Assembly: GCA_902578515.1 (NCBI GenBank)
Contig: CACHDH010000001.1
Coordinates: 1 to 43,276, forward strand
DNA: 43,276 nucleotides
Reading direction: 5' to 3'
DNA from: an uncultured marine group I thaumarchaeote
GTDB taxonomy: Archaea; Thermoproteota; Nitrososphaeria; Nitrososphaerales; Nitrosopumilaceae
Below, in pieces: positions 1 to 43,276 of the stretch (position 1 is the first letter of the stretch; each line of letters starts with the position of its first letter). A program made the position numbers and the translations under genes. The notes under the pieces are model-generated. The model was not told where the DNA came from. It did no database searches and was given only the letters and a program-made list of their open reading frames with translations.

Positions 1-3
1 AAA

Positions 4-1023
4 ATGAGCAGTAAGTATAACATTTCATTAGTTACAGGTGATGGAATAGGTCCAGAAATATCTGAATCTGCATCTAGTATTTTGGAAACAATTAATGATA
101 ATATGGGTATTCACTTTGAAATAAAAAAACTTGAAGCAGGTGATACAGTTTTGAAGAATACTGGACAGGCATTACCAGATGAAACTTTTGACATGATAAA
201 AAATTCTGATGCATGTTTGAAAGCACCAGTAGGTGAAAGTGCAAAAGACGTAATAGTATATCTAAGACGCATGTTAGATCTTTACGCAAACATAAGACCG
301 GCGAAATCATATCCAAATATGCCATCATTACGAGATGATGTAGATTTAGTAATTGTTAGAGAGAATACTGAGGATTTGTACACTGGTGAAGAATTTGATA
401 TTGGGAATGCATCAGTAGCAATGAGAATTATCTCTGAAAAAGCCTCAAAAAGAATTGCAAATTATGCATTTAAAATTGCTGAGCAAAGGAAAATGAAGAA
501 AGTTACATGTGTACATAAATCTAATGTGATGAAAAAAACTGATGGATTATTTGCTAGGACATGCTCAAAGGTTGCTAGTAACTTTTCTGATATTAAATTT
601 GAAGAGATGTATGTTGATGCCTGTTCTATGAATTTAATTCGACAACCACAGGAATTTGATGTAATTGTTACAACCAATTTGTTTGGTGATATACTTTCCG
701 ATGAATCAGCTCAAGTTGTTGGTGGATTGGGTATGGCACCTGCAGCAAATATTGGAGATGATTTTGGCTTGTTTGAGCCAGTTCATGGTGCAGCATTTGA
801 TATCGCTGGGAAGCAAATTGCAAATCCAACATCATTCATACTATCAATCAAAATGATGTTAGAATGGCTTGGTGGTAAACACAATGACCAAAAATGCATT
901 GATGCTGGACAGAAATTAGAGAGTGTTGTTTATGACGTTGTAAAAAATAATATCAAAACTAAAGATACAGGTGGTGATAAAACCACTATAGAGTTTACTA
1001 AAGAAATTATTTCAAGGCTTTAA
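4..1023 (+). CDS. leuB: Isocitrate/isopropylmalate dehydrogenase family protein (probably 3-isopropylmalate dehydrogenase; homoisocitrate dehydrogenase not excluded)
   Basis: GDGIGPE, LYANIRP, IVRENTEDLY, HKSNV, NLFGDILSD and FEPVHGAAFDIAGK family motifs; substrate specificity not resolvable by eye. Confidence 0.8.
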   Translation: MSSKYNISLVTGDGIGPEISESASSILETINDNMGIHFEIKKLEAGDTVLKNTGQALPDETFDMIKNSDACLKAPVGESAKDVIVYLRRMLDLYANIRPAKSYPNMPSLRDDVDLVIVRENTEDLYTGEEFDIGNASVAMRIISEKASKRIANYAFKIAEQRKMKKVTCVHKSNVMKKTDGLFARTCSKVASNFSDIKFEEMYVDACSMNLIRQPQEFDVIVTTNLFGDILSDESAQVVGGLGMAPAANIGDDFGLFEPVHGAAFDIAGKQIANPTSFILSIKMMLEWLGGKHNDQKCIDAGQKLESVVYDVVKNNIKTKDTGGDKTTIEFTKEIISRL

Positions 1024-2307
1024 TCTTTCTGGGTCTCTTGGATACAAAATAACTTCTCTGACATTATCAATTCCTATAATTATTGTTAACAGTCTTTCCA
1101 GACCTAATCCCCAACCTGCATGTGGTGGCATACCCCAATCAAATGCTTGTAGATGCTCAGAAAACTTTGCAGGATCAAGACCTTGTTCAGCTAATCTATT
1201 TTTGATCTTTTCTGGGTTATGCAGCCTAGTTCCACCTGACGATAATTCAAGATAACCAAATTGTAAATCAAATGACTCAGAAATTTCTGGGTTATCTTGA
1301 TTTTCCATGATATAAAATGGTTTGAGTTTGATTGGCCAATCTGTAAGAAAATAAAACCCAGTGTGATTTTCACCTATTATTCTCAAGTGAGAGTCCAAAA
1401 GGTCGTCACCAAATTCTAGTTTGATATCTTTTTTGTTAAGCTCATCTAGGGCATCAGAATATGTAATTTTTTTAAACGGCCTATCAGGAACTATAATTTG
1501 ATTTCCTATAATTTCTTGTTCATCTTTACAATTTTCAGATACGTGTTTGAATGTGTTGAGAACTAAATCCTCTAAAACATCCATAACGTCAGAATAGTCC
1601 ATGAATGCAGCTTCCATATCAACGCTAGTGAATTCACTTAGATGTCTACCAGTATGTGATTTTTCTGCCCTGTAAAACGATGCTATCTCAAATACACGTT
1701 CTAAGCCGATTGTCATTTGTTCCTTATAGAGCTGTGGGCTTTGTGCCAGGTATGCCTGCTTTCCAAAATAGTCCAAGGAGAATAAATTAGCTCCCCCTTC
1801 ACTTGCACTGCCAATAATTTTTGGTGTAGTAATTTCAGTGAATTTTTTTTCTAAGAATGTTTGCCGTAATGATGCCAATACATGGTGCCTGATTTTAAAG
1901 ATCGAGGCTGTTTTTTGATTTCGCATATCCAGCGCCCTAGAGTTTAATCTATTGTCAATATGACTCTCAAGCCTACCAATAGGATCAATAGGTAGAGGAT
2001 GAACCGCTCTAGCTAACACGTTAATCTCATTAGCTTTAATTTCACACTCAAAATCTCTAGCTTTTGTATCCTGTATTTTACCAGCAACTCTAACAACACT
2101 TTGCCTTGTGATATCATCAATCGACTTTATCACATCGTCAGTAAGGATAATTTGAGTAATACCCGTGGCATCGCGTAAAGTAAGGAATGTCATTTTACCC
2201 ATTTTTCTTAAATCTTCTACCCATCCACCTAGAATTACTTCTTGACCTATCATGTCCTTGTTGATATTTTCAATATAGTGTGATCGGTTAGACTTCATCG
2301 AAATCAT
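1012..2307 (-). CDS. aspS: Aspartate--tRNA(Asp/Asn) ligase, archaeal type
   Basis: N-terminal OB fold (GWVEDLR), LAQSPQLYK, motif 2 FYRAEKSHTGRHLSEF, motif 3 PPHAGWGLGLERL. Confidence 0.97.
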   Translation of the reverse strand: MISMKSNRSHYIENINKDMIGQEVILGGWVEDLRKMGKMTFLTLRDATGITQIILTDDVIKSIDDITRQSVVRVAGKIQDTKARDFECEIKANEINVLARAVHPLPIDPIGRLESHIDNRLNSRALDMRNQKTASIFKIRHHVLASLRQTFLEKKFTEITTPKIIGSASEGGANLFSLDYFGKQAYLAQSPQLYKEQMTIGLERVFEIASFYRAEKSHTGRHLSEFTSVDMEAAFMDYSDVMDVLEDLVLNTFKHVSENCKDEQEIIGNQIIVPDRPFKKITYSDALDELNKKDIKLEFGDDLLDSHLRIIGENHTGFYFLTDWPIKLKPFYIMENQDNPEISESFDLQFGYLELSSGGTRLHNPEKIKNRLAEQGLDPAKFSEHLQAFDWGMPPHAGWGLGLERLLTIIIGIDNVREVILYPRDPERLKP

Positions 2308-2375
2308 CTTGAATGGTGATCCATTGAATATATCCTTTCTTGAAAAAATAAAATGTAGTATGGAATATCATCATC

Positions 2376-3312
2376 ATGCCAGATATTGAGATATCAGATC
2401 TTTCCGTTAATTACAAAACCTCTGATAAAACAGTTCACGCATTAGAAAACGTTGAATTTGAATTGGAAGACGGCGAATCAATTGGCATCGCTGGCGAGAG
2501 TGCATGTGGAAAGAGTACATTGGGTCTAACGATCATAAGAATGCTACAGGGTGGGGAAATTAGTTCAGGTAAAATTTTGTTCAATAACGACTCGATATTG
2601 GACATGCCCAAATCTAAATTTGATGGGAAAATACGTTGGAAAGAAATTTCAATGGTATTTCAAGGAGCTATGAATTCATTAGATCCCGTTTTTACGATCA
2701 GGCAACAATTTGATGAATTACTCAAACAACATGGTTTTGATGATAACATGGAACAAATCATTGATGATGCTATACACGCTGTAAATTTAGATCATTCTGT
2801 TCTGGATAAATATCCACATGAACTTAGTGGCGGAATGAAACAGCGAATCGTTATTGCGATGGCATTGCTACTAAAACCAAAATTTGTTATAGCAGATGAA
2901 CCAACAACAGCGCTAGACGTTCTGATTCAAGCACAGATTATCAATCTGTTAAAAAATTTAAAGAAAAATGGTATGTCACTCATGTTAATTTCGCATGATC
3001 TTGCAATATTATCAGAAGTTGCAGAGAAGATTGGTATTATGTATGGCGGAAAGATGGTTGAGTTTGGTTCATCTTCAGAAATCTACAGCAACCCTAAACA
3101 TCCATACACTAAGGGCTTACTGGATTCAATTCCAACTTTACGTCAAGAAAAAAAAATAGAATTCATACCAGGAAGTCCACCTGATTTATCTGCACCACAG
3201 ATTGGATGTAGATTTTTTTAATAGATGTCCTGAAGCAATGGATAAATGTAAAACAATTCCACCAAAAATAAAAACAAAATCTGGTTATGTTTTATGTTGG
3301 CTTTATGAATAA
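2376..3312 (+). CDS. Oligopeptide/dipeptide ABC transporter ATP-binding subunit (OppD/DppD), apparent +1 frameshift at T7 run 3213-3219
   Basis: Walker A GESACGKS, LSGGMKQR, ADEPTTALD, HPYT; removing one T gives GCRFFNRCPEAMDKC...VLCWLYE* to 3312, the Cys-rich OppD C-terminal domain. Confidence 0.92.
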
Positions 3313-3335
3313 TGATAATAGAATTATTAATTTTG

Positions 3336-3425
3336 TCATTTTGATTTTTCTTCACAGTCATCAGAACAATACTTAGATTCTGGTCTTGTCACCAATCTGC
3401 CACATTGTGTGCATGTAGAATACAT
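3336..3425 (-). CDS. 29-aa zinc-finger microprotein MYSTCTQCGRLVTRPESKYCSDDCEEKSK
   Basis: Read manually; CxxCG...YCSxxC pattern, fills an intergenic gap; alternative in-frame ATG at 3431. Confidence 0.7.
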   Translation of the reverse strand: MYSTCTQCGRLVTRPESKYCSDDCEEKSK

Positions 3426-3526
3426 GATCATAATATAGCACAATCATTGAAAAGTCTATTCTGATCGCTTGTGATGACTAGTAATTATTTTTTTAGAGTT
3501 AAATAAAACGAAATATTGATCGACAT

Positions 3527-4168
3527 GTGGACCTTTGGGAATTGTTTCCTTTTACTCCCGAAGTTGGTTATCTTGGTTTAACCATTGTGAGCTTCATTGG
3601 TTCACTTATACCATTTGTTCCAATACCATCATTCATTTTGGTTGCTACAATGGCAGTAGGTGATCAGTTTGACATTCACGCATTAGCATTGATTGCTGCA
3701 ATTACTTCAACAGTAGCTAAACAAATAATATTTTACGTCAGTTATGGAGGACGGAAAATAATTTCTGAAAAAACTAAAAAACGAATGAAACCATTTCAGA
3801 AATTAGTTAAACGATACGGTGGTTCAGCTGCATTTGTTGCTGCTGCAACTCCCATACCTGACGATTTGGTTTACATTCCATTGGGATTAGCGAAGTACAA
3901 TCCAAAAAGATTTTTCATTGCAACATTATTAGGAAAACTTGTTTTGTTTTATGTAATCGTATTAATTTCACATTATATGGGACTGTCACTTTTAGAACCT
4001 ATATTACAAGATATTGAGGACCCAATGCCAGTTTATGTTGGTATAGTTGTTTTTGCTATAGCAATGTCAGTCATCATAATTCTTTTACTTAGATTAAACT
4101 GGGAAAAAATACTTGGTAGAGTTGCACCGTGGACACTAGATGATGACTACAATGAAAATCATAAATGA
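3527..4168 (+). CDS. VTT/DedA (SNARE-associated, YqaA-like) membrane protein
   Basis: IPFVPIP, KRYG..AAFVAAATPIPDD, GLAKYNPKRFFIATLLGK; multiple TM segments. Confidence 0.85.
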   Translation: MDLWELFPFTPEVGYLGLTIVSFIGSLIPFVPIPSFILVATMAVGDQFDIHALALIAAITSTVAKQIIFYVSYGGRKIISEKTKKRMKPFQKLVKRYGGSAAFVAAATPIPDDLVYIPLGLAKYNPKRFFIATLLGKLVLFYVIVLISHYMGLSLLEPILQDIEDPMPVYVGIVVFAIAMSVIIILLLRLNWEKILGRVAPWTLDDDYNENHK

Positions 4169-4722
4169 TTGTTAATACTAAAATTCCAAAGTTTATCAGT
4201 ACCTTCTTTTATTCCTACTCTAGGTTTTGCAATAATTTTTGTTGGTTTTTTTCCATCGAGAATAAACAGTGATTTACTACTTGTTAAATCCAAATTATAC
4301 TGTTTTAATGTAATTTGCATTGCTTGAGCCAGTTTTCCCGGTCCATTTGTTAAATTTGCTATAACATCAGTTTTTCGATTTTTTATCATTAGTTGAATTC
4401 CCTGTTGTGGTTGAATAGCGCGTATTAGAACAGCCCCAGATTTATCACTCTCTTTTTTTGCAACAACATTGAAACAATAATGCATGCCATATGTGAAGTA
4501 AACATATGCATGTCCTGCTTCACCAAACATTATTTTATTTCGTTCCGTTTTTTTTCTTGCCGCATGACTAGCTGGATCATTTCTACCTTTGTATGCCTCA
4601 GTTTCTACTATGACACCAGATAATATTCTACCTCCAATTTTTCTTACTAATTTTTTCCCGAGTAGATCTTTTGCAACCTGTTTAGTATCATTTACATAGA
4701 ATTTTCTTGGTAAAGCATTCAT
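4159..4722 (-). CDS. mpg: DNA-3-methyladenine glycosylase (AAG/MPG family)
   Basis: AKDLLGK, IVETEAYKG.NDPASH, YVYFTYGMHYCFN, AVLIRA, NGPGKL, PRVGI; ATG 4722 preferred because it follows the udg stop. Confidence 0.95.
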   Translation of the reverse strand: MNALPRKFYVNDTKQVAKDLLGKKLVRKIGGRILSGVIVETEAYKGRNDPASHAARKKTERNKIMFGEAGHAYVYFTYGMHYCFNVVAKKESDKSGAVLIRAIQPQQGIQLMIKNRKTDVIANLTNGPGKLAQAMQITLKQYNLDLTSSKSLFILDGKKPTKIIAKPRVGIKEGTDKLWNFSINNHL

Positions 4723-4723
4723 T

Positions 4724-5295
4724 CTAATTCTTATTTTTGATTTTTTGCAATTCATTAACTAGTTTTTTTGATATCATTTTTGAAAACATCCAGAAGTTTT
4801 TGATTATAAATCGTTGCTGCGGGGTGGAATGTAATAAAGTATACACGATTATTTTTGTATACAATTTGTCCATGATTTTTTGAAATTTCTTTCCCGCCCA
4901 AAATTGAATAAAATGATGTGTTTCCAAGAAGACAGATTATTTTTTGGATTAATTATCTCAAGTTCTTCCTCTAGATAATCATTACACATTGATTTTTCAA
5001 TATCATTTGGGACTCTATTATTAGGAGGCCTACATTTTACGATATTTGTAATATACACATTGTTTCTTGTTAATCCAGCATTTTCTAATGCATTATCAAG
5101 TATTTTTCCTGCTGTTCCAATAAATGGCTCGCCATGTATGTCTTCATTCTTACCTGGAGCCTCGCCAATAAAAACAACATCAGCATTTTTATCGCCAATT
5201 CCAGGAACTGCATTATTTCTAGTATTACACAATTCACATTTTTTACATATTTTAATATCCTGTTGAATTATTTCAAGCGATGATGGTTCCTTCAT
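4724..5295 (-). CDS. udg: Family-4 uracil-DNA glycosylase, interrupted by two apparent +1 homopolymer frameshifts (4940-4945, 4763-4769)
   Basis: CKKCELC Fe-S motif, GEAPGKNE, PFIG.AG, NIVKCRPPNNR; shifted frame gives PKIICLLGN...TFHPAATIYN; second shift gives KKLVNELQKIKNKN*. Confidence 0.9.
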
Positions 5296-5379
5296 AACTT
5301 TAGTCTCTAACCCTTCTTGATTAATTTTACAGAATTGATCAAACAAAACCATTTAGATATCTACTTTGATGCATAAATT

Positions 5380-5610
5380 ATGGGATTACTACATACGTTA
5401 CATTACCTTGATTTTTCTGAGGATTCTTGGAAAATCATATCCAATAACCCTGCTATTTTTGAGGCTATAGATGATAATGTAGTTCTGAATATACGTGATA
5501 TATCACACAAGGAACACAGATTAGCATTCAAAAAAGGGGGCAGGGTAGAATACATACGTTCTGTGGGAAAATACAGATTGAGATGGGATGATAAGGATCT
5601 AACGAACTAA
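5380..5610 (+). CDS. Hypothetical protein (76 aa)
   Basis: ATG ORF filling gap between convergent/divergent neighbours, normal composition. Confidence 0.75.
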   Translation: MGLLHTLHYLDFSEDSWKIISNNPAIFEAIDDNVVLNIRDISHKEHRLAFKKGGRVEYIRSVGKYRLRWDDKDLTN

Positions 5611-5613
5611 TTT

Positions 5614-6273
5614 TTATCCTATAAACTTGAACTCGATTTTTTCTACCAAGTCATTTTGAACAGCGGTTATTGTGTATGAACCACTATCTTCCCATCCGCC
5701 GCCACCAGCTATAAGCAGTGTTGAAAAATTACCACCTACTTTTGGTTCGACTTGCTCTTTCCATATTTTTATGCCGTCATTATTTTCTATTGTTAATGTG
5801 ATTGCCTGACGATCTGATATTGCATCACCTGAGATTGAGATTATATCAGCAATTTGATACTGTTTTTGGTCAAGAGTGAGTAATAATGGATTGTTAGTGG
5901 TTGAGCTGATAGAAGAATCACTTTGGGTACCTGCTGTAAATCCTACAATAACTATTATAGCAATTGCAGCAGCCGCACCACCAAGAATTCCCATTTTTTT
6001 ATTAGATGAAAAATTAAATGAAAAGTTGCTTTGTGAATCTGAATCTTTCTTTTTTGATTTTGTTTCTAATTTAATCCTAGTACCAGATTTTTCAGTAGAT
6101 GAACTCTCCAACGATTTGTTAGTTAGATGTGTATCAATTAGTGATTGAACATATTCTTTGTCTTCAGTAGTTATGAAATTATCATGTCTAATTGTATTTC
6201 TAATCTCCCTAAGTTTTTTTACGTCACCATGGTGATATCTTATTAAATCATCAAGGTCTGTTAAGAATGTCAA
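5614..6273 (-). CDS. Single-pass membrane protein with C-terminal Ig-like domain
   Basis: TM GILGGAAAAIAIIVIVGF; C-terminal LTLDQKQY..ADIISISG...GNFST...SGSYTITA beta-sandwich pattern. Confidence 0.8.
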   Translation of the reverse strand: MTFLTDLDDLIRYHHGDVKKLREIRNTIRHDNFITTEDKEYVQSLIDTHLTNKSLESSSTEKSGTRIKLETKSKKKDSDSQSNFSFNFSSNKKMGILGGAAAAIAIIVIVGFTAGTQSDSSISSTTNNPLLLTLDQKQYQIADIISISGDAISDRQAITLTIENNDGIKIWKEQVEPKVGGNFSTLLIAGGGGWEDSGSYTITAVQNDLVEKIEFKFIG

Positions 6274-6344
6274 TAAATCACCATATTTTCTCCATCTAAT
6301 TAAAATTCGCTATTGATTTTTCGTCCATCATAACGCAAAACTAT

Positions 6345-6815
6345 TTACCCTTTGAATTCACGAAATTGTCTAATAATTTTTGGATTTGATTTTAGAAATG
6401 TGATGTATTTTCTTAACTGCCTAATTGTTTTTGGGTTTAAGTGATGTTCTAATCCTTCAGTATCCTGATTTGCAATTTCTTGCCCAATATTTAGAATTTC
6501 AAAAAATTCTAAAAGTATACTATGCTTTCTTCTAATTGAATCAGCAACTTGTCTTCCATTGTTGGTCAAATTAATTCCATGATATTTTTCATATTCAATG
6601 TATTTTTTTTCATCCAATTTTTGAAGCATCTTGGTAACACTCGGTGGACTGACATTCATATATCTAGAAATATCTAATGTGGTTGCATATCCTTTTAGTT
6701 CTACTAATTCTGCAATTACTTCCAGATAATCTTCTTCCCTTGTTGTACTTGATACTTTTCTGGTTTTATGTGCAGCTTTGATTGATTCTAGTCTCTTGCT
6801 ATTTTTTTGCAACAT
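6345..6815 (-). CDS. mntR: DtxR/MntR-family metal-dependent transcriptional regulator
   Basis: EDYLEVI, VSPPSVTKMLQKL HTH, RRKH..L.EFF, EGLEHHL metal site. Confidence 0.93.
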   Translation of the reverse strand: MLQKNSKRLESIKAAHKTRKVSSTTREEDYLEVIAELVELKGYATTLDISRYMNVSPPSVTKMLQKLDEKKYIEYEKYHGINLTNNGRQVADSIRRKHSILLEFFEILNIGQEIANQDTEGLEHHLNPKTIRQLRKYITFLKSNPKIIRQFREFKG

Positions 6816-6820
6816 AGATT

Positions 6821-6846
6821 ACTAAATTATTCTAGTATAATTTAGT
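6821..6846. promoter_or_regulatory. 26-bp near-perfect palindrome, probable MntR operator overlapping the mntR promoter
   Basis: ACTAAATTAT-tctagt-ATAATTTAGT: perfect 10-bp arms, 5 nt upstream of the mntR ATG. Confidence 0.65.
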
Positions 6847-6956
6847 GTCTTTGTTTAATACCAATATTGCCTATCAGTCATGCATGTAATAGTTTTTGAC
6901 TTATGATTGACAGAACTTTACATCGATATTTATGTAATTTTCTTCCATTATCAAAT

Positions 6957-7307
6957 ATGAAGGATTCATTTCAGGAGCGTATTGAAAAATTGAAAATCAT
7001 GCGTGAGTCAGCCAAGCGACGTAATGAAATGTACTCAGATCTTTTGAAATTCGATGATAAGAATACTAGACGATCATTGAGTGCATTAACTAAAGCACCA
7101 GCACCAGGTAAAAAAATTTCAAAAATTGGTTTTATTATGCTATGGATTCCGGAACCAACTGGTATTACGTGTGCAGTTGGTGGTCCAATGATATTAGCTG
7201 GTAGGTATCTTGACAAAGTTTACAATGGAGCAAAGATATCAGACGTTCATAACCATACAAAGGATTCATTTTCTACTATTCATGACTTCAAAGATTCTGT
7301 AGTGTGA
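6957..7307 (+). CDS. Hypothetical protein with hydrophobic hairpin
   Basis: IGFIMLWIPEPTGITCAVGGPMILAG; ATG 6957 more plausible than 6903. Confidence 0.75.
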   Translation: MKDSFQERIEKLKIMRESAKRRNEMYSDLLKFDDKNTRRSLSALTKAPAPGKKISKIGFIMLWIPEPTGITCAVGGPMILAGRYLDKVYNGAKISDVHNHTKDSFSTIHDFKDSVV

Positions 7308-7346
7308 CATCTTTTAGTTTTTAAGCGGATTGTATCATTCTAATTC

Positions 7347-7841
7347 ATGCCAACAAGAACACAAGTTTTGATTCCTATCGCAATTGCTGCGATAATTATT
7401 GGGGTAGTAGGTATGCTCACACTCCCAAGTGATGTTAAGCTAGAATCTGTTGAATTTCCTCGTGGTACAATTAAACTTGATGATAAAACATTGGAAGTAC
7501 AAATTGCTGATACTGATTCATTGAGAGCCAGAGGTTTAATGTTTCAAAATGAGCTTTCATATAATGAAGGAATGTTGTTTGTTTTTGATGGACCTGATAC
7601 ACGTCCAATGTGGATGTTAAACATGCAATTTAATCTAGACGTAATTTGGTTTGATGATGATGCTAATGTGGTAGCAATTGAGAAAGATGTTCCACCATGT
7701 AGGACAACTGTGGAAGTTGTTGCGTGTAGGGAAAATGGAGTTTCAGGTGATAATGCCAAGTATGTATTAGAGGTTACTGCCGGATTTGTAGACAAATTCA
7801 ATATAACAGAAAATTCCAAAATGGAAATAATATCGATATAA
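7347..7841 (+). CDS. DUF192 family exported protein
   Basis: N-terminal TM; EVQIADT...RARGLMF, GMLFVF, MWMLNM.F.LD, YVLEV.AG. Confidence 0.92.
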   Translation: MPTRTQVLIPIAIAAIIIGVVGMLTLPSDVKLESVEFPRGTIKLDDKTLEVQIADTDSLRARGLMFQNELSYNEGMLFVFDGPDTRPMWMLNMQFNLDVIWFDDDANVVAIEKDVPPCRTTVEVVACRENGVSGDNAKYVLEVTAGFVDKFNITENSKMEIISI

Positions 7842-7842
7842 C

Positions 7843-8598
7843 ATGATTGAAGAACTTTGGTTAATCCCGCTTGGATTTGCTGCGGGAATATTAGGATCAA
7901 TAATTGGCTTGGGTGGAGGAATAATCATCGTCCCAGTGTTAACATTTATGGGATTTTCTCCCACACTTGCTGTAAGTAATAGCCTATTTGCAGTGTTTAG
8001 CAATTCTGTCGCGTCAACAACCATGTATGCTAGACAAAAACGTATAGAACTTTCACTTGGCTGGAAACTTGGTTTAATGGCCGTTCCCGGTACCATACTT
8101 GGTGCATTCATATCTTCTGATATCGCTCCAGATATCTTCAAAATCTTGTTTGCACTAGTTCTCATTTCTTCTGCATCATACATATTTCTCAAAAGAAAGA
8201 TTGAGGAAAAACCTGTAGATGTATCTAACATCTTGCTTGTTTTCTCAGCAGGCGCAAGTTTCTTTGCGGGAATAATATCAAGCCTATTTGGTATTGGTGG
8301 CGGTCTAATCTTCGTACCATTGATGGTAGTTGCGCTTGGAATATCAATGAAGCGTGCAGCACCAACGTCACAGTTCATCCTAATGTTCGCATCTTTCTCT
8401 GGATTGATTGTACATTCCATGCTAGGGCATCCTGACTACTATCAGGCATTGTTGCTGTCTATTGGTGCATTTGCTGGAGGAATTTTAGGTGCAAGATTGT
8501 CACTTGAGATAAAGGAAAATAAACTGAAGATTTTAGTAATCATTGTGCTTATTGCTGCAGCAATTAAACTGATTATAGATTCTACAGGTGTTTTTTAA
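7843..8598 (+). CDS. Sulfite exporter TauE/SafE family membrane protein
   Basis: Duplicated G(L/I)GGG..(I/F)VP motifs, about 8 TM segments. Confidence 0.92.
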   Translation: MIEELWLIPLGFAAGILGSIIGLGGGIIIVPVLTFMGFSPTLAVSNSLFAVFSNSVASTTMYARQKRIELSLGWKLGLMAVPGTILGAFISSDIAPDIFKILFALVLISSASYIFLKRKIEEKPVDVSNILLVFSAGASFFAGIISSLFGIGGGLIFVPLMVVALGISMKRAAPTSQFILMFASFSGLIVHSMLGHPDYYQALLLSIGAFAGGILGARLSLEIKENKLKILVIIVLIAAAIKLIIDSTGVF

Positions 8599-8600
8599 TA

Positions 8601-10247
8601 TTATCTTGTTTCGTCTGGGCAGAAAATTACTTCAGAACTTGATATTGCTTCATCTGACATCAAATAGTTAATCGTATTCATAATATTCTCATCACTGGAT
8701 TCTTTTCCATCAACAGTTCCTGGTAGAATCAAGAATACTCTAATGTTTGATTTCAATACGTCACTCAATTCTTGATTAACAGTAGTAGCAAATGGTCTAA
8801 GTGCGCCTCGGAAAACTTCAACTTTTGCTCTTTCATGTCCGCTGATTTTTTTACCAGCTGGAAGGTCAGGCCCAATAATCACAATTCTTCCTTTCGCATC
8901 TTTGAATTTTCTTGGGTCAGTTGATCCTTCAATTACTAACTCATCAAGAGCATTTTGTGCGAACCCTGCAGTAGAATCGATGAATCTGTCAACTAACTTG
9001 TCCCACTCAGCTCTGGATAGTTCAGTTAATTTAGAAAAATTAGGAATATTTCCTGTAAAATGAATATACATCAGCAAATTATCCCTCGCATCAACACTAT
9101 CAGCACTTTGTCCACCCATCTCTTTTATCATTGATGAAATACGGTCACTTCGTTCCTGCTCAGCGGTGGATAGATGATGATTAGGCATAACGTAAACATT
9201 TTTTCCATTCAAATTATTTTTCTCAGATTTAGGAACGGATGCTCTAATGTGTGACTTGACAGGATAGAAAACTCTGTCACCAGGAATTATTTTTCCATTG
9301 AGGATTTTTGCCTGTGCATCATCTGCAAGTGTTAGAACTGTCGTGGCAACCTGTTCTTGCGATAAAAATTGCTGATCTGGAATCATTGTTGAGGTGTTCT
9401 TTTGAATTTTTTCTGCAATGCCTTTTACTTTATCCAGTAAATTGGTAAGTGTAGTTTCCGACTTGCCTAACTTTTCTGCAGCAGATTTTATTCCAGACTT
9501 TATGGTTTCTTCATCTTCCCCTAACAATCCTACAATCTCATTATTTGCAGCTTCAACTTCACTCGGTGATAGGTCTTCAAAACCACTTACACGTAGGAAT
9601 TCTGATGCAGCCTTTGGATAAACTGTCTTGTAAATTCTGTCTGAATGGACTGGACCAGGGTTAGTTCCGATTGATATGATCCCCTTTTCCGTAAGTTCCC
9701 ACGACATTGCCTCTACGAGTCTATTTTTTGCACCTTGGGATGCAGTATATGGACCTCTGAATCTGTACGGTCGTTGTTCTAACGGTCTTTCTTCTGCAAA
9801 AAATGTTGAAATTGTAATAATTTTTGCTCCTTCCTTCATAACTTTTAGTGCCTGAACTGAAGTCCAAAATGTTCCAGTCAGATGAATGTCTACAGTACTT
9901 CTGAACTGATCAAGTGGCGCATGAGCAAAACATGTTACAGGACCAGAAACTCCAGCATTGTTTACAACCACATCCAGATTCACATTTTCACTTTTTAATG
10001 CATCAAACATTCCAGTGACAGCCTTTTCGTCACTGACATCTACTCCGTCAAAAATTTTGATAGTCGCATTGCTTTGTTTTTCTTTGATAATTCCTTCTAG
10101 CATTTTTGCTGTTTCTTCCAATGGCTCCTTCCTTCTTCCTAGAATTATGGCACTTGCACCATTTTCCACAAATTTCTTCGTAATTGCCTGCCCAATTCCA
10201 GTACCACTTCCGGTAACTAGCACAGTTTTATTTTGAAACTTTAGCAT
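8601..10247 (-). CDS. Two-domain SDR-family oxidoreductase (resembles N-terminal part of malonyl-CoA reductase)
   Basis: TGSGTGIG, VVNNAG, ISTFF, YTASQ (in place of YxxxK), PGPVHSDRI; degenerate second Rossmann domain. Confidence 0.85.
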   Translation of the reverse strand: MLKFQNKTVLVTGSGTGIGQAITKKFVENGASAIILGRRKEPLEETAKMLEGIIKEKQSNATIKIFDGVDVSDEKAVTGMFDALKSENVNLDVVVNNAGVSGPVTCFAHAPLDQFRSTVDIHLTGTFWTSVQALKVMKEGAKIITISTFFAEERPLEQRPYRFRGPYTASQGAKNRLVEAMSWELTEKGIISIGTNPGPVHSDRIYKTVYPKAASEFLRVSGFEDLSPSEVEAANNEIVGLLGEDEETIKSGIKSAAEKLGKSETTLTNLLDKVKGIAEKIQKNTSTMIPDQQFLSQEQVATTVLTLADDAQAKILNGKIIPGDRVFYPVKSHIRASVPKSEKNNLNGKNVYVMPNHHLSTAEQERSDRISSMIKEMGGQSADSVDARDNLLMYIHFTGNIPNFSKLTELSRAEWDKLVDRFIDSTAGFAQNALDELVIEGSTDPRKFKDAKGRIVIIGPDLPAGKKISGHERAKVEVFRGALRPFATTVNQELSDVLKSNIRVFLILPGTVDGKESSDENIMNTINYLMSDEAISSSEVIFCPDETR

Positions 10248-10344
10248 GAGATCAAAAATTAGTTCCTCACGTATTTATTTTATTGCTAATCACTAATCCA
10301 GAACGACAAGAAATGTTAAATTATGTGCCAAAATCACATACGCC

Positions 10345-10581
10345 ATGGAAGATTCTGAACCTGAAACTATTGTACTAAAAAATTGGCCTGAAAAGTTTTC
10401 TGATATGTTAAGCATGATTGGTGTTAATTCAACTCCTAACAAGATTGGAGAAGGAGAGTCTGAGAAAGGAGATTACTATAGTAGATGTTTCTCTCAAACT
10501 ACAAGAATGATTACAAATAAGGGTTCATTGAAAGTTTCTGGCACAAACATAGATTCGGTGCAGATAATACAGAAGGGATAA
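10345..10581 (+). CDS. Hypothetical protein (78 aa)
   Basis: ATG ORF; stop overlaps next start (TAATG). Confidence 0.75.
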   Translation: MEDSEPETIVLKNWPEKFSDMLSMIGVNSTPNKIGEGESEKGDYYSRCFSQTTRMITNKGSLKVSGTNIDSVQIIQKG

Positions 10582-10991
10582 TGATGCAAGATTCAAATCC
10601 ACTTCCATGGGGCGCTCAGGATAGATTTCAAGCGCATTTTATTGTGCAGCAATTTCCTGATAAGGAGTTATCATCAGGTAAAGAATCGGAGTCATGGCGT
10701 CTACGACGTGTTGCAAGAACAAAACTCAAAACCACTGGGCACTTTGGTTCAAAAAAAGTAGTTAGTGTTACGTGGGAAGGGGGAAAACTTGCCGAAGAAC
10801 TAAACACTGATTCATCGTTAAACGAAATAATTGCAGGTCAATCAGTTGATGACGCAACAATTTTTGTTGATCCTTCGAATAATGGAATACGCATTTACGG
10901 AAAATGGAAAAATAGTCATGATTTTGGCATCACAAAAGAATTGTTTGATATTTATGATAATATTGCAGGCTACATAAAAAAAATTAATTAG
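10581..10991 (+). CDS. Hypothetical protein (136 aa)
   Basis: ATG ORF coupled to upstream ORF; start may be 10584. Confidence 0.8.
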   Translation: MMQDSNPLPWGAQDRFQAHFIVQQFPDKELSSGKESESWRLRRVARTKLKTTGHFGSKKVVSVTWEGGKLAEELNTDSSLNEIIAGQSVDDATIFVDPSNNGIRIYGKWKNSHDFGITKELFDIYDNIAGYIKKIN

Positions 10992-11523
10992 CTCTCCACC
11001 AATCTAGCGATAAATAATCAATTTTGGATTTACTACGTGGTATAGCTAGAATGAATTGTTTCTTAACACTGCTAGCTAATCTACCTGCTAACACCACAGC
11101 AGTAGAAGAAATGTCATCTGTTTTGTTGTAAACCTGCACTAAAAACGGTGCATGATCAATTCCTGGACCTCTTTCATACACTGCAAAATCACAACCAAAT
11201 TTTATTCCTGGATTTATGACATAACCCTTTTCTCGAAAATCTTTGTACACTTGATATTTCTTATCGAAATTATGATATTCCTTCCTGCATAATCTAATAA
11301 GTGCACTCAAAGACACTCTCTTTCCATCCTTAGTGATCTTAATTTTTGAAACTTCTTGTAGATAACATCCTTCAATGAGATCTAAAATCAATGGAACATT
11401 GATCTCATCTACATTTGGTTTTGGAATACCGATTGGTTTACCAAAATAACCATTAGCAAAAATATTTCTAGATTCTTGTATATTCCAAACAACTATTCTA
11501 TTTTCTAATAATTCGCCTTTCAA
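10984..11523 (-). CDS. endA: tRNA-splicing (intron) endonuclease, catalytic subunit
   Basis: VYKDFREKGY..PGIKFGCDFAVYERGPGIDHAPF, RLASSVKK (catalytic Y/H/K). Confidence 0.95.
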   Translation of the reverse strand: MKGELLENRIVVWNIQESRNIFANGYFGKPIGIPKPNVDEINVPLILDLIEGCYLQEVSKIKITKDGKRVSLSALIRLCRKEYHNFDKKYQVYKDFREKGYVINPGIKFGCDFAVYERGPGIDHAPFLVQVYNKTDDISSTAVVLAGRLASSVKKQFILAIPRSKSKIDYLSLDWWRAN

Positions 11524-11524
11524 A

Positions 11525-12178
11525 TCAAAGACTTAATGCTAACAAGATGAATGAATCAGAAACTTCCTGACATTTGTCCGCCATCTCCTCTATCGATTCA
11601 ATAACATCTTTCATCAAGAGCAATTCCTTTGTGTCAGAAATTTCATTTAGTGCAGTAATTGACATCATACGATATTTTGTATCTATATCACGTTCAATTT
11701 TTTGTGTTTCCTGTGCAAGTTCAATAGCCTTACCAGCATCAACATTTAGGCTTCTAATAATTTCATTTAATTTATAAATTTCGTCAACAACAAGCTCAAT
11801 CAATTCTGTTAAATCCTTATCCAATTGTGAAGTTTTAATTGTTGTAGATTTCATATTCGAAAGCTTGAAAGAAATACCAGTTATGTAACCGCCAATTTCA
11901 TCCATTGTGTAAGCTGTGTTAAGAATATTATCTCTGTTTAGAATTAAACCGCCAACATCCGCTACATCTCTTGTTATTTTGCGTCTGAGATTTTCTACTT
12001 CTTCTTCTATACTAGAAATTTGTTCAAGGGCAGACTTAATTCCAGTCTTATCTTTACTTACCATCATTTTTGGCAGAGTCGAAAGGACTCGACTTGCATT
12101 AAGAATTCTGTTTATCTCATCCTGTAATACGGCTAATGCCTTTCTTTTTGCTTGAACCTCTAATTCCCCGCTATACAT
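11525..12178 (-). CDS. DUF47/PhoU-like phosphate transport regulator
   Basis: Two helical-bundle repeats: IEEEVENLRR..NRDNIL..DEI and IERDID..IEEMADKC. Confidence 0.85.
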   Translation of the reverse strand: MYSGELEVQAKRKALAVLQDEINRILNASRVLSTLPKMMVSKDKTGIKSALEQISSIEEEVENLRRKITRDVADVGGLILNRDNILNTAYTMDEIGGYITGISFKLSNMKSTTIKTSQLDKDLTELIELVVDEIYKLNEIIRSLNVDAGKAIELAQETQKIERDIDTKYRMMSITALNEISDTKELLLMKDVIESIEEMADKCQEVSDSFILLALSL

Positions 12179-12237
12179 AATTGATAACTAATTACAATCG
12201 TTTTTCTAATTTATATCATACTTTCATTAGGCATGGT

Positions 12238-13995
12238 TCATTTTTCTTGATTGATTTTAGTTTGTCTATTATACAGTGTTAAAACTTCCTCACCTGTAGA
12301 AGAGTCCTCCACTGCTTTTTCATATCTAATTTTTCCTGTAAATTTTGGAAATCTTAAAGCAAATCCACTACCTTTTCTAATTAAATTCAATCCAGTTTTA
12401 TGGATTGGACTTAGAGTTATTTCTGATGCAACAATTTCTAAAACTAATTCGGGATCAAACCAAACATCAGCTTCCATTTCACTCACAACCCTAGAATTTT
12501 TTTTAATTGTTACTTTATTAGAAAGCATTTGGTATAATTGGTCCAAACTTTCATCAGTAAATCCTGTACCAACTTTACATATACTTGGGAAGTTATCTTC
12601 TTCTGGATTATAACTAGCCAACAATAATGTCCCATATAGTCCAGTTCTTCGTCCTTTACCAAAGTATGCACCTATAACAACCAAATCAAGACTATCTCCC
12701 AATTCATTTCTATATTCACGTTTTAGTTTTAGCCAGTTACTACCACGAGTACCAGCGCGGTACGGTGAATCAAGAGTTTTTAGCATAAGCCCCTCACATC
12801 CCGCATTAATGGAATTTTCTAGAAAGTCTTCAACCTCATTCTCATTTTTAACAAGTAGCGTTGGTACAAGCTTGGCAAAATTATTTTCATCAACTAATCT
12901 TTCTAAAATTTTCCTTCTTTCGGAATACGGTGAATCCAAACAATCATTTTTGTCATAATATAAGACATCAAAAAAATTAACCGTGATTGGATATTGTGAT
13001 ACTGCTTCATCTAATTTGTGTTTACGCCTTCTATGCATTAACTCTTGAAATGGTAAAAATTCCCCTGTGTTTTCATTGATTGGAACTATCTCTGCCTCAA
13101 ATACACCATTATCAGTTTTAAGTAATTTTCCAATATTGTCGACAATATCTGGGTAGTATTGTGTAATATTTTCTAGACTACGTGAAAATAAAATTATGTC
13201 ATCATTCTTCTTATGTATTTGTACACGTTCTCCATCTAGTTTGTATTCTGCAGCAAATTGTTCAGGCATTTTCTTGATCACATCCTTTTCACTCTGAATT
13301 CGATCAGCTAACATTGGTCTCACTGGACTAAATAGTGATATTTTAAATTTTTTTATTTCATCGATTCCATCTGTTGCAACTATTAACGATACTTTACCTA
13401 AATCACTTGAAACGTTATACGCATTTTCAATATGCTCTCTATTTTCTTTTTTCCCAGTAAATGCAATAGCCAGTGCATCCATTACTGTGTTTTCTGCTAT
13501 TCCTAAACGTAACGTACCTAGTAAAATCTTCAACACAAATTTTCCCTCTAATGGAGTTGCATCATTCAATAAACTTGAAATATATTTCATTTTCAAATCT
13601 TGTGAACCCTTGCCTTCTAACTTTGAGATTTTAAATAATGTGTCATAAACTCTTTCTACAGTAATTTTTTCTGTCGTAAATGTGGTTTGAGTTTTTAATT
13701 TTATCATATTTGATGCTGTTATACCAAGATCACCACCCTCCTCATAATCATCCTCAATTTTTTTAACTGGAAGTCCAACTGATTTTGAAATAGCACGTAT
13801 TGCAAGCTTTTCAGCAATTCCTAATTCGACACCCTCAAAATTTGGCCTAATAATTCCCTGAATTAAATAAACAACATTCGGAATTAATTTTTTAGGTGTT
13901 TTTTCTAATAATTCAACTAGTATATTTGTGAGTTCTATTCGTTTTGTTGTCTTTTCCATCTTCTCAAAGATTTCAGATATTACCGAGAATTCCAT
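12238..13995 (-). CDS. lig: ATP-dependent DNA ligase
   Basis: Motif I EYKLDGER.Q.H, EGLMLK, WLKLK, DLVVIGAYFG.GRR, ALRFPKF. Confidence 0.98.
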   Translation of the reverse strand: MEFSVISEIFEKMEKTTKRIELTNILVELLEKTPKKLIPNVVYLIQGIIRPNFEGVELGIAEKLAIRAISKSVGLPVKKIEDDYEEGGDLGITASNMIKLKTQTTFTTEKITVERVYDTLFKISKLEGKGSQDLKMKYISSLLNDATPLEGKFVLKILLGTLRLGIAENTVMDALAIAFTGKKENREHIENAYNVSSDLGKVSLIVATDGIDEIKKFKISLFSPVRPMLADRIQSEKDVIKKMPEQFAAEYKLDGERVQIHKKNDDIILFSRSLENITQYYPDIVDNIGKLLKTDNGVFEAEIVPINENTGEFLPFQELMHRRRKHKLDEAVSQYPITVNFFDVLYYDKNDCLDSPYSERRKILERLVDENNFAKLVPTLLVKNENEVEDFLENSINAGCEGLMLKTLDSPYRAGTRGSNWLKLKREYRNELGDSLDLVVIGAYFGKGRRTGLYGTLLLASYNPEEDNFPSICKVGTGFTDESLDQLYQMLSNKVTIKKNSRVVSEMEADVWFDPELVLEIVASEITLSPIHKTGLNLIRKGSGFALRFPKFTGKIRYEKAVEDSSTGEEVLTLYNRQTKINQEK

Positions 13996-14072
13996 TAGAT
14001 TTTTTTTGTAGATTCAAGTAATAAATTTGAGCCTGAGCTTATACTGGTTTGTATGTGTGGTAAATTGGTTTA

Positions 14073-14483
14073 TTAGATATATTTGAAAATTATTTTTTTT
14101 GGAGAGTTTTTTTGTTTTGTTACCATCGCAAAATTGTACAGTGGGTATGATTTTTTATAAAATTTCATGAAACTCCATGCCACGTCATGATTTTTAAATT
14201 CAGTCCTTAATCCATCCATGGATGATTCTTTTCCAAATATATCAAAAATGATAATCTGATACTGTTTTGGTATTTTATGTGGTCTCGCTTTCAGCAACCA
14301 TGCAAATGCAAATAAAAATACAATTCCAAGAACCAATGTTTCACCTGTCATTTTAAAAAATGACCATATTATATCACGAACAGTTTGACTAAATAGTACA
14401 AAAACAAAATTTGAGAAAGCAATTACTGATATGTATGTAATAGCAAGTGGTTTTAGATTATTAGTAAAATTAGATATTTTCAT
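14073..14483 (-). CDS. Hypothetical membrane protein
   Basis: Two N-terminal hydrophobic segments followed by a soluble tail. Confidence 0.75.
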   Translation of the reverse strand: MKISNFTNNLKPLAITYISVIAFSNFVFVLFSQTVRDIIWSFFKMTGETLVLGIVFLFAFAWLLKARPHKIPKQYQIIIFDIFGKESSMDGLRTEFKNHDVAWSFMKFYKKSYPLYNFAMVTKQKNSPKKIIFKYI

Positions 14484-14526
14484 GTACTATTATTTTTTTA
14501 GGTAGTTTAAAACTTTTTTAATTTCT

Positions 14527-15663
14527 TTAATCTGGATCTTCGTAAGATTCTTTTCTTTGTTCATTTTGTGGTTGTTCTTCCATTGGTCTCATTTTACTGT
14601 GTAGTACGCTCATTATAGATTTGTATCCTTCTGCATATTCTAATTCAGATGGTACAAGTGTTGCTGGATGAATAAATCCTTGGCTTCTCATTGCTAATGC
14701 TTTCTTTGTAGCAATTTCACGAATATGATCCCAATCTGGAGTTGAAAATCCATCGAATGGACCTGTTAATTTACCATCATGCATGCTGAAAACTAACGCT
14801 TCAACAATAGGTATACAGAAGTTGATTGATGCAGCTGAGTTGATCTTAACTGGCATTAATGGCATATTGTGACTTCCACGTGTATTTCCAGCTACATAGT
14901 GTGGATTACTAAATACACTACCTGCTTCTTCAGTAGCTGGAAAGTTTTTTTGTGTTCTAACAACACAAATGGGATCATCTTTACCAACATATGTACCAGC
15001 TATATTATGAAGTCTATCAGTTGATGCATCTAGTATCGGTTCACCATCTTTTGTATAAACTGAATCAACGACAAAACGACCCGGGTACATCAACGCAGCT
15101 TCTATTATTGGTTTGTCTTCCCATAATGATAAATTTGCAATCTTACCTTCCTCTACGTCCATGATGTTTATGTTGACACCCTTAGCAAGTGATTTGTTAA
15201 CTATTAGTCCTGTGTTACTTAGTGCATCAACAAATAGTTTATAGATCGGATAATTGAATGCCCCAGGTTCAGTTTTATCTGCTGCAAATACTGTAAACAC
15301 TTCATTTGGTCTTTCATCGAATTCCATTTCTGCCACGCCAGGCCCCATTCCTTTTATGTTGCCTGAAAAAGAATCCTTTAGCAGGTCTTGGCCTGCACCG
15401 TATAGCCCTTCTTCTTTAGCAACTTTTGTACCAGCCATAAATGCATCCCACGCAAGTTGATGAATTTCTTTATTGTCTGTGCCTTTAGTATGGGTCATAA
15501 CAATATGCGAATCGTCACCGCAATATCCGATGTAATGATCAATCAACAGATTTCCAGCATCTTTCACAGTCTTTCTTACAGCATTAAGAAGTCCATCACT
15601 TGGTAATGTATGACCCCCTATTCCACCTACATCAGCCTTAATCACTGATACAGTTATTTTCAT
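14527..15663 (-). CDS. fbp: Bifunctional fructose-1,6-bisphosphate aldolase/phosphatase (class V)
   Basis: SVIKADVGGIGGH, GLYGAGQDLL, DKTEPGAFN, IAGTYVGKDDP, RGSH. Confidence 0.97.
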   Translation of the reverse strand: MKITVSVIKADVGGIGGHTLPSDGLLNAVRKTVKDAGNLLIDHYIGYCGDDSHIVMTHTKGTDNKEIHQLAWDAFMAGTKVAKEEGLYGAGQDLLKDSFSGNIKGMGPGVAEMEFDERPNEVFTVFAADKTEPGAFNYPIYKLFVDALSNTGLIVNKSLAKGVNINIMDVEEGKIANLSLWEDKPIIEAALMYPGRFVVDSVYTKDGEPILDASTDRLHNIAGTYVGKDDPICVVRTQKNFPATEEAGSVFSNPHYVAGNTRGSHNMPLMPVKINSAASINFCIPIVEALVFSMHDGKLTGPFDGFSTPDWDHIREIATKKALAMRSQGFIHPATLVPSELEYAEGYKSIMSVLHSKMRPMEEQPQNEQRKESYEDPD

Positions 15664-15795
15664 GAATTTTGTATTTGAAACTTTGATTTATAGTATATGA
15701 AATTTGATCATTTCAAAGCTGAAAACACGTAAAATTGGATAAACGTTCGTCGAAAAACGAAATGGTAATAAAGCCCATTTCACTTTGAGTTCGAT

Positions 15796-17094
15796 ATGGC
15801 AGACAAAGACCACATGAATATGATCATTACTGGTCATATTGATAATGGTAAATCAACAACTATGGGTCACTTTTTGTTGGATCTAGGTGTTGTTGATGAA
15901 AGAACAATTGCTGCACATGCTAAAGAATCAGAAGAAACAGGAAAAGGTGATTCTTTCAAATATGCCTGGGTTATGGATAACATTAAAGATGAAAGAGCTA
16001 GAGGAATTACAATCGACTTAGCTTTTCAAAAATTTGAGACTCCAAAGTTTTTCTTTACATTAATTGATGCACCTGGTCATAGAGACTTTATTAAAAATAT
16101 GATTACTGGTGCATCTGAGGCTGATGCAGCAGTTTTAGTACTTTCTGCTAAAGAAGGAGAAACAGATACAGCAATTGCACCTGGTGGTCAAGCTAGAGAA
16201 CACGCATTCTTACTAAAAACATTAGGAGTAAAACAACTTATTGTGGCTATCAACAAAATGGATGACAGCAAATTTTCTGAGGATGCTTTTAATGCTGCAA
16301 AAGGAAAAGGTGAACAGCTTGTCAAATCAGTCGGTTACAAAGTTGAAGAAGTACCATTCGTTCCAGTCTCTGGTTGGACTGGTGATAATCTTGTTAAAAA
16401 ATCTGAAAACATGCCATGGTATAAGGGTAAAACTCTTTTGGAAACATTTGATGACCTTAAGGTACCTGAGAAGCCAACAGGTAAACCACTACGTTTACCA
16501 ATTCAGGATGTTTATTCTATTACTGGTGTTGGTACTGTCCCGGTTGGACGTGTTGAAACAGGAATAATGAAACCAAATGATAAAATTATTGTTATGCCAT
16601 CTGGCGCTACTGGAGAAATAAAGTCAATTGAAACACACCACACAGAAATGCCATCAGCATCAGCTGGTGATAATATTGGTTTCAACTTGAGGGGAATCGA
16701 GAAAAAAGATATCAAACGTGGTGATGTACTTGGTACACCTGATAGTCCACCTAATGTTGCTAAAGAATTTAGAGCGCAGATAATTGTGATTCATCATCCA
16801 ACAGCACTTGCTCCTGGTTATACACCAGTTATGCACTGTCATACTGCACAAGTTGCAGCAACAATTACAGAATTTGAAGCTAAAATTAATCCTGCAACAG
16901 GTGCAACCGAAGAGGAAAATCCAAAATTCCTTAAGGTTGGCGATTCTGCAATTGTTAAAATTACACCAGTTAGACCAACGTGCATTGAAACATTCCAAGA
17001 GTTCCCAGAAATGGGACGATTTGCATTACGAGATATGGGTGCAACAATCGCTGCTGGTGTTGTTAAAGAAATTACTCAAAAACATACAGCATGA
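15796..17094 (+). CDS. tuf: Translation elongation factor 1-alpha
   Basis: GHIDNGKST, RGITID, DAPGHRDF, NKMD, GRFALRDMG. Confidence 0.99.
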   Translation: MADKDHMNMIITGHIDNGKSTTMGHFLLDLGVVDERTIAAHAKESEETGKGDSFKYAWVMDNIKDERARGITIDLAFQKFETPKFFFTLIDAPGHRDFIKNMITGASEADAAVLVLSAKEGETDTAIAPGGQAREHAFLLKTLGVKQLIVAINKMDDSKFSEDAFNAAKGKGEQLVKSVGYKVEEVPFVPVSGWTGDNLVKKSENMPWYKGKTLLETFDDLKVPEKPTGKPLRLPIQDVYSITGVGTVPVGRVETGIMKPNDKIIVMPSGATGEIKSIETHHTEMPSASAGDNIGFNLRGIEKKDIKRGDVLGTPDSPPNVAKEFRAQIIVIHHPTALAPGYTPVMHCHTAQVAATITEFEAKINPATGATEEENPKFLKVGDSAIVKITPVRPTCIETFQEFPEMGRFALRDMGATIAAGVVKEITQKHTA

Positions 17095-17103
17095 GTCTAT
17101 GAT

Positions 17104-17412
17104 ATGACTCAACCAGCCCGTGTTAAACTTACTAGTATTAGTTTACCAAAATTAGGTCAGGTATGTGATGAGATTATGGGAATAGGAAAAAAAACTGGTG
17201 TTAAAGTAAAAGGTCCGATTCCACTTCCTGTAAAGCGATTAAACGTTGTAACTAGAAAATCACCATGCGGCAATGGTACTGAAACTTATGAAAAATGGGA
17301 AATGAAAATGCATAGAAGAATTATTGATATAAACGCAGATGATAAAGCAATAAGACAACTCATGCGATTGAAGATTCCTGATAACGTATACATAGAATTA
17401 TCTCTCACGTGA
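17104..17412 (+). CDS. rpsJ: 30S ribosomal protein S10 (uS10)
   Basis: VKGPIPLP, RKSPCGNG, WEMKMHRRIID; follows tuf. Confidence 0.98.
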   Translation: MTQPARVKLTSISLPKLGQVCDEIMGIGKKTGVKVKGPIPLPVKRLNVVTRKSPCGNGTETYEKWEMKMHRRIIDINADDKAIRQLMRLKIPDNVYIELSLT

Positions 17413-17416
17413 TATT

Positions 17417-17629
17417 ATGGTTGACGAATCTAATAGTGAGATGAATGATGCTGAATTTACAGATGATACTGCAAAACCAGAGTTCGATGTTATTTACTCA
17501 TGTTTACGTTGTAACACAAAAGTTAGTAATTCTGAATTGAGCAGACTTCCTGAAATAAAATGTATTTGTGGATTCAGGGTCTTCACCAAGGTAAGACCAC
17601 CAATTGCTAAAACTGTAAAAGCAATCTGA
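17417..17629 (+). CDS. rpoP: RNA polymerase subunit Rpo12 (P)
   Basis: YSCLRC...IKCICGFRVFTKVRPP..KTVKAI zinc-ribbon signature. Confidence 0.88.
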   Translation: MVDESNSEMNDAEFTDDTAKPEFDVIYSCLRCNTKVSNSELSRLPEIKCICGFRVFTKVRPPIAKTVKAI

Positions 17630-17827
17630 CTATCTATCAATTTTGTATGAGTGTTTTCTCTTTAGATGGTCACGCATTTCTGACATACTATTGAAATTCT
17701 CATTACATTCCTTACAATCATATGGTGAATCTTTGAAATGCTCTAATTCCTGGTGATTCATGAGATCCTCATGATGTGAGAATTTTTTTTTGCATAACTC
17801 ACATTGAAATTTTTTGAAGAATATCAT
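17630..17827 (-). CDS. Double C2H2 zinc-finger protein
   Basis: FQCELCKKKF...L.NHQELEH and YDCKECNENF...MRDHLKRKH. Confidence 0.85.
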   Translation of the reverse strand: MIFFKKFQCELCKKKFSHHEDLMNHQELEHFKDSPYDCKECNENFNSMSEMRDHLKRKHSYKIDR

Positions 17828-18246
17828 TTTTTATCCAATTGAGCCTTTTGTTCATCCCAACAATTTTTGCATAACTGTCCTTTGATTTTCCAGTGATTCT
17901 TTGGATTGTATCTAATGAAACCAAGTTTGTTACCACAAATACCACAGAAATCCCTCTTTTTGTTAAACTCTAATTCTTTCTCGTCAAAGCATTTTTTACA
18001 AAGCAATCCTTCCATATCCCATTGCAGTCTTGGTTCCCACAAGTCGGTAACTTTACTTTTAACTCCACATGTCATGCATTTTTTTATTAATGTTGCATCA
18101 TAATGTTCCTGCATTTTATCTAAATGACAATCACTGCAAAGTGGTGATTTTACGCCATACCACTCTCTTTTTGCTTTATATTTATGAGCAGTGATTTGCT
18201 TATTGCAGATTGTACAATATGCTGGTTTTCTACTAAATAATCCCAT
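17824..18246 (-). CDS. Protein with three tandem Cys4 zinc-binding repeats
   Basis: Three CxxC-x(14-15)-W-x(5-6)-LCxxC units; stop overlaps downstream start. Confidence 0.85.
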   Translation of the reverse strand: MGLFSRKPAYCTICNKQITAHKYKAKREWYGVKSPLCSDCHLDKMQEHYDATLIKKCMTCGVKSKVTDLWEPRLQWDMEGLLCKKCFDEKELEFNKKRDFCGICGNKLGFIRYNPKNHWKIKGQLCKNCWDEQKAQLDKK

Positions 18247-18270
18247 TACGATTATAATTTTTTAAAAATA

Positions 18271-18283
18271 TAATATCCTTTGC
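18271..18283 (-). promoter_or_regulatory. Putative BRE/TATA promoter element GCAAAGGATATTA (copy 1)
   Basis: About 25 nt upstream of ATG 18246; identical copy at 18471-18483. Confidence 0.55.
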
Positions 18284-18322
18284 AGTGAATTTAATCATAG
18301 AATTGATTATAAGAGATTATGA

Positions 18323-18448
18323 TTAGATTTCTTCTAGGATTTTTTCTACTGCTTGACTAGCATTTATCATGCCACGTTTTTTTGCATATCTTTCGATCAT
18401 TTTGTATTGTTCGGAATCACAACAAACTGGCATAGTTCTTTTTGTCAT
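18323..18448 (-). CDS. 41-aa ribbon-helix-helix-like microprotein MTKRTMPVCCDSEQYKMIERYAKKRGMINASQAVEKILEEI
   Basis: Read manually; RHH/CopG pattern; promoter-like motif about 23 nt upstream. Confidence 0.75.
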   Translation of the reverse strand: MTKRTMPVCCDSEQYKMIERYAKKRGMINASQAVEKILEEI

Positions 18449-18470
18449 ACTGTAGACTATTTTTTTTAAT

Positions 18471-18483
18471 TAATATCCTTTGC
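18471..18483 (-). promoter_or_regulatory. Putative BRE/TATA promoter element GCAAAGGATATTA (copy 2)
   Basis: About 23 nt upstream of ATG 18448; identical to 18271-18283. Confidence 0.55.
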
Positions 18484-18532
18484 TCTTAGATAATTTCAAA
18501 AAGTATTTCATTGACAACTAAGAATTTTCAAT

Positions 18533-19039
18533 ATGAGAAAACGTCAGATCTTAATCATCGGCAACAACGATAATGGTTGTACACCAGAATTAGAAAAAAT
18601 TGCTTATGATACTGGTGCAGAAGTGGCAAAATCTGACTCGATTTTGGTAACTGGTGGTCTAGGCGGTGTTATGCGTGCTTCCTGTCATGGTGCACAAGAA
18701 TCTGGCGGAATAACTGTTGGAATAATCCCTCAAGATGATGCTTCACACGCAAATGAATTTTGTGATATAGTAATTCCTTCTGGTATGGGGTTAACACGTG
18801 ATTTTTTAAATGCACTTTCAGCAGATGGTGTTATAGTTATTGGAGGGGGTTCTGGTACATTATCTGAAATTTGTGCAGCATATATGCACATGAAACCTAT
18901 TGTTGCATTAAAAAACTCTGGCGGAACAGCATCTAAATATTCTGATACATATTTGGATCATAGAAAAAACATTAAGATTGTTGGTGTGGAAACACCACAA
19001 GATGCAATAAAATACATTTTAGAAAATATTAGCACATAG
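18533..19039 (+). CDS. TIGR00725/LOG-like Rossmann-fold nucleotide-binding protein
   Basis: LVTGGLGGVMRA, GGITVGIIP, GMGLTR, IGGGSGTLSE. Confidence 0.9.
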   Translation: MRKRQILIIGNNDNGCTPELEKIAYDTGAEVAKSDSILVTGGLGGVMRASCHGAQESGGITVGIIPQDDASHANEFCDIVIPSGMGLTRDFLNALSADGVIVIGGGSGTLSEICAAYMHMKPIVALKNSGGTASKYSDTYLDHRKNIKIVGVETPQDAIKYILENIST

Positions 19040-20168
19040 ATAGTAAAAGAGGATCTGGCTCATAAAATGTACCATATTTATCAGATAATTTTTTTAATTC
19101 TTCCACAATTTTTTTCATACCTATCTCATTTGCGGTTTCAAATAATGGCTTTTTCAAACCAAGTCCAAGTTTCGCCGCCTTTTCAATTTCATCAATGTCG
19201 CTAGCATTATTTGTTATAAGCCATGCAGCATTGTTTAGTATGTTTGCAATAATCTGTGTTGGTTCACATTTTTTTGCTAATTCTTCTGAAAGTGGTATTC
19301 TTTCATATTTATCATCAGAGTACTTGTAGAATCCTTGGCCACTTTTTTGACCAAGATTTTTTTTATTGAATAGTTTTTCAATTGTAGGATGAGGTAGAAT
19401 TACTTTTTTGTCTCTTACATACATCTCCATTGTTGCTTTATGAATAACATCCAATCCTGTAAAATCTGCTAACTCGAATATTCCCATTGGAAATCCAAGG
19501 CTAAATTTAACCGCAGAATCAATTTCAGTTTGTTCTATTTTTTGTCTTTCCATTACATAACATGATTCATGAACCAATGGTATGAACAACCTATTCACAA
19601 TGAATCCTGGAACATCTTTTCTACAAGTAACTGGAATTTTGTTAACCGATTTTACAAAATCTATTGTTAGGTTGGTAATATCATCTGAAGTTTCCTGACC
19701 AGGTATAACTTCTACTAGTTTCATGAGTTGTGGTGGGTTGAAAAAGTGTATTCCAATAAATTTAGTTGGCCTTGATATTGTATTTGCGATTTCAGTAATT
19801 GGTAACGTACTGGTATTAGATGCAAAAACAACTTGTTCACCAGCTATTTTATCTAATTCTGCATATACCTTTTTTTTGAGATCCATTATCTCGGGAACAG
19901 CTTCAATAACTAGATCAGTATTATGGACAGCATATTTCAAGTCAACAATTGGTTTTATTCTTCCAAATATTTCATTACATTCAGATTCAGAAATTTTTTC
20001 CTTTGAGACAAGCTTGTCTAAACTCCACTTTATTTTGTCCATTGCCTTGTCTAAGAATTTCTGTTCAATATCTCTGAGTATTACATTATATCCAGCCATT
20101 GCAGAGACTTGAGCTATACCATGACCCATTATTCCTGAACCTAACACAGTAATGTTTCTGATTTCCAT
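19029..20168 (-). CDS. hbd: 3-hydroxyacyl-CoA dehydrogenase (probable 3-hydroxybutyryl-CoA dehydrogenase of the 3HP/4HB cycle)
   Basis: VLGSGIMGHGIA, IEAVPE, ASNTS, GIHFFNP, PGFIVNR, PMGIFELAD.TGLD; pathway role is inference. Confidence 0.92.
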   Translation of the reverse strand: MEIRNITVLGSGIMGHGIAQVSAMAGYNVILRDIEQKFLDKAMDKIKWSLDKLVSKEKISESECNEIFGRIKPIVDLKYAVHNTDLVIEAVPEIMDLKKKVYAELDKIAGEQVVFASNTSTLPITEIANTISRPTKFIGIHFFNPPQLMKLVEVIPGQETSDDITNLTIDFVKSVNKIPVTCRKDVPGFIVNRLFIPLVHESCYVMERQKIEQTEIDSAVKFSLGFPMGIFELADFTGLDVIHKATMEMYVRDKKVILPHPTIEKLFNKKNLGQKSGQGFYKYSDDKYERIPLSEELAKKCEPTQIIANILNNAAWLITNNASDIDEIEKAAKLGLGLKKPLFETANEIGMKKIVEELKKLSDKYGTFYEPDPLLLSMC

Positions 20169-20221
20169 ACCGTCCAAGAAAATTGATATCCTTTATAATA
20201 TGTTTCATGATTACGCAAAAT

Positions 20222-20392
20222 ATGGGATTGTTTGGGAAAAAACCTAAAAGTGAAACCAAATGCGATGTTTGTGACTTAGAATTACCTACTCCTGAACGAT
20301 TGGAGCGTCATAAAAAAAAGGCGCATGGAAATGTACCAGAGAAAAAAATTGAAGATACTGGCGGAAATATAGGAGAAGGTGGATTGTGGTAG
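20222..20392 (+). CDS. Small C2H2 zinc-finger protein
   Basis: MGLFGKKPK...CDVCDLELPTPERLERHKKKAH; TTTATAA about 25 nt upstream of ATG 20222. Confidence 0.8.
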   Translation: MGLFGKKPKSETKCDVCDLELPTPERLERHKKKAHGNVPEKKIEDTGGNIGEGGLW

Positions 20393-20437
20393 TCGATCTG
20401 ATGTAAAAAATTTGTGATAATTATGGGTATAGACGGA

Positions 20438-20710
20438 ATGAAAGATTCAAAAAAATATGGGCTGATGTTTCTTTTTATATTTATTACAGCTTTCATAATC
20501 ATTGCAACATTGATTTTCCCATTTTGGAATTTAATTCGGGAGGATGTTTATGAAGAAGTTGAAATTATGTTAAACGAACGTGGTAACTGTTATGTTGATA
20601 CTGTGGACAATGTTCCTAAAACAATTTGGAACTGTGATAAGAAAGTTGGCGATATTGTCACAATAAAATACGGTAAGGATCTTGCATACGCAGAAATTGT
20701 TGAGCCTTAG
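20438..20710 (+). CDS. Hypothetical single-TM protein
   Basis: KKYG followed by a hydrophobic stretch, two Cys; start uncertain (20414/20423/20438). Confidence 0.75.
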   Translation: MKDSKKYGLMFLFIFITAFIIIATLIFPFWNLIREDVYEEVEIMLNERGNCYVDTVDNVPKTIWNCDKKVGDIVTIKYGKDLAYAEIVEP

Positions 20711-20743
20711 CAGTTCATTTCATGGTTAATATCAACTTGAGTC

Positions 20744-21154
20744 ATGGACTGTATTTTTTGTAAAATATCTAAAAAGGAAATTCCATCAAAGCTGATTATG
20801 GAATCTAAAAACTCCATGGCATTTTTAGACGCATTTCCTGTATCACGCGGGCACACATTAGTTATCCCAAAAAACCATTATGAAAAAGTTCAGGATATGA
20901 GAGAGGAAGATAACGTAGACCTGTTTAATACTGTACGAAATGTAATAACTAAGATAGATAAGATAACTGGTTCTACATTAGTGGCGGTACATAATGGAAG
21001 GGATAGCGGTCAGGAAATACCGCATGTTCATGTTCATCTTATACCAAGAGAATTATCTGATCATGCTGGACCCGTACATAGTATGTTTAAAGATAGACCA
21101 AAACTTTCTGATCAGGAATTAGATGATTTGTGTACTGAAATAAAGAATATGTGA
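20744..21154 (+). CDS. HIT family nucleotide hydrolase
   Basis: DCIFCKI, GHTLVIPK.H, GQEIPHVHVHLIPR. Confidence 0.95.
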   Translation: MDCIFCKISKKEIPSKLIMESKNSMAFLDAFPVSRGHTLVIPKNHYEKVQDMREEDNVDLFNTVRNVITKIDKITGSTLVAVHNGRDSGQEIPHVHVHLIPRELSDHAGPVHSMFKDRPKLSDQELDDLCTEIKNM

Positions 21155-21862
21155 TCATAGAGGATAGACTTTTCGTCCAGATTTTCTTTCGTTAATTTTA
21201 ATTGCTTTTGTTGGACATGTTTCAGCTGCATCCATTATTCTTTCTTCAGATGCACCGTATTGATTATGAACCTGTGATTTTGGGTTAATCATAGTAAGTT
21301 TGTCAATAACAAAAACATTTGGGGCTATAGTTTCACAACTCATACATGCAATACACTGACTTTTATCTACACGGACAGATAAATTATGTTTATAGATTTT
21401 TGTTTCGTTCTTTTGATTTTTTGTTTTGGGTCTAGGTCCAATTGTTTCTTCATTTACATCCCAAAACGCCTTTCCATAATCATTCTTTTTAGATTCATTC
21501 TTTCTAAATTCATAGTCCTCCCAAAATGATTTTTCATATTGTCGCCAAAAATTTTCATCCATCTCAAAATCTTTTGTAAATTTACTCCAATCTTCTTCTG
21601 GGGGATTTTGTTCGGTTCTATTTTGATATGGACGAGTTTTTTTCTTTACAGTTTTATCATCATAATGAGAGTTTTTCAGTCTAGATTGGCTCTTTAAGAA
21701 ATGGTATGCCTCTAATACACTTTTGAATCGGCGTCCATCACTTTCATTCTTATTTCTGTCTGGATGAAGTTCTAATGACAATTTCCTATATGCGTATTTA
21801 ATATCGTCAAAACTAGCGTCTGAATCCAACATTAAAATCTGTATAGCTTGTGTCCTGTTCAT
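21155..21862 (-). CDS. DnaJ-ferredoxin fusion (J-domain plus C-terminal Fe-S ferredoxin)
   Basis: IKYAYRKLSLELHPD; C-terminal CIACMSCETIAP...AAETCPTKAI. Confidence 0.9.
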   Translation of the reverse strand: MNRTQAIQILMLDSDASFDDIKYAYRKLSLELHPDRNKNESDGRRFKSVLEAYHFLKSQSRLKNSHYDDKTVKKKTRPYQNRTEQNPPEEDWSKFTKDFEMDENFWRQYEKSFWEDYEFRKNESKKNDYGKAFWDVNEETIGPRPKTKNQKNETKIYKHNLSVRVDKSQCIACMSCETIAPNVFVIDKLTMINPKSQVHNQYGASEERIMDAAETCPTKAIKINERKSGRKVYPL

Positions 21863-21907
21863 GTTTTTTTACCTAATTAACATCTTAAAAGTAATTTGAT
21901 GAGTATT

Positions 21908-22390
21908 TCAAGTTATTTTAGACATCACATTTGATCTGAGATCTGATTCATACCAAACAGTCTTTGAACTAACATTTTTTCTTTGGTAAAAATTAAGCGC
22001 TAAATGTGAAAAAACTGTGTTTTTTCTAACAGATCCATGTGTATGAAGTACTTTTGGTTGTATGTATACAACATCACCTCGATTCAAACTAATAGTTTTG
22101 GTCTTTAAAATTTTAAATTTTGAGACACCATTACCGATTTTTTTATAATAGACAAGGCTCCCATGACCCTTTGTAACAATAAGCATCTGGGCACCAGTAT
22201 GATAATGAATTTTGGTTCTGGCTGATTTTTTGAATATTACATGATATAGATCATGTTCATTTGGCTTTGTAATACCAGAAATATCATGAAGCGTGACTGG
22301 ACCAGTAAAATAGTTTTTTTTGACTTTTTTAGCTGCTGCAGACGAAATGTTACCTTTTTTCAACCATTTATGATAAATGGCAATAGTCAT
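21908..22390 (-). CDS. Cupin-domain protein
   Basis: NYFTG.V, ARTKIHYH.G.Q.L.V.KG, GDVVYI...LHTHG. Confidence 0.88.
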   Translation of the reverse strand: MTIAIYHKWLKKGNISSAAAKKVKKNYFTGPVTLHDISGITKPNEHDLYHVIFKKSARTKIHYHTGAQMLIVTKGHGSLVYYKKIGNGVSKFKILKTKTISLNRGDVVYIQPKVLHTHGSVRKNTVFSHLALNFYQRKNVSSKTVWYESDLRSNVMSKIT

Positions 22391-22423
22391 AAAAAACTAT
22401 AGACGTATTAATAATGGTAGTAA

Positions 22424-23146
22424 TTGGCTGATTCTGAACATAAAATTAAGACAGTAGTTTTACGCCCCATTTTAGATGACGATGGAGTAGACCAAATTGT
22501 TGAGAATGGAAAAACATCGTTATTTAGAAATATGTTGCGAAAACCCAAAAAATCAGAAGTTCATGTACATTCAATAACTCTCTCATATGAAGCATTTTTG
22601 ATTTTATCTGGAAGTTATAACGCAAATTTTTATCGTAAGACTGTTCATCAAATTCACGTTGATCCAACAGTTAAGGAAATAATTATTGGAGATGATACAT
22701 TTCCAGTGGAATCAGGTAAGGGTGTTTTAGGTAAATTCAACGCTAAAATAAAAAAAGGTACTAGAAGAAAAAATCAAATTAATTTGGAGTTAGAGGAACA
22801 TGTCTACTTGGATAATGAAGAAGAGATAGCATTCGATCATCATGGGAAAGAAATCAAAATGCCATATAAAATGAGTTCAAAATTGATTGAAAGTTATCCA
22901 AGACGTACATTAGAAAAAACCAAAAACAACGTAAAAAAACCTGAAATTACTTATGATGCAGCAATTACAAAACTAACTTCGAAATTAAAAAAATCAGTTT
23001 CGATTGGGAAACGTAATCTTGAGGAGAAAATTACCATTAATGAGATAATTGAATTGTATGTACCAATTTATGAGGCTAGATTAATCGGACCAAAAAAAAG
23101 CATACGTTTGATGAGAATAGACGCGATTAGGAAAAAAGTTTTGTAA
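22424..23146 (+). CDS. Hypothetical basic protein
   Basis: 240-aa ORF with TTG start; C-terminal YVPIYEA...MRIDAI. Confidence 0.75.
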   Translation: MADSEHKIKTVVLRPILDDDGVDQIVENGKTSLFRNMLRKPKKSEVHVHSITLSYEAFLILSGSYNANFYRKTVHQIHVDPTVKEIIIGDDTFPVESGKGVLGKFNAKIKKGTRRKNQINLELEEHVYLDNEEEIAFDHHGKEIKMPYKMSSKLIESYPRRTLEKTKNNVKKPEITYDAAITKLTSKLKKSVSIGKRNLEEKITINEIIELYVPIYEARLIGPKKSIRLMRIDAIRKKVL

Positions 23147-23148
23147 TA

Positions 23149-23967
23149 TTATCGGATTAGTTTTCTGAATTTTGGCTCGTCTTGTAGTGAATCAAAAAAT
23201 TCATCTTCGAGGGCCCATTTTTTGATTGTTTTTCGATCTTTTTTTACAGCCAATTCTAGTAGATATAATGCCCTACCGATATTAGCAATGGCAGCATTAC
23301 TTCGTGCCATTGCATAGATCACGTTAACATTACCCTCGTGTATTTGTAGCAATTTGTCGAAAATTGCTAACGCCCTATCATGCTTACCTAACTCAGCTAA
23401 TTCCATTCCTTTATGAAAATAGGCATCCATATGTTTTGGATGTTTTCGGCAAATATTCTCAAAGCAGTTCAGTGCCTCTTCATGTTTTTTCATTTTCCCA
23501 AGCACTATTCCACGATAAAACGCTGTATTTACATTCCCAGAATCACATTTTATCGCTTCATCCAAACTTTGTATTGCTTCATCATGCTTCAATAATTTAT
23601 CATAAAGCACCCCCCTATTGTAATATGCAGCAGCATATTTTGGGTCAATCTCTATTGCTTTATTGTAGTATTCTAATGCATCATCAGTATTACCTAATTC
23701 AGCCAATGAGATGCCATGATTATTAATAGCTGCAATGTATTTTGGGTCAATCTCAAGTACCTTATCAAAGCATGTAATTGCATCCTGATATTTTTTTAAT
23801 TGGTTTAATGCAAGACCCTGGTTATACAATGCATCAATATTTTTTGGTTCTTGTTTTATGACTTTTTTGAAAAATGGAATAGCATTTTTTGGCTGTTTTT
23901 TCTCCATAAATGACATTGCTTGATAAAGCAAATCTTCAGTTTTTTCTTTGGAAGCAAAAAATATCAT
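23149..23967 (-). CDS. Tetratricopeptide-repeat protein
   Basis: 34-aa periodic A.YN.G..L..L..Y..A...F.K.LEIDP repeats. Confidence 0.92.
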   Translation of the reverse strand: MIFFASKEKTEDLLYQAMSFMEKKQPKNAIPFFKKVIKQEPKNIDALYNQGLALNQLKKYQDAITCFDKVLEIDPKYIAAINNHGISLAELGNTDDALEYYNKAIEIDPKYAAAYYNRGVLYDKLLKHDEAIQSLDEAIKCDSGNVNTAFYRGIVLGKMKKHEEALNCFENICRKHPKHMDAYFHKGMELAELGKHDRALAIFDKLLQIHEGNVNVIYAMARSNAAIANIGRALYLLELAVKKDRKTIKKWALEDEFFDSLQDEPKFRKLIR

Positions 23968-23991
23968 AATAACCAGTTGTAATATGTTAAT

Positions 23992-25317
23992 TTATTTTTT
24001 AAACGTTGTAAGGTATTGATCAGTAGCTTTTAGCATTTGGTTCATATCATATTTTGTATGTTCATCTGAATACGCACCAAGCTTTCCTGGTAAAAAGAAA
24101 ATTCCATTATTAGCAAGCATATGAAAATGATAATCGTGTAATTTTTTTATGTTACATTTTGCAGCATCAGATGCATTATTGATTTCATATATTTGATTAT
24201 CCAAAAAATGTGTTAGGAACAAAGAACCAGTACCAGTTGTAATCACAGAACCATCAAATTTTTTATCAATGATTTTTCTGGTTTCTCTCCCCAAACCATT
24301 TAATTTTTGATAAAGTTTGCCACCTTTCTTTTTTATCATATTTAATGTTGAATTCCCTGCCATCATCGAAAGTGGGTTTGCTGAGAATGTTCCACCACCG
24401 ATATACGCACGATTTGATTTTGAGAATTTTGATGTATTTGCAAATTTCATAAATTCACTTTTACCAGAAATTACACCTATTGGGAATCCCCCTCCAACTA
24501 TTTTTCCTAATGTCACTATATCAGGATCAAGTCCCATAATGTTATACATGCATCCATATCTGAATCTAAATCCAGTCACAATTTCATCTAGAATAAATAA
24601 TGAATTGTTTTTATGACAAAATTCTTCCATTCCTAATAGGTAATCCTTTGTTGCTGGTATACATCCACCACCACCAAGAACTGGCTCAATAATAACCGCT
24701 GCCAAATCATTTTTTATTGATTTTAAAATTTTAATGGAATTTTCCAAGTCATTGAATGGAAGTGATTTTATGTGTTTTTCATCAGTTAATCCATTACTTT
24801 CAGATTTATTGAATGGCCAATTTACCGTTTTGAGTAGATCTGTAGTATATCCATGCCACCCACCATCGACTTTTGCTATTGTATTTCTTTTAGTGATTGT
24901 TCTAGCAAGTCTAATTGCATACATTGTAGCCTCTGTACCAGTTGATGCATAGCGGATTTTTTCAGCCACCGGTATTGCTTTCGAAATTTTTTCAGATAAT
25001 TCGATTGAGTTTTTACTTACAGTTCCATGCATCCATCCATTTTCAAGTTGCTTTCGTGCATTTACCTTAACATTTTTTGGTGAATGACCCAAAATCAAAC
25101 TCCAGTGACCCATCCAATAATCAACATATTTGTTAGAATCTACATCAACCAGAAATTTTCCTTTTGAGGATTTTACAATAAATGGATATGGTTCAAAGAA
25201 TCTTATGTTGTGATGAACACCGTTAACATGCAGTTTTTTTGATTTTTTAAAAAGTTCTGAAGACTTTCTTGTCTTTTTCTTGTATAATTTTATGCTATTT
25301 TTTAGCATTCTAATCAC
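23992..25317 (-). CDS. Class-III PLP aminotransferase, glutamate-1-semialdehyde aminomutase-like
   Basis: STGTEAT, GGWHG, IIEPV, ILDEIVTGFR, TLGKIVGGGFP, GTFSANP; start may be ATG 25308. Confidence 0.9.
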   Translation of the reverse strand: MIRMLKNSIKLYKKKTRKSSELFKKSKKLHVNGVHHNIRFFEPYPFIVKSSKGKFLVDVDSNKYVDYWMGHWSLILGHSPKNVKVNARKQLENGWMHGTVSKNSIELSEKISKAIPVAEKIRYASTGTEATMYAIRLARTITKRNTIAKVDGGWHGYTTDLLKTVNWPFNKSESNGLTDEKHIKSLPFNDLENSIKILKSIKNDLAAVIIEPVLGGGGCIPATKDYLLGMEEFCHKNNSLFILDEIVTGFRFRYGCMYNIMGLDPDIVTLGKIVGGGFPIGVISGKSEFMKFANTSKFSKSNRAYIGGGTFSANPLSMMAGNSTLNMIKKKGGKLYQKLNGLGRETRKIIDKKFDGSVITTGTGSLFLTHFLDNQIYEINNASDAAKCNIKKLHDYHFHMLANNGIFFLPGKLGAYSDEHTKYDMNQMLKATDQYLTTFKK

Positions 25318-25371
25318 TATATTCTGTAATATATTACTGATCGCTAAAACTGCATTTTTTTGAAATTTTTC

Positions 25372-25386
25372 TGAATAGTTTATATG
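25372..25386 (+). promoter_or_regulatory. rRNA operon promoter (BRE + TATA)
   Basis: TGAATAG-TTTATAT about 25 nt before the structured leader starting near 25409. Confidence 0.65.
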
Positions 25387-25589
25387 TATTTGATGAATCT
25401 GAACTTTTGCATACGTAACGCAAGAGCGGCGCTTGTGATGAAGTATGGTAATGGACCATTTTATGATTTACAGGCCTCCAGTTACGCATACAAAATGTGG
25501 ATTTGACCAAATGATCAAATCTGAAATGTGAAGATTAAGTGCATTCCGTTAATTCCAATAATTATCATGTAGATACTTCTAAGATTCAG

Positions 25590-27061
<1,472 letters not shown>

Positions 27062-27201
27062 TAGAAAGAATTACGGAAAGCACTTAATCTTTGCATCATC
27101 GATGCAATACGCCATGAAAATGTCGTATGAAGGATGTAGTAGGTCTCCACCGGGGGCTTGCAATGATCGTCATGTATAGTCGTGTATTATGTGGCCGTAT
27201 A

Positions 27202-30198
<2,997 letters not shown>

Positions 30199-30300
30199 CG
30201 GCCACTTACATAGAGACTATACATGACGATTCATATTTTTAATTGAACTAAAAATTACCCACATACTTAGATTATATGTGGTTATTAGTTATTTCATCTA

Positions 30301-30410
30301 GCTGTGGGGGAGTGCGTAAGAAGGAATCTGCACGAGGGTGGATGTAAAATAAAACTCCCATCCTAGTACCAAACAGCAGAGAAATTCTACCCTCATGGCA
30401 TTCCATTTTT
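30301..30410. ncRNA. Candidate structured non-coding RNA (unassigned)
   Basis: GC-rich island with five complementary segment pairs, TATA-like ATTATAT about 24 nt upstream and T5 tract immediately after. Confidence 0.5.
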
Positions 30411-30455
30411 CAGAATTTCAAAAACTCTTTTATCAAGACTAGTCTAGTAATTATT

Positions 30456-30728
30456 ATGGTTGATGAAAAATCATCTAGAAATCAGGCTTATGTTTTGTTA
30501 AATGTGGATTACAAACATCAAAAGGATATTATCAATAAAGCTAAGACATTACCAACTGTAGAAAACGTCAAGGTAATGTATGGAATTTATGATGTAATGA
30601 TAATTTTGGAATCTAACGATATGGGCGCTATTAAAAAAACAATTGATGTTGATATACATAATTTTGATGGAATTACAAACATGACGTCACTAGTCACTGT
30701 TGGTATAGCTGGTGCAATTTTAGAATAA
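30456..30728 (+). CDS. Lrp/AsnC ligand-binding-domain-only protein
   Basis: AYVLLNV, V..V.VMYGIYDVMI.LE, I..FDGITNMTSL; no HTH. Confidence 0.88.
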   Translation: MVDEKSSRNQAYVLLNVDYKHQKDIINKAKTLPTVENVKVMYGIYDVMIILESNDMGAIKKTIDVDIHNFDGITNMTSLVTVGIAGAILE

Positions 30729-30731
30729 GAA

Positions 30732-31703
30732 TTGCAAGAATATGAAATAGTAATAGTAGGAGCCGGACCAGCTGGTCTTTCAGCTGGAATGTATGTTGCG
30801 AGACAAAATGTTTCGTGTCTAATCATCTCAAAGGATTTAGGTGGACAGATGAATCTAATCCCAAAACTTGAGAATTATCCTGGGACTATAATGTCCAGTG
30901 GACAAATATTAGCTAAGACTCTTGAGACGCAATATCTATCGTTTAAGGGAGAATTAGTTTATGATACTGTTGAAAAGATTGATGAATCCGATGGTGGTTT
31001 TAAAATTAAAACAAGTCGTTCTCAGTATACTGCCAAAGCAATTGTACTGGCACCAGGTAAAGTCCCAAATATGCTTGGTGTAGAAAATGAATCTGATTAT
31101 TTTAACAAAGGAATTCATTACTGTACTAAATGTGATGCACCATTTTACCAAGGTAGGACTACTGCATCTATTGGTGTTGGTTCTTATCTTGTGGAATCAG
31201 GTTTGCTATTATCACGAATGGCGTCTAAGATATATTTAATTTTAAAGGGCTCAAAACTTGGAGGCGATAAGGATCTGATTGCAACATTAGAAAATAACAA
31301 GAGCATCGAAATTATCACGCAGTCATCAGTGAAAGCGATTTCTGGAAACTCTGTTCTTCAACAAATTACAGTAGTTGATTCATCTGGAAATGAAAACGTA
31401 TTGGATGTTGATGCATTATTTATTGAATTAGGCTCAAAGATTGATCTCGATTATGTTAAACATTTAGTAAAAATAAACACCAAGGGTGAAATTGAAATTG
31501 AATCTGGTGGTGCAACAAGCCATCCAGCAATATTTGCTGCAGGTGATGCTACCACAATTCCATATAAACAAATTATTGTTGCATGTGGTGATGGCTCTAA
31601 CGCTGGACTTTCTGCATTTAATTATGTTGAAAAGCTAAAGGGTAAACCTGGTATACGTGCAGATTGGAAAAAACAGATAGGCGGCCAAGTTTTCCATTAT
31701 TAA
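30732..31703 (+). CDS. trxB: Thioredoxin reductase-like flavoprotein
   Basis: IVGAGPAGLSA, GGQ, ENYPG, CTKCD redox motif, IFAAGD; TTG start. Confidence 0.9.
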   Translation: MQEYEIVIVGAGPAGLSAGMYVARQNVSCLIISKDLGGQMNLIPKLENYPGTIMSSGQILAKTLETQYLSFKGELVYDTVEKIDESDGGFKIKTSRSQYTAKAIVLAPGKVPNMLGVENESDYFNKGIHYCTKCDAPFYQGRTTASIGVGSYLVESGLLLSRMASKIYLILKGSKLGGDKDLIATLENNKSIEIITQSSVKAISGNSVLQQITVVDSSGNENVLDVDALFIELGSKIDLDYVKHLVKINTKGEIEIESGGATSHPAIFAAGDATTIPYKQIIVACGDGSNAGLSAFNYVEKLKGKPGIRADWKKQIGGQVFHY

Positions 31704-31737
31704 TTTTAAATAAATACTAGATCATGATAATAATTAC

Positions 31738-31920
31738 ATGATGTTATGGATTGCAGCTGCAGCAGTTGGAATTTTAATTGTGACAGTTTTAATTTACAAA
31801 TATACAAAAACATCAAAATACGATGTACTAGGATTTTCTGCGCGATGTAAGATTTGTGGTGACAAAATTAATGGATTGAAATGTCCCAAATGTGAACAAA
31901 AAAAGAGAGATTTAAGATAA
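31738..31920 (+). CDS. Small membrane-anchored zinc-ribbon protein
   Basis: N-terminal TM, then CKICG...KCPKC. Confidence 0.78.
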   Translation: MMLWIAAAAVGILIVTVLIYKYTKTSKYDVLGFSARCKICGDKINGLKCPKCEQKKRDLR

Positions 31921-31922
31921 AA

Positions 31923-32948
31923 TTACTTAAACCACTGATCCAATGTGTGACTTCTTTTCTCAAGACTTTTTTTCAATCTATTCAGTGATGCCTTGACTCT
32001 TTCTTCTGAGAAATCTCTTTCATTTGATAAATAATCTATAATTCCTGAATAATCTGTATCCGTAAACTCAATTTTACCAACATTTGGTGTGTCAGCCTGC
32101 AAGAAAATTTTTCTTATTTGTTCATAGTCAACTTGTTGTAATTCTTCCTGTATTTTTGGAATATCCTCCAACTTACCATATTCCTTAATCATTTTTAGGG
32201 CAGTTTTCGGACCAATTCTCTCGAATCCATCAGGATTAAAATCAGTCCCAATGAGTATACCTATGTCTATTATTTGTTCACCAGTAATGTCCAGTGCATC
32301 CAAACTTTTTTGATAACTAATAATCTCAGGCTCAATGTCGATGTAGGTATTACGATTAGGAAGCTTTCTTCTACCTGAATTAGTAAAATTACGAATTAGT
32401 TTCATTGCGCCAAATAGTATTGAATCAAAGTCTTGACTAGCTACTGCATCTGCAATACCAGTTTTGTTCATATACGCTGCAGTTGCCTCACCATCTGCTT
32501 TGGCTTGTACATATGGTATGCCAAATAAATCAAGAAAGTGTTTCGAGTCTTCAACCATGGTATCTTGCATTGACGTCGTTTGCTGTGCATATTTTCTTGC
32601 TGATTCAAGATCACCGACGGCCTTTGCTTTTTCATATTTTATTGTCGCTTCTTTTTTACCCAACTTTCTACGTTCAATTTCTGCTGTTTTTAGTGATGGT
32701 GGTTTTCCATCGAAAACGTATACCGGTTTAATTCCCATAGATAAAAAATTAACATTTCTGTATAACAAACCGGTTAGATGACTAGTTACTCTTCCTCTAT
32801 TATCAGTAAGATGCATTCCATCAGGTCCTCGAATAATTGCTAAAAATTGATAAATTGCATTGTATGCGTCAATGGCTATTATCTTTGAGGCAAATGATTC
32901 AAGGTTAGTTTTTTCACGTATTAGAAGAGATTTGATATCTACACCCAT
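31923..32948 (-). CDS. fen: Flap endonuclease 1
   Basis: [44 protein letters not shown]-terminal PIP-like TLDQWF. Confidence 0.98.
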
Positions 32949-33028
32949 GATAATATGTCATTTTTCTTGTTTTTGTGTTTAGTGCTTTAACCGATTTACT
33001 ATATTAGGGCGTGTAACAAAATTGCATT

Positions 33029-33126
33029 GTCGGGATAGCCAAGCCTGGTAAGGCGGACGCCTCGAAATCTTAAACAGGACAGCGTCTGTGCATCCGCACA
33101 CGGGGGTTCGAATCCCTCTCCCGGCG
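33029..33126 (+). tRNA. tRNA-Ser(CGA) with 14-nt intron at 37/38 (33067-33080)
   Basis: Acceptor GTCGGGA/TCCCGGC, anticodon stem GACGC/GCGTC, CGA at 33063-33065, long variable arm, TTCGAAT loop, G73; CCA not encoded. Confidence 0.93.
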
Positions 33127-33176
33127 TCTTCTGATTTGGTATAACATAAAAGTAAGAGCATAATTGGTAATTGTTA

Positions 33177-33473
33177 ATGGCAGAAATAGATGCATCAAAA
33201 AATGTTTATTTGTTTACACATGGACGTCAGGATCTTATTGAGAAATCAACTAGCGCATTAACTGAAAATGGTTTTTCAAAAGATAAAATCATCATGGCTC
33301 TTCCAAACAAGGCTGGTGATGTTGGTGATTATATGGCAATGTTATGGATGCCACCAAACCCTGATCATATTAAAATTCAGAAAATAACTAATGTTGAGCC
33401 AGCAGATGCAGATGGAATGATAGGTGTATGGAAAGGTGTTTCCAAGGACGATCTCTTCGAAATTAAAATCTAA
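33177..33473 (+). CDS. Hypothetical protein
   Basis: ATG ORF MAEIDASK..., MLWMPPNPDHIK. Confidence 0.8.
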   Translation: MAEIDASKNVYLFTHGRQDLIEKSTSALTENGFSKDKIIMALPNKAGDVGDYMAMLWMPPNPDHIKIQKITNVEPADADGMIGVWKGVSKDDLFEIKI

Positions 33474-33483
33474 AAATAAAATT

Positions 33484-33579
33484 TTATTCTTCACGCCACC
33501 GTCTTACCAACAAAAACGCAAGTATTGCACCAACCACACCAGCTAATATAATAAATTCCGTAAAAAATGTAGTAGTCAT
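33484..33579 (-). CDS. 31-aa single-TM microprotein MTTTFFTEFIILAGVVGAILAFLLVRRWREE
   Basis: Read manually; long hydrophobic helix followed by RRWR. Confidence 0.65.
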   Translation of the reverse strand: MTTTFFTEFIILAGVVGAILAFLLVRRWREE

Positions 33580-33610
33580 TTATTTATTCAAATCGTTGTA
33601 GAATATAATT

Positions 33611-33967
33611 TTATTTTGAATTATTCTGCTCAGAATCATCCGGTTCATCTGGTGTGTCAAATGAGCTACCAGGTCCTACCATATCTTCTGGCTTTACATC
33701 CTGATCCCATCTACCTTTTATTCCTTTTACTAAGGAAACAATCCCACATGCAATCAATAGTGTTGTAATTGCAAATATTATCATTTTATTTTCGGACGCA
33801 GTATTACAGTCAATTTCAGTTGGAGGGGAATCAGTATGATATTCATAACATTTGGAGAATTCTTCCTGTAAGGTTATTTCAGCTGATTGACTGCCAAAAA
33901 CTGATAGGAAAATAATACCAGAAAACATCAATCCAATTCCTAGAATAATAAAACGTGTATCACTCAC
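33611..33967 (-). CDS. Hypothetical two-TM membrane protein
   Basis: Two TM segments with a Cys pair in the loop, KGRWDQDVKPEDMVGP tail; GTG 33967 preferred over ATG 34000. Confidence 0.78.
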   Translation of the reverse strand: MSDTRFIILGIGLMFSGIIFLSVFGSQSAEITLQEEFSKCYEYHTDSPPTEIDCNTASENKMIIFAITTLLIACGIVSLVKGIKGRWDQDVKPEDMVGPGSSFDTPDEPDDSEQNNSK

Positions 33968-34074
33968 AGGCAAAATAGAAATTATGAATATTTTAGGCAT
34001 TCCATTTGATATTTGAATGTGTTTCTTCAGCGAGAAGGTTTAACATATTTAAAATTGTAATTTTAAATTTAATC

Positions 34075-35359
34075 ATGGTATTTGGTTGGGGTAAGAAAAA
34101 AACCCGAAAAACAGGAAGGAGAAACTATTCCACAAAAAAAACAAATCACACTTGAAGATATACCCAATATTATTGATGAAATACGAACAATCCGAACAAA
34201 AACAATAATTGCTGAAACTAAAACCTTTAGAAATAAAATTAAATCAAGTTCCGAAACAATTCTGCATATAGCTATAGATCTAGAGCGTGACACACTCAAA
34301 GTCGATGACATGGATATACATCTAAGAAGATTAATTGAGCGTGGGAAAAAGGAAGTGATATCTATTATCAAAAGAGAATCAATTGTTGAATTACCAGAAA
34401 TAAATTCCTATGACGACGTGAAAGATTTTAACGTAATAGCTGGTAAAATGCTAAAAAAAATAGGTGATGCATTAGGAAGACATTCAGTACCCATCAATGT
34501 ATTTGCAAAGAAATACGCTAGTAAATTGAGGGATGATCTTAAAACTATGACTGATAGAAATGATGAAATTACTACATTAATTTCAAATCATGCTGAATTA
34601 GAAATTAAAACTGAACAACTTATTGATACTATGGATAAAATTGCTCAAGCCAAAAAATCAATCATCAATTTAGGAGAAGATAAAGAGATAGATAAAAAAA
34701 ATATTGAAACAATTGATAATCAAATAGCGAATAATCAGAATGATATAGAATCCATTAAAAACAGTGATAATTATCAAAAATTTCTACAGATTACTAGTGA
34801 ATTAGATTCTATGTCCGATAAAAAAAATAAAATTAAAAATGAAATAGAAGCACAGTTTACCAAGATTTCAAGACCACTGAACAAATATGTTTACGTTTCA
34901 TCACTTGATAAACCACAAAAAAAATTATTGGAAAATTTAATTGCAAAACCATATGACATGTTAATTGATTCTAACAGGCAAGATATTATCCAAATATTAG
35001 AATCTACAAAAAAAGGTGTGCAATCTGGTTCTGTATCAGTAAAGGATGTCAATAAATCATTATCACATATAGATGAAACACTTTCATCAATAGATAGATT
35101 TATTGAAAAAATTTTAAATTTTCATAAAGCAAAAAATGATATTACAAATAAATTGTCAACTTTTGATGTTGAAGAGTTAAAGCAGAAGGAATCTCTATTG
35201 AGCAAATATGAAAATAATAAATCGATTTTAGAATCAAAAATTAAATCTGCAGAGAAAGCATTAATGGACACAACTGAATTAATTCCAAAATGGATAAGCT
35301 CGTTAGAATCAGTTTTGAATCAAATTTCTGCTGTACAATACACTATAAGATCGAAATGA
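34075..35359 (+). CDS. Long coiled-coil protein; apparent +1 frameshift in A7 run 34096-34102
   Basis: Heptad-rich K/E/I/L sequence; ATG 34075 gives MVFGWGKKKPEKQ.. if one A is removed; TATA-like sequence about 24 nt upstream. Confidence 0.8.
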
Positions 35360-35360
35360 T

Positions 35361-35762
35361 ATGTCTGAATTAAAAAAGAAAAAGTTTGAACGTAAAATAT
35401 CATTAACAAAAGATGCCAGAGATGGAATATTATCATTTTGTAAAATGAATCATCCTAACGAGGGAATTTTAATTCTTCGTGGTAAATCAAAACATGGTGA
35501 TGTATACATAGATGAATTAGTAGTTCCACCATTTTCTGAAACTGGTGCAGATTTTGCTGGTTTTCCTCATAATCCATTACCACTGGATCTTAGTTATGTT
35601 GGAATAGTCCATTCGCATCCTTCAGGTACAGCTAAACCATCACTTACTGATTTAGATAATTTTTTTGGTTTAGTATCAATAATTGTCAAGTCACCATACG
35701 AGGACGATGACATATTTGCGTGGGATAGTGATGGAAGAGAACTACCACTTGTTATTATTTGA
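35361..35762 (+). CDS. JAMM/MPN+ (Mov34) metalloprotease
   Basis: HPNE, GIVHSHPSG...PS..D. Confidence 0.92.
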   Translation: MSELKKKKFERKISLTKDARDGILSFCKMNHPNEGILILRGKSKHGDVYIDELVVPPFSETGADFAGFPHNPLPLDLSYVGIVHSHPSGTAKPSLTDLDNFFGLVSIIVKSPYEDDDIFAWDSDGRELPLVII

Positions 35763-35832
35763 CGTTGATAGAAAAATATGAATGTAAAAATTCTAACAAA
35801 ACTTTATAAGTTTTCTAGAATAATTTTTCAAC

Positions 35833-36146
35833 ATGATAAATTATAAGGGTTATTTAGTATTTTATTTGCATCATTAGCTGTTAGTATTGGTTTACAATTA
35901 GTTTTACCATTTCCATATGGATTGGGCGCAGCATTAGCAATCTTCATCATATTTCCATTACTTTTAAGAAAAAGATACATGGCTAAAATGAGAGGATCAG
36001 GTGGTTCAGGATTTGGTTTTGGTGGAGGATTATTTGGTCAAGGTCAGGGTACTGGTGTGAGATATGTATGTCTAACTTGCAATAACCGATTCAAGGGTGG
36101 AGATTGTCCTCGTTGCGGTTCTAAAATGAAACGTGCAGATTTCTAA
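35833..36146 (+). CDS. Two-TM, Gly-linker, zinc-ribbon protein; apparent -1 frameshift near 35845-35849
   Basis: Frame upstream of TTG 35922 is open and hydrophobic (GLFSILFASLAVSIGLQLVLPFPYG) back to 35847; ATG 35833 is one base out of frame; C-terminal CLTC...CPRCGS. Confidence 0.75.
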
Positions 36147-36160
36147 ATACGTGTGATTGA

Positions 36161-36490
36161 ATGTCAGAACTAGCACTAGATGTAATTCGTAAGCGGGTAT
36201 TTTTTCATAATTCAATCGATGTATGGATCTCTGCATGTGATGAAAATAATATTGATTGGTTTAATGTCGAAGAATACAAAAGGTTCATCGCATATTTACT
36301 TAAAAATAATTTACAGCTTAAAGCTTTCAATCTATGTACACATGAAGCCGGTGCAACTGAAGAGAAAAAATCAAAATTTGCTGAAATTTTAGGAGAAACA
36401 AAAAATTCTGATCCAAATACTGCAACATATACAATCAAACTAAATGATGAATCCATCGGAACAATAAGGAAATTCAGTTTTCAGAACTAA
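36161..36490 (+). CDS. Hypothetical protein (109 aa)
   Basis: ATG ORF with normal composition, abuts convergent gene. Confidence 0.75.
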   Translation: MSELALDVIRKRVFFHNSIDVWISACDENNIDWFNVEEYKRFIAYLLKNNLQLKAFNLCTHEAGATEEKKSKFAEILGETKNSDPNTATYTIKLNDESIGTIRKFSFQN

Positions 36491-37852
36491 TCATTTCTTT
36501 AGTTTTGGGTTTACAATTGCATCTAGCGCATTTCCTATAAATACAAAAGCAAGACCCGTAATTGCAATCATTATTCCCGGTGGTGCAATCCACCACCATA
36601 GTCCTCGTGCTGCAGCACCATACGTATTTGCATCATGTAGTATTTGTCCCCATGTCGGAAATGTTGGATCACCAAGACCCAAAAAACTTAGACCGGCTTC
36701 TGTTGTAATTGCAGCAGGAACCGAAATCGCAATGCTAGCAAAAGCATAAGGTAATAACTGTGGAATCATATGTTTGAAAACTATTTTTGAGTTTTTTTGT
36801 CCCATCATTTGTGATGCTTCAACATATTGTCTAGTTTTGATTTGAAGTGCCATACTACGTGAAACTTTCGCAATACCAACCCAACCAAAGATCATTAGAA
36901 ATCCTACCAGCAAAAATATACTATTACTGATAGTTACGGCAAGAATTATCAAGAAAGGTAATGCAGGAAGTGCATAAATAACATCGTTGAATCTCATCAT
37001 AACTTCATCAGTTTTTTTTCCTTTGAATCCAGAATATACACCATAAATTAAACCAGATATTACAGAACCAACAGCTACTGCAATGCCAATAAACAACGCA
37101 AGTGGTGTTCCCCATAAGAGTCCAACAATTAGGTCTCTTCGTAATTCATCTGTTCCCATCATTCCATACGCTTTTCCACCAACTATTAACTTGGAATCAA
37201 TGACACTGACTTTTTCATTGGCGCCATAAATATTAACTAAAAATAAATAATCACCCTTTAGTACTTTACCATCTATATTTGCAAATATCATATCTTCACT
37301 AGACATATTTTTATTGTATAATTCCATTTCAGAAAAATAAATTTGAATATTTTTTTTAATATTATTATCAGTTGAAAAAATTCGTTCATTGTGCATAACA
37401 GTTGTATCGGAATATGGTAATGTTTTCGATAGAAGGAGTATCTCTGATTGATCCGGTCTAATTACAGAAATTTGTAGTAAGTGTGATCCTGAATATTCAA
37501 CATTAAATTCATAAATGAAATCACTTGGAAAGTCATCATAGTAATACTGCATACCAAATTGATTAGATGTTAATGATATGGTGTCGTCTTTAGTTATGGT
37601 TACAGGATTATCTAATATAAGATGCTCAGGAATTTTTTCTGAGACAAAGTAATTTATCCATACTGGTACAGATGTCTTAGGATATGATATCCAGCTACCT
37701 GGATTGTTCCATTGTTTGAATGTATCAATAGGAATTGTTATTGCTGATACAGCTGACAATATTATAAGACATGATAAAATTCCAATACCAACAAGACCAA
37801 CTTTACTTTTAATAAACTCCTTTCTTATTTCGGGTGCACTTATACTACTCAT
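36491..37852 (-). CDS. Oligopeptide/dipeptide ABC permease (OppC/DppC-type)
   Basis: MGTDELRRD, EAA loop YVEASQMMG...IVFKHMIP, EAGLSFLGLG, TWGQIL. Confidence 0.94.
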   Translation of the reverse strand: MSSISAPEIRKEFIKSKVGLVGIGILSCLIILSAVSAITIPIDTFKQWNNPGSWISYPKTSVPVWINYFVSEKIPEHLILDNPVTITKDDTISLTSNQFGMQYYYDDFPSDFIYEFNVEYSGSHLLQISVIRPDQSEILLLSKTLPYSDTTVMHNERIFSTDNNIKKNIQIYFSEMELYNKNMSSEDMIFANIDGKVLKGDYLFLVNIYGANEKVSVIDSKLIVGGKAYGMMGTDELRRDLIVGLLWGTPLALFIGIAVAVGSVISGLIYGVYSGFKGKKTDEVMMRFNDVIYALPALPFLIILAVTISNSIFLLVGFLMIFGWVGIAKVSRSMALQIKTRQYVEASQMMGQKNSKIVFKHMIPQLLPYAFASIAISVPAAITTEAGLSFLGLGDPTFPTWGQILHDANTYGAAARGLWWWIAPPGIMIAITGLAFVFIGNALDAIVNPKLKK

Positions 37853-38901
37853 TATGTTTTCACCCTTGGATCGAAATAACCATAGAGTACATCAGCAACA
37901 AGTATACTGATCAAAAATAATACCGTAAGCACATACGTTGCGCCAATTATAATTGGTAAATCCATCACACTTATAGCTTCAAAATAAAGTCGTCCCATTC
38001 CAGGCCAATCAAATACCGCTTCCGTAATTATCGCTCCACCAAGTGAACCTGAAAGACTTAATGCTAGAATTGTAACAATTGGTGGGGCTGCATTTTTTAA
38101 TGCATGTTTGTAGATAATCTTTTTTTTACTAATACCAATTGCCTTTTTTGCTATTATGAAATCTTCTTGCAGTGTCCCTACCATAAAATTACGTACAAGA
38201 TATGCCCATGCGCCAAACCCAATCATTACAATTGTGATTAATGGTAATGCCATATGGTAAAGTAATGCAAAAATGTATTCTGGTTCTGTTGGGAGTATAG
38301 ATGGTGTTGCCCTCGCAGGAAAAATATGATATGTAAATGCAAATAGAAAGATCATTAGCATACCTATCCACCAAACAGGAAAACTACTACTGACTACTGC
38401 AAATGTTGAAGTGATTCGATCAATCACAGAACCCACTTTACTTCCTGCTAGTGCACCCAAAAATATTCCGATTATAGAAATAATTATGGTTGCAGTAGTG
38501 AATAATAAGACAGTTCTTGGGATCTTTTCTAGAAGTATATCACCAACATTAGACGAGCCAGAATCACTTGTAAGAAATGTTGCATTTCCAAAATCTAGAA
38601 TTAATATTTTATACATAGTCAATCCAATTCTTTGTGGAGAATACCATGGGTTATCAAGTCCAAGTGTTTTAATTCGTTCATCAATCTGCGTTTGAATAAA
38701 TTGCTCAAACTCCTCAACAGTTGCAAAACTTTCAGCTATGGCAGGATTTTCTGTAATTTCAGCTCTAACTTGGTAAACCACTCCCTGCTTTAGGATAATA
38801 TCCATATTGGAGCCAACCAGTGCAATCGTAAGTAGTAGTGTTATCATCAAAACAGCAAACATGGTTATACACCTCGTAGCTATATACCTCTTCAGACTCA
38901 A
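37852..38901 (-). CDS. Oligopeptide/dipeptide ABC permease (OppB/DppB-type)
   Basis: LDFG, PVWWIGM, EDFI.AKKAIG, KHALKNA, ITEAVFDWPGMG, DPRVK. Confidence 0.95.
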   Translation of the reverse strand: MSLKRYIATRCITMFAVLMITLLLTIALVGSNMDIILKQGVVYQVRAEITENPAIAESFATVEEFEQFIQTQIDERIKTLGLDNPWYSPQRIGLTMYKILILDFGNATFLTSDSGSSNVGDILLEKIPRTVLLFTTATIIISIIGIFLGALAGSKVGSVIDRITSTFAVVSSSFPVWWIGMLMIFLFAFTYHIFPARATPSILPTEPEYIFALLYHMALPLITIVMIGFGAWAYLVRNFMVGTLQEDFIIAKKAIGISKKKIIYKHALKNAAPPIVTILALSLSGSLGGAIITEAVFDWPGMGRLYFEAISVMDLPIIIGATYVLTVLFLISILVADVLYGYFDPRVKT

Positions 38902-38968
38902 TGTGTATACTAAAGAAATTTACTTTATAACTTCTAGCAAAAACTTTTCAAATGGCGTGTTCTAAATT

Positions 38969-39091
38969 ATGTTAATGATATGCGCTAACTGTGAAAATCA
39001 TAAGCATTTTGAATGTATAGATTGCCTAAACGATCATAAGACTAGTCTTTGTAATTGTGATTGTCATAATACAGAGCATAAACATGATTAA
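38969..39091 (+). CDS. 40-aa Cys/His-rich (metallothionein-like) microprotein MLMICANCENHKHFECIDCLNDHKTSLCNCDCHNTEHKHD
   Basis: Read manually; 7 Cys + 6 His; alternative start 38975. Confidence 0.7.
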   Translation: MLMICANCENHKHFECIDCLNDHKTSLCNCDCHNTEHKHD

Positions 39092-39220
39092 AATAAAAAC
39101 TGATTGAATCATACATAATCATTTTACCCCTATATCACTATTTTGGAATTATCTCGATCTTGATCAAAAAATCAAGATTCATAAAGTAGTAAAACAATTT
39201 TCGAGAATCACGAAGGAACA

Positions 39221-40930
39221 ATGAAAACGTTTGGAACTCTTGAATATACAATTGATAAGTATTCAGGATCATGGACATGGAAAATAACTGGTGTTAGGGC
39301 AGTAATGATGGTTTCAAAGCTCATACCAGAGTTATGGTATGGCAATGGTCCTAATGAAGTTATTATTCCAGATAATGAAAAGAATGTAAAACAAATCAGT
39401 CTAATTTTAGAAAGATATCCACTAGAAATATTATCAAAATCTGTTTGGCAACGAAAATTACGCGCAAAAATTATTAAAAAACCAACTAAAATAAAAACTG
39501 AAAAACTTTCAAAGGCTGTTGCTGGGAAACAGTTTCGTGGTAAGCTACTTAATTTTCAGAAAATGGGTTTGGATTTTCTTTTGAAATCTTCAGGTAATGC
39601 ATTACTTGCTGACGATATGGGTCTTGGTAAAACTGTACAAACATTAGCATATATTGCATCAGAAAAACAATCTTTACCAGCACTTATTGTGGCACCTCTT
39701 GTTACACTTACTAATTGGCAACGTGAAATTGAAAGATTTATGAAGAAAAAAAGTAAGAATGGTCGTATTGTAGAAAATGATGTACCAACTATAACATCTA
39801 TACGATCAGGAAAGCGTAGTGAGCTTCCTTACTCTGATTTTTATCTTATCAATTATGAATTGTTGCATAAACGTCAGGATGATTTAGCAAAATTAAAAAT
39901 TAGAACACTTGTTTGTGATGAAGTACAACATCTTCGTTCTAAAACAACCCAGAAATATAAGGCTGTTAAGACACTTGCATCTGTGAAATCAATGAAGTAC
40001 AGAGTTGGTCTTTCTGGTACTCCAATATACAATCATGGTTCTGAGATATGGCCAATTGTTGATATTTTAAAACCAGGATTATTGGGTAATTTTAAAGAAT
40101 TTTGTGAATATTTTTGCTATCAAGATGAAAAGGGCAAAGCAATTGTAGTACCAAATAAGCGTGATAGCCTACGTTACGTATTACAAAGAGATGTCATGCT
40201 TCGTAGAAAGAAGTCAGATGTATTAAAGGAATTAAAGGACAAAGTAAGATACAAGGAGACAATTGATGCAGATGAAACTTACTATAAAAATGAACTAAAT
40301 AAGATTTGGAGTAAACTTGAGGAAGAGCAAAAAAATGCAGAAACTGAATTCAATAAATTAGCATCATATCAAAGAGCAATTCAAAGCGAAAGACAGGCTG
40401 CAGGAGTAGCAAAGCTTCATCATGTGACTGATTTTGTGAAAAATATTATGGAAATTGAAGAAAGCGTTGTCGTTTTCTGTCATCATAAATATATTCATAA
40501 ATTGTTACATGAAAGTTTACAGGAATTCAAACCTTCATCAATTATTGGAGGCCAAAATGACAAAATTAGGCAGGAGAATATAGATCGTTTTCAAAATGGA
40601 GATACAAAGTTAATGGTTGCAGGTTTGCGTGCTGGAAGTATGGGAATAAATCTAACACGAGCTAAATATGTTATATTCGCCGAACTAGATTGGAGTCCAG
40701 CAATACATCGCCAGGCTGAAGATAGATTGCATAGAATTGGACAAAAGAATACAGTTTTTGCTTATTATTTAATTGGTAAAAGAACTCTTGATGAACATGT
40801 TGCTAATATTTTAGTGGATAAAAGCTATGAGATTGACGCTATAATGGATGAAAGTCATGATTCATATGAAAATAAAGAGAAAGCAAAATTGATTCTTGCA
40901 CAAATCCATGATAGACTTCACACTAAGTAA
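39221..40930 (+). CDS. SNF2-family helicase/translocase (HARP/SMARCAL1-like core)
   Basis: LLADDMGLGKT, NWQREI, DEVQ, LSGTPI.N, GINLT.A, QAEDRLHRIGQ. Confidence 0.95.
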   Translation: MKTFGTLEYTIDKYSGSWTWKITGVRAVMMVSKLIPELWYGNGPNEVIIPDNEKNVKQISLILERYPLEILSKSVWQRKLRAKIIKKPTKIKTEKLSKAVAGKQFRGKLLNFQKMGLDFLLKSSGNALLADDMGLGKTVQTLAYIASEKQSLPALIVAPLVTLTNWQREIERFMKKKSKNGRIVENDVPTITSIRSGKRSELPYSDFYLINYELLHKRQDDLAKLKIRTLVCDEVQHLRSKTTQKYKAVKTLASVKSMKYRVGLSGTPIYNHGSEIWPIVDILKPGLLGNFKEFCEYFCYQDEKGKAIVVPNKRDSLRYVLQRDVMLRRKKSDVLKELKDKVRYKETIDADETYYKNELNKIWSKLEEEQKNAETEFNKLASYQRAIQSERQAAGVAKLHHVTDFVKNIMEIEESVVVFCHHKYIHKLLHESLQEFKPSSIIGGQNDKIRQENIDRFQNGDTKLMVAGLRAGSMGINLTRAKYVIFAELDWSPAIHRQAEDRLHRIGQKNTVFAYYLIGKRTLDEHVANILVDKSYEIDAIMDESHDSYENKEKAKLILAQIHDRLHTK

Positions 40931-40969
40931 GTCATCTATACTAAACAATGAAAAAAGTGATGAATGTTC

Positions 40970-41113
40970 CTAGCCTTTACCTATTCGGAACATCTTTGTA
41001 CTGCATTCAGGACAAGTACCTTTTGTTGCTGGTTTACCATTCTTGAGGGTTACAGCTGTGGCACCAGTCATTTCTCTCTTTGTTCTACATTTGACACAAT
41101 AACCTGTTGTCAT
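40970..41113 (-). CDS. 47-aa basic zinc-ribbon protein (DUF5679-like) MTTGYCVKCRTKREMTGATAVTLKNGKPATKGTCPECSTKMFRIGKG
   Basis: Read manually; YCVKC...KNG.PA.KG.CP.C.TKMFRIG signature. Confidence 0.88.
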   Translation of the reverse strand: MTTGYCVKCRTKREMTGATAVTLKNGKPATKGTCPECSTKMFRIGKG

Positions 41114-41270
41114 GTGTATGGGTAGTATCTAGAAGTATTAGCAGGACTTTGTTAATGAGAATTAACATAATTGTGACTGTGATTAACACAGAATCAACCA
41201 ATTTTAGCACTAATTACTAGATCAATTAGCAAATAATCAAATAAAACATAGCTAACTAACTGAAATATCC

Positions 41271-42122
41271 ATGAAATTCAACGTGATTGCGTATTTTTCT
41301 ATAATTTTGATCTTGTTAATACCCGTTAATGCATTTGCTGATTCTGTAAGTCTGTCAGTGGATCTTCCTATATTTACAGATAATGATAAAATTGTGATTT
41401 ATGGTGACGTTTCAACTGAAACTACACTACAGGTTATAATTACTGATCCAGATGAAATAATTATACTAAATCAAACTATCATAATACCAGTTGGAGATTT
41501 TACATATGACATGATAATTGGTGATTATGAATTAAATCGTAGTGGACATTATAACATATCTGTAATACACGGTGAGTCAAAAATTATAGAACAATTTTTC
41601 TATGATTCTGAACATAACATTAATCCAATGAAAGTAGATAATACATTAGAAAGTTTCACAGAATCTGAGATGATAATTGTATTTGCTGTAGCATCTGCTA
41701 TAATTATTAGCGTGCTGATTTTTCTTGCACGTGGTTCTATACGTAGAAAAAAAACTGAATATGATACTGGCGAATGGGAATCAAAAAAGAACCGGGATTA
41801 TGAAAAATACCACTCTGAATGGATGAGTGATGAAGTTAGTTTTGAACGTAAAGGAAAAAACAAACTCAGTGATGAAGATTTTAGGAAGTCACTGTTAAGT
41901 AAGAATTTACCAGACTATTACGCAACTTTACAAGTACAAAAAGATGCAAATCAAGATGAGATAAAAACTCAGTTTAGAAAGCTAGCAAAAAAATGGCATC
42001 CAGATAGGAAGCAGGGTGATGACGCAGAGAAAAAAATGGCTCAAATAAACATGGCATATGAAGTTCTTTCAAACACAAAGCGTAGAAAGATGTATGATCA
42101 GCATTTTTCTGAAAAGTCATGA
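41271..42122 (+). CDS. Membrane-spanning J-domain protein (signal peptide, Ig-like domain, TM, C-terminal DnaJ domain)
   Basis: AFA signal cleavage site, TM IIVFAVASAIIISVLIFL, DYYATLQV...FRKLAKKWHPD...INMAYEVLS...RKMYD. Confidence 0.9.
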   Translation: MKFNVIAYFSIILILLIPVNAFADSVSLSVDLPIFTDNDKIVIYGDVSTETTLQVIITDPDEIIILNQTIIIPVGDFTYDMIIGDYELNRSGHYNISVIHGESKIIEQFFYDSEHNINPMKVDNTLESFTESEMIIVFAVASAIIISVLIFLARGSIRRKKTEYDTGEWESKKNRDYEKYHSEWMSDEVSFERKGKNKLSDEDFRKSLLSKNLPDYYATLQVQKDANQDEIKTQFRKLAKKWHPDRKQGDDAEKKMAQINMAYEVLSNTKRRKMYDQHFSEKS

Positions 42123-42184
42123 TATTGGTGGAAAAATAACAAAATTTTATGAAAATTTAAGTATATTTTTGTTCCTCATATGAC

Positions 42185-42424
42185 GTGAGCCTAGAAAAAA
42201 CTTTCAATGTAGAGAGACTTTACAACCACATCGTTCATTACTATATGGATAAAAAAGGTGTTTCAAAAGAGGATGCCAATAAAATTGCGCAGGGAGTAAT
42301 TAGGCGAGAACTTCAGCGATATGTTTGTAAAGATGGTAAATGTGGTCATCTATCTTATGATCATATAAAAAATCAGGATACATGTACCATAATTAATTGC
42401 AATTGCCGTAAATTTGTTAAATAG
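42185..42424 (+). CDS. Hypothetical protein with C-terminal Cys/His metal-binding motif
   Basis: CKDGKCGH...H......C....CNC; GTG start. Confidence 0.78.
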   Translation: MSLEKTFNVERLYNHIVHYYMDKKGVSKEDANKIAQGVIRRELQRYVCKDGKCGHLSYDHIKNQDTCTIINCNCRKFVK

Positions 42425-42452
42425 ATAATCAACATAATTTAGTTGGCGATAC

Positions 42453-42680
42453 TTGACATCAATTAATGAGCTATCTAAAACTGGAAAAAAACAATTAGAA
42501 GATGGGCAATATGAAGATGCATTAAGTTCATTTGAACATGCAATATCATTAAATCAAAATGATCCAGATTTGTGGAATTTGAAAGGTATTGCATTAAGAA
42601 GTCTTGGACGATACAATGAGGCAGTAGAGTGTTTTAACAAATCTTTGGAAATCGATCCACGTGATAAACATTCGTCATAG
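42453..42680 (+). CDS. Small TPR protein
   Basis: Two TPRs: GQYEDALSSFEHAI and LWNLKGIALRSLGRYNEAVECFNKSLEIDP. Confidence 0.85.
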   Translation: MTSINELSKTGKKQLEDGQYEDALSSFEHAISLNQNDPDLWNLKGIALRSLGRYNEAVECFNKSLEIDPRDKHSS

Positions 42681-42685
42681 TTAGT

Positions 42686-43210
42686 TTATAAAAATTCTAT
42701 AGCAGCTACTCCAAAATAGTAACCAATGAAAATCAGTGTCATACTCCAAGCGCAAGAACCTAAAATTGTATATGCTAGAAATTTTGGTAGTTTCATCTTC
42801 AGCAAGCCGGCTGGTATGGAAATCATTTCTCTAAATACTGGTATCATCCTACCAAATAATACTGCTTTATCACCATATTTTTGAAACCATTCTTCAACCC
42901 TTACTAGTTTTTTTTCAGAAACCTTGACATATTTTAAATATTTCAGTAATGCTGTTCTACCAAGTTTTAGTGCAATTAGATAGATTACAGTTGAACCAAT
43001 TGATGCACCAAGTCCACCCAAAATTCCCAAGAAAAATAATTCAAGTAATCCAAGACCATTTTGTGATGCAATAAATCCAGCTGTTGGGAAAACCGCCATA
43101 GTTGGTATTGGTGGAATTACTGTTTCAATCAATGCAGCAAGAAATACCCCAGCATACAGATAATCTGTCATTAATGTGGAAATAAATTCAATAATTGATT
43201 CAAGAGGCAT
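42686..43210 (-). CDS. DedA family membrane protein
   Basis: ETVIPPIP, WFQKYG..AVLFGRMIPVFR.MISIPAG. Confidence 0.93.
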   Translation of the reverse strand: MPLESIIEFISTLMTDYLYAGVFLAALIETVIPPIPTMAVFPTAGFIASQNGLGLLELFFLGILGGLGASIGSTVIYLIALKLGRTALLKYLKYVKVSEKKLVRVEEWFQKYGDKAVLFGRMIPVFREMISIPAGLLKMKLPKFLAYTILGSCAWSMTLIFIGYYFGVAAIEFL

Positions 43211-43276
43211 AAGTTTCTATCAAATTTTTGTATTGTTTATACTTTCGTGAGCTTTTGTCAATTATAGGCTCAAGTT

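Follow-up and report, generated by a model that had tools for sequence, protein, structure and literature searches.

Y RNA, 6S RNA and the SRP-type RNAs are hairpin RNAs bound by protein, and C-rich small RNAs of the Firmicutes mask ribosome-binding sites of the GGAG type. The Nitrosopumilaceae are among the most abundant microbes of the sea. PMC3432209 states that, as of 2012, the small RNAs of thaumarchaea had yet to be surveyed. Archaeal guide RNAs of the box H/ACA and box C/D types are taken here as defined in the accessible parts of PMC4652768 and PMC3608112. We analyzed a stretch of 43,276 nt (the window; contig CACHDH010000001.1 of assembly GCA_902578515.1) from the 58% complete genome assembly of an uncultured marine member of this family, in which a first-pass annotation had pointed to a candidate RNA next to the 23S rRNA gene. 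The reading we favor, with a probability of roughly 55%, is that the candidate is a remodeled member of a single-copy family of Nitrosopumilaceae hairpin RNAs, with its own TATA promoter and a nested, rod-like fold, working in trans in an RNA-protein particle.

Setting and predicted fold of the window element

Variants shared with relatives suggest that the window comes from the genus Ca. Nitrosopelagicus. It contains an archaeal 16S-23S operon, in which the match to the 23S model stops at position 30200. The 3' arm of the 23S processing stem (30186-30245, + strand) is predicted to form a duplex with the 16S-23S spacer at 27151-27215 (-55.5 kcal/mol); the stem stops at about 30245, short of the candidate's promoter. 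Downstream of the element, both on the + strand, lie a gene for an Lrp/AsnC ligand-binding domain (30456-30728; PF01037, E 3.7e-7), preceded about 22 nt before its ATG by a TATA-like sequence that is presumably its promoter (30428-30433, + strand), and a thioredoxin-reductase-like gene (30732-31703; PF07992, E 1.7e-31). Further along, at 33029-33128, the window holds a tRNA-Ser(CGA) gene with a short intron, which Rfam and an intron-aware scan detect and the default scan misses.

Two further observations concern the 23S rRNA itself and its surroundings. In contigs of all four RNA runs, window position 30213 is joined to about 27187, the 23S 3' trailer continuing into the 23S 5' leader. This junction is consistent with pre-23S rRNA ligated into a circle, which is a known route of rRNA processing in archaea. 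Separately, in other members of the family (loci L021, L028 and L031) the 23S trailer contains tandem units of 35-40 nt, each with a hairpin; L021 and L028 have about five such units.

The body of the predicted RNA occupies 30301-30399 on the + strand, its real ends probably lying near 30299 and 30410. As the first-pass annotation had noticed, it forms a GC-rich island in AT-rich intergenic DNA (47% GC, the flanks having 25% and 22%), and positions 30300-30400 are conserved among window-type loci while both flanks diverge. The ATTATAT sequence reported about 24 nt ahead of the first base is found at 30271-30277 (+ strand), 23 nt before G30301, and would be the RNA's own promoter. A T-run at 30406-30410 (+ strand) may be a terminator and is absent from some window-type loci. 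The flanking 7-bp hairpin (30259-30281, no strand assigned) also exists; it overlaps the TATA box, persists in 9/17 upstream variants and, being upstream of the predicted start, is probably outside the RNA. In loci L005 and L006, where this hairpin is lost, another inverted repeat can be read by eye around the same TATA box, and the inverted repeats in the window and in these two loci may hint at an operator. No tRNA lies at the site and the 5S rRNA is on another contig, in agreement with the statement that the element is neither. The folding energy is -34.4 kcal/mol (z -3.02) for the + strand, compared to -27.5 kcal/mol (z -1.02) for the - strand; with the G-U variation and the position of the TATA box, this upholds the original preference for the + strand and replaces the accompanying view that the strand was unresolved.

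The fold proposed in the first-pass annotation was a double pseudoknot of crossing helices, here called a (30301-05/30373-77), b (30309-13/30354-58), c (30323-27/30400-04), d (30331-39/30389-97) and e (30340-44/30359-63). All five pairings can indeed be drawn, and five disjoint 5-bp Watson-Crick helices are uncommon by chance (11/1000 dinucleotide shuffles; six stems of at least 5 bp occur in 6.9%). Overlooked, however, were a 10-bp closing stem, P1, pairing 30301-30310 with 30390-30399 (+ strand; pair probability 0.92-1.0), and an inner helix, 30327-31/30376-80 (spanning 30327-30380, + strand). The presence of P1 excludes helices a and d. We compared the two models on 18 distinct window-type sequences; these are 93% alike, so the comparative evidence within this set rests on few events. 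The nested model is paired in 99.5% of cells, the two unpaired cells being a matter of gap placement in a G run, and includes two compensated pairs, a result that none of 500 shuffles attained. P1 changes from C-G to U-A in two variants and from G-U to A-U in one, and the inner helix is 100% paired with a two-sided change at one pair. The knot model is paired in 91.9% of cells, a level that 198/500 shuffles attain. Helix c is 58.9% paired and intact in only 3/18 variants, helix a is broken in 1/18 and an extra A interrupts helix b in 2/18; no compensatory change was seen in helices a, b, d or e among the 18 sequences.

A clade-specific double-pseudoknot ribozyme or two-state switch, as originally suggested, is thus highly improbable in our estimation. 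Helices a, b, d and e are 98-100% paired across the window-type variants, and energy alone cannot dismiss the model since the folding program is blind to knots, but P1 stands against helices a and d, helix c fails, the overall score is that of shuffled sequences and the standard-type relatives described below have no pseudoknot covariation. The comparative evidence, including that from the relatives, favors a predicted nested rod over both the double pseudoknot, which is not supported, and a ribozyme-like fold.

Only helix e, of the five, agrees with the fold of the wider family. It corresponds to the apical hairpin (30340-30363, + strand), invariant in 18/18 window-type variants; a 7-bp register, 30335-41/30358-64, competes with it for the apical stem and is preferred by the energy model. 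The loop carries the hexamer AACUCC (30353-30358, + strand), found in 77/77 standard-type and 18/18 window-type sequences, and an AUUCU motif at 30384-30388 (+ strand) matches the family's conserved 3' bulge. Further down the rod, the inner helix and an alternative hairpin, 30312-16/30329-33, are each intact in 18/18 variants, and either may form in the predicted inner fold of the window type.

The predicted hairpin RNA family of the Nitrosopumilaceae

At the matching site after the 23S gene, two congeners (L007 and L008) have a different element of about 80 nt. In L007 it is preceded by the TATA motif seen in the window and followed by a gene of about 130 aa, the Lrp-domain gene and the thioredoxin-reductase gene. 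A third such element, in L055, is located elsewhere. A first covariance model, built from these three standard-type members, matched 68/151 Nitrosopumilaceae genomes in 13/27 genera, with one copy in 67 genomes and two in one. A second model brought in one further genus (14 in all) and matched 23 of 32 genomes of the family, compared to 0/118 genomes from other families of the order. Across the phylum it matched 15/22 family genomes vs. 1/128 others, the latter at chance level; the lone match from outside the family (G464, E 0.039) lacks the hexamer and was taken as chance. Among the 80 of 120 matches listed, the carriers are named as Nitrosopumilus, Nitrosarchaeum, Ca. Nitrosopelagicus, Cenarchaeum, Nitrosomaritimum, Nitrosopumilaceae or broader groups.

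The models found no copy in 13/27 genera, where the RNA would be either dispensable or diverged. As the model searches score only part of the candidates, diverged copies may be missed. Genera without a match were searched again by model (5 genomes) and by pattern (10 genomes), and no copy was found. Nor was a diverged copy seen upstream of two genes that neighbor the RNA elsewhere, one for a tRNA-binding protein (14 loci) and one for an orphan protein (20 loci). As the pattern also missed a known variant, all of these blanks are weak. On viral contigs, a loose motif scan led to 120 inspected loci, none with the fold, and strict patterns together with phage BLAST gave 0 matches.

To describe the standard type we selected 100 matches, comprising 77 distinct sequences. 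Two-sided changes occur at 22 of 25 pairs in this alignment, which is fitted to the model; none of 500 shuffles reached that count and controls with a slid alignment dropped to 33-45% paired. The nine pairs with the highest mutual information are all nested, and crossing helices show no covariation. From its outer end, the standard fold consists of a 10-bp closing stem, a 7-nt bulge on the 3' side, a helix of about 10 bp interrupted by a small bulge, then an internal loop (UAAAAUCC/AAY), a 5-bp stem (P4) and an apical loop (NUAACUCC) containing AACUCC. Covariation is seen at 9/10 pairs of the counterpart of P1 and at 5/5 pairs of P4, the homologue of the window's apical hairpin. Invariant throughout are the pairs G7-C86, G13-C73 and G14-C72, the bases A74 and C77, and AACUCC, around which the loop varies from 10 to 14 nt. 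Collecting relatives and examining their covariation, as had been proposed, therefore reveals a predicted hairpin RNA of about 80 nt, conserved and single-copy across many ammonia-oxidizing archaea.

The window element was matched in 5/60 relatives, to which a pattern search added two. Of the 32 stretches that a metagenome scan yielded, 24 belong to the window type and 8 to a shorter one, with none unrelated. Neither covariance model (R1 or R2) scores the window copy above background, so that its homology to the family rests on synteny, motifs and pairwise alignment. The window copy and L007 share the site after the 23S gene and the TATA motif. Window and standard types have in common the ends of the closing stem, the AACUCC loop and AUUCU (ANUCU in the family). 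Alignment of the window copy with L055 gives z 6.7 (0/500 shuffles), the range over eight members being z 1.4-6.7. Among 45 congeners, which are kin and hence do not count independently, the standard form occurs in 26, the window form in 8 and the two together in none; 9 of the 11 with neither are <90% complete. In a 23S tree of 20 rows, four of them less than half filled, the 8 window-type genomes form a single clade (89/87) whose sister is the L007 genome (96/93). We consider it very probable that the window copy is orthologous to the standard-type RNA; the window type is a derived, remodeled form of the predicted family RNA. The window clade has rebuilt the fold and yet kept three motifs, a natural experiment that indicates the working parts.

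Probable promoter, neighbors and possible partners

A TATA motif precedes the RNA in 17/17 window-type upstream variants (at identical spacing in 16, and 1 nt further away in one), and a TATA-like motif lies at similar spacing ahead of 93/100 standard-type loci, counted with a motif list picked after inspection. The genes downstream vary by lineage and include the orphan gene, the tRNA-binding protein gene, the gene of about 130 aa (L007 and L055) and the Lrp-domain gene, among others. The TATA-like boxes thus travel with the RNA while its neighbors change, suggesting that it is a stand-alone, trans-acting RNA. An own promoter motif, an intergenic position and a conserved structure, the features by which trans-encoded archaeal small RNAs are recognized, are all present. 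Of the roles put forward in the first-pass annotation, an independent small RNA is the one that these data sustain. RNA-library contigs from four studies pass through the window element at low depth, three entering from the 23S trailer and the fourth extending upstream, and give neither transcript ends nor strand; four RNA runs gave zero cover over the RNA at the one standard-type locus compared, which is uninformative.

Contigs that read through from the trailer, and the position next to the 23S gene, are what would be expected if the element were part of the rRNA trailer (a terminator or processing signal) or acted at the DNA level. We give this explanation almost no credence: most family members sit away from the rRNA operon, the processing stem ends before the promoter and G-U wobbles mark one strand.

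In most Nitrosopumilus-type loci, the orphan gene, of 65-71 aa, begins about 10-30 nt behind the RNA with no evident promoter of its own, and in L281, where the RNA is missing, the promoter motif runs straight into this gene. Both observations would agree with a cis-acting leader or riboswitch of the next gene. The downstream genes are unrelated among loci, however, lacking the consistent function expected behind a riboswitch; the orphan gene is displaced or absent in several RNA-bearing lineages, its co-occurrence with the RNA not being strict (a tally that takes in the unpublished genome G396, on which no claim depends); and no expression platform was seen. A leader is, in our view, improbable. 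The more specific proposal of a switch upstream of the Lrp-domain and thioredoxin-reductase genes is likewise unlikely, as another gene lies directly downstream in the window-type loci L004 and L006, the family precedes unrelated genes elsewhere and the Lrp-domain gene has a TATA-like box to itself. The orphan protein (for example L233:1595-1810) is conserved directly behind the RNA in Nitrosopumilus-type loci; it has no Pfam family and no atlas match at 0.9, and was not found in the four window-type genomes searched.

The tRNA-binding gene (PF01588, Trbp/CsaA-like) lies no more than about 350 nt downstream in many genera, and a consensus-folding tool offers a four-way alternative structure. 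Taken together these could suggest a tRNA mimic or a partner of the neighboring protein, which we judge very unlikely: covariation backs the rod over the four-way fold, and in lineages in which the RNA has moved, or was not found, the tRNA-binding gene remains in place and has a TATA-like motif to itself. Both this gene and the orphan gene persist without the RNA in other lineages. Upstream of the tRNA-binding gene in L292 there is a perfect tandem repeat of a 27-nt unit extending over >400 nt, apparently within a coding region.

We propose that the TATA box at 30271 would drive transcription of the RNA as a separate unit, and that the RNA would fold as a nested rod whose paired ends may protect it from decay. 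Invariant base pairs next to a bulge point to recognition by protein, and a protein would likely grip the invariant G-C pairs and the bulge beside the closing stem. The hexamer stays constant although the loop around it varies in length, and nothing inside the RNA covaries with it, which suggests a partner outside the RNA; AACUCC would likely contact an unchanging molecule, either a protein or an RNA containing GGAGUU. The RNA would then be one component of a small RNA-protein particle that acts in trans. The middle of the rod would have been rearranged in the window clade, bringing a UAAAA motif and AACUCC into one loop, with the closing stem, the hexamer and AUUCU kept through the rearrangement.

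If the outside partner were mRNA, the C-rich loop might mask GGAG-type ribosome-binding sites, a mode of action described for a small RNA of M. mazei in the accessible part of PMC3432209. The RNA has three motifs that are unpaired, rich in pyrimidines and either contain UCC/UC or end in it, and GGAG occurs upstream of 47/795 long ORFs. The exact complement GGAGUU, however, precedes only 6/795 ORFs, some of them false starts, long complements fall mostly within coding regions, and the presence of invariant pairs in the helices hints at recognition by a protein or through tertiary contacts. Regulation of mRNA by base-pairing is therefore rather doubtful.

The hexamer might instead pair with 23S rRNA at GGAGUU and, without guide boxes, chaperone or guide its folding or modification during ribosome biogenesis. 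The window loop at 30350-30358 has a 9-nt complement at 29376-29384 (+ strand) of the 23S gene, a speculative target that probably lies at the peptidyl-transferase center; the region matching it is modified in yeast. The GGAGUU segment is invariant in 41 family 23S loci whether or not the RNA is present; two genomes of a family with no RNA match have GGAGCU instead. The window-clade loop lengthens the match to 9 nt, placing this site first in rRNA, whereas with standard-type loops it comes no higher than 2nd to 21st. Since 10-18% of shuffles produce a 9-nt match and these rRNAs contain 64% of all hexamers, the predicted complementarity of the loop to this segment is near chance. A role in ribosome biogenesis thus seems distinctly unlikely; if true, it would define a new class of archaeal rRNA guide. 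A second 23S complement, at position 1463, was rejected since it reads GGAGGU in Nitrosopumilus-type genomes, and pairing of the element with the spacer or the 16S leader was no better than in shuffles.

Comparison with known RNA classes

As far as we searched, the RNA is undescribed, and it is more widely distributed than the first-pass annotation supposed. Rfam 15 gave nothing at the gathering threshold over the window element, and only chance-level matches up to E 10 (best E >1), which leaves its claimed novelty intact; the 14 standard-type loci searched gave no meaningful match, one miRNA-precursor match having E 3.1. We found no published description in the open literature, where an earlier mention is possible, and none of five motifs is present in the spreadsheet supplement of PMC5069720.

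HDV-like, glmS and twister ribozymes resemble the RNA in size, and the window copy can be drawn with crossing helices as they can. Unlike them, the family has a nested fold with no pseudoknot covariation, and no Rfam match. The C-rich-loop small RNAs, such as RsaE of S. aureus, also present an unpaired, invariant C-rich hexamer able to pair with GGAG. In contrast to these, the family forms a rod closed by its own ends, contains invariant helix pairs and has no conserved mRNA target that we could find.

Archaeal box H/ACA guide RNAs share with it a single hairpin of similar size, lower and upper stems of about 10 bp and an internal loop (PMC4652768 and PMC3608112, accessible parts), and a Cbf5-type domain is encoded in 60/60 relatives (a tally including the unpublished G397). 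They differ in several respects. The family RNA has no K-turn or K-loop, its loops being UAAAAUCC/AAY and NUAACUCC. Its lower loop is a one-sided 7-nt bulge rather than a two-sided pocket with guides of 4-8 nt. There is no free 3' ACA box; the family's ACA is instead a part of P1 that covaries with its pairing partner, the position reading ACA in 49 of the 77 sequences, ACU in 19, GCG and ACG in 4 each and GCA in 1. Box C/D motifs are found in 0/77 (RUGAUGA) and 1/77 (CUGA) sequences.

The Y, 6S and SRP-type RNAs differ from the family in that it has no Rfam match and is far shorter than 6S or SRP RNA; the gene for Ro60/TROVE, the partner of Y RNA, was found in 0/5 genomes by a search that detects it in two control genomes. 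With these RNAs the family nevertheless shares paired 5' and 3' ends, a bulge between invariant pairs, its own promoter and a single copy. A strongly covarying, single-copy RNA with an invariant loop, kept in ocean, freshwater and symbiont lineages alike, makes a candidate for a housekeeping-like role, and one that can be tested in cultured strains.
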